DNA from: Myxococcota bacterium
Lineage (GTDB): Bacteria; Myxococcota_A; SURF-8
Assembly: GCA_965140415.1 (NCBI GenBank)
Contig: OZ223209.1
Span: forward strand, 3,136,001 to 3,200,000
Length of the DNA: 64,000 bases
Reading direction: 5' to 3'
Shown here: positions 1 to 64,000 of the stretch, piece by piece
Layout of the letters: each line of letters opens with the position of its first letter
How positions within the stretch are numbered: the first letter of the stretch is position 1
Made by a program: the position numbers and the translations under genes
Notes under the pieces: model-generated
What the model saw: only the letters and a program-made list of their open reading frames with translations
Told to the model about the DNA's origin: nothing
Databases searched by the model: none

Positions 1-970
1 TGATGCTGGAACCCGGCTGTAAGGCCGGAAGCATCAATTCTCCATAGCCCAGCCGAGGCCCGGACCCCATCATGCGAACGTCATTTGCGATACGCTGCAA
101 TTCCATCGCCAGAGCGCTCACTCGCCCCATCACATCGCTTACAACGGCTCGTCCGGCCATAAATACCAACGGCTCCGGTGAGATTCGGATTTCCCGGTCG
201 TAGTAGTCGCTTAGTTTCTCCGCTGCTTTTTGCGGCAGTCCTAATGGGGATTGAAACCCGGTACCAACGGCAGTGCCTCCCAAGGGGATTTCCGCCAGCA
301 GTTCCAATGTTTCTTCCAGGCGATCCTTCAACTTGGACAGCGTGGTAACGTATCCCCGGAAAACGTGACCGAAGGTAATCGGCAGTGCATCTTGAAGATG
401 CGTGCGCCCGGTCTTGATGACGGAGTCGTATTTCGTCGCTTTTTCCTGCCATGCTTCAATCAGTTTATTAAGTTTCGGCAGCAGGTCATTCTGCATCAGA
501 TCCAATGCGCCCAGATGCAGGGCGCTGGGAATGGTATCGTTACTGGATTGACCGAAATTGACGTGATCGTTGGGATTGACGGGCTTATATTGTCCAACCT
601 CGCCACCGAGCGACAAATTCGCAAGGTTCGCCACGACCTCATTGACGTTCATATTGGAACTGGTGCCGCTACCGGTCTGGAAAACATCCAATGGGAACTG
701 ATCCAGATATTTCCCTTCCGCCACTTCCAACGCCGCAGCGGTAACGGCTCCGGCGACTTCGGCTGTCAATTCTCCCCGTTCTCCTGCCGCCTGGGCGACG
801 GAGGCTTTGATCAGGGCTAAGGCTCTGAGCAATGCCTGCGGCATCAGGCGATCCGAAATCGGCAGGTTCATTGCCGCACGTTGCGTATTCGCGCCCCATA
901 GCGCATCACAAGGTATCTCAACTTCACCCATCGTATCCCGCTCGACACGAGGTTCATTTTCGTTGCTCAT
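1..970 (-). CDS. Class II fumarate hydratase / aspartate ammonia-lyase family lyase, 3'-truncated by window edge
   Basis: Not in the ORF track. Manual translation from ATG at 970 (GGAGG upstream): MSNENEPRVERDTMGEVEIP...KTGRTHLQDA...GGTAVGTG...GSGPRLGYGELMLPALQPGSSI, the start of the GSSIMPGKVNP signature. fumC vs aspA not resolved. Confidence 0.92.
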   Translation of the reverse strand, partial: MSNENEPRVERDTMGEVEIPCDALWGANTQRAAMNLPISDRLMPQALLRALALIKASVAQAAGERGELTAEVAGAVTAAALEVAEGKYLDQFPLDVFQTGSGTSSNMNVNEVVANLANLSLGGEVGQYKPVNPNDHVNFGQSSNDTIPSALHLGALDLMQNDLLPKLNKLIEAWQEKATKYDSVIKTGRTHLQDALPITFGHVFRGYVTTLSKLKDRLEETLELLAEIPLGGTAVGTGFQSPLGLPQKAAEKLSDYYDREIRISPEPLVFMAGRAVVSDVMGRVSALAMELQRIANDVRMMGSGPRLGYGELMLPALQPGSSI

Positions 971-1078
971 ACTCAGGCCCTCCTGGTCAGTTGACATTGA
1001 CAAACCGGTTCGGAAAAGCTAACGGTTTCCCGTTGTGCTGTCAAGTTCGAACAACAACAAGAAAACGAAAGATGGCCA

Positions 1079-2203
1079 GTGTCTACTACGATACAGAAGA
1101 AAATCGCTTCAAACGGAGAGAAAAAGCTTTCGGAAGCCTGGGTTACGGAATTGCTTGGCTGGTATGGAATCAACCAGAGAAAACTTCCTTGGCGAGAAAC
1201 GCCCTCCCCCTATCGTGTCTGGGTCAGTGAAATTATGCTGCAACAAACCCGCGTGTATACCGTCACACCCTACTTCGAAGGCTTCATGAAACGTTTCCCA
1301 ACTCTTGCGAAATTGGCGGAGGCGGATCAACAAGAGGTTTTAAAAGCCTGGGAGGGATTGGGATATTATTCCCGCGCCCGCAATCTGCATCAGGCAGCTA
1401 AGCTTGTGATGACCGAGTACGACGGGCAAATTCCGCAACGTGCGGAAAAGCTGCAAGAGCTTCCCGGCATCGGTCCATACACGGCAGCGGCCATTGCGAG
1501 TATTGCCCATGGAGAGCCGATTCCCGTAGTGGATGGCAATGTGCTGCGTGTTTTTACTCGATTCTGGATGATCCCGGACGACATCGCAAAAGCAGGCACG
1601 AAAGATGAGCTTCGTCAGCGCTTGTTGCCGTTTGTTTCTACTGTGAATCCATCCGATTTCAATCAGGCAATCATGGAAATCGGAGCCTTGATCTGCCATC
1701 CGAAACAACCGGATTGCAAAAGTTGCCCGCTGATCAATTATTGCCAGGCTCATCAGGCAGGACGAGAATCGGATTTTCCGGTAAAATCAAAGCGAAAGAA
1801 GATTCCTCATTACAATATTGCCGTGGGTGTCATCTGGAAAAAGGGTCGCATTCTAATCGGGAAACGCAGGCAGGATCAAATGCTGGGAGGACTGTGGGAG
1901 TTTCCTGGCGGAAAACAAGAACCGGGAGAATCTATAGAGGAGACCGCCATAAGAGAGATCAAGGAAGAAACCGGATTGCAGGTTCGCATCTGCGACGCAT
2001 TCCCTCCTGTTCGTCAAACATACAGCCACTTTCGAATCACGTTACACGCCTTCAGTTGCTGCATAGATGGCGGTCGCTTGCGTGCAAATGGACCGGAACT
2101 GTTGCGCTGGGTCCAGCCGGAAGAACTCGCAGAGTTGCCATTTCCCAAGGCCAATCTGAAGCTTATTGAAGAAGTGCTGAAGACCGCTGCCGTTTCGAAA
2201 TAG
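1079..2203 (+). CDS. mutY: A/G-specific adenine DNA glycosylase MutY with C-terminal Nudix domain
   Basis: LPWR...VWVSEIMLQQT, WEGLGYYSRARNL, HhH-GPD (LPGIGPYTA...VVDGNV), 4Fe-4S Cys motif CHPKQPDCKSCPLINYC, Nudix box in the C-terminal domain. Confidence 0.96.
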   Translation: MSTTIQKKIASNGEKKLSEAWVTELLGWYGINQRKLPWRETPSPYRVWVSEIMLQQTRVYTVTPYFEGFMKRFPTLAKLAEADQQEVLKAWEGLGYYSRARNLHQAAKLVMTEYDGQIPQRAEKLQELPGIGPYTAAAIASIAHGEPIPVVDGNVLRVFTRFWMIPDDIAKAGTKDELRQRLLPFVSTVNPSDFNQAIMEIGALICHPKQPDCKSCPLINYCQAHQAGRESDFPVKSKRKKIPHYNIAVGVIWKKGRILIGKRRQDQMLGGLWEFPGGKQEPGESIEETAIREIKEETGLQVRICDAFPPVRQTYSHFRITLHAFSCCIDGGRLRANGPELLRWVQPEELAELPFPKANLKLIEEVLKTAAVSK

Positions 2204-3734
2204 CTCCCAATCTTTCCCACAACACTTCTGGCAACGGAAAACACAGGAAAAAGAGTGCGATGTAGGAGAATGTCAATTCTTGCGAAACCCCAAAGGCCGA
2301 AAGAAAGAGGAAGATTGTCCATTCTCGTAAGCCAAGCCCCATAATCGTCAGATGTAGCGAGGTGATTGCCTGAACGGCCAGTACTACTAAAACGAGATTC
2401 CAAAAGGGCAAATCCATTCCGATATGGCGGGCTAATAGCCAGGCGGAAAGTAGAAACAAAACTTGCCCCACGATGGTAAACAGAGCAACCCAAAATGGTT
2501 TTCGTCCCCGATTCTCGTTTTCAATTTCTTTCGCGGCCAAACTGCCAGGCAAAGCGATTCCCCATTTGAAATCGATTCGAACCAGCAAAGTAATCGCAAT
2601 AAACACCATGGTGCAGCATGCTGCTATTAAAAACACAATCGTGTTGCCAACTGGTAACAAGGAGAAAAGCGCGGGAATTGCCAGCAAGAAAAGAAACGTT
2701 GCATCGTATAGCTGCGCAGCAAGACGGGCAGTCATGAAAACACTGTTTTGATGATGTCCTGTATCTTCAGATGTCTCACCGGATTGCAAGCTTGACTCAG
2801 CAATAGGATTAGGTTTTGTTGATGCCGTCCGAAAGCATGATTCGGATACGTTCCATGTTTTTAGCAAGCATTTGCTTCGCATACCTTTAATACCAACCGA
2901 AAGCAGATTTAAACCGGCTAATGCCAATAGCATGAGCGGGGAAGCCTTTGAAAAAACAGAAATAGGTTCCGATATGTTTACAAATGCGAAAAGGAGTAAC
3001 AGTGAAACAAGTGCAAAGAGGATATTTAATGGAGAAAATGCGATCGATCGGTTTGATTGCTTTGCCGGTAATGTCCACAGAATGAATAGGGCTTCGACAA
3101 TGCGCCATGGTCCCAGAAATTTGGAGCGGCCATACGTTCGCTCACGCTGTACTACGGGAAGTTCGGCCACCTTATAACCATTGGTTGCCCATCGAATCGG
3201 TAAGAAGCGAAACTCCCCGTTTCTTAGGTCGAGATTCTCTATTAAAGGTTTTCGTATCAGTCGGAAAGGGGTGTTGGGATCTAAAAAAGAAACTCCAAAT
3301 CGCTTTTCTAAAAGCCACCTGAACGTGCGAGATCCCCAGATGCGGTATGAGGGTTCTTCACGTTTTGTTCGTGCTCCCAACACGACATCGCAGTTGCCCT
3401 CTTCTAAATATTTTTCCATTTCAAAGACGTACGAAGGATCATCTTGCCTGTCGCCGTCCATGGTTAAAACCAGGGGGAATCTGCAACGAGAGAATCCTTC
3501 CAGCAAGGCTTGTTGTTTTCCCCTGCCCGGCTGAAGGTCAATCACATTTATGTGATTTGGGTCTCGATCCCGACATGTCTCAAGCTCTTGCAGGGTGTGA
3601 TCGGTTGAGCCATCGTTGATGAAAATCAGTTCGTATTCACGATCTGACAGTTTTTCCTGTAATTCATCAATAAGCGGAACGACGTTTCCCGCCTCATTTC
3701 GCATCGGAATTACCACACTTACTGCTTGATTCAT
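2163..3734 (-). CDS. GT2 polyprenol-phosphate glycosyltransferase (DPM1/ArnC-like) fused to a lysylphosphatidylglycerol-synthase-TM/flippase-like membrane domain
   Basis: SVVIPMRNEAGN, INDGSTD, MDGDRQDDP, RTYGRSKF; C-terminal TMs with LGLREW motif. Start placed at ATG 3734, which overlaps the upstream TGA (the ORF track starts at 3749). Confidence 0.82.
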   Translation of the reverse strand: MNQAVSVVIPMRNEAGNVVPLIDELQEKLSDREYELIFINDGSTDHTLQELETCRDRDPNHINVIDLQPGRGKQQALLEGFSRCRFPLVLTMDGDRQDDPSYVFEMEKYLEEGNCDVVLGARTKREEPSYRIWGSRTFRWLLEKRFGVSFLDPNTPFRLIRKPLIENLDLRNGEFRFLPIRWATNGYKVAELPVVQRERTYGRSKFLGPWRIVEALFILWTLPAKQSNRSIAFSPLNILFALVSLLLLFAFVNISEPISVFSKASPLMLLALAGLNLLSVGIKGMRSKCLLKTWNVSESCFRTASTKPNPIAESSLQSGETSEDTGHHQNSVFMTARLAAQLYDATFLFLLAIPALFSLLPVGNTIVFLIAACCTMVFIAITLLVRIDFKWGIALPGSLAAKEIENENRGRKPFWVALFTIVGQVLFLLSAWLLARHIGMDLPFWNLVLVVLAVQAITSLHLTIMGLGLREWTIFLFLSAFGVSQELTFSYIALFFLCFPLPEVLWERLGAISKRQRSSALLQ

Positions 3735-6094
3735 CAGGGGGCGGTCCATATGGCCTCCCGATCAGAAGGATTCACTGCTTCGGAATTTGCAGGACTCCAT
3801 AGCACCCGAACCGGAATCAACTCGGACTTCTCCAGGCTGGCTGGGAAGGCGAAATCGATTGATTTTTGAATAATCGGCAGATAAGACTTCGCTGGTTGAA
3901 ACTCCTGATTGCTAATAAGAAACTGTGGATCGATAAACATTTCAATACGTTCGTACTTCTTCAGGTCTCTCTTTAGCTTTTGCGAGTAGCTTTTGCATTT
4001 TTGTTCATCGATCAAATTACTAATTTCCCGGCAGCGCGAAAGCAGTTTTTCCATTTCGATCCGATGTCGGTCGCTTGGCGATTTATCCAACAAGACTTGC
4101 AGGTCGTTTCTTAACGTGTCGTTAGATGTAAACAGCTTAGAATAATGCTTTTCCCGTTCGCTGACGCGGAAAAGCTTTCGTGTCCACTCAACTCCTTCCA
4201 ATCGCAGCCGATTCAATAACAGATCCGCACCAATAGCGCAACTGGCCGGAAACAATGCCGTCATCGACATCCTATCATGGCGTGCATCCGACGCCAGATA
4301 CAGACCGGCGTTTTGGTCCTGGCCATGCGGCATATAAAGGACCAAGCGTTTTGAATCTTTCGATAAAGAACGAATCATCGAGAAGCATTGAATCCGCTTC
4401 GCTTTATATGTATCTGCCAAAACGAGATAGCCATCGGAAACATCTGCTAGCACACACGCAAGCAATATCACTAGAGAAACCAGAACCGCTTTTCGTTTTG
4501 CAAGGTAGTTTAACGTAGCGGAAAGCACCAGCATGAACGGCACGATGTAGATCAGCGAATAGCGCCATTGGTTGAATCCGTGCATCGAATTCGCAAATAT
4601 GAACACCGCCATAAAACCGAGTATTACAATCTGCAAGGCACGAACACGTTTTATCCCAATTCCGATCAGTGAGAATAAAAACACCAATTTCATCAGAATA
4701 TTCGGTGGATTCAGAAAATATTGCAAGGTGTCGTGGCCGAAACCGGCGGACAACTTCAGTAGACGTCGGCCACTTGTATCCGAGAAATCCGTGAAGAATG
4801 GGGCGAACCATAATCCGATCATGACTAGAGCCAGCAGTGAAGGCACAAATGCCCAAACAAGATCTTTTCTCCAACTTCTATACTTTGAAGACTGACGAAT
4901 ATAGCAGAACAAAATGAGTGCAAGAGATGGCAGCAGAAGCAGAAATTCTTGCTTTAGAGCAGAGGCAAAGAAAAGAGCAAAGCTACTGCAAAGCATCAGA
5001 AGCAGCTTCATCAATCCATGTTGTCGTATTGCCAGCATGGCTAGATACCATGCCAGTGCAAAAGCGGTTGCAGCAGGTAAATAAGTAGAAACGGTTGTAC
5101 TGTACCCCAGCACGGCAGGATTGATCAAGACAAGAAGCGCGGCAAGGATCGCCGTGGGCAGGTTACGAAAATACTCCCAGCCTACCAATAGCGTCAATGA
5201 TGGCAGGAGAATCCCCCAGAAACGCATGGAAAGAAAAATGGCATCCGGATTGTCTGCCAATAACCGAATCGGTGCACGAAGCATTGTTAAAACAGTTCCA
5301 TTGGCAGAAATCGACCCGCTCAGGATCCAGTCATCGATGCCACGTGCAACCGCCAGCATAAGCAAGTCGTCGTTTTGCATATGCAACAGCACATCCGGTA
5401 AGAATAGCCGCAAAACTCCGCTTGCGATGGACACCACCAGTAATGAATACCCCAGAGCGGGCACTGACCGATTCGGAAGATATAAGGCGAACAGAAAAAT
5501 GGAAAGCGCAAGGAAAACGATTCCTTTGTGGAACCAGGAAAGCGGTTGTTCATCTTTCCCAAGTTGAATCGGTTCGGATGCCAAACGGCCACTGCGAGAG
5601 ATACTGCCACCAGTAACACTCCAGGCTTTTGCAGGCTTTTCGACTTTTACCCACAACGCTTCTATTTCACTCCATCGGTCACGTTGCTGGACCCATTCTA
5701 TCCAAGCGACTCTCACATCCGCCTGTTCGACACTCTTATTAAAAGAGCAAAGTTCAAGTTGCCCGTCATCTGCTGGAAGACACCCTTCATGCTTCGTCCC
5801 TGAGTCGATCCTACGCAGAACGAAACCTGTTTTAGTCGGGGACGATTCTTGGTTCGTCTTAAAAGTCAATAGAATCGAATTGGCATTGATTTTTAGAGAG
5901 GTCAGGCGGCCATGCTGGCTTTGCCAGCTATTCGGAGGAGTCAGAGCCGTTCTGACCTGCTGTTCCATTTGCTCGGGAATGGCATAGTCAGCCCAGACAT
6001 TTGCAGGCTTTGCCATCAACACGAAGAGTAAAAGCGCGAGGTGTCCCAAGGCTATAACAATCGGTTTCCCTGTTACAGACACTCTGCTTTTCAT
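3734..6094 (-). CDS. Large polytopic membrane protein, probable GT-C fold (ArnT/PMT-like) glycosyltransferase
   Basis: Signal peptide, soluble N-domain, then ~11-12 TMs with acidic NDD after the first TMs, 'LAALLVLINP', 'KQE', 'WRYSLIYIVP', and a C-terminal soluble domain. Confidence 0.6.
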   Translation of the reverse strand: MKSRVSVTGKPIVIALGHLALLLFVLMAKPANVWADYAIPEQMEQQVRTALTPPNSWQSQHGRLTSLKINANSILLTFKTNQESSPTKTGFVLRRIDSGTKHEGCLPADDGQLELCSFNKSVEQADVRVAWIEWVQQRDRWSEIEALWVKVEKPAKAWSVTGGSISRSGRLASEPIQLGKDEQPLSWFHKGIVFLALSIFLFALYLPNRSVPALGYSLLVVSIASGVLRLFLPDVLLHMQNDDLLMLAVARGIDDWILSGSISANGTVLTMLRAPIRLLADNPDAIFLSMRFWGILLPSLTLLVGWEYFRNLPTAILAALLVLINPAVLGYSTTVSTYLPAATAFALAWYLAMLAIRQHGLMKLLLMLCSSFALFFASALKQEFLLLLPSLALILFCYIRQSSKYRSWRKDLVWAFVPSLLALVMIGLWFAPFFTDFSDTSGRRLLKLSAGFGHDTLQYFLNPPNILMKLVFLFSLIGIGIKRVRALQIVILGFMAVFIFANSMHGFNQWRYSLIYIVPFMLVLSATLNYLAKRKAVLVSLVILLACVLADVSDGYLVLADTYKAKRIQCFSMIRSLSKDSKRLVLYMPHGQDQNAGLYLASDARHDRMSMTALFPASCAIGADLLLNRLRLEGVEWTRKLFRVSEREKHYSKLFTSNDTLRNDLQVLLDKSPSDRHRIEMEKLLSRCREISNLIDEQKCKSYSQKLKRDLKKYERIEMFIDPQFLISNQEFQPAKSYLPIIQKSIDFAFPASLEKSELIPVRVLWSPANSEAVNPSDREAIWTAP

Positions 6095-6141
6095 TGATTC
6101 CCCTTTGTGTAACGATCCGATCCTAGATTTGAAGTCTATCC

Positions 6142-6174
6142 TGTAGCATCGAAGAATTTCATGAATAAATCAAG
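6142..6174 (-). promoter_or_regulatory. Sigma70-like promoter TTGATT-N17-GATGCT upstream of the 6094 gene
   Basis: Reverse complement cTTGATTtattcatgaaattcttcGATGCTaca; near-identical motif at 9079-9111. Confidence 0.5.
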
Positions 6175-6227
6175 TATATTTGCCTAACCCTCCGCTGCGA
6201 ATCTGACGGTTTTATCAGGTCTTTCGA

Positions 6228-8993
6228 TTACGGAGCGGATTGAATGCCGCCTTGTTGTTGTTGTCGTTTTAAGCGCGACAGAGGGGCCGTTATTCTTGGG
6301 TAAACATCGGCAAGGGCTTCAAGCAGCCAGTTGTACTGAGTTGGAATTTCAAGGACGGAGGGATACCGGACGAAATCGTTGTAGCTGTTGTTCATGTAAT
6401 AGGTTGTGTCCAGCGTCCCCTTTTGATCGAGTGAGTTCTGTACAAGGATTACTTTCGATGGGATTCTGCCAACGATGGTCGCATTGTCAACCGCATCGAA
6501 AAACCACCCTCCCAGATCGTACTCACCCAAAACGAGGAAATACCGACTGGAATCTTCGCCCTTTGGAGTCAATGACATTCGGAATGTATATGCCTGAATC
6601 AGATTGAATGGTCCGGACTGATGAATCGCGTTGAGAGTGCTCGGGTAAAGTTTTTCCTGCCATCGGCTGATATAGCACGTCGAACTGGCGGTTTTGCAAT
6701 CTTCTGCTTGCATGGAAATGTTTGTGAAAAGTGCAGAGTAATCTATTTCCTCAGATGTTTTTTCCCCATCATCAAAATGGGCTTCGTAAAAGTCGAAATA
6801 TTTCATGCGAATCTGTACATTCTGACGGGAAAGCCAGGGTTCAATTGGCAAAATCACGATTGCCCGTCCCCTGTTGCTTGATAAAAGAGTGATATCTTTG
6901 GGTAGCTTTTTCGGAAGCGTTTTCTTGGACACTTTTAATATCAATAGGTCACGTTTGTCATCGACCCTTTTCTGGCAATTAACCATTGGTTCAGGTTCAA
7001 ATAGCAACATGGCTTTTGCAAAGTAGGGTTGACTGACCGTCCGCACACGCTGGCACAACTCTGAATAAGTGTACCCTTTCTCATAAAGATAACCAGAGAC
7101 GCGTTCTACATCTTGCATGTTCCATCTCGTTTTAGCTTCTGTCACGAAAACACCGCTGGCAAGTAAATACAAATAGGAAAAGGACAAAAGTAACGGGATA
7201 GCCAATGCGAAAGAGCGAAAGAAATATCTGCCGGACATCTGCATTTGAAGAAGCGATGCAAGTCTGGCAGTCACTAGCATGGTCAATCTCGCCGCCATTA
7301 CAGCCAGTCCAGGGATTACCGGTTGCAGATAGTAAATGAAGAAATAGCGACGCTCGATCACAGCAAGTCCGAACAGCGCAAAACAGACGAATATAGTAAC
7401 TCCTCCGGTAAAGACCATTGGTCCTACATCACGGTGATGATCTTGAATTCGTGAACGAAATCCCCATCCTGTAACGACAATGACAAGGAAAATCAAACCG
7501 ATGTAGGACAGGTAGCCCTCAGAGGCAAACCACTTGAGATTTTCCATATTTGCAGAATATGAAGAGTATAACGAGAGTTCTACAAACACGAACACCGTGG
7601 CAATGGTGACCCAAACCGGTCGCTTGGAAAATAGAATGGTCACCAAAATAAGCGCTGGAAATAAAATCGAATTGACGATATGCATTTCAACTGCCGAGTA
7701 CAAGAAAACAGCAGCTAGCACAGCGTAGATCCCACTGCCACGACGAACAAGGAGGAAGACAAAAAGATGAACCAACAATACCGGCAGAAACGAAACGGAT
7801 AAATTCCATAAGATCGGGTAGTTCATCATAAACAAACTGAATGGCAGCAGAAACAGTGCGATAAAAACCGCGCTTCGTCGAGAAAGAAAAATCAGTGAAA
7901 TCCAATAACAAAGTGAAACGGATATTCCGTAGGTAACATTAACCCATAAGTGAATCTGTCCGATTGAAAGTCCTAATTTCTGACAAAAAGCAAAGAAGTA
8001 AATGGGAAGAGCTCCCATTGTGATGGTTCGAAATCCGGTTTGAGGACCGGTTTGAAAGCAATTGTTCAGTAAAAAGCAGTCTTTACCCCAGATTAGGTAC
8101 TTGAATGTGTCATCAAATAGTGGCGGTTTGAAGTCGAGCAATACTAAAACAAGGGTTGTAATCAATCCTAAAATCAAGCCGATTGCAATCGAACGACGCC
8201 TCTCTCTTGGGTTCCATGAGGATAGGTTGTCACCATAATTGTAGCGGAATCCGAAACTGAAGATTAAAAATCTTCCAATTGAGAAGAGCACATGGTTCAG
8301 CAGGTGAAAGTGTCCGTTTATCGTTGCTTCAACATTCCGAAGCGATAATCGCTTCGAAAATTTCAGCGAAAACAGGACAAAGGTCAAATATAAAAAGATA
8401 CTGTAAACAACCCATCGAAGTACGGATATCGTTTTCGTTAAATGATCACGCGTTGTAGCCGCCAGATTCTTGTTATCAAGCCTTAATTTTTGACTGATAC
8501 CCCGTTCTGACTTCTGCTTTAGCAGTGGATCGATGCGTTTGTTTATAAATGGCTTATGTTCGGGGTCGCTTTCCCATTCCTGTAAAAGATTGCGAACCAG
8601 CAAAAACAATTCATTATCGGCAGATTCACCGGCAATGGGTTGAACTTTGTAAGTATGGGTTGCCCAACGAGATGGCTTTTGAGATTGATTGTAAACCACT
8701 TCAACCGCAGATGAAACATCTCCATACTTAAAGAAAAAACGAACATATTCAGGTTGCCGTTCGATGTTTGTAACAATCCACTTCGATGCAAGAACCTCTC
8801 CTGCTGCGATTGGCAATCCACCGTTTTCTTCCGCAAAAGCGTAGGAATTACAAGAAAGAATTGATAAGAGGATCGGAAAAAACAAGAAAAACGATAATTC
8901 TTTGAAAAAGGAAAAAGACCCGCAACTTGTGTATTGCAGTCGAACGCCCAAAGCATTTCGTCTTGCCGACTGACTTTTCTGGTTCAATTCCAT
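6228..8993 (-). CDS. Large polytopic membrane protein, probable GT-C fold glycosyltransferase
   Basis: N-terminal soluble domain, 'PPLFDDT' acidic loop, ~12 TMs, 'YYLQPVIP' motif, C-terminal periplasmic domain; AT-richer than flanks. Confidence 0.55.
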   Translation of the reverse strand: MELNQKSQSARRNALGVRLQYTSCGSFSFFKELSFFLFFPILLSILSCNSYAFAEENGGLPIAAGEVLASKWIVTNIERQPEYVRFFFKYGDVSSAVEVVYNQSQKPSRWATHTYKVQPIAGESADNELFLLVRNLLQEWESDPEHKPFINKRIDPLLKQKSERGISQKLRLDNKNLAATTRDHLTKTISVLRWVVYSIFLYLTFVLFSLKFSKRLSLRNVEATINGHFHLLNHVLFSIGRFLIFSFGFRYNYGDNLSSWNPRERRRSIAIGLILGLITTLVLVLLDFKPPLFDDTFKYLIWGKDCFLLNNCFQTGPQTGFRTITMGALPIYFFAFCQKLGLSIGQIHLWVNVTYGISVSLCYWISLIFLSRRSAVFIALFLLPFSLFMMNYPILWNLSVSFLPVLLVHLFVFLLVRRGSGIYAVLAAVFLYSAVEMHIVNSILFPALILVTILFSKRPVWVTIATVFVFVELSLYSSYSANMENLKWFASEGYLSYIGLIFLVIVVTGWGFRSRIQDHHRDVGPMVFTGGVTIFVCFALFGLAVIERRYFFIYYLQPVIPGLAVMAARLTMLVTARLASLLQMQMSGRYFFRSFALAIPLLLSFSYLYLLASGVFVTEAKTRWNMQDVERVSGYLYEKGYTYSELCQRVRTVSQPYFAKAMLLFEPEPMVNCQKRVDDKRDLLILKVSKKTLPKKLPKDITLLSSNRGRAIVILPIEPWLSRQNVQIRMKYFDFYEAHFDDGEKTSEEIDYSALFTNISMQAEDCKTASSTCYISRWQEKLYPSTLNAIHQSGPFNLIQAYTFRMSLTPKGEDSSRYFLVLGEYDLGGWFFDAVDNATIVGRIPSKVILVQNSLDQKGTLDTTYYMNNSYNDFVRYPSVLEIPTQYNWLLEALADVYPRITAPLSRLKRQQQQGGIQSAP

Positions 8994-9078
8994 TTTCGTA
9001 CCAAACTGTAATCCGATACAACAATTATTAATGGCTGGTCGAATTTAAACATCCTGAAATCAGAGATGGTTTGCACTT

Positions 9079-9111
9079 TGTAGCATCAAAGAAATTTCTC
9101 GATAAATCAAG
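9079..9111 (-). promoter_or_regulatory. Sigma70-like promoter TTGATT-N17-GATGCT upstream of the 8993 gene
   Basis: Reverse complement cTTGATTtatcgagaaatttctttGATGCTaca; paralogous to 6142-6174. Confidence 0.5.
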
Positions 9112-9426
9112 AACATTTCCTTTGCCCACCCTCAATTGTTTCTACAAGAAATCCAATTGTCATTTAATTGTATCATCTCCGATTCTGCAAAGTAGCTATG
9201 TGTGTGCAGGATAAAAAAGCATGGAAATAGTAAATATATGGAATGCCAAACTATGATTGGCAAGTCGAACCAATAGCTTCAACCTGTCAAACGATCAGGC
9301 AGAAGCAGAGATAATAGAAATTATAAAAATATTCCTTGACATTATTAAGGAAATAACAGAAGCTTCGGGGGTAGTGCAAATTATGACATAAGCAATAACT
9401 ATAAAAGTTTCGTACTAGGAGGAAAC

Positions 9427-10665
9427 ATGCAACGGAAAACGATCATTTCTTTCGTTCTGTCGGTTTTGGCGATGGGTGTATTTGCTACCGCTGCCATGGC
9501 AGAGCCGGTTTCAGTGACAATCAATGGAACCAACACCTATGGTCGCATCAACCTTTTCGAGGATGGGACATACATCGGTCAGTTCAAAGCCTATGAGTTC
9601 GTAGCCCAAACGGATTCCAGCGATGCATTCACTGCATATTGTGCTGAATTGGGTGTTTACATCGATTTCTGGACGCCCTTCGACGGCGAAGCTCTGGCCA
9701 TGTCTCCGGAGGCTCCCTGGTGTCAGATCGCTTACATCTTGGGAAACTACGACGTGACCAACGATTTCAGCGGAAATGTCGTGCAACTGGCAATTTGGAA
9801 ACTGTTGGCCAATGGCGTCACCTTGACCACCGACAATACGGCAGTGGAAGATCAAGCCTTGTTGTTGCTGCAAGAGGCGGAAGGTCAATGCCCGATCATG
9901 TGTACGGGTTCTGTTGAAATGGAACTCTCGGTTGAAAAGCGATCCGACGGTCTGGGACAACTCAACTTGGATGTCACGCAAAACGGCCAACCGGTTGCCG
10001 GTCAAGAAGTGCGACTCAGCGCCTCCATTCCCGAGCTTTTCAGCGCAGGCAACAACGTGATGCTCAACGGTTTTCCGATGACGGACGAAAACGGTCATTT
10101 GGAAGTGGTTTTCGAAATTCCCGAAGGCTTCACCTCGTTTGATGTCACGGCGCGTGTAGATGGTCAGGAACTGGTTTACTTTGAACTGGGCGAATTTGTG
10201 CAGGATCTGGTCTCTCTGGAATATGGCGATGAATGTTCCTACTTCGCCACGGCTACATTCGAAGATAAGATCGTCGGATACGGTGATCCGCATACGATCG
10301 GATTCTGGAAGCATCAAACCAAAGCCAACTTACGTGGCCGCGGCAGAGTGCATGTCAGCGCAGAAACTCTGGAGAGCTGGCTACCGATTTCGGTTTTCGA
10401 TCTGGATGTGAACAGCCTGCAAGAGATGCACAACGCGCTGTGGCTCAAGAAAGCTACCATGTATCAGCGCGCTCAGCAGCAGTGTCTGGCTACCAAACTG
10501 AACGTGGCATACGGAGAGCTGTTCATGAACAGCTTCGTCGATACGGATGGTGACGGCCAGGCGGACAGCACCGTCAGCGAAGCGTTCGCAACGGCGGAAG
10601 ATGAATACTTCAACGGCGATCCTGAAGTCGCCAAGACGATCTGCGATACCATCAACAATCTCTAG
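9427..10665 (+). CDS. Secreted protein with Cys-Gln thioester domain (TED, class II-like) and C-terminal TIGFWK domain
   Basis: AGGAGG RBS, Sec signal (AAMA|E), FTAYCAEL, VVQLAIWKL, beta-rich insert, then VQDLV; C-terminal GDPHTIGFWKH...LATKLN and DTDGDGQAD. Confidence 0.7.
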   Translation: MQRKTIISFVLSVLAMGVFATAAMAEPVSVTINGTNTYGRINLFEDGTYIGQFKAYEFVAQTDSSDAFTAYCAELGVYIDFWTPFDGEALAMSPEAPWCQIAYILGNYDVTNDFSGNVVQLAIWKLLANGVTLTTDNTAVEDQALLLLQEAEGQCPIMCTGSVEMELSVEKRSDGLGQLNLDVTQNGQPVAGQEVRLSASIPELFSAGNNVMLNGFPMTDENGHLEVVFEIPEGFTSFDVTARVDGQELVYFELGEFVQDLVSLEYGDECSYFATATFEDKIVGYGDPHTIGFWKHQTKANLRGRGRVHVSAETLESWLPISVFDLDVNSLQEMHNALWLKKATMYQRAQQQCLATKLNVAYGELFMNSFVDTDGDGQADSTVSEAFATAEDEYFNGDPEVAKTICDTINNL

Positions 10666-10686
10666 TTCACATTTCCATCGTACTTT

Positions 10687-10711
10687 AAAGGGAGCTTCGG
10701 GCTCCCTTTTT
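10687..10711 (+). terminator. Rho-independent terminator
   Basis: AAAGGGAGC-ttcgg-GCTCCCTTTTT directly after the 10665 stop. Confidence 0.85.
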
Positions 10712-10927
10712 CAGTTTTATGCTTGAATCCTTTGCACTTTCCCCATGCAAAATGGTTCTTCTGGTTTTCATTTCCGGTTTTTACACGGATAACCTTGACA
10801 ATAACCGACTTTGATTCCAAGAATAGGGGTGAAAGCGATTGCCTGATTACACATGAACTGGTTTACGGAAGTCTATCTTGAATGCAGGCACATTCAAGTT
10901 TGACGTGTATAGCAGAAAGCGAACCGT

Positions 10928-12061
10928 ATGCGAAAAGCTTCACTTGTCTATTCCCACGAATTGGCTTCTTTTGACTATGGCGACAATCACCCCTTCAAAC
11001 CGATACGTGCCCATAATACAATTGAGCTGTGCAACCGCTACGGCCTATTAGATGGGATGCCGGATGAACAGGTTACTCCCATCTCGGCAGATCGGGCGAC
11101 CATGGAGTTGTTCCACACCTCCGACTATCTGGATCTGCTCAAGCGTTCCAGTGAAGGGGATTATGAGCTTGCCATGCTGGCCAGTGGAATCGGAGGAGAT
11201 GACTGTCCTCCCTTAAGAGGTGTGTATCCCTTCTCTGCTTTGTCTATTGGTGCAACGATGACCGGTGTTGACCTGTTGCTGGATGGCAAAGCCAAGCGGG
11301 CATTTAACCTCGTTGGTGGTTTTCATCATGGCGGACGCGATCATGCAGAGGGATTCTGCTACGTCAACGATGTCGGGGTGGCGATCGAGTATCTTCTGCA
11401 AAAAGGGAAACGAGTTGCGTTTGTCGACATCGATGCTCACCATGGTAATGGTGTGCAGGATGGATTCTACAACGACCCTCGTGTATTGACGATCTCTCTG
11501 CATCAGGTCGGAGAAAACTTCTATCCGCAAACGGGTTTCGAAAACGAAATCGGTGAAGGCGACGGCGTTGGCTACTGCATCAATGTTCCCCTGCTTGAAA
11601 AAACAGACGATCAAGTCTATTTAAATGCCTTTGGTGCGGTGGTGCCACGCGCATTAAAAGCGTTCGCTCCGGACATCGTCATCGCCGAGATCGGTGCGGA
11701 TACCATGATTTCCGATCCGTTAACCAGCTTGAGATTGACGACGAACGGGTATTACTCGGTAATGAAACGGCTGGTTCAGGAGTCTCCCCTGCTGTTGGCT
11801 GTGGGAGGTGGCGGATACGATATCTACCGAACATCCAAATGTTGGACCTTGGCTTGGGCGGCTATGACGGAAGAAGAGCCGGAAGACGACTACAGCGCCA
11901 TGGTCGGCGGGATGATGTACGGTGCGGAAATGGACAGTCTCTTTGATCGACCACTGCTGACACAAGGCGAAGACAAACGCAAAGCTGTTGCGTATGTCGA
12001 AAAAGTTGTGGCGTCTCTGGAAGAATCCGTCTTCCCGATTTTGGAGGCCAAACGTTCATGA
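10928..12061 (+). CDS. acuC: Zn-dependent protein deacetylase, AcuC / class I HDAC family
   Basis: HPFKPIR, GGFHHG, GFCYVND, DIDAHHGNGVQ, ISLH, GAD...DPL, GGGGY. Confidence 0.9.
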   Translation: MRKASLVYSHELASFDYGDNHPFKPIRAHNTIELCNRYGLLDGMPDEQVTPISADRATMELFHTSDYLDLLKRSSEGDYELAMLASGIGGDDCPPLRGVYPFSALSIGATMTGVDLLLDGKAKRAFNLVGGFHHGGRDHAEGFCYVNDVGVAIEYLLQKGKRVAFVDIDAHHGNGVQDGFYNDPRVLTISLHQVGENFYPQTGFENEIGEGDGVGYCINVPLLEKTDDQVYLNAFGAVVPRALKAFAPDIVIAEIGADTMISDPLTSLRLTTNGYYSVMKRLVQESPLLLAVGGGGYDIYRTSKCWTLAWAAMTEEEPEDDYSAMVGGMMYGAEMDSLFDRPLLTQGEDKRKAVAYVEKVVASLEESVFPILEAKRS

Positions 12062-14046
12062 TTCACTTCGGGGATCTAAAGGTCAAAACCAAACTGGCAG
12101 TAACGTTTTCCGTCGTCCTGATTCCGTTGCTGTTGACAATCGGGCTGGTCATTTACATCTTTTACAGCAGTCTAAAAGAATCCAGCGATCTTGAATTAAC
12201 AAATATTGTCAACCACTTGTATCGACTATGTGAAGTTCACGATCAGCAGATTTCCGAGTCTGGAGGCAATGCAGACTCTCCTAGAAAGTTATCTCGTAAA
12301 GAGATATCGGATCTAAGCAAGGTCATAGCGACTTTCAAAGTGGGGCTTACCGGTTATCCATATGTAATGGACAGCAAAGGGACACTGATCATCCACCCGG
12401 AAAAGGCGGGTGAGAACATTATCGATAGTCGGGACAGCAAAGGCTTTGCGTTTATTCGGGAAATTTGCAATCAAGCGGTTCACCTGGACTCGCATGATGT
12501 GGGCACGATTCGCTATCCTTGGAGAAATACTCCAAGCGAATCCGTAGCGCCTAGAATGAAAGTGCTGAAATTCAAATATTTCAAAGAATGGGACTGGATT
12601 ATCGCCGCCGGTAGTTACGAAATGGAAATCTATTCCGGCTTGGGGCGTATCAAGTGGCTTGTCATTCTGTTCATGACTATTACGGTGGGCTTGGTCGCCC
12701 TGTTGACGTATATGCTCGGACACTACATCACAAGTCCATTAAGCCAGATTACAAAAGCCACCAGTATGATGGCTAACGGAGAAGATCCTCCACCTATCGT
12801 TCTCACTCGGCGCAAAGACGAACTTGCCAAACTGGTCGGCGCGTTCAACCATATGGCGGACCAGATCAACGAAAAGACCGAAGATCTTGAACGAATGGTT
12901 GAAAAGCGAACGGAAGAACTGTGGGAGTCGCGAGAAACGTACCGCAGTTTGGTGGAAAGCACCATTGACGGCATTATCATGGCGGACAACAAGGGAACCA
13001 TCAAGTTCATCAATGCCGGAATGGAAAAAATGATCGGTGTGCCGCGTATGGCGGTGATCGGCCAGAAGATCTGGGATTTGTATCCGACCGGAATCGAACA
13101 GGCCAAAGAGATCATGCGCCGCCTGAAGGAAAGGGGCAACATCACCAATTACGAAATGGAGTTGTTGACCACTTCAGGCAATGTGATTCCCATTCGAACG
13201 AGCGCGTCACTGTTGCGTGACCGATTTGGAAAAGAGCAAGGCAGCCTGGGAATCTTTTCAGATATGACCTCGGAAAAGCATCTGCAAAGCGAATTGAAAA
13301 AGGCGCAGACACAACTCTTCCAGATCATGAAAATCCGGGCGCTGGGCGATCTGGTATCCGGTGTTGCCCATGAAATCAACAATCCGTTGATGGCGGCCTC
13401 TACCATGTTGTACGTCATGAACAACGAAAAATGCCTGCAAGACTGCCCCAATAAAAGTCGACTTGATGTAATCAAGCGCTGCCACGACAGGATCGCGTCG
13501 ATTGTCAACCATCTGCGGGAATTCTCCCGACAGACCGACTTCACCATGCAGGAAATGAACGTCAATGAGTCAATCGAAAACGCGCTCCTGATCACCACGC
13601 AACAACTGTTGAATCTACAGATTAATATCGAAAAGGATCTGGAACCGGATCTGCCTTTAATTCAAGGTGACTTCAACAGGCTGGAACAGGTTTTCCTGGA
13701 TCTTATCGCCAATTCCAGAGATGCCATGAGCGAACGAGAGCAGGAGAATCGTACTCTCTTCGTCCGTACACGTAAAACCGAGTTGGATGGGCAAGCGGCA
13801 ATCGCCATCGAGATTGGCGACAATGGTCCCGGTATCCCGGAGGAGATTTTAACTAAAATCTTCGATCCGTTTTTCACAACCAAGGAAGTTGGAAAAGGAA
13901 CCGGATTGGGGCTTCCAATCTGCTTCGGCATTATAGAAGAACATGGCGGGCGCATTGAAGGCGCCAATCGTCCCGATGGAGGAGCGGTCTTTACCGTCAC
14001 CCTCCCCCTTACTCACGAATCTACCAAAACGTCAAAGGGAGCATAG
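12058..14046 (+). CDS. Sensor histidine kinase (TM-Cache-TM-HAMP-PAS-HisKA-HATPase)
   Basis: GYPYVMDSKGTLIIHP Cache motif, HAMP 'DELAKLVGAFNHM', PAS, H-box GVAHEINNPL, DNGPGI, FFTTKEVGKGTGLGL; ATGA overlap with acuC. Confidence 0.93.
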   Translation: MIHFGDLKVKTKLAVTFSVVLIPLLLTIGLVIYIFYSSLKESSDLELTNIVNHLYRLCEVHDQQISESGGNADSPRKLSRKEISDLSKVIATFKVGLTGYPYVMDSKGTLIIHPEKAGENIIDSRDSKGFAFIREICNQAVHLDSHDVGTIRYPWRNTPSESVAPRMKVLKFKYFKEWDWIIAAGSYEMEIYSGLGRIKWLVILFMTITVGLVALLTYMLGHYITSPLSQITKATSMMANGEDPPPIVLTRRKDELAKLVGAFNHMADQINEKTEDLERMVEKRTEELWESRETYRSLVESTIDGIIMADNKGTIKFINAGMEKMIGVPRMAVIGQKIWDLYPTGIEQAKEIMRRLKERGNITNYEMELLTTSGNVIPIRTSASLLRDRFGKEQGSLGIFSDMTSEKHLQSELKKAQTQLFQIMKIRALGDLVSGVAHEINNPLMAASTMLYVMNNEKCLQDCPNKSRLDVIKRCHDRIASIVNHLREFSRQTDFTMQEMNVNESIENALLITTQQLLNLQINIEKDLEPDLPLIQGDFNRLEQVFLDLIANSRDAMSEREQENRTLFVRTRKTELDGQAAIAIEIGDNGPGIPEEILTKIFDPFFTTKEVGKGTGLGLPICFGIIEEHGGRIEGANRPDGGAVFTVTLPLTHESTKTSKGA

Positions 14047-14048
14047 CC

Positions 14049-14426
14049 GTGACACATCGAATTCTTGTTATTGACGACGACGAACTGGTCTTGATTTCCA
14101 TGGAGGAACTGCTCAAAGCAAGCGGTTTCGACGTTGTTATGGCACATAACGGACAAGAGGGTCTCACTCTTGCAGAGCAGAGCACATTTGATATTGTCGT
14201 AACCGACATGATTATGCCTGGTATCTCCGGGCTGGATGTTGTCCGCTCCTTGCGGAAAATGGAAAAATATCAAAGTACCCCCATTGTAATGCTTACGGCA
14301 AAAAGCGAAAGCAAAGACCGTGAAAACGGAAAAGAAGCCGGGGTCGATGAGTTCCTTGGCAAGCCCATGGATCCTTTCAAGCTTCTGGAGATTATCAAGG
14401 AAATATCGGGCAAGTTGTCATCGTAA
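14049..14426 (+). CDS. Single-domain response regulator (REC)
   Basis: ILVIDDD, TDMIMPGISG, MLTA, FLGKP. Confidence 0.93.
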   Translation: MTHRILVIDDDELVLISMEELLKASGFDVVMAHNGQEGLTLAEQSTFDIVVTDMIMPGISGLDVVRSLRKMEKYQSTPIVMLTAKSESKDRENGKEAGVDEFLGKPMDPFKLLEIIKEISGKLSS

Positions 14427-14633
14427 ACGAACTGGCTTGTGGCCTCCATGAAAAGCCAGGTTAAACACTCATAATGTGATTTGTATTGAGCGAGTCCGAT
14501 TTTTTCTTTTCAAATCCCGCTCAGTAACGGTAGTCTAAGAAACGATTTTCATAGAAACATCGGGTGAGACGATCACGGTTGAGTAGTACCGTCACCTAGT
14601 CTGACCGTTTTATCCTTTTGCAACGGGAAAGGA

Positions 14634-16382
14634 ATGGTTTTCATGATTCAGGTTGAAAAGCGCAATGGAGTTCCTCAATGTGATTTGAAACTTTACGACG
14701 AACACTACCATGACCGGCATATCCTGCATGCCCTGGTTTCCAAGTGGGCAAAGGAAAAACCGGATGAAATTGCCTTCATCAATGCGGACACCAAGGATCA
14801 AATCAGTTGGGCTCGTTTCGAGCAAACGACCACTGCCCTTGCGCTGAAATTGATCGATCTGGGATTTACTCGCGGGGATTATTTCGCCACTTCCCTTCCC
14901 TTGCTTACAGAACATGTCTTTTTGGAATACGCCTGCTTCAAAATCGGCGTAATTTTCGTCCCGTTGGATCTACGTTTGAAAGGCCCGGAAGTAATCCGTT
15001 CGCTTTCATTGGTTCGCCCCAAAGGTTTTGGATTTCTTGGAAATACTCCACATGCGGATTTCAGAGAACTCGGCAAGGCGGTGCAGGCCAATTGCCCCTT
15101 CGTCGAACACCTGATTCAATTCTCCGCACCGGAGGAAACCATCGAGGGTGCAACCAATGCCTTCGTTCTTGCTGCCGAAGCCAAAGCGCTGGCTGAAAAT
15201 GCCATGAAAGATCCGGGAACTTCTCCGCAACTCAAAACGATGATGGAGTTGGGTTCGCAGATACAGGAAAACGACGGCTGCCTGGTCATTTTTACAACCG
15301 GTTCGACAGGCTATCCCAAACCGGCGCTGCTTAGCCATCGCAACATCACCTGCCAGAACATGTGCCTGTCACATGCATTCGATATCGATAGCGGAGACCG
15401 TATGCTGGTCAACCTGCCGCCGTCTCATGTGGGCTGTCAGACGGAACAGATGATGACCGTTTTCTTCTCTGGCGGAACGGCTGTGATTCTGCACATTTTC
15501 GACCCGGAAAAAACATTGCAGGCCATCCAGGATTACAACGTCACCTGCTTCGGTCAGATTCCTGCCCTGTTTAACCTGGAATGGCGCCTGCCGAACTATG
15601 GTGAATACAACCTGTCGAGTTTGAAGTTCGCCTTGTATGGCGGTCAGCAGGTCAGTCGACAGTTCCTCGAAAAACTCAGCAGCATGTCTCCCTGTTTCGG
15701 TACGGGCTTGGGACTGACGGAAACCGGCGGATTCTGCACCTTCTCGCCTTTGGATGGAACCGTAGATGACATCCTGGCGGGAGTCGGCTACGACATGCCT
15801 GTCTATCCGATTTCCATCCGAGATGAAATCAAAAGTAACGGTGAAGCCGGTGCTGAAAAGGCAACAGGTGAAATCGGCAGTATTTGTTTTTCAGGACCGC
15901 AAACTTTCATCGGTTATGTCAACGATCCGGAATCGACGGCAAAAACCATTTCCACGGACGGCTACTTGTACACCGGCGACTTGGGTTTTGTAGATGAGAC
16001 CGGGCTACATTTTGCCGGTCGCGAGAAACACGTAATAAAACCCAAGGGATATCAGGTGTTCCCGGCTCAAGTCGAAGACCATTTCTGTGAATTGAAGGAG
16101 AAAGTCGCCCAGGCCGGAGCGGTGGGCGTCACTCATGAAATTTTTAGTGAAGGGATCGTTTGCTTTGTAGAAAAGAAGCCGGAAATCGAATTGACGAAGG
16201 AAGAACTTGTCGCCCACGCCAAAGGGTTGGCTGCATATATGCGCCCGTTGCATTACGTTATAATCGAATCCGGGGAATTTCCTTTAAATCGAGTTTCAAA
16301 AACGGATTACGTGCTTCTAAAGCAAATGGCCGAGGAACAGGTCGCACAGCTTCGCAAAGCAGGTGGCTGGGACGCAGAATAG
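14634..16382 (+). CDS. AMP-forming acyl-CoA synthetase (class I adenylate-forming enzyme)
   Basis: FTTGSTGYPK P-loop, GLTET, YLYTGDLG, C-terminal PLNRVSK lysine motif. Confidence 0.9.
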   Translation: MVFMIQVEKRNGVPQCDLKLYDEHYHDRHILHALVSKWAKEKPDEIAFINADTKDQISWARFEQTTTALALKLIDLGFTRGDYFATSLPLLTEHVFLEYACFKIGVIFVPLDLRLKGPEVIRSLSLVRPKGFGFLGNTPHADFRELGKAVQANCPFVEHLIQFSAPEETIEGATNAFVLAAEAKALAENAMKDPGTSPQLKTMMELGSQIQENDGCLVIFTTGSTGYPKPALLSHRNITCQNMCLSHAFDIDSGDRMLVNLPPSHVGCQTEQMMTVFFSGGTAVILHIFDPEKTLQAIQDYNVTCFGQIPALFNLEWRLPNYGEYNLSSLKFALYGGQQVSRQFLEKLSSMSPCFGTGLGLTETGGFCTFSPLDGTVDDILAGVGYDMPVYPISIRDEIKSNGEAGAEKATGEIGSICFSGPQTFIGYVNDPESTAKTISTDGYLYTGDLGFVDETGLHFAGREKHVIKPKGYQVFPAQVEDHFCELKEKVAQAGAVGVTHEIFSEGIVCFVEKKPEIELTKEELVAHAKGLAAYMRPLHYVIIESGEFPLNRVSKTDYVLLKQMAEEQVAQLRKAGGWDAE

Positions 16383-16391
16383 CTTATAAAA

Positions 16392-17261
16392 ATGCAACTG
16401 GATTCCAAGATTGTCGGAACGCCGATTAAAGGGCTTCGCAAAACGGTTGATTGGCGGGAAACGACTTCCTACGCGGCCGGGGTGGGAGACGAAAACCCTC
16501 GCTATCTGGATGATACGATTCCGGATGGCTTGGTTGCCCCTCCCCTGTTTGCGGTCGCGCTTAGCTGGCCGATTGTAACGGATCTCGCCAATCAGTTGGG
16601 AGATGCAATCCCACCGGAAACCTTGACCGGCATGGTGCACAAAAGCGAACGGCTTGTGTTTCACCGTCCAATCCGTCCAGGAGATACCGTCACCCTATCC
16701 GGCCAGGTGTCGGCGATTTCTCCTCACCGGGCGGGTACGTACATCGCGTTGCAATTGCAGGCCAGTAATCAACAGCAGCAGCCACTATTCACGGAAACGA
16801 TGGGTGCCCTGCTTCGAGGCGTTTCTTGTCTTGGGAAAGAGCGTTTCATGCCGAATTTTGCTCCAATAAAGACCCCTGACTTTTCGGAATCTCCTTCGTG
16901 GGAAAATGAATGGCAAATCCCACGAACGTTGCCGTTCGTGTACGACGCTTGCAGTGACATCACCTTTCCAATCCATACCTCGAAAGGCTTTGCAAAAGCC
17001 GTTGGCTTGCCGGACATTCTGCTTCAGGGGACGGCCACTCTTGCGCTTTGCAGCAAGGAGCTGATTGACAAACTAGGTAAGGGACAACCGGAAAACTTAC
17101 TGGAAATCAGTTGTGAATTCAAACAGATGATTGTTCCTGGTGGCTCAATTGCATTTCAGGCGATTGTCACGCATGATACCCAGAAGAAAAAAACGATTGC
17201 ATTTAAAGTGCTGAATTCTCAGCATCAAATCGCCCTGCTTGGCCAGGCGATAATGATGTAA
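16392..17261 (+). CDS. MaoC-like double hot-dog (R)-enoyl-CoA hydratase/dehydratase
   Basis: YAAGVGDENPRY, FHRPIRPGD, 'YDACSDITFPIHTS..FAKAVGLPDILLQG' hydratase-2-like motif. Confidence 0.8.
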   Translation: MQLDSKIVGTPIKGLRKTVDWRETTSYAAGVGDENPRYLDDTIPDGLVAPPLFAVALSWPIVTDLANQLGDAIPPETLTGMVHKSERLVFHRPIRPGDTVTLSGQVSAISPHRAGTYIALQLQASNQQQQPLFTETMGALLRGVSCLGKERFMPNFAPIKTPDFSESPSWENEWQIPRTLPFVYDACSDITFPIHTSKGFAKAVGLPDILLQGTATLALCSKELIDKLGKGQPENLLEISCEFKQMIVPGGSIAFQAIVTHDTQKKKTIAFKVLNSQHQIALLGQAIMM

Positions 17262-17345
17262 AATTTGGGTTGGAATATTCGCTGCCCTGTATGGGTTATT
17301 TACTTGTAGTCCGATAATAGGATCGAGTTAAATATAGCGAAAGCA

Positions 17346-17374
17346 TTGACCGCATTCCCGCTTTTTGCTAGTCT
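17346..17374 (+). promoter_or_regulatory. Sigma70-like promoter for exbBD
   Basis: TTGACC-N17-TAGTCT with extended -10 TG. Confidence 0.5.
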
Positions 17375-17461
17375 TTCGCGTCGTATACGCATTTCTACTC
17401 GATACCGAGGGGGTAGAACTCGAATCCTCGGCTGAGTGGCATAGAAACCTAGAGGTATAAA

Positions 17462-18112
17462 ATGGTTGAGCGCTTATTGAGTATTGCCCTTGTTGGCGGA
17501 GAACCGATCCTATACATTCTCATTTTCATGAGTTTCCTTTCCATTGCGGTTGTAATCGAACGCCTGGTATTTTACATCCGAAACCAAATCGATTTGGCAG
17601 ATTTTTCCAGCCGGTTGATTGACCTTCTGAATACGAAAGGCTCAAAAGCAGCCTTGGAACTGGCGGAGAGCACAAGAGGCGTCGAGGCCTCGGTTGCCCG
17701 TGAAGGTTTGCAGAACTTCGACAAGGGCGAAAAAGTCATGACGGAGTTGATGGAATCGATGGCGCTGAAACAGCAACTGAACCTGGATCGCTGGTTGACG
17801 ATTTTAGGCACGGTCGGTTCCAATGCACCATTTATCGGATTGTTGGGAACGGTTCTGGGAATTATCAAAGCCTTTCACGATCTGGCCTTCGATACGCAAG
17901 GAGGACCTTCCGTCGTAATGGCGGGTATAGCCGAAGCATTGGTGGCGACCGCCGTCGGTCTGCTGGTTGCGATTCCGGCAGTCATCTTTTTCAACTATTT
18001 CAAGAATCGCCAAAAGCGCATTATGGGCAACGCTGCTCAGATACAGCGTGTGTTGCTTGCATTCGTCGCCGAAACGAATCATTCCGGTGCTGCAAATTCG
18101 GACAAGCAGTAG
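17462..18112 (+). CDS. MotA/TolQ/ExbB proton channel protein
   Basis: LGTVGSNAPFIGLLGTVLGII, GIAEALVATAVGLLVAIPA. Confidence 0.93.
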   Translation: MVERLLSIALVGGEPILYILIFMSFLSIAVVIERLVFYIRNQIDLADFSSRLIDLLNTKGSKAALELAESTRGVEASVAREGLQNFDKGEKVMTELMESMALKQQLNLDRWLTILGTVGSNAPFIGLLGTVLGIIKAFHDLAFDTQGGPSVVMAGIAEALVATAVGLLVAIPAVIFFNYFKNRQKRIMGNAAQIQRVLLAFVAETNHSGAANSDKQ

Positions 18113-18121
18113 GAGTCGGGC

Positions 18122-18649
18122 ATGGCAGGCGGTATTCAAAATCAGGACGACATCCTCTCGGAAATCAACGTTGTTCCTTTGGTCGACATCGTTCTGGTGC
18201 TGTTGATTATCTTCATGGTGACGGCGCAGTTCATCGTCAAACCGGCAATCGATATGGAACTGCCCAAAGCCGACACAGGAGAGCGCAAGGAACGGAACCA
18301 GTTTTCTTTGCTGCTGGGTAAAGATGGCTCTATTGCGATCGGTGAACGCAAAATCGAACAGGATGATGTCCGCGATGAATTTCAGCGTCTCTTCGATAAT
18401 TTCATCACCGAGAGAAAAACGAATTTGGAAGAAACAGGAGCCGTTCCTACTAACTCCCAGTTGGAAGACATGGCCAGAAATGAATTGACGATGGTCATTC
18501 AGGCCGATACGGAAGTCACACATGGTCGTGTTATTTATTTTATCGACGTTGCCCGGCAGATTGGAATCTTGAAATACGCCTTCAATGTGGACCCGGAAGC
18601 GGCAAAAGAAGAAGCCGCCCGGTCCGCAGATCCGGATAAAGAAAACTGA
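18122..18649 (+). CDS. ExbD/TolR family biopolymer transport protein
   Basis: EINVVPLVDIVLVLLIIFMVT, LPKA, IQADTEVTHGRV. Confidence 0.92.
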   Translation: MAGGIQNQDDILSEINVVPLVDIVLVLLIIFMVTAQFIVKPAIDMELPKADTGERKERNQFSLLLGKDGSIAIGERKIEQDDVRDEFQRLFDNFITERKTNLEETGAVPTNSQLEDMARNELTMVIQADTEVTHGRVIYFIDVARQIGILKYAFNVDPEAAKEEAARSADPDKEN

Positions 18650-18733
18650 TACCCACGATTTTTCCGCACATCTTGTTATCGATGCTTTCTGTAACGATAT
18701 TAGATCGATGCGCAACGCAATGAAAGGGTTCCC

Positions 18734-19465
18734 ATGAACGTGATTAAGAAGACAACGACATTGACTCTATTTGCCATTCTAATGCTGTTCGCAATTTCTG
18801 CCTGGGCGGATACCGTAATGGAACAAAAAGAAACGGTCTATGTGGATGGTCAGGAAAAAGCAAACATGAAAACCGTTATGACCTACGGTGAAGGCTACAT
18901 GCGCTCGGATACTCCGAAAATGAACGCTTCGATGATCATGAATTTCAAAGCGGATAAGGTTTATATGATCCAGCATGCCAACAAGGGTTACATCGAAGCT
19001 CCGATTTCCATGCTCATGGGCATGGCCGACTCGAAAGAGAAATCGGCTCCTAAAGCAGCTGCTACCCCTGCCTTTAAAAAAACGGGGAAGAAAGAAAAAA
19101 TCAACGGTTTTGCCTGCGAGCAGTTATTGGTCACCTCTTCCGATGGCGCGTCAATGGAAGTATGGGTTACCAAAGCGATCAACAACAAAAAGATCACGGA
19201 AGTTTACAAGAAACTGATGAAATTTGGTGCAACTCAGAATCCGCAGGCATCGGAACGCAGCAAAAGCATGGAAGAAGTTCTAAACAGTGGATTTCCGATC
19301 CGCACGGTTGAAACGCGCGGCAACCAGAAGCACATCATGGAAGTGACCGCCGTTAAAGAGAAAAAGAGCAATCCTGCAACCGCTCTGCCTCCCAAAGGCT
19401 ATTCTCCCATGTCGCCCCAGCAGATGTTCCAGGCTCCGGGTGGTGCAGCTCCGGTCGCGCCATAA
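18734..19465 (+). CDS. Secreted DUF4412-like protein
   Basis: Signal peptide (AWA|D); KKTGKKEKINGFACEQ...EVWVT...GFPIRT pattern. Confidence 0.7.
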   Translation: MNVIKKTTTLTLFAILMLFAISAWADTVMEQKETVYVDGQEKANMKTVMTYGEGYMRSDTPKMNASMIMNFKADKVYMIQHANKGYIEAPISMLMGMADSKEKSAPKAAATPAFKKTGKKEKINGFACEQLLVTSSDGASMEVWVTKAINNKKITEVYKKLMKFGATQNPQASERSKSMEEVLNSGFPIRTVETRGNQKHIMEVTAVKEKKSNPATALPPKGYSPMSPQQMFQAPGGAAPVAP

Positions 19466-19489
19466 ATAAGTTTTTATCGAATCGAAAAG

Positions 19490-19521
19490 AAAAACGCCGG
19501 AGGAAACTTCCGGCGTTTTTT
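19490..19521. terminator. Bidirectional Rho-independent terminator
   Basis: AAAAACGCCGGAG-gaaa-CTTCCGGCGTTTTTT between convergent genes. Confidence 0.85.
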
Positions 19522-19568
19522 CAATTTATGGTGAATCTTGCAACGATTAAGAAACAAGAAATTTCGAA

Positions 19569-20102
19569 CTACGTTTCAAAAGAAACGCCTAAAGCCAGTA
19601 CAACGCGTGAATGGGAATCCGCCGTTCCGGCTGTAACGGCAATTTCCAGAATGATCTCATCGGAGAAACCTGAAGCATGCAGATCTTTTACATCTTTGTC
19701 CGAGATGGCAAACGGCGAGCGAACGATCTTCTCGACAAAGCACAGGATCTCTTTTTGCTCGTCACTGATCGGCGCCCGATGGAAGTCATCGGAGATCGCC
19801 GTGATTACGTCACTCTCCACCCCTAGCTGTCTAAGAATCAAACTCTGCCAGGCATAGCAGTAGTGGCAATGATTTAATCGATACACAAGCAGCGCGATAA
19901 GATTTTTCATCTTAGGATCCAGTGCAGACTCCCGCTCGAATGCAAGCGTGTGCACTTTATCCATTGCCTCTAAATATTCTGGCCATAATGCATAAGTACG
20001 ATGAGCGTTGGGAATCAGACCGAACTTCTTTTTCAGTCTCTCAAACAACCCTTTTATACCTGCATGCTCCAGATCCGTCGATGCAGTACGAATTCTTGAC
20101 AT
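19569..20102 (-). CDS. AhpD / carboxymuconolactone decarboxylase family peroxidase-related protein
   Basis: FGLIPN, LDPKMKNLIALLV..LNHCHYC, GFSDEIILEI; start moved to ATG 20102 behind GGGGA. Confidence 0.8.
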   Translation of the reverse strand: MSRIRTASTDLEHAGIKGLFERLKKKFGLIPNAHRTYALWPEYLEAMDKVHTLAFERESALDPKMKNLIALLVYRLNHCHYCYAWQSLILRQLGVESDVITAISDDFHRAPISDEQKEILCFVEKIVRSPFAISDKDVKDLHASGFSDEIILEIAVTAGTADSHSRVVLALGVSFET

Positions 20103-20399
20103 GGTCCCCACGAATTTTCTCGGAACATCCACAGCTTGGTTCGTACAGATTCACCCCTGAACCATTACATTTTGCCTTGTCAAGCTATGGTGCCGAAAGT
20201 TTACAGCCCTGTAGAAAAATCTATCGAATTTCAGAAAAAAGATCAAGTTTTTAGACAACGGATTCCAGTTCATTGCGAAAAATTAATTGTTATCTAATAG
20301 GACGTTGGCTTAACAGTTCATTGTGTATCCATTAGCATTCAGTGCTCTAAATTACAAAAGCAGTATCACTCGCTATTACAATTTGATGGCATTCTCAAC

Positions 20400-20428
20400 T
20401 TGACAGTTCCTTGTGAATCATGTAGGTA
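20400..20428 (+). promoter_or_regulatory. Sigma70-like promoter for pyrE
   Basis: TTGACA-N17-TAGGTA. Confidence 0.4.
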
Positions 20429-20489
20429 TTCGTCTGCTTTTGCTAGAGTTTGTAAAATAGTAAAATATCAGCCTCGGGAGACAGGCAAC

Positions 20490-21080
20490 ATGACGATTAC
20501 GAAGCATCCTGTTGAGTTATGGACCAATCCGGATCACAAGGAACGTTTGCTTTCGATTCTAAAGAAGAAATCCTATGTTGAAGGAGAAGTCACACTCGCT
20601 TCCGGGAAAGTAAGTGATTTTTACATCGACTGCCGTCAGAGTTCGTTGGACGCGGAAGGCGCATTCCTTCTTGGACAGATCTTTTATAGTTGGATCGAGC
20701 ACCTCACCTATCAGCCGGATGCAATCGGTGGTATGACGATGGGAGCCGATCCTCTGGTAACGGCCACTTCCGTCAACAGTTTCCTTCAGTCCAATCCCAT
20801 TCCAGGACTTCTGATTCGCAAACAGGCGAAAGATCACGGCATGAACAAGCAGATCGAAGGCATGGGCTGCATCGAACCGGGATCGCGCGTTATTCTGCTT
20901 GAAGATGTCGTTACGACCGGTGGTTCTACCTTGAAAGCAATCAATGCATGCAAGAACGAGAATCTCGTTGTTGAAGATGTCTTCTGTATTGTCGACCGCC
21001 AGGAAGGCGGATGCGAGAACATCAACTCCGAAGGAATCAACCTGACGTCGATCTTCACTCGCAAAGACTTCAAGGGCTGA
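20490..21080 (+). CDS. pyrE: Orotate phosphoribosyltransferase
   Basis: LASGKVSDFYIDCR, IRKQAKDHG, PRPP-binding LLEDVVTTGGS; ATG 20490 behind GGGAG. Confidence 0.95.
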   Translation: MTITKHPVELWTNPDHKERLLSILKKKSYVEGEVTLASGKVSDFYIDCRQSSLDAEGAFLLGQIFYSWIEHLTYQPDAIGGMTMGADPLVTATSVNSFLQSNPIPGLLIRKQAKDHGMNKQIEGMGCIEPGSRVILLEDVVTTGGSTLKAINACKNENLVVEDVFCIVDRQEGGCENINSEGINLTSIFTRKDFKG

Positions 21081-21099
21081 GCTAAAAAGCCCAGCCCTT
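21073..21099. terminator. Hairpin between convergent pyrE and hslU, possible terminator
   Basis: AAGGGCTG...CAGCCCTT inverted repeat. Confidence 0.45.
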
Positions 21100-21126
21100 G
21101 ATATCGCTTCTGCTGTTTTGATTTAT

Positions 21127-22551
21127 TTACAGGATATAGCGGCTCAGATCTTCATTCTCCAACACATCACGCAGGCGATCATCGACATATTGTGGGGTGA
21201 TTCGAATCGTAGCCGGGGACACATCCGGTGCTTCGAACAAGACTTCATCCAGTAAGCGCTCCAGAACGGTATGCAGGCGTCTGGCGCCGATGTTCTCTGC
21301 TGTCTGGTTTACCTGCGCTGCGATTTCTGCGATACGCTCGATTGCATCTTCGGAGAATTCAACAGCGATTCCTTCCGTTGCAAGCAATTCCTTGTATTGC
21401 AGTGTCAATGAATTGTCCGGTTCGGTCAGGATGCGGACGAAGTCTCCCTTGGTCAGCGTGTCCAGTTCAACGCGAATCGGAAAACGTCCCTGCAATTCGG
21501 GAATTAGATCCGAAGGCTTGCTGATGTGGAACGCTCCGGCTGCGATAAAGAGAATATGATCCGTCTTGATCGGACCGTACTTGGTCGCAACCGTGCTGCC
21601 TTCCACGATTGGCAGAATGTCCCGCTGGACGCCTTCACGTGATACATCCGGGCCTTTGCCGCCTTCACGTCCGGCGATTTTGTCCAGTTCGTCCAAAAAG
21701 ATGATGCCATCGTTTTCCGTGCGCGAAAGTGCCTCTTTCTGAACTTTGTCCATGTCGATCAGCTTCACGGCTTCCTGCTGCGTCAACAACTCCAAGGCTT
21801 CTGAAACCTTCATCTTTCGCTTGTGCTTTTTGGAGGGCATGATGTTGCTCAACATGTCTTTCATATGCATGCTGATCTCTTCCATCCCACCCGCTCCGAA
21901 AATCTCGAAAGACGGCATCGAGTTGTGCTCGGTTTCCAGTTCAACCTTGCGATTGTCCAGTTCACCCGCTTTCAGTTTACTGCGGAATTTCTCTCGTGTG
22001 CGTTTGGTTGTTTCTGCCGTATCTTCTTGCGTGGCGGCAACGGTGGCCGACTCTTCTTCAAAGCTGCCAGTAAAATCGAATACTTTATTGGGTTGTACCG
22101 GTTGCGGTGGTGGCGGAGGAACGAGCAGGTCCAGCAATCGTTCTTCTGCATTTCTGTGCGCCTTGTCCAGCACACCGGCCTCTTCTTCTTTACGAACCAG
22201 TTGCACTGCCGACTCCACCAGGTCGCGAACCATCGAATCGACGTCGCGCCCGACATAGCCTACTTCCGTAAATTTCGAGGCTTCCACCTTGATGAACGGT
22301 GCCTGAGCCAGCTTGGCCAAACGCCTGGCAATTTCGGTTTTTCCAACTCCGGTAGAACCGATCATAATGATATTCTTTGGAAAAATATCATCCTGTAACG
22401 GCTGTGCAACCTGACGCCGTCGCCAGCGATTGCGCAAAGCGATGGCAACGGCGCGCTTGGCTTTGGATTGACCGATAATGTATTTATCCAGTTCCGCCAC
22501 GATTTCACGCGGGGTCTGCGAATGCGAAGTGTTGGGTATGGCGGGAATCAT
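21127..22551 (-). CDS. hslU: ATP-dependent protease ATPase subunit HslU
   Basis: [66 protein letters not shown]. Confidence 0.98.
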
Positions 22552-23081
22552 TCTTCAATCTCCTCGAAATGAATGTTCGAATTGGTGAATACGCAGATCG
22601 TCGATGCGATTTTCAAGGCCTTTTCGGCAATTTCCCGGGGATCCAGATCGGTATTCTGAGCGAGCGCCAATGCCGCCGCATAGGCATAGTTGCCTCCCGA
22701 ACCGATTGCGCTGACGCCTTCATCCGGTTCAACCACATCGCCGGTGCCGGTAAGCAGGAAGGTTTTCTCCTTGTTGGCGATCAGCAATAAAGCTTCCAGT
22801 CTACGCAGGTATTTATCCATGCGCCAGTCCTTGGCCAGTTCCACCGCTGCGCGTGTGATGTTGCTGTTGTATTCTTTCAGTTTCTTCTCGAAGCGTTCGT
22901 AAAGTGTAAACGCATCCGCCGTGCTGCCGGCGAATCCGGCAATGACACCGTGTTCCCCAATCGTACGAACTTTGACAGCGCCGTGTTTCAATACGGTGTT
23001 TCCCATACTGACCTGACCGTCCCCGGCCATTACGACTTTTCCGCCTTTTCGAACGCAGAGTATGGTCGTTCCGTCAAACAT
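22548..23081 (-). CDS. hslV: ATP-dependent protease subunit HslV
   Basis: [34 protein letters not shown]. Confidence 0.98.
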
Positions 23082-23134
23082 TACAATCCTATCCTTTCCT
23101 TTGTTTCGCCTAAAAGGCGAAAAATCGCCCTCCC

Positions 23135-24043
23135 CTACACGTCTTTTGCACGGGGGTGGGCACGGTCATAAACCTGCATCAAATGATCGAGACTGACATG
23201 AGTGTATTTCTGGGTAGTTCGCAACGATTGATGTCCCAGCAATTCCTGAATCGTGCGCAAGTCCGCACCGCCGTCCAACAGATGCGTAGCAAAAGTATGG
23301 CGCAATACATGCGGACCGATTTTCCTTCCATGTCCCAATCTCAGCATCGTCTGATCGATCATGTGCGCCACTCCACGCCGGGTCAATCGCCCTCCACGAT
23401 AGTTTAGAAACAATGCCTCCGGGCAAGCCCAGCGCGGATGATCTTTTAAAAGTTTGCTTCGTAATGGAAGATATCCGAGTAAGGTTTTCATTGCGGTTTC
23501 CGAAATGGGCACCACGCGCTGCTTGTTTCCTTTACCTTGTACGCGAACCTCTTGCCGTTCTGTGGAAATATCCTGCAAATTCATACCTACCAACTCGGAT
23601 ACACGCAAACCGCACGCATACAGCAATTCCCAGATCGCCCGGTCCCGTAAGCCCAGTTTTTCCTCGTTGAATGCGCCATCCAATAACGTAAAGATTTCGT
23701 CCACCGTAAAAACCGTGGGCATATGGCGTTCTTTTTTCGGCAGTTCGATCTGCTCGGCAGGATTGGCCTCGATTCGTTTTTCCTGCACCAGAAAGCGATA
23801 AAAACTGCGAATGGCGGAAACCTTGCGCTCCAGGCTGGCGGGTTGAATCGCGTCGTAAATTTCCGCCAGGAAATTTCGCAACAGGCTGACATCCGCCCTG
23901 ATGAGATCGGCGCTTTTCCCTTCGACATCGAACAGGTAGTTAGTTAACTGTGTTAAATCGGAGCGGTACGCATCGATGGTATGACCGCTGACACCTCGTT
24001 CAACTTGCAGGTATTGTAGAAAGCGGTCGATGGAATCACTCAT
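23135..24043 (-). CDS. xerC: Tyrosine recombinase XerC
   Basis: [63 protein letters not shown]; synteny with hslVU. Confidence 0.92.
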
Positions 24044-25140
24044 GAAGTTCCTCCAGCGATCCAGCCGCCTCCCAGTACTTCATCACCATCGTAAAAAACT
24101 GCCGCCTGTCCCGGCGTAATTGCAGATTGCGGCTCATCGAAGATCACTTTCGCGCGACCACCGGGACGGATCGTCTCATCGTCGATGCTCATCAGCTTAG
24201 CTGGCGCGCCAGCATGTCGGGATCGGATCTGGCACACGATCTTTCTTTCCGGCTGTAAAGTCGAATGATCCACAAGGCTTAGGCCATCCAGCACGAGTTC
24301 CGACTGGTAGGTTTCCTCTTCGGAACCCACAATAACCCGGTTCTGTTCAGGATCGATGCCGATCACATACAAGCGTTCTGCGGCGGCAACACCCAGACCT
24401 CTTCGCTGACCGATGGTATAGCGATAAAAGCCGTTATGTTTTCCAAGTACCTTTCCGGAAAGATCCACAATGTCACCCGTGTTTACATCTTTAAGCCTGG
24501 GATCGGTTTGAACGAGATCGGCGTAGGAGCCATTCGCCACGAAACACACATCCTGGCTTTCTCTTTTATTTTCAGTACGTAAGCCGAATTGCCCTGCCAA
24601 TTCGCGCGTCTGTTCTTTGCTCAGTTCTCCCAACGGAAACCGAACCATTTCCAGCGCAGGTCTTTTCAGTCCAAAAAGAAAGTAAGACTGGTCTTTGCCT
24701 CTGTCAACACCCCGAAGCAGAAGAAACTTGTTATTCTTCTCCACAATACGTGCGTAATGCCCGGTGGCAAGCACGTCAGCGTCCAGAATTTTCGCCTGTT
24801 TGTAGAGTTTGTCGAATTTTAACAGGTCGTTACAAAGTACGCAGGGATTGGGCGTGCGTCCATGCACATACGCATCGATAAAAGGATTCACTACCAGATT
24901 TTTGAAATCTTCCCGATAATTCATCGGGTAAAAAGGAATTCCCAGTTGTTCGCAGACGCGCCGGGCATCGTTGACATCTTTTGGCGAGCAGCAGCTTTTC
25001 GCCGTGGCAGACGCGCAGGGATCACGGTCGTAATCCCACACATTCATCGTAATTCCAATAACTTCATATCCCTGTTGCTGTAACAGAGCGGCGGCGACCG
25101 AACTATCGACTCCACCACTCATGGCGACTACGGCTCGCAT
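24040..25140 (-). CDS. mnmA: tRNA-specific 2-thiouridylase MnmA
   Basis: AMSGGVDSS, TPNPCVLCN, ATGHYA, KDQSYFL, ESQDVCF, TIGQRRG, TPGQAAVFY. Confidence 0.98.
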   Translation of the reverse strand: MRAVVAMSGGVDSSVAAALLQQQGYEVIGITMNVWDYDRDPCASATAKSCCSPKDVNDARRVCEQLGIPFYPMNYREDFKNLVVNPFIDAYVHGRTPNPCVLCNDLLKFDKLYKQAKILDADVLATGHYARIVEKNNKFLLLRGVDRGKDQSYFLFGLKRPALEMVRFPLGELSKEQTRELAGQFGLRTENKRESQDVCFVANGSYADLVQTDPRLKDVNTGDIVDLSGKVLGKHNGFYRYTIGQRRGLGVAAAERLYVIGIDPEQNRVIVGSEEETYQSELVLDGLSLVDHSTLQPERKIVCQIRSRHAGAPAKLMSIDDETIRPGGRAKVIFDEPQSAITPGQAAVFYDGDEVLGGGWIAGGTS

Positions 25141-25180
25141 GTTTTCCTCATTTCCATACGTCTCATTTCATACCGGCCTC

Positions 25181-25209
25181 ATTATGTAGATGAGCAATCG
25201 GGCTGTCAA
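25181..25209 (-). promoter_or_regulatory. Sigma70 promoter for the mnmA-xerC-hslVU operon
   Basis: TTGACA-N17-CATAAT on the minus strand. Confidence 0.65.
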
Positions 25210-25325
25210 GTTCACGAGTTCTCATATTCGGAATGAGTTGATGAGACGAAAACGGTGATGATCCTGTTTTAGTTTGTTTTTGTTGTGTATGCAGAAGAGG
25301 CGTAGGCGCTGTAAAAATCACCATG

Positions 25326-25354
25326 AAAAAACGGCGGGCAAATGCTCCGCCGTT
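25326..25354 (-). terminator. Rho-independent terminator after the 25383 gene
   Basis: AACGGCGG...CCGCCGTT stem followed by a U-tract on the minus strand. Confidence 0.7.
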
Positions 25355-25382
25355 GCAGGAATCAGAAGCCAGAAAGTTTTCC

Positions 25383-27386
25383 CTACGGGCAGTTGAATTC
25401 CAACGTCACGCAATTCAGCAGACCGGAGTTGCCCTCTACGCCATCGGCAACGATCAGTGTCCACAAGCCTTCCCGATCCAGTTCCGCCCAATCCGAAATC
25501 GCGTAAATACCACGTAATTGGCTCGTATCCCCGGCGCTTCTAAGCTCAACGCTTTGCCCCGCTGGATTTCTCAAGCTGACGGTCAACTCTTCGGGAGCAT
25601 CGTGCTCGGCATCGATAGACAGACATAGTCCGCCCGCCGCTCCCGAATCCGTTACGGCGATTCCGGTCTCCGTTGCATCGTTATCGGCCAGCAGAACCGG
25701 TTGTGCCGGTGCGTCACAGCTTGCACAGCGTCCTCGCATACAGAACAAGCCCGGCATACAGCGTTCATCGCCACTTAAGCTGCAAGGCTCGTTTTGCTGT
25801 AAATCGCATTGCCCGATGGAACTTGAATCGGTCAGCAAAGTATGGCATTGAGTCGCAGCCGGGCAGGAGACGCGCTGCAATTGATCGTCTACGCAGGCCT
25901 GGCGCTGTTGATTGATGCAGATCTGACCGATATCCTGATTTGGTGCGCCGCCACAACCCTCAAGATGCTGGGCAGGTTGGCAATTCGGACGCACATTCCA
26001 GCACTCCAGCCATCCGGCAGGCGCATCGCTCATCTGCGCAACATCCAGTGTCCACTCGCCTTTTGCCGCTTCTCCATCGAAGTACGGCACGAAGTAAGTG
26101 AACTGGCCGACTCCCGGGGCCAGCATCGGATAGTAGTCCAATACCGCCTTGGTATTGTCAGGCGAGGTCAGGGTCAACAGCAGCGAATCCGCTTGCTCGA
26201 TACTGAAATCGAGATCCACACACAAACCGGAAATGACTTGATTCTCTTCGATTGTCAACGTGGACTGCACCTGTCCATTGGCCAATGCAAGATCCGCCGG
26301 AGTGTTGATCGCGTTGCATTCTCGCTCGCAATTAAACGAAAGATCCCAGCAATTCAAGCTACCTACACCCAATCCTTGATCGCTGCTCTTCTCGTTCTGG
26401 ATCTGCAATTCCCAGTCACCAACGGAAGTGACCTGATCGAAGTCATCTTCCACGATGAACTGCCGCTTGATATTCTGATCCAAATGCGAATTCATGCTAT
26501 AGAGATCCGTCTCGACTCCTGCATGTTTAAGCGTCAGACGCAGCTTTTCTGGATAGGCGCTGGTGATATCCACCGCAACGCAGACATGGGAAATGCTCGT
26601 ATCTTCCGTAATTGCCAGCACACTACTGACCTGCCCCGGAACCTCTCCGCTTTTCTCCGGAATCGTTAAAGGAGAAATCGTCGGGCAATCCGCCGTGGAG
26701 GCCACACAGCTTTTTTCCACCACATCGCAGGTCGTCAGTGGAGGACAGGCCACGATTTTATCCGGGCAGCAGTTAGGATCATCTGCCCAGTACGATAGCG
26801 CGCCCTCACCTTCACAGGCGGCAAAGACATAGCCGCAGCTTTGCGGTTCACACTGCTTGCTCACGACATCGCAGCTATTGCACTGCTGGCATTGTTGCCA
26901 TTCTCTCCAGGTGTTTTCCACACAACGCAACACGGTGGATCGATCTTCCGAACAGCTACGCTCACCCGAAAGGCACTCTACGATTTCTGCGTCTGCATCG
27001 TTTTCCTGGCTCTCGGTAATCTCTGCATCAACTTCTTCCTCCTGATCGAGATCGCCATCCGGGGACCAGTCGGTTTCCGAATCCATGTCGGAATCGTTTT
27101 CGGAAGCTTCGTCATCACGATCGCCATCCAGAGCGAGATCGCCATCGATGATCACGCCGTCTGCATCCGGTTCGGTTTCTTGCGTGTCCGGGTCGGGATC
27201 TGGATCGGAATCGATATCGCCATCCGTTGAATCCAGGTCTGTATCCGTTTCCGCTTCGTCAAGTTCACCTTCAATCTCATTGCTGTCCAGATCACCACCA
27301 GCCGGTTCAGCCGTTGAACTGGGGGAGCAGTTCCACAACAGCATCGTCAGAAGAGCAACAAGGCAAAAATCTAAATATTTCATCAC
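25383..27386 (-). CDS. Exported (lipo)protein with acidic DGD linker, Cys-rich modules and three proprotein-convertase P-domain-like repeats
   Basis: Signal ending LLWNC; DGD-rich linker; three repeats of V..DI......L.LTL..P.G...GxWxL...G.LxCW. Confidence 0.75.
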   Translation of the reverse strand: MMKYLDFCLVALLTMLLWNCSPSSTAEPAGGDLDSNEIEGELDEAETDTDLDSTDGDIDSDPDPDPDTQETEPDADGVIIDGDLALDGDRDDEASENDSDMDSETDWSPDGDLDQEEEVDAEITESQENDADAEIVECLSGERSCSEDRSTVLRCVENTWREWQQCQQCNSCDVVSKQCEPQSCGYVFAACEGEGALSYWADDPNCCPDKIVACPPLTTCDVVEKSCVASTADCPTISPLTIPEKSGEVPGQVSSVLAITEDTSISHVCVAVDITSAYPEKLRLTLKHAGVETDLYSMNSHLDQNIKRQFIVEDDFDQVTSVGDWELQIQNEKSSDQGLGVGSLNCWDLSFNCERECNAINTPADLALANGQVQSTLTIEENQVISGLCVDLDFSIEQADSLLLTLTSPDNTKAVLDYYPMLAPGVGQFTYFVPYFDGEAAKGEWTLDVAQMSDAPAGWLECWNVRPNCQPAQHLEGCGGAPNQDIGQICINQQRQACVDDQLQRVSCPAATQCHTLLTDSSSIGQCDLQQNEPCSLSGDERCMPGLFCMRGRCASCDAPAQPVLLADNDATETGIAVTDSGAAGGLCLSIDAEHDAPEELTVSLRNPAGQSVELRSAGDTSQLRGIYAISDWAELDREGLWTLIVADGVEGNSGLLNCVTLEFNCP

Positions 27387-27574
27387 TATTCCTCGATATC
27401 GGGTATCTTTCCGGTCATTCTAATGTTCGGCATTTTTCATAAACGACTTTAACATTATATCGCGAAAACCGAAGGAATGCGACAGGGGAAGCAAGAAAGG
27501 TCGTTGAAAATGCGTGAAGGCTTGTGGAATCTTCCGATTGAGTATGGCCTATCCGATGGAACATGGCTCCTGTC

Positions 27575-28880
27575 CACAGCTGTCCCGTTAACTATTGAAT
27601 AATTCCAACTGCTTACCAAAAGGGATATTGGTAGGCAGGGAGGCGTTTGCCTTTAGCACCTGTAAAATGGGGCTTTCCTCGAAAAGCGTGACGCTTAAAA
27701 TCTGTAGAATCGTCATCAAACTGTGCTCGAGATTCAGATCCTTTTTCAGAATCGCAACCAACAGATAAACCGTAATCGAAATCCACACTTGTGTCTTTAC
27801 CGCATTGGCGCTGCGACCGTAAAACGCCTTGATTCGCAGATTCTGTTTGATCCATTTGAAAAACACTTCGATACTCCACCGCAGCCGGTACAAGTCCGGA
27901 ATCGTTTCCGAAGAAAGATCAAAGTTGTTGGTCAGCCAGACAAATCGGGTGTTCGATTCTGGATCGATGTAGTTGATTCGCCGCACATGATCCGGATAGC
28001 GTCGAATGGAAGCACGGTCCACGAAGCTCACGGTCTGATCGGCGCGCAATCCCAAGCTCTTGTCGATGGGGTGTGAATAGATTCGCTTTGTGCTGGTGTT
28101 CTTGCTGGCTCTAAGAATGAAGAAGGCTCCCGCCCGATGGATGCGATGCATGCGTCCGTAATCGACATAACCGCGATCCATGATATAAAATGCGCCCGCT
28201 TCCAAAGGCAGAATATCCAGTAAACGCTTGTCATGGCTCTTGCCGTCCGTAATGGAAATAAAGGCGGGAATCCGTCCGCGAAGGTCCATTTGCGTGTGAA
28301 GACGCAATGATCCATTGTATCGCGTGAATTTGGCCCATGGAAAAAGCGACAAACTCAAATCAATCGCTGTCGTGTCGAGCGCGTAGGTGGTGGCGTCTAG
28401 GTCGACGGCGAGCTTCTCGTCCGCATACAGCGCGCGGGCGCGCCGTATCAGGGGCTGAGCGAGATCTGCGTAAATGCGCCAGTCGCGTTTTTCATTCGCT
28501 CTGGCCAGTGTGTTGCGAGAGACTTTTCCACGCAGACCCATGTGATAAAGTTTCAGCTGAATAGCCCGCAAGGTCGCTTCAATATCGCGCAGGCTTTCGC
28601 GGTAGGCCAGCTGGGCAAATGCCATGCAAATGAATTGATCCATACAGGAAAAGGTACGAATGCGCTTGTTCCCCTGATAGCGATTGACACAACGGCGGAA
28701 ATGGCGATCCGGCAAATAGTCGAGCACTTGCGAAAAGACAGTCTGTGTCATTTTGATCTCCTGCATTTCTTGACTATTCGAAATGCAGAAAAACTATCGC
28801 GGACACCTGATAATCACAAATTCAATCTGTAATAATAAGTAGTTGTAGCGCTGAACCTGGAAGTTAGCGGGACAGCTGTG
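27575..28880 (-). mobile_element. Complete IS4-family insertion sequence (1306 bp)
   Basis: Terminal IRs CACAGCTGTCCCGTTAACT (27575-27593) and the reverse complement of 28862-28880 (18/19 match); 10-bp direct repeat GGCTCCTGTC at 27565-27574 and 28881-28890. Confidence 0.95.
27588..28766 (-). CDS. IS4 family DDE transposase (DUF4372-type N-terminus)
   Basis: FSCMDQFICMAFAQL..RESLRDIE, ALDTTAIDL, MDRGYVD, YRLRWSIEVFFKWIKQ (Y-R-E-K signature). Confidence 0.95.
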   Translation of the reverse strand: MQEIKMTQTVFSQVLDYLPDRHFRRCVNRYQGNKRIRTFSCMDQFICMAFAQLAYRESLRDIEATLRAIQLKLYHMGLRGKVSRNTLARANEKRDWRIYADLAQPLIRRARALYADEKLAVDLDATTYALDTTAIDLSLSLFPWAKFTRYNGSLRLHTQMDLRGRIPAFISITDGKSHDKRLLDILPLEAGAFYIMDRGYVDYGRMHRIHRAGAFFILRASKNTSTKRIYSHPIDKSLGLRADQTVSFVDRASIRRYPDHVRRINYIDPESNTRFVWLTNNFDLSSETIPDLYRLRWSIEVFFKWIKQNLRIKAFYGRSANAVKTQVWISITVYLLVAILKKDLNLEHSLMTILQILSVTLFEESPILQVLKANASLPTNIPFGKQLELFNS

Positions 28881-28906
28881 GGCTCCTGTCTTGTTCCGCA
28901 TGTTTT

Positions 28907-29006
28907 GGTCGGGTCTCTTGACCCGAAACCTATCCTGTTTCGAGGTATGCCGGACATATTTTGTCCGACATTTTGATGTGTCGGCCAGAAAATCTGACCG
29001 ACCTAC
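28907..29006. repeat. Cluster of three REP-like palindromes
   Basis: TCGGGTC-tctt-GACCCGA (within 28907-28926), CGGACA-tattt-TGTCCG (within 28948-28970), and 28979-29006 whose reverse complement is GTAGGTCGGTCAGATTTTCTGGCCGACA. Confidence 0.65.
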
Positions 29007-29025
29007 TTTGGGAACACTCCCCCAT

Positions 29026-29064
29026 AAAAAACGCCCCGCCTCTAAAACAAGAAACGGAGCGTTT
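29026..29064 (-). terminator. Rho-independent terminator after the metallophosphoesterase
   Basis: AAACGCTCCG...CGGGGCGTTTTTT on the minus strand. Confidence 0.6.
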
Positions 29065-29083
29065 GAATGTCGAAGAAGAATAC

Positions 29084-30178
29084 TTAGAATTTGTACAGCT
29101 TCCGCAATTCCATCCGTTTCGCTTCGCCCATCTCGCTCCAGTATTCCGCACCGTCACGCGCGATGGTCACTTCGATTGAAGGCTGGTTGCCGTCTACGTC
29201 GATCAGGTGAATGTTGTCGGGATGACCGTTGGTGTCGCCGATCGAGCTGGTTTCGTAAACCGGAATGCTCCCGAACATCGTGTCGTGCTCCCAGATGTGA
29301 CCGTGACCCACAAAAATACCCAGCACTTTGTCTTTGACGTTTTCCACCAGATCGTAAAAGGGATCATCCTCTTCGATAAGGAAGGTCGGTAGGAAGGAAA
29401 AGAGGGAGTCTTCCGAATCGGTAATCGGCGGATGATGCATGAAAATCAACACCGGCTCGGCTTGATCCAGTTCGTCTTCAAACCAGCTTAGTTGCGCATC
29501 GTCGAAGGAACCGGTGCAAAACGATTCCGCCTGATTCCCCGTGCAGACCGCCGTGCGAGCATCGCCGCGATTGCTGTTTAAAAAGATCATCCGCACGCCT
29601 TCATGGACGAAGGAATAGTAGGGATCGATATCCAGCACCTTCTCCCAAACCGACTCGATGGCCTCCAGGTTGTCCGTGTTGATGCCTTCGTGGGCGTCGG
29701 CGTCGAAATCCTTTTGATAATCGTGGTTTCCGATAGCGACATAATAGGGAATCGACAAATCGTCCATGATATACTTAAAGGTATCCGCCGGGTTGTCGGG
29801 TGCTACCCCATTACCATAATCATCAGCGTTTTCCGAAAAAAGGCAGCCCACCAAGTCGCCGGTCACGGCCACGAAAGCGGAATCCGAGAATTCGTCGTTA
29901 ATACGGTCAACTGCGGCTTTCAAATTGTTTTGATTGCTAACCGGATCGTAAGGCCCGTCATCCGGATTGCCTTCCAGGCGCGTATGCGAATCCGAAATCA
30001 GTACGATGCGGAAAGGATTGACTTGAACGTCTTCGGCCTGATCGCCATCCGTGACCTCGCTGTCACCGTCGGTCACATCATCGCCATCGATAACGGTTTC
30101 GTCGTCACTGCCGCAAGCCGCGAGGATCGATAGCGTAAACAGGATGAAAAGCCACATGAAAAGTCGGGAGCGCATCAT
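29084..30178 (-). CDS. Calcineurin-like metallophosphoesterase lipoprotein (Icc/CpdA-like) with DGD linker
   Basis: Lipobox LAAC; ISDSH, VTGDL, GNHD, MHHPP, GHGH. Confidence 0.88.
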   Translation of the reverse strand: MMRSRLFMWLFILFTLSILAACGSDDETVIDGDDVTDGDSEVTDGDQAEDVQVNPFRIVLISDSHTRLEGNPDDGPYDPVSNQNNLKAAVDRINDEFSDSAFVAVTGDLVGCLFSENADDYGNGVAPDNPADTFKYIMDDLSIPYYVAIGNHDYQKDFDADAHEGINTDNLEAIESVWEKVLDIDPYYSFVHEGVRMIFLNSNRGDARTAVCTGNQAESFCTGSFDDAQLSWFEDELDQAEPVLIFMHHPPITDSEDSLFSFLPTFLIEEDDPFYDLVENVKDKVLGIFVGHGHIWEHDTMFGSIPVYETSSIGDTNGHPDNIHLIDVDGNQPSIEVTIARDGAEYWSEMGEAKRMELRKLYKF

Positions 30179-30345
30179 GTTGTAACTCCTTGAATTGGTT
30201 TACAATTGCAACGGCACAAATCATCGCGAAGTGGCAACGACGCGATTCGCGTATTGTTTAGATAATATAAAATGGATCGCATTACCAGCGATTTTACAGG
30301 AAAAGACGGTTAGTTTTCAGTTCAGACCGCAATCGCCGCTACCGA

Positions 30346-31608
30346 CTAGAGCGACATCAAGCGCCAAACCAGGTAGGTCAAACTGAAGAGCGTTAAAAAG
30401 GCCATGCCCGCCCAGGCAAGAACACGCAGCCAGGGACGCGGACGAAATTCTTCCGGCACATGCGGCAGAGTCGCCGCCTTGAAATTCAGGTAAGCAAAAG
30501 GCGGAGCGCTTAAGAACGAGATGATGGTCACGATATCGAGCAGGGTCCGCATTCCGCTGATAAACGCACCGATAATCAATAGGCTGGTGCAGATCAACAC
30601 GAATAGAATTCCCCAGTACCACACGCCGCCGCGCGTCGCCTGCCGATTTCGGATCAACTCCATCGATCCCTTCAGCGTTCGCGTATAGCCGTCGAAGACG
30701 GTCAACGTCGTACTGAACATCGTGATAAACGCGACAATGGCAATCAGGCCGAAACTCCAGCCCCCAAGCGTTTTTGTGTACAAGGTAACCAGCTGCCCGG
30801 AAAATTTCAAGCCGCTGTTGGCAAACTGTTCCCCGGTACCGAACATCACCAACGCTCCGAGGCAGACGAAAGCCAGCGCCAGCATTACGGTGGAAAGATA
30901 ACCGGCGTGAAAATCCACCAGCGCTTCATTCAAGGTCGGCTTATGCTGGGTCTGCTCCTTGCGCTCCAACCCCCAAAGCGACGGCCACACGGAAATGTCG
31001 ATGGGACCGGGCATCCAGCCCATCAGCGCGATAATGAACGAGAAACTGGCCAGCGTCCACAGATCGGGAGCCTGATAATCCGGCGCACCCACCGGACCAT
31101 GAAGAAAGGCCATGGTCACTGCGACAATCGTGCAGAGCCCCAGCACCAGTACCATGATTTTCATCAGGGCATCGAGTAGTGGATATTTGCCAATCAGCAG
31201 AATCAAACACACGATGAACAATACAACGGCGGAAATCGCCAGCGGCGACAAGGTGATATCCAGCATCAACCCTGCCAGACCTGCGGTGATCAGCGTGACG
31301 GCGGCGGCGTTTAAAATCGCGGCCACAATCGCCAGCAGGAAAAAGAGCCATAAGGCCCAGGAGCCGATACGCTTATAGCCATCCAATAGGCTTTCGCCGG
31401 TGGCTGCCGTGTAGCGATGCGAAAACTCGAAGAAAGGATATTTGAACAGGTTGACCAGCAGCACGATCCAGATCAGGTCGAAACCGAAATCGGCACCGGC
31501 GCGTGTGGATTGTACCAGGTGCGAGCCTCCGATGGCGGCGCCCGCGAAGAGAATTCCAGGTCCGAGAGTTTTTACGACACCGGAGAAACGTCCTTGTTCG
31601 GAAATCAT
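30346..31608 (-). CDS. NRAMP-related (APC superfamily) membrane transporter
   Basis: LGPGILFAGAAIGGSHLVQSTRAGADFG, KYPFFEF..RYT..TGESLL.GY, ~11 TMs, MFSTTLTVFDG. Confidence 0.8.
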   Translation of the reverse strand: MISEQGRFSGVVKTLGPGILFAGAAIGGSHLVQSTRAGADFGFDLIWIVLLVNLFKYPFFEFSHRYTAATGESLLDGYKRIGSWALWLFFLLAIVAAILNAAAVTLITAGLAGLMLDITLSPLAISAVVLFIVCLILLIGKYPLLDALMKIMVLVLGLCTIVAVTMAFLHGPVGAPDYQAPDLWTLASFSFIIALMGWMPGPIDISVWPSLWGLERKEQTQHKPTLNEALVDFHAGYLSTVMLALAFVCLGALVMFGTGEQFANSGLKFSGQLVTLYTKTLGGWSFGLIAIVAFITMFSTTLTVFDGYTRTLKGSMELIRNRQATRGGVWYWGILFVLICTSLLIIGAFISGMRTLLDIVTIISFLSAPPFAYLNFKAATLPHVPEEFRPRPWLRVLAWAGMAFLTLFSLTYLVWRLMSL

Positions 31609-31638
31609 AGCGGTTCCTGTCAGGCAGTCTAAATCACC

Positions 31639-32727
31639 TTAGCGTTGGGCACAGTCACACCAGTGATACTCATATTCATCATTCCAACCACAGCCGTTAC
31701 TGCTCGTTCCGTAGCTAGTGCTGCAAATGTTACTACACGTATAGAGCGTCCAATCGCCGCTTTCACAGATACACACATCGTCATCAACACAAAACGAAAT
31801 GTCCCTTGTCGCATCACACGCGCCGCTGCAATTGTCGTCAGTATTCGTGGTGCTCGAATCCCAATCACCATCTGACATGGATTCAAATAAGGCTTCGATC
31901 TCATCCACCAGATCTCCCGGCATGCAATACTTATTCGATCCTCCCCAAAGTATCGAAACAACTTCCGCATCCAGATATCCATCCCGCACCCAGCTATAGG
32001 GGTCCAGGCAGACATAATTCTCATCTTTGCGGCAATCCGAATCGCTATTGCAATCGCGCAGGCAAATTCCAGAGGTTTCGTATCCTTCACCCATGAAAAG
32101 ATAGAGACTAAAGCAGTTGCCACCGTAAAGGGTCGAACAGCTATCCGATGTCGATTCCGTATCGCATGGGAATAGCGTGCAATAGCCGTTTTTCACTTCG
32201 GCCTGAACAAGGAAATTCTCCTGAAGGCTTTCTGTCGTCAGGCATTGATTGGTCTCGCATTCACCGTTGTAGCTGCAAGCACCTCCAAATTCCCCTGGAG
32301 GAATCGTATCGTCTCCGTCGGTCGTGCCATCTCCGTCACTGCTGGATTCGTCGCAAAGGCAATAGGGGTACGTGCCCCCGGAAGGAATTCCGCAGCCATT
32401 GCTTTGCAAGCCGTCGTCGTTGCAGATGTTGTCACAGTAATAGAATTTCCAAGTACCATCCACGCAGGCGCAGAGGTCATCGCTATTGGCGCATTTGGTC
32501 GGTTCGCTCTGTTCATTGCATGAGCCGCTGCATAGCTCGGCATCGGAGTCTTTGATGCAGGTGCCGGAGGAGCAAACCAGCCCCTTTTCACAGACTCCCT
32601 TGCTGGTGCAATCCTGCCCAAGCCCACCGATGTCGTCCAGGAATGCATCGCAGCCCACGAGCAACCCTAGCGCCACGATGGTCGACACGGCAAGATAGGA
32701 AATGGTGTTATAGGTTTGGATGAACAT
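31639..32727 (-). CDS. Cys-rich lipoprotein with DGD linkers and a duplicated Cys module
   Basis: Start ATG 32727, 2 nt after the PEGA-gene stop; lipobox LVGC; two copies of CSGxC...LC.C..G.W..Y.C.NIC......SNGCG......C.C. Confidence 0.75.
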   Translation of the reverse strand: MFIQTYNTISYLAVSTIVALGLLVGCDAFLDDIGGLGQDCTSKGVCEKGLVCSSGTCIKDSDAELCSGSCNEQSEPTKCANSDDLCACVDGTWKFYYCDNICNDDGLQSNGCGIPSGGTYPYCLCDESSSDGDGTTDGDDTIPPGEFGGACSYNGECETNQCLTTESLQENFLVQAEVKNGYCTLFPCDTESTSDSCSTLYGGNCFSLYLFMGEGYETSGICLRDCNSDSDCRKDENYVCLDPYSWVRDGYLDAEVVSILWGGSNKYCMPGDLVDEIEALFESMSDGDWDSSTTNTDDNCSGACDATRDISFCVDDDVCICESGDWTLYTCSNICSTSYGTSSNGCGWNDEYEYHWCDCAQR

Positions 32728-32729
32728 CG

Positions 32730-34019
32730 TTACCACCTCCCCGTAAAGCTCAGCGCAACGCCTTTGCCATCCGGCATCGGTCCGACCGCCACGCCGTGGG
32801 CGCGCTCCCACTCTTCGTCGCTGGGTTTGGTGAACCATAACACTGCCCCCGTGATCATCAGTGCGCCTCCCAGCGTATACCCGGCGATGGCCCCGCCCAT
32901 CCAGCCGCGACTGGCGCTGCGGTAGTCTTCCAACTTGCTGGACGAAGAAGCGCTGTTGGCTTTGTCGCCCTGATCGGCGGCCTGCCAGGTGGCCACGCCA
33001 CCGAAAGCCGTAATTACGAGGCCGCTCCAGAAGGTGATCTGCGCCCAGCGTTTTTGCGGATTGGGCGGCACATACAGGTTCATCGAGATACGCAGTTCTT
33101 CGCGCACTCCGCTTTTCATCCGTACTTTTTGCGTTTGAATGTTATAGCCTTCCAGCTTCGCCGTGATGGAATGCTCACCCGGCGGCAGTGCCTTCTCAAG
33201 TGGAGCGACACCCGCAAAATTGCCGTCGATTTCGATTTGGACACCCTGTGGCTGTGACACGATGTGCAAGCTTCCCGGCTGTACCGGCAGCAGTTCCAGA
33301 TTCAATTTACTGCTGGCGCCGCTTTGGATCGTTACCTTGCCTTCACCGTTCAGATAACCCTTTAACGTCGCCGTTACCGCGTGTTCGCCCACGGGCAGAT
33401 CTCCCGAGTATGGAGAAACTCCCAATGTGCGGCCATTGATCGCAATCGACGCCCCCGGCGGATTGGTCGTGACGATCACCGTTCCCGGCGGCGAAGCGCT
33501 TTCTGGTGCGTTGCCAACAACCGCCCCGGCTTCCATCGGCTCTGCGCCATACAAATCGGCAACGGCGGCGGGCAACGCCCGGATCAGATCGTCTATCGAG
33601 CCTTCGATATTTCTGGAACTGCGCTTGATGACTTCTGCTTCCCGAACGTTGATGCGGCGCAGGTTCAGCATCCAGAACGAGCCGAGTTTGCCAAGCTCAC
33701 CGGATATCGCCTCGGGAACCCCCAACGCATTTCCGATTTCGGCAATGCAGGAGGTGTCGTTCACACCGCATTTCTGCCGGGTCTCCTCGCCTTTTAAAAT
33801 GGTCTTGATATCGCCTTCGGAAATGACCTTGCCTTCCGAATGAAGTTCCACCTGCGAGGCGATGAAACCGGAGATGATGTCGATATCCTTGTCATCCACG
33901 CCCTCATTCGGAACCAGACGCCAGACGACGACGCCCTTTGTCCCTGCGGCCTGCGCCGGCAAAGACAGGCAGAGCAAGATCGACACAAACAACAGAGTGA
34001 TAACCTTATTCGCCACCAC
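32730..34019 (-). CDS. Secreted PEGA-domain protein with N-terminal TolB-N/CsgG-like domain and C-terminal hydrophobic helices
   Basis: SCIAEIGNALG...ISGELGKLG; two PEGA repeats (TNPPGASIAING..LGVSP; SQPQGVQIEIDG..AGVAP); terminal LSFTGRW. Confidence 0.8.
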   Translation of the reverse strand: MVANKVITLLFVSILLCLSLPAQAAGTKGVVVWRLVPNEGVDDKDIDIISGFIASQVELHSEGKVISEGDIKTILKGEETRQKCGVNDTSCIAEIGNALGVPEAISGELGKLGSFWMLNLRRINVREAEVIKRSSRNIEGSIDDLIRALPAAVADLYGAEPMEAGAVVGNAPESASPPGTVIVTTNPPGASIAINGRTLGVSPYSGDLPVGEHAVTATLKGYLNGEGKVTIQSGASSKLNLELLPVQPGSLHIVSQPQGVQIEIDGNFAGVAPLEKALPPGEHSITAKLEGYNIQTQKVRMKSGVREELRISMNLYVPPNPQKRWAQITFWSGLVITAFGGVATWQAADQGDKANSASSSSKLEDYRSASRGWMGGAIAGYTLGGALMITGAVLWFTKPSDEEWERAHGVAVGPMPDGKGVALSFTGRW

Positions 34020-34193
34020 GTTTCCTCCCGCAATAATCGGCTTAATCTGTTGGTTTCGTTTTTCCCTTTTCGTGCTTGATTTCTAGCATGAATACGAAAG
34101 CTTGTCCAGTAGAGAGAAAAGAGAGGGTGATGTTAAAACGGTAAAGACGGAATGGTCTTGGAAAAACATGAAAATTGAAAGCATAGTAGCATA

Positions 34194-34218
34194 GCAGGTC
34201 GGGTCAGATGACCCGACC
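34194..34218 (+). repeat. REP-like palindrome
   Basis: GCAGGTCGGGTC-agat-GACCCGACC; same family as 28907 and 35521. Confidence 0.6.
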
Positions 34219-34219
34219 G

Positions 34220-34393
34220 CGACTGATCCCGATTCAAGAGAGCATGGTCAATTTAGAGCAGGTGGTAAAGCGAGGAGGTGGAATTGAATCTTTTGAAATC
34301 GATTGCACATCCGCTTCCAGAAGGGAGCAATATGCAAGTGGCGTTAGTTACGATCTTGGGTTCCGCTTGGTTCGGACATTGCCAGCGAAGTAG
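34220..34393 (+). pseudogene. 3' remnant of an FGE-sulfatase (formylglycine-generating enzyme / C-type lectin fold) gene
   Basis: VKRGGG......CTSASR..........LGFRLVR-stop, the canonical FGE C-terminal pattern; no upstream body. Confidence 0.65.
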
Positions 34394-34408
34394 GCAGATG
34401 CAATTCCC

Positions 34409-34861
34409 TTATTCGCTCGTTTCATTTTTCCGAGTACTTACATACCACCTATAGACAGCAACAGTTAGTCTTAGAAAATAGAAGAATATTGTCACAAAAA
34501 CAGCTATCAAACAAAAGACATCAATAAGCCAATTATAAGTCCACGGGGCTAATGCAATTAAAAACACAGAGAGATACAATCCCGTATGTATTATTATTGG
34601 TATGGCAGCTATGTAATACACTAAAGACCATGTATTGGATAATAGAGTTAAAGCTAGAATGGGGTATGGAAGAAATATAAATGAATACCCTAATATAGTT
34701 TCTCTTATAGATTCTAATTCATGTATAGTGTTACTTGAAGGTGTAATTATACCCAACACAACTAAAATCCTGGAGATGTAGTCAAGAATCAAGAGAGATG
34801 AGGCCCACAATGCGGTGTTTTTAACAAAATAATTAAGTTTTCCTGAAACATTTATCGACAA
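34409..34861 (-). CDS. Small multi-TM protein, putative Rhs immunity protein
   Basis: Very AT-rich, ~4 hydrophobic segments, starts 36 nt downstream of the Rhs fragment stop. Confidence 0.6.
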   Translation of the reverse strand: MSINVSGKLNYFVKNTALWASSLLILDYISRILVVLGIITPSSNTIHELESIRETILGYSFIFLPYPILALTLLSNTWSLVYYIAAIPIIIHTGLYLSVFLIALAPWTYNWLIDVFCLIAVFVTIFFYFLRLTVAVYRWYVSTRKNETSE

Positions 34862-34896
34862 GTCACATCTCCCCGGGACTTATTAACCATTAAATA

Positions 34897-35523
34897 TCAA
34901 TCAAGCCAGGAATCAATTTCCAAGAACATATTTTCAAATATGGATGCAGAACACTCGATAGCACAATTACCAAGATTCTTTTTTCCTTCTTGGATACTTC
35001 TGGTATCCCCTTCTGTGCTCTCTGGACTGCATTCTAATCCATTCTCATATCCGTGTTCTTCCATGCAATCTTCTAAACATTTAAAAGACCCAGCAAGTCC
35101 TGCATAGCCAAGGATTGAAAGAGCTGTTCCTATTGCAAAAACCAATGGATGAACAACTTTCCCCTCTGGATCGATCCGGTTCACCGGATCATTTCCAACA
35201 TAGACATAGAGATTGATCTGCCCACCATCGAAGTGGATCGGATCTTTTGCTGTCCAGCGACCGATGTAAGGATCATAATCCCGTGCACCAAAGCGAACGA
35301 ACCCAGAATCCGAATCATACAAACCACCTGCAAACCCGAAAGGTTGGAACCCTGGGTTGCTGTCTTCAAGCACATGCCCAAACGCTGTGTACTTGATTTT
35401 TTGTTCTATTATTCCAGTAGACATATTCACCACCATGCGAACGCTACCCACCTGATCGGTAAGGAACTTATAGGTGATGTTATCACGAATCATGTAATCG
35501 GGCACGTGCCTTTTAGCACTGTA
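34897..35523 (-). pseudogene. Orphan Rhs fragment: end of the core plus C-terminal toxin tip
   Basis: VPDYMIR..TYKFLTDQVGSVR, FQPFGFAGGLYD, RFGARDYDPYIGRWTAKDPI, NLYVYVGNDPVNRIDPEG then ~87 aa tip; N-terminal YD-repeat body absent. Confidence 0.88.
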
Positions 35524-35548
35524 GGTCGGTCAGATTTTCTGACCGACA
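35521..35548 (+). repeat. REP-like palindrome with GTAG foot
   Basis: GTAGGTCGGTCAGA-ttt-TCTGACCGACA; 1 mismatch to the reverse complement of 28979-29006. Confidence 0.7.
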
Positions 35549-35770
35549 AATCTCAATATTGGGTGACAATTACCGACCTTGTCTGCCTTTACATCAACCC
35601 CTCCAAGCCCTTCTCTTCACCCTTTTCCCCCTTCCAACCGTAAAAGCCGCTTACACGCAGTAAAAAATATTCAAAATCGGCGCAGCAAATGCGCAAATAA
35701 GCAACCGGGCCAATGTTGAGCTACATTGTATACAACATGCCGAAGTTTTACTGGTCATCTACGGTCGCGC

Positions 35771-35817
35771 AGTGCGCTTTAGTGTTGTTTTAGTGTCGTT
35801 CTAGTGCGGATTTAGTA
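35771..35817. repeat. Five phased (T)AGT(G/A) motifs at 10-11 bp spacing
   Basis: AGTG at 35771, 35781, 35792, 35803 and AGTA at 35814. Confidence 0.5.
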
Positions 35818-35920
35818 CGTCTGCCGCCGCGTCGTGTCACGATTCGCGAAAATATGGGTCGGTGAATCACTTTTGAAAGAGCGTAAGCCGCGTGAGCGAA
35901 CCTCAAAAACGAGGAGATTT

Positions 35921-37564
35921 CTAGTCCGATTCTTCGGAGGATTCCGGTAGCCAGAAGAACTCCCCAATTCGCTTTAAAAGCAGATCCAAATTCTTTCCCG
36001 TTTCAGCGGAAACGACCAGTGGACCATCCGGCTCGTAATCGATTTCGAAACCGATCTGCTCCAGGCGATCCATCTTGTTGAAGATCAACAGGCGCGGAAG
36101 TTTATGAAATTCCAGTTGTTCCAGAATCGTATCCACCGATTCAATATGAGATTCGTGATCGGGATCGCTGATATCGACGAGATGCAACAACAAGTCCGCC
36201 TGTTCCACTTCTTCCAGCGTCGCGCGAAATGCCGACATCAGCTCTTTGGGCAAATCCCGAATAAATCCAACGGTATCCGTTACAACCAGCTCCCGTCCTT
36301 CGCCCAGCACGATGCGCCGACTGGTGGGGTCCAGCGTGGCGAACATGCGATCCTCTGCAAAAATCTTACTGGCAGTCAGTTTGTTGATGAGCGTGGATTT
36401 TCCCGAATTTGTATAACCGACAATCGCAACTACCGGGACGCCGCGCTGGCTGCGCCGTCCGCGACGAAGTTCGCGCTGTCGCCCTAACTCATCGATATAA
36501 CGTTCTAATTTCGTAATACGATCCCGAATGCGGCGTTTATGGATTTCCATTTTGGTTTCGCCCGGACCCAGCGCACCGATGCCGCCGGTGATGCGCGAAA
36601 GTCCCTCGGAACGACGGCTGATGCGTGGCAACTCATAGCGCAAGGAGGCAAGTTCAACTTGCAAACGACCAGCCCGGCTTTGTGCGCGTTGTCCGAAAAG
36701 CGCCAGAATCAACTGATTTCGATCCAGAACTTCAACTTCCGTTTCTCTTGCAAGCGTTCGAGTCTGGGCGGGTGTCAATTCGCAGTCGAAAATGATCATT
36801 TCCGCGCCTAGTTGCATGCTGTCCAAAACCAATTCGTGAAGTTTGCCTTTTCCAATCAAATAGCGCGGATCGAGCTTGAAACGGCTTTGCAAGTACGAAT
36901 TCGCCACTACTAATCCAGCGCTTCTGGCAAGCTCTGCGAGTTCATCCATCGTGGCATCGGTCGAACCGCCGGCTTTCGTGCGAACGCCGACCAGTAAGAC
37001 GCGATCCTGTTTTCCGGTGGCCTCCCCTACTCCCGCGCGTTTTTGGAACTCGTTCTCTATCTCCCGAATATCCCTAAGGAAATCGAACGCGACAGCCTGG
37101 ACGTTATGAGCTCTGGCAACCCGGTGACGCTCCCCGGAGGGGCTGAAAGGCAGTAAATGCGCGTACATCACCGAACCGGGCATGCCTTCCTCGACATCGA
37201 GAGAAAGAATCATGTCCAATCGCAAGTTTGCCAGATCCGATAAATCTTCAGAAGAAAGCGGTTCACCTTTCAAATGAGTATGCAGCAGGCGAAAGCCGTT
37301 AAAACGCCCTAAACCGGCCTTCAGACGTCTTAAATGCGGCAAGGTGAGTTCGTGGTCGTTTCCAACGATCACAGAGACGACATGCCCCTTGCGATCGATC
37401 AGAACGCCGACCTGGCGCTTGATTTCCCAAGAAACTTCAGCAAGATGGCGAGCAAGCTCTGAACTCGCCACCTGATGCTCGGGCACTCTGCGTCGATACG
37501 TTCGTTCCAGCGCTTTTAGCTGGCTGGTTTTAAGCCCTTTAAGATTTCCAAGCGGCTGTGCGAT
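35921..37564 (-). CDS. hflX: GTPase HflX, long form; probable ATC start at 37564
   Basis: GPGETKME, VGYTNSGKSTL, FATLDPT, DTVGFI, NKMD; frame continues upstream of GTG 37486 as IAQPLGNLKGLKTSQLKALERTYRRRV. Confidence 0.93.
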   Translation of the reverse strand: MAQPLGNLKGLKTSQLKALERTYRRRVPEHQVASSELARHLAEVSWEIKRQVGVLIDRKGHVVSVIVGNDHELTLPHLRRLKAGLGRFNGFRLLHTHLKGEPLSSEDLSDLANLRLDMILSLDVEEGMPGSVMYAHLLPFSPSGERHRVARAHNVQAVAFDFLRDIREIENEFQKRAGVGEATGKQDRVLLVGVRTKAGGSTDATMDELAELARSAGLVVANSYLQSRFKLDPRYLIGKGKLHELVLDSMQLGAEMIIFDCELTPAQTRTLARETEVEVLDRNQLILALFGQRAQSRAGRLQVELASLRYELPRISRRSEGLSRITGGIGALGPGETKMEIHKRRIRDRITKLERYIDELGRQRELRRGRRSQRGVPVVAIVGYTNSGKSTLINKLTASKIFAEDRMFATLDPTSRRIVLGEGRELVVTDTVGFIRDLPKELMSAFRATLEEVEQADLLLHLVDISDPDHESHIESVDTILEQLEFHKLPRLLIFNKMDRLEQIGFEIDYEPDGPLVVSAETGKNLDLLLKRIGEFFWLPESSEESD

Positions 37565-37586
37565 AGTCGAACCTCACCGCAAAGGA

Positions 37587-38999
37587 TCAATCGATTTGAG
37601 CCGGAGTGCAGGGCTCCGGGTCAGGATAGCCAAGCAATTCTTCTAAAGAGAAGCATTCGTAAGGCTGCGCGGGAATCGGCACCAAGCCAGCCGCGACCCA
37701 GAACAACAATTTCTCGGGATCGAAAAGCACCAGATGCATGGGTCCATTTGTAGCCAGCCCGGCGTCATTGTCGATATTTTCTTCGTCCCAGGGAGCCTCA
37801 ACGCCGGTACGCGGATTCACGCGGTCGCGCATTACGGTTTTCAAGCCGTTCAAATCCAACTGACCGTAAAGCGAATCCTGGCCATCCGGTTCGATCAACT
37901 GCTCCAGCCGTTCCCAGCGCAATAGGCTCGAATCGCCTTTATCGACATCCTGCACGGCGTCGTAGTCTTTCATTTCGTCGGAAACGAAATGGTTGGTCGC
38001 ATAGACGATACCTTTATCCAGTTCACGAACGTGCATGTGTTTGGCCGTCATTTCGAAAACGGCGCCCTGCTTGTTATTGCCATCGGCAACAACGATCATT
38101 TCCGCCGACATTCCCGGCTCGCCTTCCAGGAAATCACGCGCTTCCTGAAGGCTGGTAGCGCTTTTGAGCAGCTTGGCCAGCATCTGCACGTGGCTTCTGC
38201 CAGTCAGGGACAATTCTTCCTCGCTTAACGGATCTGCCTCGTTGGAGCAGATACTCAAACCGGCGACATTCATGCCGGTATAAGGACTGAGATTCAGCGG
38301 GAACCCGACGAAAACATGCGGGATGGCATCTTTTGGCTGGCGCACGAAAATCACGGGATGCGAGTGGATGATATCGATATCCATGCTGCCCCAGTCCAGA
38401 TTTCGCGCATGATACAAACGACCATCCGGGGTAGCGTCGCCGGTGGCGATGACTTCCGAGCATCCCGGCCCTTCCATTTTCTTACGCGCTTCCGGTTTTC
38501 CGTTGTAGATGAATTCAAGGATTACATCGCCGAAATTCAAAGTCAGGCAGAGTTCCATGTTGAAACCGGTGCCCTCGGTGGCATCGACCAGGCCCTGGCA
38601 TTCATCCAGCATGTCCTGATAGGAGTTCTCCAGCGCGATGTCGATCAAGCCCATGCCGGTGGCCAACTCAGGAATGCTTTTCAACACCGGATCGTTGTTA
38701 ACGAATTCCATGGCTTCGGCCACGATGTCGTAGAGCATTTCGCCATGTTGATAGCCCATTTCGTAGGGAGTGCCGGAAAGCCACATAATCGTATAGCGGC
38801 CACGTTCTTCCAGATGCGGCGGGATCGTGCCGTCGCCTTCGGCGTCCAGTTCCGTGTCCATATCGCCATCGATATCGCCGTCGGTATCGCCGTCTACGAT
38901 ATCTTCTTCATCATCGCCACAAGCCACAAGCAACATCATCGACATCGCAAGCAGCAGCACCAAACACCACGAGAATTCCTTCTTTAGCATTCGCATCAT
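37587..38999 (-). CDS. Peptidase C45 (Ntn-hydrolase, acyl-CoA:6-APA acyltransferase family) lipoprotein with DGD linker
   Basis: Lipobox LVAC; GTPYEMGYQHG, G|CSEVIA nucleophile, HARNLDW, GMNVAGL, ATNHF; start moved to ATG 38999. Confidence 0.88.
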   Translation of the reverse strand: MMRMLKKEFSWCLVLLLAMSMMLLVACGDDEEDIVDGDTDGDIDGDMDTELDAEGDGTIPPHLEERGRYTIMWLSGTPYEMGYQHGEMLYDIVAEAMEFVNNDPVLKSIPELATGMGLIDIALENSYQDMLDECQGLVDATEGTGFNMELCLTLNFGDVILEFIYNGKPEARKKMEGPGCSEVIATGDATPDGRLYHARNLDWGSMDIDIIHSHPVIFVRQPKDAIPHVFVGFPLNLSPYTGMNVAGLSICSNEADPLSEEELSLTGRSHVQMLAKLLKSATSLQEARDFLEGEPGMSAEMIVVADGNNKQGAVFEMTAKHMHVRELDKGIVYATNHFVSDEMKDYDAVQDVDKGDSSLLRWERLEQLIEPDGQDSLYGQLDLNGLKTVMRDRVNPRTGVEAPWDEENIDNDAGLATNGPMHLVLFDPEKLLFWVAAGLVPIPAQPYECFSLEELLGYPDPEPCTPAQID

Positions 39000-39106
39000 A
39001 GATCGTCCTTCGAGCCAGGGTTGTATATCGTCATAGACTCCAGCAGAGATCGAGATTATTGAGGAAAGCGCGACAACAGTCAAGACTTTGCGTCCTGTAA
39101 ATCGCC

Positions 39107-40411
39107 TCACTCGGCCAATATCGGCTGTAATCCCAAAACACCATAGTGTTTTAAATAGGTTTTTGAAACCCCAGGGCACATCTTTTTCAGTGAACACGGG
39201 CTGCAACAATCTGCAAAACTCATCTCCCGATTCATCGGAGTGTCAACCAGAATCATGTTCGATACCGATTCTTTTTCTTTTCCCTGCCAAACCGAGTTAG
39301 CCAGGTAAACATCTTTTCGCTGGTTCGTATGCGATCGCAATCCCTGCAAAATGCAGACAGGCAAATTCCCGACGTGCAGAGGATCGGCATTGTCCGACAA
39401 CCTGAATTCAAAAGGCAGTAAGGCATGAGCGACGCATTCGTAATCGGGAACGACGCGTTCAAAGTTTTCCTTGGCGCCGCCGATGATCCAGGGATAATCC
39501 AGCGCGATGCGAAATACCTCAAAGCGATCCAGCATGTCGATAATTTCCGGCAAGGTCGCCAGATTCTGCTTAGCCAGAATCGTAGTCGTGAACATGTGCC
39601 TGCCGGTAAGTTCTTGCTGGCTGCGATCCCCAAACAACGCCCGCATGTTAGCCAGAGCGGCACGTTTCTTTTCGAATAAATCCGCAGTTTGTGTAAGAGA
39701 GGCTTCCGTCTTTTTATCAGCAGCGTGGATGCTCAATCCGATTCCGGTCAATCCGCGATCCAGCAGATTTTGCAGATAGGCTTTATCTGAGATTATAACG
39801 CCATTTGTTTTTAAGAGAATGGACTTGAATTCCATTTCATGGGCGATTGTAACCAATTCCGGCAGATCCGGGTGCAGCGTCGGTTCCTGGCCGGTCAAGG
39901 TAAGCGCGTCATACCCTTCCCGTTTGGCCTTTTTCAGCGTTTGAGTCAGTTCGGCTAGCGTCAATTTCGGATACGATTCATCCCGGCAGCGGTCGGTGCA
40001 GAAAAGACAGGCGGACACGCAGGAAAACCCGACGATCAGATCGAGTCGTTTTCTGCCAACGATGGAGATGTATTCTTCATCCACGCGGTCGAACAAGGCG
40101 TCCAATTCCAAATCGGATAATGTCTGGGTGTTCTTTTCCACAATCATGGCGACTGCCTGTGCCAGTCGTTCGATTTCGGGGGTGGCGTTGCCTTCGATAT
40201 TCATCGCCAATCCCAACCGTCCCGCCTTTACGAAGGCTTTTTCCGAAAGTTTTGCCGAAAAGAGAACCAGACAGAAACTTTGTAGATTTTTGATGTCTCT
40301 AAAATCGAGTTCAACGCGAGAGGTTCCGCGCACCGCATCCAGAACGAACGTTCCCGCAAACGGCTTTTTGGGCCGGATAGGAGCAAGATAAGAAAGGAAG
40401 GGGTGCGGCAT
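39107..40411 (-). CDS. Radical SAM protein with N-terminal extension and C-terminal Cys cluster
   Basis: CVSACLFC (CX3CX2C), TGQEPTLH, KTNG, NLPVCIL, C-terminal CSPCSLKKMCPGV..TYL..YG. Confidence 0.88.
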   Translation of the reverse strand: MPHPFLSYLAPIRPKKPFAGTFVLDAVRGTSRVELDFRDIKNLQSFCLVLFSAKLSEKAFVKAGRLGLAMNIEGNATPEIERLAQAVAMIVEKNTQTLSDLELDALFDRVDEEYISIVGRKRLDLIVGFSCVSACLFCTDRCRDESYPKLTLAELTQTLKKAKREGYDALTLTGQEPTLHPDLPELVTIAHEMEFKSILLKTNGVIISDKAYLQNLLDRGLTGIGLSIHAADKKTEASLTQTADLFEKKRAALANMRALFGDRSQQELTGRHMFTTTILAKQNLATLPEIIDMLDRFEVFRIALDYPWIIGGAKENFERVVPDYECVAHALLPFEFRLSDNADPLHVGNLPVCILQGLRSHTNQRKDVYLANSVWQGKEKESVSNMILVDTPMNREMSFADCCSPCSLKKMCPGVSKTYLKHYGVLGLQPILAE

Positions 40412-40447
40412 GTAACATCCAGATTACAATCGTTAAATGATTCTAAA

Positions 40448-40476
40448 TAATTAGGGGATTTTGCCTGCTTTGTCAA
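40448..40476 (-). promoter_or_regulatory. Sigma70-like promoter for the radical SAM gene
   Basis: TTGACA-N17-TAATTA on the minus strand, 37 nt upstream of the start. Confidence 0.55.
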
Positions 40477-40542
40477 TGAACGAATCCAGCTAAACGAGAG
40501 TTGGAGAAACAGGTTTCAAGTCCCAAAAACTGGGGAGCAAAG

Positions 40543-40778
40543 CGGAAAGGCGGAAATCCACAAGACCCACCATCAAGGAAGGGTTTCCCTTCCACCTTCC
40601 GTCACCTGCCACGCATCATCTGTGGCTTGTAATAATATTTAGCCACAGATTCTGTGGTTTTGTGCCATAGTCTTACGCGATCGAAGATCGTGGAAGGCTG
40701 TGTGTCTTCAATAAGTTACACACGGCCTCCCGGAATTTCCATTCCGTGAGACCATGGCACATCGTGATTACTCGATGG
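40543..40778. ncRNA. Candidate structured non-coding element with a four-way junction and flanking hairpins; family unknown
   Basis: Closing stem 40661-40675/40747-40761 encloses three abutting hairpins (40676-40692, 40693-40730, 40731-40746); further hairpins at 40577-40593, 40618-40650, 40760-40777. Confidence 0.5.
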
Positions 40779-40858
40779 ACAGAAATGAATAATAGATGGT
40801 CTAACACCTGGTCTGATACTTCAAGCTTTGAAAAACACATGGGAATGGGAATTGAACA

Positions 40859-40906
40859 GAAAAAAGAAGGCCGTTTCAAGAAAGACGTATTCCCGAAACG
40901 GCCTTT
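40859..40906 (-). terminator. Rho-independent terminator after the 40928 gene
   Basis: AAGGCCGTTTC...GAAACGGCCTT stem followed by TCTTTTTT on the minus strand. Confidence 0.65.
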
Positions 40907-40927
40907 AAAATCACGCGAAGCTATTCA

Positions 40928-42043
40928 TCAGGGCATACAGGCGCACTGCCCGCCTGCATCCTGCGGAGTGCCGCCATTGGGACACTGGTTGTTTTCACAG
41001 GCGTAGACGCAAACCGAGAAACGACATAAGCCGTTGGTGCAATCGGCGACGGCATTATTCCAAGGTGGCGTGATGGTGTCCGAGCCGCAATCGGCGGCAG
41101 TCGAACAGGTTGCCTGCGCGTTTTCGCTGGTGACGATACACGACAAATCCTGCGCGCAAGGACCGGCGTCGGCATGAACGCCCTCGCTGCTGCACACCTC
41201 TCCGAATTCAGCTCCACCCGTATTCAATACGCAGTAGCAACTATCTCCGACCGCCATCGGATCGTGCTGATCGTCGCAAGCCCCCTGATCATCGCATCGT
41301 TCCATGCAGGAGGAATATCCGCAACTTCCTTCTACGCAGTCCGCGCCGGGCATACTTTGCTGGTTGGCACAGTCCTGATCGGTTGTACAGGTCAACTGCG
41401 CGTTGGGTTCCATGCCGATGCATTGCGTCTGCTCGCGACAGGTTACGCCATCGACATTAACCACGCCGAAGGGGCAAGGTTGATCCAGACTGGCATTGCC
41501 GCCATCCACTTTGCACAAGGCTTTCGGGTAACAGACGTATTGATCGCAGAAAAATCCCAATGGGCAGCCGCTGTCATCCTGGCAACCGGTTTGGGTGCAG
41601 ATCAGAAATTCGGACTGGGCGCTGTCTTCGAATTTGATATTCAAACAGCGTTCACCGTCCGAACAATCCGAATCGACATAGCAAGTCTGGCATTCCAGAC
41701 TGCGACAGGTCTCGGTGCTTTCGTCGCAGAACTGGTAGTTATCGTAGCTGCATTGACAGCCGGTGTTTACGTCGTCATCCCCATCCGCCGAGTCGCCGTC
41801 TGCCGTATCGCCGTCGGTGTTTTGATTGTTTGAATCGCCATCGACAAGCGGGGGATTGCTTGTATCCCCATCCGTGTCGCCATCCGTAGCAGGATCGACT
41901 TTCACGCACACCCCCAGCTGACAAGCCTCGTCGTCTGCACAATCGCGGTCGAGTTCGCACGCGGTTTCGCCATCGCTGTTACATCCCATCACCAGCACTG
42001 CTGCCCACAAGATCACCATAGCCACGATCACAAAGCGTTTCAT
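40928..42043 (-). CDS. Cys-rich lipoprotein with DGD linker and a duplicated ~90-aa Cys module
   Basis: Start ATG 42043 behind AGGAGA; lipobox VMGC; C..D.DC (Dickkopf-N/EB-like) units. Confidence 0.78.
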   Translation of the reverse strand: MKRFVIVAMVILWAAVLVMGCNSDGETACELDRDCADDEACQLGVCVKVDPATDGDTDGDTSNPPLVDGDSNNQNTDGDTADGDSADGDDDVNTGCQCSYDNYQFCDESTETCRSLECQTCYVDSDCSDGERCLNIKFEDSAQSEFLICTQTGCQDDSGCPLGFFCDQYVCYPKALCKVDGGNASLDQPCPFGVVNVDGVTCREQTQCIGMEPNAQLTCTTDQDCANQQSMPGADCVEGSCGYSSCMERCDDQGACDDQHDPMAVGDSCYCVLNTGGAEFGEVCSSEGVHADAGPCAQDLSCIVTSENAQATCSTAADCGSDTITPPWNNAVADCTNGLCRFSVCVYACENNQCPNGGTPQDAGGQCACMP

Positions 42044-42124
42044 TTCAATTTTCTCCTGATTCTTCCTCACGATCATTCATTCGCTACAAGTACTTCAGTT
42101 ACGCCCAAACACGCATACCACTGT

Positions 42125-43507
42125 TTACGGACATTCGCAATCCTGCTGATTACAACTGAGTTTCAGTCGAAAGACATAATCCCCCGCACTGGAATTCGTG
42201 GCATCTACGACGAACACGAACCAGCCATCATACGGCGCGACGAAATCCGGTGTGTAGGTTCGATAATAGATGTTGTTTTCACACAACAGTGACGTCTCAC
42301 AAGCGGTTTCCAAACAGTTGCTTCCGCTCCAAACCGTGAAGGTAACGTGCAGATCGTCCGAGCCGCTGCATTCGTAATATGGATCGAGATGAATGTGGGC
42401 GGTTTCTCCCTGGCGCATGAATAAACGATAGGCATGATCCGGTCCGGCACCGGAACAGGTCTGGCCGGGAATCCCATCGAAATGATTGGACTCCCCGCAT
42501 AAATCGCCATAGGGGACGGAGTAACCGTATTCATTGAAAGCCGCGTCCCTGCGTCCGATGGTGCGTGCATGCGCGCAACCCGCCCGGCTTTCGCTGCCGC
42601 TGGTACAACCTTGCACGTCACAGAAAAGCGCTTCCTCTTCCGCTTCGATCTGGTCCGAATCTGCTTCTTCATCGCCGTCAGCGGGCATGTCCGCTTCTAT
42701 ATCAATCTCAATCTCATTTTCCGTTTCTACTTCGAGATCGCCATCTTCGATGCTTTCCGATTCCGCCAATTCAGACAGTTCCAGATCACCGTCACCAGGT
42801 ATTTCATCGTCTTGATCAACTTCGTATGCATCGCCATCCGGGGCGATTTCTATTTCCAGGTCTCCATCTACAGGTAGATCGCTTTCGGTGTCGCCATCGG
42901 TTGCGATGTCTTCATCGCCCGTGAAATCACCGTCCACAGGTAAATCTCCATCGATAGTGGAATCCGTTTCTTCATCGCCATCAATCGGCATGTCATTATC
43001 CGAGTCGCCATCCGAATCGCCATCCGAAGGCTTGTCTCCGTCTACAGTCAGATCGTCATCCCCGCCAAGATCGCCGTCCGTTGCGGCGTCGGCTTCTGCA
43101 TCTCCATCCGAGTTTGCATCGACACAGCTTCCGTTTTCATCGCAGCGCTTGCCGGAGCCGCAATCCTCATCGGACTGACAAAGCTGTGGGTTATCCTGAT
43201 CCGGCATACAATATCCGCCGGTACATACAAATCCATCCGGGCAGCTTTGATCCTCCGCACAGGGATCGGCGGGGACGCAGCTATATTCTTTGCAGTAAAA
43301 GCCGCCGTCGCAATCCACATTCGTTGTGCAGAAGGCTTCCGTTTGACAAATACCCTGAATGCACTGTTGGCCAACCGAGCAATCGGTATCGTCCGCACAG
43401 GCGATTTCATCACTGGAATTCGAATCCGAGCAGCCGATCAATAAGGTCAATGCAAGCAAATACACGAGATAACCGAAAACCCGAAATCCTGGCAATTTTA
43501 CATCCAT
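42125..43507 (-). CDS. Cys-rich lipoprotein with four C..D.DC repeats, a long DGD linker and a C-terminal PPC-like beta domain
   Basis: Start ATG 43507 behind GGGGAG; lipobox LIGC; GPDHAYRL...DGWFVFVVDA...AGDYVF. Confidence 0.75.
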   Translation of the reverse strand: MDVKLPGFRVFGYLVYLLALTLLIGCSDSNSSDEIACADDTDCSVGQQCIQGICQTEAFCTTNVDCDGGFYCKEYSCVPADPCAEDQSCPDGFVCTGGYCMPDQDNPQLCQSDEDCGSGKRCDENGSCVDANSDGDAEADAATDGDLGGDDDLTVDGDKPSDGDSDGDSDNDMPIDGDEETDSTIDGDLPVDGDFTGDEDIATDGDTESDLPVDGDLEIEIAPDGDAYEVDQDDEIPGDGDLELSELAESESIEDGDLEVETENEIEIDIEADMPADGDEEADSDQIEAEEEALFCDVQGCTSGSESRAGCAHARTIGRRDAAFNEYGYSVPYGDLCGESNHFDGIPGQTCSGAGPDHAYRLFMRQGETAHIHLDPYYECSGSDDLHVTFTVWSGSNCLETACETSLLCENNIYYRTYTPDFVAPYDGWFVFVVDATNSSAGDYVFRLKLSCNQQDCECP

Positions 43508-43824
43508 CTCCCCAACCTCTCTGTATGACACGAATCTTTCAAAGGATTTCGGCATTCTACGACAAGCCGGAAAAAAAAGAAACGTTGTATGCGAAAAACT
43601 GACCAAAGTCATATATGGCATCCGGGCAATATGGCATGCTGGCCATGGTTGTACGCGATTCCGTTTTTGCAGTTGATCGGAAACGCAGCGATTCACGCAG
43701 TACCTATTCTCCCGCTCACGCTCTTCCAACAAAGACTCGAAACGCTTCTGCATTAAAACCAAGGGATAGTCGTTTTTACAGCCGGGTAGGATTCGAGTGA
43801 TTTCGATTTCAATGGGTACGGACT

Positions 43825-43854
43825 TGACACATTCACCTAACCCATAATAGAATC
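43825..43854 (+). promoter_or_regulatory. Sigma70-like promoter
   Basis: TTGACA-N18-TAGAAT upstream of 43895. Confidence 0.45.
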
Positions 43855-43894
43855 GCTCAAGTTTTTGCAATTCCTGCCACTAGGAGCCATAAAA

Positions 43895-46699
43895 ATGTCA
43901 CGTAATTCGTTTATTCGGACAGGCCGATTCTCTCTTGATTTGCTGCGATTCGCGGTGTTAGTTGGACTTTGCATGTTTGCGACATCACTTGCATATGCAG
44001 ATTACAACAGCCCGGAACCCTTTGAAGGCGCTATTGATTTCGCCGCTACCGGCGGAACGATGCTTACGGATTTGTGTATGCCGAATCCTTATGCACCTGG
44101 CACCTGCACCGGCGCTCCCGATGGTCAGGGAGACACCGGTATCATTTCTTCTACTGCCGTCATGAATGGTGTTCCTGAAGACGCTTTTGTGGTTAAAGCC
44201 TACCTTGTGTACATGGCCGACTTGCTGGACAACGTCTGGCAGCCGGATACCATGGTTGCTTTTACTCCTCCTGGCGGAGAGACCTACCAGCTTTTCTCCG
44301 GCGATCCGACACTGAATGAGGATCATGAAACCCTGCGTTTCCAGGATCAGGATCCTTTGACCGGCACCTATTACTGGTTGAATTTCTACACCTATCGGCT
44401 GGATATCACGAGCCATTTACGACATCACACCCAGGTGGAAGGCTTGAGCCTGAATGGAACCTATACCTTTGGAGACATGGACGTGTACACCGGGAGCCCC
44501 TACCTGGATCGCACCACGATTCTGGGTGGCTGGTCGGTGCTGATCATTTACGCTTCGGATAATATCGCCAGAAAGCGGATTTACTATTACACCGGTTTCC
44601 AGGTCGGTCACGATTCGGTAATCAATCTCGATCCGTCCGGTTTCGAAGTGCCTGAAGACCCAGAAGCCAAGATCACCTTTTTCCTGGGTGAAGGCGATGT
44701 CGGAATCGCAGGAGTTGGTCCGGGAGGAACTGCGACGCATTCTGAAGGATTACGCTTTAACGGCCAGATTCTTTCCGATTTGTGCAACCCACAGGACAAT
44801 CCTTACAACAGCACGGTCAACACCAATATTTTACCTTCGGAGATGCCCTGCCGAAACGACCAGTACAGTATCGACTTGGATACCTTCGATATCAGTGAAT
44901 ATCTTGATTACGGCGATACGACCTGTAGTGTCGATTTCACCATGGGTCAGGATCAGGTGTTCACGAACTACCTGATTATCTCCATCGACACCAAACTGCC
45001 CGATTTCGACATTCCCAACGAGCCGGAAAAAGACGCCTCCGTCCCGCCGGGAGAATCGCTCTATCCGGGTCAGGAGTTCAAGTATTACATTTACGTGCAG
45101 AATAACGGCGAAGATGCCGCACTGAACGTGCGTGTCAAAGACGCACTGAATTCACACCTAACCTACGTGGAAAACAGCACGTACGTAATTGAACCCAGCG
45201 GTGCCCGCATTGCCGTGCCGGACAATCCTCCGGGTCAAGCCCCCAGCATCAACGGCGTTGATGTCGCTGCCTCCTTGCCGCCGGGTGGAATCGAGCGCTA
45301 CACGGTGGAAATGACGGTCCGCCTGAATACGCTGGAAGAAGGCGTAACCAAGGAAACCATTATCGAGAATACCGCTGAAATCCTTTCTACCGGTAATGAT
45401 GCCTACATCACCAACGGCGGCATTCCGGTCATGCACAGCGTTAAGCTGGAATCCTTCGAAGGTAAACTGCATTTCTCGGCGGGCAGCCGCCATCCGGAAT
45501 CACGCTTCGTGCAACCCGGTGAAACCGATGTCGTTGCCGCTCACATCAATTTGAAAGCATTGGAAGGAGCCGTTGAGCTTTCGTCCTTCATGTTCACTCC
45601 GATGGAAGAAACCGACGCCAGCCTTTTCAAAACCGCCAAGTTGTACCATGATGTCAACGACAACGGCCTGCTGGACGATTCGGACGTGCAGATGGATCTG
45701 GAAGTTTCCTGGCTGGGCGGCGGTCTTGGTTTCAGCGATTTCAGTGAGCTGCCCGAAATCGGCAAGGACGAGGAACACAACCTGCTTCTGGTCGTCTCCG
45801 TTGATGACGATGCCGTGGCAGGCATGATCGGGCAATTGGAATTACTGGAAAGCAATGCAGCCGTTCGCGGCTTCAAGTACGGTCTTCCCTTCGAGTGTGC
45901 CAGACTTTACATTCCATCCGCAGATACCGAGATGAGTATCGAACTCGGTTACAACAATCCTGCCGATGGCTTCCTCGCTCCCGGCAGCACGGCTGCGGTC
46001 ATGCAGGTGCTGATGCGCGCCTATTCCGCCGTCACGGTTTCCGGTGTCACGTTTGCGGCGGAAGGCACCCTTTACGATTCGAAGGAAGTTCAGAGCGTGG
46101 TTTTAATCGACGATGCCAACGGCAATGGTCAATATGACAATGGTGAAAGCCAACTCGGACAACCGGCTTCCTTTACCTCTGACAATGGCACAATCTCTTT
46201 CAGTGGTTTGGGAATAAGCATGCAAGCCGGGGATTCGAAAAATCTGCTTGCCGTGGTCACCTTCTCCCAGGATGTTTCCGCCGACAAGAAGTTCCGGCTA
46301 TTGATCGACGACAACGCCCGTATCGAAGCCGGTGGGGCTGTTGTATTTGGTGCGCCATTGACCGGAAACCTGTTTACGTTCGCCGATCAGGTGGTGGAAT
46401 GCCAGTCCGATGATGAATGCTGGGCAGCGCTCGGCCAGAACTGGGCCTGCGACGATTTCGATCATATCTGCATTTCCACATCCGCCAACAGCGATGGGGA
46501 TCAAACGAATCCCGGTACAGATGGCGATTATTCCGGGCCGGGGATCAATCCCGACAATCCGCTGAATCCGGGAACGGATGGGGATGTAACTGAAGACGGT
46601 AGCAGTTCAGGGTGCCAGTCTACATCGGTTAATGCTTTGTGGCTGCTGTTCTTGTTACTGCCGGTGCTTCTGCGACGGAGGTCGCTACGCCAGCACTGA
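43895..46699 (+). CDS. Large surface protein (DUF3344/DUF11-like Ig domains, D.N.NG..D repeats) with MYXO-CTERM/GC_trans_RRR-like anchor
   Basis: ATG behind AGGAG; GGWSVLIIY, DLDTFDIS, PGQEFKYYIYVQNNG..A.NV.VKDAL..HLTYVENS; C-terminus SSSGCQ-TM-RRR. Confidence 0.8.
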   Translation: MSRNSFIRTGRFSLDLLRFAVLVGLCMFATSLAYADYNSPEPFEGAIDFAATGGTMLTDLCMPNPYAPGTCTGAPDGQGDTGIISSTAVMNGVPEDAFVVKAYLVYMADLLDNVWQPDTMVAFTPPGGETYQLFSGDPTLNEDHETLRFQDQDPLTGTYYWLNFYTYRLDITSHLRHHTQVEGLSLNGTYTFGDMDVYTGSPYLDRTTILGGWSVLIIYASDNIARKRIYYYTGFQVGHDSVINLDPSGFEVPEDPEAKITFFLGEGDVGIAGVGPGGTATHSEGLRFNGQILSDLCNPQDNPYNSTVNTNILPSEMPCRNDQYSIDLDTFDISEYLDYGDTTCSVDFTMGQDQVFTNYLIISIDTKLPDFDIPNEPEKDASVPPGESLYPGQEFKYYIYVQNNGEDAALNVRVKDALNSHLTYVENSTYVIEPSGARIAVPDNPPGQAPSINGVDVAASLPPGGIERYTVEMTVRLNTLEEGVTKETIIENTAEILSTGNDAYITNGGIPVMHSVKLESFEGKLHFSAGSRHPESRFVQPGETDVVAAHINLKALEGAVELSSFMFTPMEETDASLFKTAKLYHDVNDNGLLDDSDVQMDLEVSWLGGGLGFSDFSELPEIGKDEEHNLLLVVSVDDDAVAGMIGQLELLESNAAVRGFKYGLPFECARLYIPSADTEMSIELGYNNPADGFLAPGSTAAVMQVLMRAYSAVTVSGVTFAAEGTLYDSKEVQSVVLIDDANGNGQYDNGESQLGQPASFTSDNGTISFSGLGISMQAGDSKNLLAVVTFSQDVSADKKFRLLIDDNARIEAGGAVVFGAPLTGNLFTFADQVVECQSDDECWAALGQNWACDDFDHICISTSANSDGDQTNPGTDGDYSGPGINPDNPLNPGTDGDVTEDGSSSGCQSTSVNALWLLFLLLPVLLRRRSLRQH

Positions 46700-46804
46700 A
46701 TGAATACACGCGTTAAATATGGTTGTAGCAGGTATGTTTTCAAGAATACCTGCTTGTTCTCCTGCATCGCAGCGATTATCATCTTTGAATAGGGAGACGA
46801 GTCC

Positions 46805-49633
46805 ATGACACGCACAATCTTGTTGTATTCTTTGTTGTTGCTTTCCGTTTTTCTGAACGGCTGCAAGCTGGAATTCCAGATCCCGGATGATGAGGAATCC
46901 CCTTGCTCCCAGCAGCAACCGGGAGATTGCACCTGCCCAAATGGAGATACCGATTTACCTGCCTTAGATGGGGATTCGGAGGGCTCCGATTCCCCTTTCA
47001 TTACGGATGGTGATTCCGCAGAGAACACAGAAACCGACGGGGACAAAATCGATGGGGATGTGCCGGACGGCGACGGCATCATTCCCGATGGCGATGATGT
47101 CACTCCTGACGGAGACAATATTTTCCCCGATGGAGATGCAGAAGAAGACATGGAAAAGGAAGAGGAAACGCTCCCGGAAGCGACTCCACTACCCGCTTCC
47201 ATTTCGCAAGTTACCAGCAGTACGATAGCCTTTACCTGGGAAGCTGATAAAGAAATCCTCTCCGTTAGGATCGAAATCGGAGCGGAGCCGCCTTCATCAT
47301 CTGTTGGAGAAATGCCAGCTCCGGTGAAAACAATCGAATTGGATGACGATCCCGAAGTTTATGTCTTCGATCAACTCGCTCCCGGCGTTCATCATTTCAT
47401 TCGCATTACGGCTGAAACGCAAGAGGATGAACTGGTCGCAGTTCTGCATGCACGCACCGAAGGTGGTCCGAGGGTTCTATTGGATACGGCGGTTCGATCC
47501 ACTTTCTTAGCGGCCCCGGATATTCTGGCTGTCGTACTGGCGAATGGAGATGGTCCCACCTATCAGGATGGTCCGTGGAGTGTCATTCGTGAAAATGGCG
47601 ATGAGATCTCGGTTCAAGAGATTCATCGACGATCAATCCCGGTGGGAGCACCGGAATATGATATCGGTTGGGGTGCCCCCTATTCCGATTCGGTAATCGA
47701 TGTCGATCACACCATTTACCTGCAACTGGAAGAGCCGGTTGGCAATCGGGAAATACTGACTGTCAACGGACCGGATGAAATCGATTTCGACCTGTTTTAC
47801 AGCGACCGTTATCTCGAAACTACGGCGATTCAGGTCAATCAGGTTGGTTATAGTCCACGAGCAACGCAGCGCTATGCTTATGTGTATTCCTTCCTGGGAG
47901 ACGGTGGAGTTCATGACCTTATGAATTTCCCGGCTGACGCCAATGTTTTAAAGGAAGGTCGGGATGGCAAAAGAGTGATGGCTGAAAGTGGGCTTGCGAT
48001 TTCCCTGCGAACGACCAATGATCCCGACGCCGGTGGCGCCGTTGCCGACATCGACATCGCCGGATTGACCGCAAACGAAGAAAAGAACTATTTCATTCAG
48101 GTGCCTGGTGTTGGCGTTTCTTTTCCAACGATGGTCAGCGAAAAAGCCGTGTTCAAATCCTTTTTCACTGCTGCGCGTGGACTTTTTCACAATCGCTGGG
48201 GAGGCGATCTGAAACCGGAATGTACGGAATGGTCAAGACCTGCCGATCATCCTACGGTTTACACGGCAGAGGAAATGGACTTCACGAAAATGTACCCGGA
48301 AGACACTCCGACCGAGGGCGAACGTCCTTTGGCTGGCGGGTACCACGATGCGGGCGACTTCGACCAGCGTCCCACGCATACGATTATTCCGATGGTGCTC
48401 ATGAGCGCCTACGAACTTCAAAGCGAGCGCTTTACGGATTCGCAACTCGTACTGCCTGAAAGCGGTAACGGCATCCCGGATCTGTTGGACGAAGCACTTT
48501 GGGGAGTCAACGCCTGGGCCGCCTTGCAGGATGAAAACGGCAGCGTTCGCATGGGAGTTGAATCTTTCAGACATCCGTGGGGATTTTATCTTGCCAACGA
48601 AGATCCCCTGCCCTACTGGACCTTTGCAGCGCATCAGAACATCACTGCGCGCGCGGCGGGTCTGTTCGCCCAAGCTGCCAGACTCGTGGCTCCCTTCGAT
48701 TCCGAGCGCGCGGCGCAGTTGCAAGATCGCGCGGAGCGCGCCTATGCGTTTGTTACAACCAATCCGGCGGCAATTGCGTACATGCTTTATTGTGCCGGTG
48801 AAATGTACAAACTGACTGGCGAGTCCAAATACCGCGAGGATTTTGAAACAGCATGGTATCGCATGGGAGACTATGGGGCATTCCATCGCATTGCGTTAGA
48901 CTACCAGGTCACACTTAATGCGATGCTGACTGCTCTGACCGATCACGATGCCGCCTTTGCCAAGGCCGACTATTTAACGGCCTATCTGCAAAGTGACGAA
49001 ATCGATGTAAACATTCGCGAAACCAGCCGTACGTTCCTGCGCCAGGGCCTGGAAACGATGCGCAACAACTTGAACAACAATTTCGGCCATCGCAATCCGC
49101 GAAGAACCGACATCTCCATTACCTGGGGGAAAGCTTCCTCTCTTGGCACCTATGCAGAGGCGGCTGTCGCGATTTTACGCTTGCGCAATCAGAGTACGGA
49201 ATGGGAACAGCAGGCATTCGATATGCTCTCCTTAAGCGCCGACTTCATGCTGGGCTGCAATCCGTTGGGCATTACATTCTACACCGGACTGGGAAGTCGT
49301 CCTCCGGAAGAACCCCTGCATCTGGATTCACTGGTATACATAAAACAAGGTCTGGGTCCGGTTCCTGGCATCCCCGTTTTCGGACCGACCAACGGTCCCC
49401 TGGTTCACTACTGGGTGCAACCGACCTTGGATGAGTTCTATCCGCAGATTACGGCGTTACCTCTTCTGTTGCGTTTTGGAGATGTGCGTACGATTGTAGA
49501 GTGCAGCGAATCGACAACCTGGGGAGATTATGGACCGAACATGAAGGTGTTCGCGACACTTCTTGCAGGCGGAATGACACCGCCTGCCAGTTGGCTGCCG
49601 GGCGGGGAAGACCATCGGAATCCGCTGCCGTAA
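46805..49633 (+). CDS. Glycoside hydrolase family 9 lipoprotein with DGD linker and Ig/FN3-like domains
   Basis: Lipobox LNGC; IQVNQVGY (CelD-N Ig), GGYHDAGDFD, PESGNGIPDLLDEALWG, LGCNPLGITFYTGLG. Confidence 0.85.
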   Translation: MTRTILLYSLLLLSVFLNGCKLEFQIPDDEESPCSQQQPGDCTCPNGDTDLPALDGDSEGSDSPFITDGDSAENTETDGDKIDGDVPDGDGIIPDGDDVTPDGDNIFPDGDAEEDMEKEEETLPEATPLPASISQVTSSTIAFTWEADKEILSVRIEIGAEPPSSSVGEMPAPVKTIELDDDPEVYVFDQLAPGVHHFIRITAETQEDELVAVLHARTEGGPRVLLDTAVRSTFLAAPDILAVVLANGDGPTYQDGPWSVIRENGDEISVQEIHRRSIPVGAPEYDIGWGAPYSDSVIDVDHTIYLQLEEPVGNREILTVNGPDEIDFDLFYSDRYLETTAIQVNQVGYSPRATQRYAYVYSFLGDGGVHDLMNFPADANVLKEGRDGKRVMAESGLAISLRTTNDPDAGGAVADIDIAGLTANEEKNYFIQVPGVGVSFPTMVSEKAVFKSFFTAARGLFHNRWGGDLKPECTEWSRPADHPTVYTAEEMDFTKMYPEDTPTEGERPLAGGYHDAGDFDQRPTHTIIPMVLMSAYELQSERFTDSQLVLPESGNGIPDLLDEALWGVNAWAALQDENGSVRMGVESFRHPWGFYLANEDPLPYWTFAAHQNITARAAGLFAQAARLVAPFDSERAAQLQDRAERAYAFVTTNPAAIAYMLYCAGEMYKLTGESKYREDFETAWYRMGDYGAFHRIALDYQVTLNAMLTALTDHDAAFAKADYLTAYLQSDEIDVNIRETSRTFLRQGLETMRNNLNNNFGHRNPRRTDISITWGKASSLGTYAEAAVAILRLRNQSTEWEQQAFDMLSLSADFMLGCNPLGITFYTGLGSRPPEEPLHLDSLVYIKQGLGPVPGIPVFGPTNGPLVHYWVQPTLDEFYPQITALPLLLRFGDVRTIVECSESTTWGDYGPNMKVFATLLAGGMTPPASWLPGGEDHRNPLP

Positions 49634-49699
49634 TATTCAAGAAACAAGTACTCCTAAAATTTTAGCTTTTCATAAATGGAGTGGCAAGCCGGAAGAAAT

Positions 49700-51946
49700 T
49701 TAATTTCTCTTCCGGTTTGCCATGAAATTACAGGGAAGATCCATGTGGAAACGGGTATAGTGATTTACTTCGCTTTCGTAGCTCAATTCGCCACCATGGT
49801 CCTGCATCAGGCCGTAGCTGACCGACAGTCCCAGCCCCGTGCCCTTGTCGCGAGGTTTGGTGGTAAAGAAAGGATCGAATATCCGGCGACTGTTACTGGG
49901 GTCAATTCCACGGCCATTGTCCTGAACCGTAGTTCGAATGTATAGCTCGCCATCGCGGTCCACTCGCGAACAACTGATTTGGATCAGCTTTTTCCCAACT
50001 TCGCCATTGTAACGTTCGTTTAGTGCATCCCTTGCATTCGTAATCAGGTTCAACAGTACCTGCTTAACCTGTTGACTGCGGCAGGTTAATTGAGGCAGAT
50101 CTGGACCAAAGGCCAATTCCAGTTCGATATGATCTTTTTCCAGTACCTTGTGGATAAGAGAAACCGTGGACCGCACGATCTGTTCGATTTCATGCTTTCC
50201 GTGAATTTCTTCCACCTGCGATGCGAAGGAAAGTAAATTGGCTACGATACCGGCGATTCGCTTGCTCTCGGACTTGATTTCATCCGAGTAGTGTTGCACT
50301 TTGTCAATTTGATCGGCACAGGAGGAAATCAACTCGCCATAGTTCATAATGATGTTGATCGGATTGTTGATCTCATGCGCGATTCCGCTTGCAAGCGTTC
50401 CGATCGCTTCCAACTTTTGCTGGTTACTTAATTGTGCCTGCGTGCGCTTGCGCTCCGTGATGTCTCGCGAAACCCCTTGAAGCTTGACCGGGATACCATT
50501 ATCGTCCCGAATCAACTGCGAGTTCACTTCGATCCAAACAGAATGACCGTCTTTGTGTATATGCTCGATCTCTGCCGATTGCTGATCGATGCCGTTTTGA
50601 ATGCCAAGTGCAAGATGATTTGCGATGGCTTCGATTCCTTCCGGAGTGACGACATCTTCCATATTCAGATTCTTGGCTTCTTCGACGGTATATCCAAGCT
50701 GCTGCTGGATCGATGGGGTGATATAGGTCGTTTTCATACTCATGTCCCGGACCCAGTAGACATCGGAAACGTTTTCTGCAAACAACTTGAGGATTTCCTC
50801 GCTTTCACGCAGTGCCTGTTCTGCCAGTTTGCGTTCATGAATATCACGTGCCACGGTTACAATCGAGACGACTTCTTTCTCATGATTCTGTACCGCTTTC
50901 GCGGAAAGAAGAAACCAGCGCACACCCAATTTCGTATTTCCGCGCAACTCTATCGTGCAGGTATGCGGAGGTTCAACCAACAACTGCCAGGTATCCCGCA
51001 AGCGTTGGTGGTCGTCCGGATGGATCAAATCGAAGTAGTTCTGGTTTGTTAGTTCCTTTGCTGTTTTGTCGAACAGATCACAAAAAGGAGGGTTGACATA
51101 TAAAAGTTTATCGTCGCGGCTGACTTTAACGACCGGATCGATTTGATGCTCGATCAATAAACGATAGCTTTCCTCGCTCTCTTTCAGTGCCAATAGTGCC
51201 TGCTTTTGAGGCGTAATGTCATGCACCAGGGTGATGATCCAAATGCTGCCATCTTGAAAACGAACCGGGATCTTTCTCGTTTCGGTAAATACCACCTGAC
51301 TATTGACTACATTCGAATCTTCCGTTGTCAGGCTTCGACCTTGCTTTAATACCGCCCGGTATTCCTCCATCACACTATCGTCGAGAATGGGAAAGATTTC
51401 CTTTAAGCTTTTTCCCACGACTTCCGAATTATCAACGCCCAAGGCGGCACACCATTGCAAACCGGCTTTGTTGATCAAGCGGACTCGGAGATCTTCGTCC
51501 ATTACATGAACGATATCCTGTATTCCGTCGACCAGGGGTTTGAACAGGCCAAGAAACACGTCTGCACTGAGTTGGTTTGGTTCTGCACTCAAAACCTGAT
51601 CTTTAACGACAATCAGTATTAGGGGAGTATCAAAGCCGTTCAGAATACTGACATGCCAACGTTGCTGCCGCATGTCTCCTTTATTCGTCGAGACATTAAC
51701 GATGCCGCTCCAAGGAGTATCATTTTGGAGAAAAGAGGAAATGTCATCCCAGGAGGTAGCTCCTGGTACCTTCTTAAAAAGCTTATGGATCGGTTCGCCT
51801 TGGATTTCACCTTGAGACATGCCGAAGGACATTGCTGCCAAGGCATTGTGAGCCGAGATCACGCCATCGCCATCAACGATGATTGCAGGGTCCGGCAAAC
51901 TGTCCAAAAACGGATAGCAACTAGATTGATGCAGGTTTTCTTTCAT
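49700..51946 (-). CDS. Cytoplasmic multi-PAS sensor histidine kinase
   Basis: Four PAS-like domains; IGTLASGIAHEINNP, NARDA, DNGRGI, FFTTK...GTGLGL. Confidence 0.93.
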   Translation of the reverse strand: MKENLHQSSCYPFLDSLPDPAIIVDGDGVISAHNALAAMSFGMSQGEIQGEPIHKLFKKVPGATSWDDISSFLQNDTPWSGIVNVSTNKGDMRQQRWHVSILNGFDTPLILIVVKDQVLSAEPNQLSADVFLGLFKPLVDGIQDIVHVMDEDLRVRLINKAGLQWCAALGVDNSEVVGKSLKEIFPILDDSVMEEYRAVLKQGRSLTTEDSNVVNSQVVFTETRKIPVRFQDGSIWIITLVHDITPQKQALLALKESEESYRLLIEHQIDPVVKVSRDDKLLYVNPPFCDLFDKTAKELTNQNYFDLIHPDDHQRLRDTWQLLVEPPHTCTIELRGNTKLGVRWFLLSAKAVQNHEKEVVSIVTVARDIHERKLAEQALRESEEILKLFAENVSDVYWVRDMSMKTTYITPSIQQQLGYTVEEAKNLNMEDVVTPEGIEAIANHLALGIQNGIDQQSAEIEHIHKDGHSVWIEVNSQLIRDDNGIPVKLQGVSRDITERKRTQAQLSNQQKLEAIGTLASGIAHEINNPINIIMNYGELISSCADQIDKVQHYSDEIKSESKRIAGIVANLLSFASQVEEIHGKHEIEQIVRSTVSLIHKVLEKDHIELELAFGPDLPQLTCRSQQVKQVLLNLITNARDALNERYNGEVGKKLIQISCSRVDRDGELYIRTTVQDNGRGIDPSNSRRIFDPFFTTKPRDKGTGLGLSVSYGLMQDHGGELSYESEVNHYTRFHMDLPCNFMANRKRN

Positions 51947-52020
51947 GAAGGAACGATTCCCTTCCTATTTGTACTTCATCAATAAAGTTTCAAGAAGCTT
52001 ACTGGCAAAGGAAAGTATCC

Positions 52021-53811
52021 CTATTCTGCAACAGTAAACTTTTGCTGCAAACAGAATTCAGGGTAAACATTCTCCCGTGTGTATTTCCCATCTTTTTTCA
52101 CCAGTTGCGGAAAAATCAAGCCTCTTCCCAACGGAGATTCTTTGGTGCGTTCTTCGATTTCCGCCTTTTTAGGATCGGAATAGCAATAGGTCTCTCGTAA
52201 TTTGAACGCACTCTGCTTGTCTCCTGCCGCTTTCAAGTCGGCCACCGTTTTCAGCATATCGCAGATGACATTCGATACATTCTCGAAATTCAACCGGTAA
52301 CGTTCTTTTCCTTCTTCAACCAGGGATTCGATTGCGCCATGATCCATGAAGTAGTGCCACATCATGTTGCGAGCCTGGGTATGGGCTTGATTCGGTTCGA
52401 ATTTCAGTGACGTAATCATGGAAAGCAACATACTGTAATGCGAAGCCATCGCCAGTTCTTTGGAGATTACACCGGATTCTGACAGACGTTCTGCCGCCCA
52501 CATGCCGAATAGTTCCGCACGCGCTTCTTCCAAAGGACTGTATTCCGCCTCGAGGTAATCGCGGGGTTCTCCCTGATGCTCGGGATCCTGTTTGCCGGTG
52601 GTATGCCCGATTTCATGCAGCGCGGAATGCACCTGTCCCGCTTCAAACAGTTGGTCTGCAAAGGTATCCACGACCTCTTTTACCAGGAACTCTTTGGCGA
52701 TCAGATCGCCGCTGATCGAATGCACCGCCTTTCCGGTATTGCGATACACCATGTTGACCGTACCGATGTTTTTCCCCACCCATTCGTCGTTCGGTAAAGA
52801 TTGAGCGATGGTGGTCATGGGTCCGGTAACATAATCCCCGCTCCAGGTGGCGACATCGACGAATTTGAGCCTTGGCAGAGCTTCCGGGTCGATTTCCGTA
52901 CGACGATGAGTCCAGGGGGCGTTCTTTTCTAGATCCGGCACATTGCTTATAATCGATTTCAGTAGCGCATCCGCATCCCGATTCAGTACCGTGACATTGC
53001 CTGAAGCCGCGCCCTTGGCATTTTTCCAGTTGTCCAGATACACTTCAATCGCAGTTGAAATAATGATGTCAATGGGACTGTCGTGGCGCACCCAATGATA
53101 ATCCGCCAGGCGCCTGGCCTGTTCCGTTCCCGATTTGAGTTCTTCGATCTTTGCGTCCAGATATAATTGGAAACTGATATTCGAACTATAGCTTCGTGCC
53201 TCTTTAAGATGCGAAATCGCCCTTTCGCAGAATGGACGATAGCGTTTTTCATTCAAGACGCTGTATGGCTTGCCGCTTTCGTCTCGGAGCACGGATGCAT
53301 TGACGCAACGACCCGCTTTGCCCAATTCCTCCAATTCCTGTTCGGAAAGATCCTCCGGGTAATAATTGGCGCGGTCTGAAAGCGAAACGGGAGAAAAGAG
53401 AAATTCCCGAATTTCATTGAAGCTTTCTTCTACACCCGCCTGTTTTGCCAGTTCCAGCGCCTTTTCGGGCGCCAACTGCAACAGGTGGTTCTTTCTAGGT
53501 AACAGCGCCCAGGGAGCGTTTTGCAGACAAAGCAGATACAGATAGTTGCGTATCGGCTCGCCCTCGTCTTCCTTTGCGGTATCGAGCATGGCCTGTAGAG
53601 TTTCCTGAATCTTCGGAGTGCTTGGGTTGAATTGATCTCTGAAAACGGCGTTCATTTCATTCGCTGCCGCAATAAGATGACCAAGCATCTGGATTTCATC
53701 GTCGCTAAAGCGACCGGAAGCGAAATCGAAATCAACGGTAGTGATTCCCGCACGGCGGGAGGGTTCTTCATGTTGCTGATAGGGAATGAACTCGATTGGT
53801 TTCACTGGCAT
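52021..53811 (-). CDS. Peptidase family M49 (dipeptidyl peptidase III-like) zinc peptidase
   Basis: ANYYPEDL, IEVYLD, AQSLPND, LHEIGH, YSPLEEARAE, AHTQAR. Confidence 0.82.
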   Translation of the reverse strand: MPVKPIEFIPYQQHEEPSRRAGITTVDFDFASGRFSDDEIQMLGHLIAAANEMNAVFRDQFNPSTPKIQETLQAMLDTAKEDEGEPIRNYLYLLCLQNAPWALLPRKNHLLQLAPEKALELAKQAGVEESFNEIREFLFSPVSLSDRANYYPEDLSEQELEELGKAGRCVNASVLRDESGKPYSVLNEKRYRPFCERAISHLKEARSYSSNISFQLYLDAKIEELKSGTEQARRLADYHWVRHDSPIDIIISTAIEVYLDNWKNAKGAASGNVTVLNRDADALLKSIISNVPDLEKNAPWTHRRTEIDPEALPRLKFVDVATWSGDYVTGPMTTIAQSLPNDEWVGKNIGTVNMVYRNTGKAVHSISGDLIAKEFLVKEVVDTFADQLFEAGQVHSALHEIGHTTGKQDPEHQGEPRDYLEAEYSPLEEARAELFGMWAAERLSESGVISKELAMASHYSMLLSMITSLKFEPNQAHTQARNMMWHYFMDHGAIESLVEEGKERYRLNFENVSNVICDMLKTVADLKAAGDKQSAFKLRETYCYSDPKKAEIEERTKESPLGRGLIFPQLVKKDGKYTRENVYPEFCLQQKFTVAE

Positions 53812-53903
53812 TGGTCTCCCTTTCTTTAAGGTGTTAGCGCTTCTGTCGCGCAGATCTATGATTATTTTACGGTCGTTCTATTAAAACTCTTTTCCGTTTG
53901 CCG

Positions 53904-55295
53904 TCAACTTCGCAGTGCTTCGACATCTTCGATGCTCTTGGCGATGCCTTCTCCCAATACGCGCGCGCCGTTTTCCGTTACGAGAACATCATCTTCGATG
54001 CGAATGCCACCAAAGCCAAGGAACTTTTCTACGGATGGGTAGTCGATGAATTCCGCATGTCGCCCTTCTCGTTTCCATCTGTCGATCAAGGCCGGGATAA
54101 AATAAATGCCCGGTTCGATCGTCAACACGAATCCGGTTTGCAACGGTTTTGCAAGGCGCAGATACGAAAGACCGAATTGTTCGGAACGCTGCATTTTCGT
54201 ACCATAGCCGACGGCATCGCCCAGGTCTTCCATGTCATGCACATCCAAACCCAGCATGTGTCCGATTCCATGCGGGAAGAAGAGTGCATGGGCTCCGGCA
54301 TGAACGGCTTCATCCACGTCTCCGCGCATCAATCCCATTTCAATCAATCCGCTGGTTATCTTTCTGGCCGCAGCGAGATGAACGTCCAGGTTCGTTACTC
54401 CCGGCTTGATTGTATCTATCGCAGTTTGTTGTGCTTGAAGAACGATGGCGTATATCTCACGTTGCACTGTCGAAAAGCTGGAAGAAACCGGCCAGCAGCG
54501 GGTGATATCGGAAGCATAGCCTAACGGCGATTCCGCTCCCATATCCATGACAAGCAAGTCCCCTTCTTTTAGCTGGTTGCCGTAATTCAGGTTGTGCAAC
54601 ACTTCGCCACGTATCGAGACAATCGGCAGGTAGGCTTGTTCCCGATTCTCGGCCAAGGCAATACGCTGCGCAGAAGCGGAAATCTCCGCTTCACGCATTC
54701 CGGCAGCAGTGATGCGCATGGCTTGTTCGAAGGCTTGTTTCGTTACGGAAAGTGCGTTCTCGATTTCTGCGATTTCATTCGAATCCTTGATTTCTCGTTG
54801 GCTGACTATGGCGGAAACCAAGGATTCGGAAGCACAGGTTTGAATCTGGTTTGCCGGAAGGCCCATCACGTTATTCAGCAGGAGAACCGTTTCCGCTCTG
54901 CTGGGAGGCGGAAAGTGAACGGTGACGGACTGACCGAGCAATTGTCGCAGTCCCTCGGAAAGTCGTTCGAGCGGCTCAACGTTTTCTAGTCCCGCCTGCT
55001 CTGCCAATTCTCTGAGTTTGGGCTGGGGGCCACTCCAAACTACATCATCGGGAGAAGACTCCAGACCGAAAAGAAACTCCTGCCCATCCGGCAATATCAG
55101 CAAATGCAAATCGGGAAGATTCAGCCCCGTGTAATACAGCATATGGGAGTTCTGCCGGAACGGATAAGCATTGGCCGCATAGGTGCGGGGTGAATCGCTA
55201 TTTCCAGGAATAAGAATCGCGCCTTCGGATAGCTTATCTCTTAAGACTTGACGTCGATGCCGGTAAATACCGCTCTCCATTATTTGATCTCCCAT
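53904..55295 (-). CDS. pepP: Xaa-Pro aminopeptidase (M24B)
   Basis: YPFRQNS..LYYTG, DMGAE, YASDITR, FPHGIGH.LGLDVHD, TIEPGIYF, GIRIEDD. Confidence 0.93.
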   Translation of the reverse strand: MGDQIMESGIYRHRRQVLRDKLSEGAILIPGNSDSPRTYAANAYPFRQNSHMLYYTGLNLPDLHLLILPDGQEFLFGLESSPDDVVWSGPQPKLRELAEQAGLENVEPLERLSEGLRQLLGQSVTVHFPPPSRAETVLLLNNVMGLPANQIQTCASESLVSAIVSQREIKDSNEIAEIENALSVTKQAFEQAMRITAAGMREAEISASAQRIALAENREQAYLPIVSIRGEVLHNLNYGNQLKEGDLLVMDMGAESPLGYASDITRCWPVSSSFSTVQREIYAIVLQAQQTAIDTIKPGVTNLDVHLAAARKITSGLIEMGLMRGDVDEAVHAGAHALFFPHGIGHMLGLDVHDMEDLGDAVGYGTKMQRSEQFGLSYLRLAKPLQTGFVLTIEPGIYFIPALIDRWKREGRHAEFIDYPSVEKFLGFGGIRIEDDVLVTENGARVLGEGIAKSIEDVEALRS

Positions 55296-55485
55296 ACTCA
55301 GGATACAACAATACTCTCAAGTCAGTACTCTAGCGCCATACTTCATTGATTCCAACACTTTTTCATGATCTCTTGTCTTGAAAATTCGAGTTACGTCATT
55401 TGATGAAATGCAATGGAATTATGCGAAGAACAGTGTGCAAAACAAACTGCCTTCTATGCAAATGAACGACCAGCAAGAAAGATGC

Positions 55486-57642
55486 TTAGCGCCTGCTGTT
55501 CGACCAACTCTGCAACAGCAGGTTCAAATCCATCTGGTACATTGCAGATATCGCCTGATTGTCGGATTCTCCGTTGGCAAAGCGCTTGGCGAGAGCGAGT
55601 AAGGATGTCGATTCGTAGTTGTCGCAAAGATAGCCGACGACCGCTGCGGCCTGAGCGCGGGCGGTGGAACTTTGCTGGGAAAGCGCCTGTTTCCACAGGG
55701 GACCGTCCAGGATTGGCGAGGAACCGGCTAATTGAGCCGAAGCACTATACTGATTCGGATAGAGCTTTTCCACAACATGCAGGCCAAAACCTTCCGCAAG
55801 CCAGTCCGGAATCAGGCCTCCACCTATTCGACGAAGAATGTTGTGAGCCAGCAATGCCGAAATAACAGGTTTAAGCATGGGATGGTCGGCCTTTAAGCCT
55901 TTGGCAGGAATTCGAATCGTGTCGCTTTCTCCCTGTGCGGAAAGCGCGAAACTTGCAAGATGATCCGAAAACGGATAGCGTCCATCCAGAACGACTTTGA
56001 ACGTCTCGACCGGATAACTACCAAGCAGCTCTCCGATTTGTGAAAAAGCCGTTTCACCGAACGTTCCAGTCTGCACCAATAGATTTTTATCCTGTATGCC
56101 AAACGAGCGGATCCGAAAATGAGAATGAGAGGAAATGTGATCCAATACATTCAGGTTTTCAATGGGAACTGGTTCCTTGGATGGTTCTACCTTATCGGTT
56201 TCCTTTGCTTCTGCTTTTAGTACTGCGTGGGCTTTCACTGCGGTTTTTTGCGACTCCGGTTCGGAATAGTAATTATTGGAAACGATGAAAACCAGAACGG
56301 CAATCAGCAACACTCCCAAACCGATTCCCACACGCACCCATTTCACGTTCAAGGAACGTTCGGGTTTGTTCGCCGGTTCTGAAGACAATCGTGTAGATTC
56401 CGAGCCCGGCTTGTCCAGTTCGCCGGAAAGCCCGATCATGGTAAGCGTTTTTCTGCTTTGACCGATTTTGACTTTCCGAACGCCGCTTTTTCGCAGTTCG
56501 ACTTCCGCTCCCATTTGATAAAATTTGGATTGAAGGATCTTGGCTTTCTCGTATGCCAACTTTGTCGCCAATAACAGGGGGAGCCTTTGAAGCATCTGCT
56601 TGATTAGAGCGACGGGCTTCTTTGTCGTTCGTTCCATGTACTGAGCGACACGCAGGTTGGCTTCCGGACCTTGAAAGCCTGTTACATGAACCGAATACAA
56701 GACCTCTTCCTGTTCCTGCTCGCCTAGTTCCGTTTTGCATGAACTGCACTGCCCTTCTTCGGACAAGGAAACGTTGCAGCCGCAGTTCTGACAAAACACC
56801 CACTTCCCGCCAGTAAAACGTGATTCCGAATTTGCAATGGTGTTGAGTTCCTGAATGATCTTGCCGTAATCCGAAATCCGATCGTCGGGAGATTTCGCCA
56901 TCATGCTTTCAATCAGGCGACACAATGATGCTGGATAATCAGGATTGATACTCGATATCGAGGGGACAGGTTCCTGGACGTGTTTCATCAACACGCCGAC
57001 GGTCGTATCCGACTGATACGGCGGATGCCCGACCAATAATTCGAAATAGGTAATACCAAGGGAGTAAAGATCGGAGCGATAGTCAATCGTTTGTCCGCGA
57101 GCTTGCTCCGGACTCAGATAGTTTGGAGTTCCCAAGGCGATGCCGGTTTGCGTTAACGTCGAGTCGCCTTCCTGCAACTTCGCCAACCCGAAATCCACAA
57201 GCTTCACGCGCCCGCGATCCTCGATCATGATGTTGCCGGGTTTTACATCACGATGCAGCACTCCCTTTTCCGAGGAAAACTGCAACGCCTTGGCCGTTTG
57301 GATCATGATGTTGAGCACCTGCTCCCCGGACAGCAACATGCGCTGCTTGACGACATCGGCCAGCGATACGCCATCGATGTATTCCATCGCGTAATAGGGA
57401 ATGTTTTTCGGCGTTCGCCCGATGAAGAACACATGCGCGATATTGGGATGCCGCAAATTTGCGGCAGCCTGTGCTTCTCTTTCGAAACGGGAAAGGTTTT
57501 CTTGATCGGCCAGGCAGTTCGGCGACAAGACCTTGATCGCCACTTTCATCTGAAGGCTTTCATCAAGACCTTCATAAACCGCCCCCATGGCCCCTTCCCC
57601 AAGTTTTCGCTGCACCGTATAGTGACCGATACGTTGGGTCAT
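55486..57642 (-). CDS. Hanks-type Ser/Thr kinase with zinc ribbon, L7/L12-CTD-like domain, TM and external peptidase-MA-like domain
   Basis: LGEGAMGAVY, VAIK, HRDVKPGN, DFG, GTPNYLSPEQ; CQNC...CSSC; TM; PDWLAEGFG. Confidence 0.9.
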   Translation of the reverse strand: MTQRIGHYTVQRKLGEGAMGAVYEGLDESLQMKVAIKVLSPNCLADQENLSRFEREAQAAANLRHPNIAHVFFIGRTPKNIPYYAMEYIDGVSLADVVKQRMLLSGEQVLNIMIQTAKALQFSSEKGVLHRDVKPGNIMIEDRGRVKLVDFGLAKLQEGDSTLTQTGIALGTPNYLSPEQARGQTIDYRSDLYSLGITYFELLVGHPPYQSDTTVGVLMKHVQEPVPSISSINPDYPASLCRLIESMMAKSPDDRISDYGKIIQELNTIANSESRFTGGKWVFCQNCGCNVSLSEEGQCSSCKTELGEQEQEEVLYSVHVTGFQGPEANLRVAQYMERTTKKPVALIKQMLQRLPLLLATKLAYEKAKILQSKFYQMGAEVELRKSGVRKVKIGQSRKTLTMIGLSGELDKPGSESTRLSSEPANKPERSLNVKWVRVGIGLGVLLIAVLVFIVSNNYYSEPESQKTAVKAHAVLKAEAKETDKVEPSKEPVPIENLNVLDHISSHSHFRIRSFGIQDKNLLVQTGTFGETAFSQIGELLGSYPVETFKVVLDGRYPFSDHLASFALSAQGESDTIRIPAKGLKADHPMLKPVISALLAHNILRRIGGGLIPDWLAEGFGLHVVEKLYPNQYSASAQLAGSSPILDGPLWKQALSQQSSTARAQAAAVVGYLCDNYESTSLLALAKRFANGESDNQAISAMYQMDLNLLLQSWSNSRR

Positions 57643-57857
57643 GACCCCCTCGTCAAAGCAATATGAACGTTTTCCATACTAATAAGAACGATTTAAAATA
57701 CCGCAAGATGGGATTCTTGTCAATTTAGAGAATTGCTTTAAACGCTTACGTCGTTTGACGCTTCCCCCACTTCATATTCTGAGGATGGCTAAACAATGAA
57801 CGGCAGATTTCCAATCGAAAAACCTGCCTTAATGCCTGTTTGTTTTGTGTTTGGCTG

Positions 57858-58925
57858 CTATGCGATGTGAAGCGATTTCTGAAATCTCCTTCGTTTTCGG
57901 AGATACATAAGAGCTATAAGCAAGGCGAACAATGCACCAGACCCATTCCCGTGCTGACATCCGCTGCTGCCATCCTGGCCGTCGCCATCCGTCTGGTTAT
58001 TGCCATTCGTGCAGATCTCACCCGGTTTGCAATCGATGAGTCCCCCTCCGGGGCCGTTTTCGAAGGATTCTTCATCGCCATCTGTGGAGCCCGGATCGAT
58101 GGGACTGTCAACGGAAGGAGTGTTTTCGTTGCGATCGTAATCCATCCAGGGTGGAAGTTCGTCATCATCTCCTGGCGATGCCGGAGAGCAGTGACGATTG
58201 ATGCAAATTTCATCGACGGCACAATCTCCGTCATTCAAACACGGCTCGATGCACACATGGTTGATTGTGTCGCAAACCTGGGGAGTGCAGTCGGAATCAT
58301 AGAGACAGAAAAACGTCTCCAGTTCGTCATCGCCATCCGGGATCGGTTGACAGGTATAGTCATCATCGCAGAATTCACCCTGCAAACACTGGCCATTGTC
58401 CATGCAGTAGTAACGGCAAAGTAGCAGGCGGGAATCACAATAGGTGTCAGGACGGTTCGGGCAATCGTCGTGCCTCCGACACTCGCCTGCGGCCAAAGGC
58501 TGACATACGGAGTCTTCACAGTAAAAGCCGTATGGACAATCGGCGTGATCGGAACATGTAACAACCTGGTCGCTGTCGCTTTCCGATGGCAGTTCCAAAT
58601 CCAGATCTTCATCTCCACCACTGGCGGGGTCGCATTTGTGTGTAACGGGGTTGCAGAACTCATTTTCCCGGCACTGTTCGTTTGTGGCGCACAAAAACCG
58701 GCAGGTGAAACTGCTTTGTTCGCAATACAGGTCGGGATAGCCGGGGCAGTCGGTGTCTTTTCGGCAATCGCCACTGGCCAACGGATAGCACATCCCCTCC
58801 AAGCAGTAGTATGTCGGATCGCAATCCTCATGGTCCAAGCAGGTTTCCGCATCAGCCATGAGAGGAAAAGCGAGAGAACTAATCACCAGTAAAAATAAAA
58901 CACAAGACTTACCCAATTTCATCAC
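57858..58925 (-). CDS. Cys-rich surface protein with a tandem ~73-aa repeat and MYXO-CTERM/GC_trans_RRR-like anchor
   Basis: Signal peptide; two TC.DH.DC....YC....C.PLA.G.CR...DCP..PD.YC units; C-terminus GSSGCQ-TM-RKRRR. Confidence 0.78.
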   Translation of the reverse strand: MMKLGKSCVLFLLVISSLAFPLMADAETCLDHEDCDPTYYCLEGMCYPLASGDCRKDTDCPGYPDLYCEQSSFTCRFLCATNEQCRENEFCNPVTHKCDPASGGDEDLDLELPSESDSDQVVTCSDHADCPYGFYCEDSVCQPLAAGECRRHDDCPNRPDTYCDSRLLLCRYYCMDNGQCLQGEFCDDDYTCQPIPDGDDELETFFCLYDSDCTPQVCDTINHVCIEPCLNDGDCAVDEICINRHCSPASPGDDDELPPWMDYDRNENTPSVDSPIDPGSTDGDEESFENGPGGGLIDCKPGEICTNGNNQTDGDGQDGSSGCQHGNGSGALFALLIALMYLRKRRRFQKSLHIA

Positions 58926-59056
58926 GCGATACTCCTAAACCTGGAAAGATGGAGCGAGTATAACTCTTCAGTCTGACATTAGCATGAGTTGCATTTTCTT
59001 ACAATTGAACTTCACCCCTCTCTGTGATATGGTCGATTTCGTCTTATTGAGGAAAG

Positions 59057-59617
59057 GTGCAAGCCATGGGTAGATGTCACAATTTTTCGATCCTGTTTGT
59101 TCTGTTGCTGATTGCATGCCTGGGTGCCTGCTCGCCGCGCCCAAAAGCACATCATCCACAACCGGAAGACAACAAAAAGCAAGAAGCGGAACTGGTTACC
59201 AATGATTTGCTGGACGCCTGCAAAACAAGCGATCAGCAACGATTCTTTTCATACCTGGACAAGAACCTTACCTGTCTTGCACTTGGTACGGAAGTCGAGA
59301 GAATCAGCACGCAAACGCTGGCAAGCAGATTCAATGAATCGGAGCGTGTCTCTGCTGCATGTGCGCCAAACTATCTTCCTGCACAGCTTAAAATCACGGC
59401 TTATTCTCGCTTTGAACTGTTGAATAGAAAGAGTGATGTCCCGGAAACGATACGCGAATACAGCTTGCATATGCAGAAATGGGACATCCTGGTTGCCGTA
59501 ACTCATCGTTCCGGTAAAAACACGAATGCCTCTCCGCTGATTGTGATTTGGTCCAAACCCGCAGGGGCCTGGCTTATAAACGCAGCCGATTGTGACCGCT
59601 TATTTGTTGACGAGTAA
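59057..59617 (+). CDS. Hypothetical lipoprotein
   Basis: GAGGAAAG RBS, hydrophobic signal with LGAC lipobox; fills the gap between flanking genes. Confidence 0.6.
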   Translation: MQAMGRCHNFSILFVLLLIACLGACSPRPKAHHPQPEDNKKQEAELVTNDLLDACKTSDQQRFFSYLDKNLTCLALGTEVERISTQTLASRFNESERVSAACAPNYLPAQLKITAYSRFELLNRKSDVPETIREYSLHMQKWDILVAVTHRSGKNTNASPLIVIWSKPAGAWLINAADCDRLFVDE

Positions 59618-59653
59618 TTCTGAAAAAAGATCTGGCAGAAGCCGGGAAGGAAA

Positions 59654-60793
59654 TCACAGCAAGCTGCGAATCAGCATCGCACCGACGATACCAACCGAAA
59701 CGAGTGAAGCGGCAATACCGATATACAACCAGGTTTTCTTTCGTGGATCAACGACAATGACCTCATCTTCGTCATCATTGGCCTTGGTAACTTTTTTCAG
59801 TTTTTGACGGGAGGATGAGAAGGAACTTTCCGCTTCTCGTTCCACCTTTTGGGCTTCACGCTCCAAGGAAGCCATCGCCACTTCATCGATTTCCAATTCC
59901 TGAAAAATCGGATCTTCCAACAAGTTCATGTTCTGAACTTCGTTGTACCTGGCGAACAAGGGGCGATAGAATTTGTCCCGATCGGTTTCTTCGCTTATCG
60001 GGGCGGTGTTGATTCCAATGCCGAAGTGGTAGACGAGAAGATTGCTGACGTAAATACACTTGGCCAATGCAGGATTTTTCTCGGCTTTTTGCGGTTCGTG
60101 ATGCCGAATGACCGCCTCGACCACGGAAGCAGACATGTGCCAGCGCTTCGCCGCAATACCTCCAGCCAGTTCATGCACTTCCTGCATGGCGCGCTCAAGC
60201 ATGATTTCAGGGAAAATTCTGCGATTCTGAATTTCATCGGGAATGTTTCCCAATAATGCCGCTTTTCCGACATCGTGAACCAGGCCGGCCAGGAAAGCGA
60301 CTTCCGGGTCCGTATTGGCATATGGCGAAATTCGCCTGGCCATCGAAGCACAAGCCATGCTGTGCTTCCAAAGGGCGTTGATCAGCTTTTGGTAATCCTG
60401 GTTCGCAAATAAACGCGTCTCAACAAACAAACTGAATAAAGTGTGTTTCAGTTCGTGTTGGCCGATTCGGACCATTGCTTCGCGAATCGTATCGGCATCG
60501 CGTGCTCTGCGTAACAGAGAGGAGTTGGCAATCTGCATCAACCGACCGGCAACGGATTGATCTTTCTCGATCAACTTCTCGATTTCTGAAATCGGAGTTT
60601 CCGGATCGCTGGCCAGACGCATGGCCTGGGCGATAATGGTCGGAATGGTGGGAACATCCAGTTTTCCATCGCGAATCCAGCGCGACATCAACACCCGCAG
60701 TCGGTTCACCAAATGGCGAACCTCCGCAGGAAGTTCCGATGCAAACTCACGCGGTTCCATGTTGTCTGTAAGTTGAGCCCCGCTATCGCTCAT
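59654..60793 (-). CDS. HDOD domain protein with C-terminal transmembrane helix
   Basis: VPTIP, IEKDQSVAGRLMQIANS, LWKHS, AFLAGLVHDVGK, W......EAVIRHH; start moved to ATG 60793 behind GGAGG. Confidence 0.88.
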   Translation of the reverse strand: MSDSGAQLTDNMEPREFASELPAEVRHLVNRLRVLMSRWIRDGKLDVPTIPTIIAQAMRLASDPETPISEIEKLIEKDQSVAGRLMQIANSSLLRRARDADTIREAMVRIGQHELKHTLFSLFVETRLFANQDYQKLINALWKHSMACASMARRISPYANTDPEVAFLAGLVHDVGKAALLGNIPDEIQNRRIFPEIMLERAMQEVHELAGGIAAKRWHMSASVVEAVIRHHEPQKAEKNPALAKCIYVSNLLVYHFGIGINTAPISEETDRDKFYRPLFARYNEVQNMNLLEDPIFQELEIDEVAMASLEREAQKVEREAESSFSSSRQKLKKVTKANDDEDEVIVVDPRKKTWLYIGIAASLVSVGIVGAMLIRSLL

Positions 60794-61075
60794 CGTCTTA
60801 ATTTGCCCTCCCGAAATCAAACCCTGTTTCAGTGTAGGCGATTTCTGACACCGAAGCAATAAAACATGCGACTTTCAGACGGAATGTAAGCATTTTTTGG
60901 AGTAAGGGGTGCCTAACTGCGGATGTTACGCCAATCGGTAACGCTTGCCATCTTTTCAACTAATTGCGTTAATTCACTTGATTTTCACTTGCTTTTCGAT
61001 GGGGGGACGCTAATACTGAAAGGGGTACATGAGGGCTTGTTATTTACTTTCGAAGGGGAGGATGTATAAACAGCG

Positions 61076-63190
61076 ATGAAACGTCCATTGCGTGTAATCA
61101 TACTCTGGCATATGCACCAGCCTAACTATGTTAACCCGGACACAGATCACTCTCTGATGCCATGGGTCCGCATGCACGCAATCAAAGACTACTACGACAT
61201 GGGTCGCATCGTGGAGCAGGTGCCGGGTGCGAAAGCCGTTTTCAATTTCGTTCCATCCCTATGGGAACAGTTACTGCGTATGTCCGATGGTGATTGGCTT
61301 GATGAATACGAGCTGGTCTGCCGCAAACGAGAATCGGAACTTTCCAAAGAGGAAGTCCTGTTTATCGGGAAGTATCTGTTTTCATGTGTTTACGACACGA
61401 TGATCCGCCCTTATCCCTCCTACGAACAGCTATTTGAACGCTTCGGCCCCAATGCGCCAGCCGACCAGATCCTAAGTGCAAGCGAGCAAAATCTTCGCGA
61501 CATTCAAGTCTGGTTCCATTTGGCATGGTGCAATCATGAACTGCAAAGCAGATCAAATATTAAAGCGCTGATCGAACAGGGTTCCGGTTTCTCTTTCGAG
61601 CAAAAACTGGAACTTCTCGACACGCTTCGAGCCTTCTTGTCTGAAATTCCGGATCTTTATAGAAAACTTAGCGAACAGGGTGCGGTCGAGGTCAGTACGA
61701 CTCCATTTTTTCATCCGATACTGCCTCTGTTGCTCGATCCAGATAGCGCACATATCGCTTGTCCTGGTATGGAGCTACCTGAAGGACGCTATCCCTTACC
61801 GAATGATGCAAAGCTGCATGTCGAACGAGCGATTGTTTCTCATAAGGAACTGTTTGGTAGTGTTCCTATCGGTTTCTGGCCTGCCGAAGGCTCCGTTTCT
61901 CCACTGGCAGCCCAACTCTTTCGGGAGAATGGAGTTCAGTGGATCGCCACAGATGAAGAGAATTTAAGGCTTTCTCTGGGTTTGCCCAAAATGAACGCTG
62001 AAGAGAAGTATCGGTTGTATACACACAGCGGAGTACACATTTTCTTCCGCGATCATGGTCTTTCCGACAGAATCGGCTTTAATTATCAGCACTTTGAACC
62101 AACTGCGGCAGTGGATGACTTCTTGCATCACTTGCGCAGCATTCATCGAGCGCTGCCGGAATGGGGGGACTTTGCGGTTCCTGTTATTCTTGATGGGGAA
62201 AATTGCTGGGAATTCTATCCAGAACAGGGGCGGCCTTTTCTGCTGGAATTTTACCAACGTCTAACGGAAGCCGACGATATCGAGCTTCTTACTTTCTCCG
62301 ATCTTCTTTCCCAACAACCCGAAAGTTTTGAGTTGCCATATCTTCACTCCGGAAGTTGGATCGACGCGAACTTTACCACCTGGGTTGGAGATCCCGTAAA
62401 AAACCAGGCATGGAGCCATTTCTATCAAGCTCGTCGGCGTTGCCAAGCCTATTTGGACGATCCCAATCTCAGTAGCGAACAACGCGAGAACATTTTGGAA
62501 CAGATTCTCGTGGCGGAAGGTAGCGATTGGTTCTGGTGGTTTGGAGAAGGACACACGTCAGAGTACGACGAATTGTTTGACGCGCTGTTTAGAAAACGTC
62601 TGATCGCCATATACAATGCATTAGGCGAAACGCCACCAGATGCGTTGCACGAACCAATCGATAATCGCTGGGAGATGGATCGGGCTTATATCCTGCCAAC
62701 CCATTCGATACATCCTCGTATTAACGGTCGAACCGACTCTTACTGGGAATGGTTGTCTGCCGGTGCCTGTTATCCGCAAGGCGGGTCCATGCAGCGCTCC
62801 ACCATCCTGATAAAAAAGCTTTCTTTCGGCTTTAATGAGCATAGCCTGTATTTGCGCATCGAATCAAATCAGCTAAGAGAGTTGATAGAAGGCAAGCGAG
62901 TTCTGCAAATTCTCTTCACCCGACCGGAAATGCGCACATTCTCAATTCCGCTTCTACAAAGCAAAACCCGTGGCGCCATCGAGCAAGATGTCTTATTTGC
63001 AATAAATCAATGTGTGGAAATAAGCATCCCGTTTATTTCTCTCGATCCTGATTTCGAGGCAGGAGACCCCATAAACTTCTATGTCGCGATCAGTGATGAT
63101 TCTCACGAGTTGGAGCGATTGCCATCAGGAGCACCCATTCACCTGCCCTTCCCTTCTGAAACCTTTGACGAAGAAGACTGGCAGGTTTGA
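61076..63190 (+). CDS. Glycoside hydrolase family 57 (amylopullulanase-like)
   Basis: LWHMHQPNY, PWVRMHAIKDY, TPFFHPILPLL, GFWPAEGSVS, ILDGENCWE, AEGSDWFWW. Confidence 0.93.
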   Translation: MKRPLRVIILWHMHQPNYVNPDTDHSLMPWVRMHAIKDYYDMGRIVEQVPGAKAVFNFVPSLWEQLLRMSDGDWLDEYELVCRKRESELSKEEVLFIGKYLFSCVYDTMIRPYPSYEQLFERFGPNAPADQILSASEQNLRDIQVWFHLAWCNHELQSRSNIKALIEQGSGFSFEQKLELLDTLRAFLSEIPDLYRKLSEQGAVEVSTTPFFHPILPLLLDPDSAHIACPGMELPEGRYPLPNDAKLHVERAIVSHKELFGSVPIGFWPAEGSVSPLAAQLFRENGVQWIATDEENLRLSLGLPKMNAEEKYRLYTHSGVHIFFRDHGLSDRIGFNYQHFEPTAAVDDFLHHLRSIHRALPEWGDFAVPVILDGENCWEFYPEQGRPFLLEFYQRLTEADDIELLTFSDLLSQQPESFELPYLHSGSWIDANFTTWVGDPVKNQAWSHFYQARRRCQAYLDDPNLSSEQRENILEQILVAEGSDWFWWFGEGHTSEYDELFDALFRKRLIAIYNALGETPPDALHEPIDNRWEMDRAYILPTHSIHPRINGRTDSYWEWLSAGACYPQGGSMQRSTILIKKLSFGFNEHSLYLRIESNQLRELIEGKRVLQILFTRPEMRTFSIPLLQSKTRGAIEQDVLFAINQCVEISIPFISLDPDFEAGDPINFYVAISDDSHELERLPSGAPIHLPFPSETFDEEDWQV

Positions 63191-63242
63191 AAAAACACCG
63201 TTTTCAACAATACGAACCTGTATTTACTTAGAGAGGGACAAC

Positions 63243-64000
63243 ATGGCAAAGGACAAACTATCATTCATCCTTGGCGTTCATTGCCACCAGCCTGTTGGAA
63301 ATTTCGGCTGGGTAATTGAAGAAGCATTCGAAAAGAGTTATCGCCCCTTTATGGAAACATTGGCTCAATATCCTCTATTGAAAGCAACGGCTCATTTCTC
63401 CGGTCCGCTGCTTGAGTGGATCGAGGCCGAACGACCTGAATTCTTCAAGACTGTTCGCCGTCTGGTTGAGGCGCGGCAATTGGAAATCATTGGTGGCGGA
63501 TTTTACGAGCCGATATTAATGACAATTCCTGAAATCGATCGTTTGGAACAGATCGAGATGCTTAGTGCCTATTCAGAGGAAAAACTGGGTATGCGCCCTA
63601 GTGGTCTCTGGTTGACGGAGCGCATCTGGGAACCGGCTCTGCCTCAAACTCTTACGGCAGCCGGAGTCCAATTTACCTTCACAGATGACAGTCACTTCTT
63701 CCAGGCGGGAATACCGGAAGAAAAAGTCGGCGGATACTACATTTCGGAAGATCAAGGCGAAGCCTGCGCCATTTTCCCCATCGATCAGACCTTGCGCTAT
63801 GCAGTGCCCTTCAAAGCGCCTGAAGTAACAATCGAGTACTTGCGCAAACGTTTCGAAAACGGAGACCGAAGCTGCTGCACGTTATTTGACGATGGAGAGA
63901 AATTCGGGTTGTGGCCGGGAACGTATAATCTGCTTTATCGCGAAAACTGGATCAAGCAGTTTTTCGAAGCCCTACAGAGTGAATCGGACTGGCTGGAAAT
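63243..64000 (+). CDS. GH57 alpha-amylase / 4-alpha-glucanotransferase, 3'-truncated by window edge
   Basis: Not in the ORF track. Manual translation MAKDKLSFILGVHCHQPVGNF...HFSGPLLEW...GGGFYEPIL...GLWLTERIWEP...FDDGEKFGLWPGT. Confidence 0.92.
   Translation, partial: MAKDKLSFILGVHCHQPVGNFGWVIEEAFEKSYRPFMETLAQYPLLKATAHFSGPLLEWIEAERPEFFKTVRRLVEARQLEIIGGGFYEPILMTIPEIDRLEQIEMLSAYSEEKLGMRPSGLWLTERIWEPALPQTLTAAGVQFTFTDDSHFFQAGIPEEKVGGYYISEDQGEACAIFPIDQTLRYAVPFKAPEVTIEYLRKRFENGDRSCCTLFDDGEKFGLWPGTYNLLYRENWIKQFFEALQSESDWLE

Follow-up and report, generated by a model that had tools for sequence, protein, structure and literature searches.

REPINs and their RAYTs (REP-associated tyrosine transposases) have been studied mostly in Proteobacteria, and they are argued to be long-lived, vertically inherited and dependent on a single host-encoded RAYT. 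The ends of IS200/IS605 elements and of their gene-less derivatives (PATEs) carry distinct subterminal hairpins and short recognised sequences, on which a Y1 HUH enzyme acts in single-stranded DNA. Bacterial MITEs with TA flanks include the Correia and the RUP elements; for ERIC we know of no link to a transposase.

In 2011 Bertels and Rainey described, in the passages of their paper used here, the REPIN as a pair of inverted REP units separated by a spacer; its ends are conserved, compensatory changes occur in it, and it has a cognate RAYT (Bertels and Rainey 2011, PMC3116915). A figure legend of the same paper sets a stable hairpin against a less stable 'clover', the latter thought to be the form that a RAYT dimer recognises in an IS200-like manner (PMC3116915). 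Excerpts from this and a second paper describe REPINs and RAYTs in Pseudomonas fluorescens SBW25 and E. coli (PMC3116915, PMC3337134), and an excerpt from a third gives the classical REP a GTAG or CGTC tag at one end (PMC3733652). Part of a preprint by the authors of PMC3116915 reports that REPIN populations decay after RAYT loss.

The window analysed here is a stretch of 64,000 nucleotides from a Myxococcota bacterium, in which an initial annotation had flagged positions 40543-40778 as either a novel ncRNA or ribozyme or an ssDNA-folding mobile element. The best explanation of the flagged stretch is that it is non-coding mobile DNA and not a gene; the second of the two alternatives fits 88 loci, covariation and RAYT-flanking halves of the core, and the first is not supported. 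The conserved core, a four-way junction of ~100 nt at 40661-40761, is defined by cross-genus conservation, a covariance model, covariation and the DNA fold. We think it probable that this core is a REPIN in the 'clover' fold acting as single-stranded DNA, that an IS5-style miniature transposon surrounds it in this genome, and that its cognate enzyme belongs to a divergent clade of RAYTs.

Inspection of 40543-40778 confirmed all the stems that had been named: the GGAAGGG-ttt-CCCTTCC hairpin at 40577-40593, a 10-bp stem of full complementarity (40618-40627/40641-40650), the CATCG/CGATG pairing at 40760-40777 and the alternative CCACAGA-t-TCTGTGG at 40643-40657. The four-way junction, which had been called perfect, is real; its closing stem (40661-40675/40747-40761) is not perfect, having in 15 positions 13 Watson-Crick pairs, one T.G and one A.C mismatch. 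It encloses hairpins H1 (40676-40692; 7 pairs, one of them G.T, loop GAA), H2 (40693-40730; 13 positions including one A.C and one T.G, 12-nt loop) and H3 (40731-40746; 6 pairs, loop TTCC), with zero linker bases between them, as had been claimed. The terminator-like and promoter-like sites said to flank the span were both recovered by a signal scan, and both lie outside the repeat. The former, an intrinsic-terminator-like hairpin with a T run on the minus strand (40867-40905), belongs to the upstream gene 40928-42076 (minus strand). The latter (40447-40476, minus strand, 10 of 12 matches) lies upstream of the radical SAM gene (39107-40411, minus strand; Pfam PF04055).

The span folds far better than chance when compared with shuffled sequence, and to the same degree on both strands (z ~ -7.4). 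With RNA parameters 40543-40778 gave z = -7.45 for the minus and -7.40 for the plus strand, and 0 of 200 shuffles folded as well; with DNA parameters the core (40659-40763) gave z = -8.47 and -7.44 for the two strands. Since the two strands fold equally, DNA palindromy is indicated rather than a strand-specific RNA. For the window copy the minimum-energy fold is a long rod with RNA parameters and the junction, on both strands, with DNA parameters. The three-hairpin junction fold was obtained for 18 of 19 cores from relatives versus 6 of 14 from the own genome; the rod is not the conserved fold, because in the relatives H1 is shorter and not complementary to H3.

The span had been taken for a single standalone unit, a reading that is not supported, for its 236 nt mix two unrelated repeat families. 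Positions 40507-40631 (plus strand; own-genome BLAST) are the truncated left part of a copy of a palindromic, dispersed repeat, here called repeat A, that was found by BLAST in 19 further places in the own genome. Full copies are conserved over ~204 nt, with similarity up to ~295 nt, and run ~125 nt beyond the point matching 40631. Both the hairpin 40577-40593 and the alternative pairing 40543-40555/40590-40601 lie inside repeat A; in the full copies the 3' arm of this hairpin pairs with the far end of the element instead. Repeat A is also present in the related genomes G004, G001 and G008 (genomes of the set are designated G plus a number), has no match in Rfam and was beside none of the RAYT loci examined.

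The second family, MITE B, is a dispersed element of ~187 nt with imperfect terminal inverted repeats and without coding capacity. Its copy in the window occupies 40632-40803 (plus strand), as given by an nhmmer census, family conservation extending from 40618/9 to 40803. The right end is intact, with the terminal inverted repeat ending TC and then TA at 40802-40803, and at the left the outermost 10-14 nt are gone, with the end of repeat A in their place; the copy lost its left terminus where it abuts the truncated repeat A. The 10-bp stem 40618-40627/40641-40650 occurs at this locus alone: one side of it comes from the end of repeat A and the other from the start of MITE B, which makes it an accident of the junction between the two families.

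When 41 genomes were searched at the DNA level, only query positions 30-130, which correspond to 40661-40761 and thus exactly to the junction, found matches outside the own genome (71-87% identity, several copies per genome). A covariance model of the junction (R1) matched 7 of the 10 genomes of the order, the order-level and class-level sets being the identical 10 genomes; those without a match were G005 (79% complete), G007 and G008. Among 150 genomes sampled from the phylum R1 matched 6, all 6 of them within the class, and 0 of the 141 phylum genomes outside it. A 17-letter degenerate pattern run against public contigs gave mostly chance matches, and among the matches listed only those from Myxococcota proved real by nhmmer.

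Covariation was assessed in a model-fitted alignment (A3) of sequences from both strands, the relatives in it being few and kin of each other. Cells were paired in 88.0% of cases, as compared with 79.2 +/- 0.4% after shuffling (none of 500 shuffles reached the observed value) and 32-44% when the partners were slid. Compensatory changes were found in both side hairpins: 6 of the 7 pairs in H1 and all 6 in H3 have changed on both sides, as have only 5 of 14 in the closing stem and 7 of 13 in the central stem. Removal of 7 partial or doubtful rows left 33 best-strand rows, in which the side hairpins have several unrelated sequences and the boxes forming the stems are nearly constant. Of the 1261 cells in these rows 1035 are Watson-Crick, 91 G.T, 70 A.C and 65 other, and the near equality of G.T and A.C speaks against selection on one RNA strand.

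A structured ncRNA or ribozyme present in many copies, with the four-way junction as its functional RNA fold, would explain the strong folding z-scores and the covariation in two helices across genera, and no match to a known RNA family pre-empts such a reading. The initial annotation could not match the element to tRNA, tmRNA, RNase P, SRP, 6S or known riboswitches, and the Rfam check gave no match either: 0 matches in the window at the gathering score, chance-level matches only in 40380-40960 at E values up to 10, and none on the cores of six relatives, where only a nearby tRNA was found. We nevertheless regard an RNA function as very improbable. G.T and A.C pairs reveal no strand asymmetry; in tandem gaps the element is oriented with the genes in 15 cases and against them in 19, which is no bias; the core of individual copies decays as fast as the arms (see below); no conserved promoter or terminator accompanies the core; the arms contain at most 1x1 mismatches, without large internal loops; and RNA parameters give the rod for the window copy. 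One candidate was the hairpin-type self-cleaving ribozyme, in whose four-way-junction form two large internal loops in adjacent arms dock. It was rejected on account of the arms, which have single mismatches at most, and of the lack of an Rfam match.

The DNA reading of the core begins with its two REP-like units, which are inverted and non-identical, each with a small hairpin between two conserved boxes, the first of 15 nt and the second of 11 nt, an order that is read on both strands. The left unit (40662-40702, plus strand) consists of the box GTGCCATAGTCTTAC, hairpin H1 and the box GGAAGGCTGTG; its boxes are conserved in sequence, its hairpin covaries, and an equivalent unit sits 5' of the RAYT gene of G004. 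The right unit (40721-40760, minus strand) reads on the minus strand GTGCCATGGTCTCAC, hairpin H3 and GGGAGGCCGTG, and the pairs of H3 covary (at one pair, for example, A-T in 13 versus C-G in 15). Between them the spacer (40703-40720) forms the top and the loop of the central hairpin H2. It is the least conserved part of the core, with 18.1% non-consensus cells as against 2.4-3.6% in the six stem segments, and is much longer in some relatives, whose cores reach 132-141 nt. The units start GGTGCCATAG, with neither GTAG nor CGTC abutting the hairpin. In single-stranded DNA of either strand the boxes would pair with each other to give the closing and the central stem, each unit retaining its own hairpin, and this box pairing together with the two unit hairpins would produce the four-way junction without linkers. 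We infer that the junction forms in this manner in vivo.

With the REPIN, as characterised in the passages of PMC3116915 cited above, the core has in common the two inverted REP units, a spacer less conserved than the ends and compensatory changes, the tens to hundreds of extragenic copies that diverge from a master, a RAYT gene with units on either side, and two alternative folds, hairpin and 'clover'. It differs in that its unit hairpins are non-complementary, which is why the clover is conserved and, in the relatives, the most stable form, being the minimum-energy fold in most of them; in that its units start GGTGCCA and lack a GTAG or CGTC tag; in that the RAYT clade described below scores barely above the NCBIfam cut-off (~90 bits versus 80); and in that it occurs in a Myxococcota lineage, nested inside IS5-type miniature transposons or another REPIN. 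The clover recognition fold would be met here as a conserved structure supported by covariation, and the Myxococcota lineage would have a new REP tag together with a divergent clade of RAYTs. The ends of IS200/IS605 elements are resembled by the two distinct hairpins flanked by short boxes, by a Y1 HUH enzyme that would act on single-stranded DNA and by the absence from the core of long terminal inverted repeats of its own; unlike there, the flanking boxes pair mutually and close the junction, and the enzyme is a RAYT (NCBIfam REP_Tyr_transpos, not transpos_IS200).

The connection with a RAYT is most direct in G004. In this genome an ORF of 161 aa lies between two inverted half-cores, each of them box-small hairpin-box, one lying 31 nt before the ATG and the other 33 nt after the stop codon; the arrangement minus the RAYT gene would be precisely the four-way-junction core. 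The ORF belongs to NCBIfam NF047646, REP-associated tyrosine transposase, with 90.2 bits (cut-off 80), and so does its orthologue in G006 with 89.6 bits. The HUH and Tyr-x-His-x-Asn-Pro motifs are invariant in the eight aligned proteins. Exact core units were found at the RAYT of the G004 locus only; inverted repeats starting GGGTG(C/G)CA flank the gene at 6 of the 8 loci of the clade, and the flanking repeats in G003 and at one of the G002 loci are diverged versions of the unit of the core. A distinct clade of REP-associated tyrosine (HUH/Y1) transposases would accordingly be the matching enzyme, and it is the fold of the core on which a RAYT of this clade would act.

The clade is present in 5 of the 7 genomes that carry the core (G000, G002, G003, G004 and G006; orthologues with 50-57% identity). 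G007 contains an orthologue in the same range of identity and is without the core; no orthologue with at least 50% identity was found in G001, G005, G008 or G009, of which G001 and G009 carry cores. The orthologue in the own genome (C1:4582411-4582875) has an in-frame TAG shortly past the HUH motif and none of the flanking repeats, so that the link to RAYT rests on the relatives; judged from its sequence, the RAYT of this clade looks dead in the own genome. In addition the own genome has a separate, classical GTAG-type REP family beside a different RAYT.

Among the neighbours of the relatives' cores a single ORF, located in G001, had a match to the Y1 transposase family, and the others were unrelated housekeeping genes. 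The G001 gene belongs to another RAYT clade and is flanked by classical GTAG-type REPs, the core lying between two of these REPs; the association of core and RAYT is therefore indirect there, and the two G001 cores near the gene probably belong with its own GTAG-type REPs.

TA stands at the left end of 36 of the 48 full MITE B copies, at the right end of 35 and at both ends of 27, and the bases just outside are mostly C/T on the left and mostly G/A on the right. No empty MITE B site was found, and the TA may be the element's own or a duplication. The own genome contains four types of IS with PF01609 (1348, 1341, 1287 and 926 bp), none of which has termini matching MITE B; an IS630-type gene (PF13358) is absent from it, and solo MITE B ends adjoin housekeeping genes, not transposases.

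A different element of ~225 bp contains the core in G004, G006 and G009. At its termini 16 of 17 bases agree with the ends of an 872-bp IS, likewise flanked by TA, that encodes an IS5 family transposase (NF033580, 148.5 bits, cut-off 110; PF01609, E 1e-18). Further sets of arms surround the core in G009 and G006 and in G001, G002 and G003, and in every vehicle the core is central. Since it is found within several unrelated arm sets, the core is a portable module inside unrelated vehicles. An empty vehicle was not found; G008 has the 872-bp IS without a miniature derivative and without the core. The core was seen in three kinds of vehicle with TA flanks or inverted repeats; one genome also has it within the spacer of a classical REPIN of the GTAG type.

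MITE B resembles an IS5-type miniature transposon, and a DDE transposase would have spread this 187-nt vehicle. With IS5-derived and other TA-flanked MITEs it has in common a size in the range of ~190-225 bp, terminal inverted repeats, TA on both sides, the lack of coding capacity and the intergenic location, and in the relatives the vehicle and a resident IS of the IS5 family have common termini. What sets it apart from IS5-derived MITEs is an interior made up of a conserved REPIN that is common to vehicles with unrelated termini, and an own genome with no matching IS. To ERIC/IRU it is similar as an imperfect palindrome of 100-200 bp that is intergenic and occurs in both orientations; the sequences are unrelated, and links to RAYT and IS5 are seen here.

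The element could be an ordinary MITE, its interior palindrome being kept for a fold-back that brings the ends together for the DDE transposase; RAYT would then have no part in it, and the G004 arrangement would be a chance insertion of a RAYT gene. The terminal inverted repeats, the TA flanks in a CTAG-like target context and the termini shared in the relatives with the IS5 family IS all agree with this, as do the position of the core at the centre of every vehicle and the broken RAYT orthologue of the own genome. We consider it unlikely all the same. At least four sets of arms and termini, unrelated to one another, carry the same core; boxes conserved across genera combined with small hairpins that covary follow the logic of HUH recognition and not that of a simple hinge; and with 6 of 8 loci of the clade having their own GGGTG(C/G)CA inverted repeats, the G004 arrangement is a rule of the clade, not an accident.

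Returning to the REPIN nested in a miniature transposon, we suggest as a tentative and rather doubtful extension that the REPIN inserts preferentially into the single-stranded apex of other palindromic elements, the resulting chimeras being moved both by the HUH RAYT and by the DDE transposase of the IS5 family. If so, a REPIN population could outlive the death of its own RAYT, as seemingly has happened here. One REPIN would in any case be found inside several unrelated miniature transposons, and if nesting were an active strategy, it would link two transposition systems and bear on persistence after loss of the enzyme. The limited set of literature searched described neither this family nor the nesting of REPINs in MITEs.

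The own genome, a single contig of 5.98 Mb, contains dozens of copies of 40630-40794 in both orientations with 87-97% identity. An nhmmer profile built from 40 copies of MITE B gave 151 hits, which were merged to 88 loci, 50 in minus and 38 in plus orientation; full-length copies (~187-191 nt) number 50. MITE B matches its own opposite strand over the whole length (E ~1e-13) and is therefore a long imperfect palindrome. With the RAYT seemingly dead, the 88 copies would have spread with the TA-flanked vehicle.

By a rough ORF-based heuristic gene model 79 of 87 loci are intergenic, 43 of the 79 being in convergent, 34 in tandem and 2 in divergent gaps, as compared with 741 convergent, 2737 tandem and 741 divergent gaps in the whole genome; the loci are thus biased to the 3' ends of genes. 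This strong bias could mean that the element is REP- or BIME-like and domesticated by the host, for protection of mRNA 3' ends, for bidirectional termination or for binding of gyrase or nucleoid proteins, and its independence of orientation would suit a palindrome that acts either way. The same bias is, however, equally expected if selection purges insertions into promoter regions, the counts come from a rough gene heuristic, no T run follows the closing stem, and private mutations are equally dense in core and arms, from which it follows that single copies are without purifying selection. We therefore judge domestication to be improbable.

The variation among the 48 full copies is instructive in this respect. 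Private variants per column amount to 0.58 in the core versus 0.59 and 0.74 in the arms, and shared variation amounts to 5.0% in the core versus 19.6% and 14.7% in the arms. Private variation being equal and shared variation unequal, single copies decay freely and the propagating lineages have kept the core. Selection is so on the propagating lineage and not on each copy; what the core serves is propagation, in cis, and not the host at the individual site. Together with the pairing counts and the lack of an orientation bias, the equal decay of core and arms speaks against the novel ncRNA or ribozyme that had been proposed.

The core of the window copy is the master sequence of the genome. Among 63 cores the master sequence itself is found 7 times; 6 cores depart from it at 1 position and 7 at 2, and so on up to 24, and indels are present in 6. 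The population of the element looks old, diverse and decaying, unlike the resident IS, the copies of which are 99.6-100% identical for three of the four types (the 1287-bp pair 91%). The diversity in the own genome fits the decay of REPIN populations after RAYT loss, as reported in the part of the preprint mentioned at the outset.

For annotation, a tempting false 'novel ncRNA' is removed and ~88 highly structured intergenic sites are explained. The repeat also explains breaks of short-read assemblies at these sites: the contigs assembled from three DNA runs end there, none of them bridging or skipping the element, and the summed depth in the core exceeds that of the flanks a few hundred-fold.

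The genome under study, assembled as a single contig (C1), encodes an orthologue of the clade of REP-associated tyrosine transposases (RAYTs) that is linked to the core four-way junction (C1:4582411-4582875; locus L245:1501-1965). In the assembled sequence this gene has an in-frame TAG 9 codons past the HUH motif and there are no inverted repeats on its flanks, and it therefore looks, as far as can be judged from sequence, like a pseudogene. An intact RAYT gene, which belongs to a different clade from the core-linked one, is found at C1:4046707-4047214 (L230:1408-1914; 181.7 bits with model NF047646). It has on both sides perfect 28-nt inverted classical REPs starting GTAGGTCGG, of which the genome contains few other copies.

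Short tandem arrays of cores, approximately 324 nt apart, are present in two related genomes, at locus L180 of G002 (on contig 169) and at locus L050 of G003. These arrays are accompanied by another repeat, starting GTGCCATGCTTGG, which is the flanking inverted repeat of a second RAYT copy in G002. Clustering was also seen for the 187-nt element that carries the core: four whole or part copies lie within 2.8 kb at C1:850698-853458.

The window contains, at 40507-40631, part of a copy of a second dispersed palindromic element, repeat A, of which about 204 nt are conserved; an example of a full copy is located on the minus strand at C1:4041120-4041323 (L009:221-424). An order-wide search yielded 19 matches in the own genome, 26 in G004, 5 in G001 and 3 in G008. 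The consensus folds into a long rod, in which 8 of the 56 pairs show changes on both sides. No match of repeat A to Rfam was obtained, and a link to a transposase was looked for but not found. Three copies of repeat A adjoin copies of the 187-nt element.

The whole genome of G008 gave some 30 matches to the IS5 family transposase of the 872-bp IS, most of them with in-frame stop codons, and neither the core nor a miniature derivative of this IS was found in it. The own genome harbors three copies, one of them at C1:5425783-5426196, of a 926-bp IS that has a PF01609 domain, termini starting with GAAGCC, and TA at both sides. This IS and the 872-bp IS of G006 are of one small, IS5-like type; the termini of the 926-bp IS are unlike those of the 187-nt element. 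A PF01609 transposase domain was also matched within the window, at 27759-28406 on the minus strand; the match is part of a 1341-bp IS present in the own genome in 10 copies.
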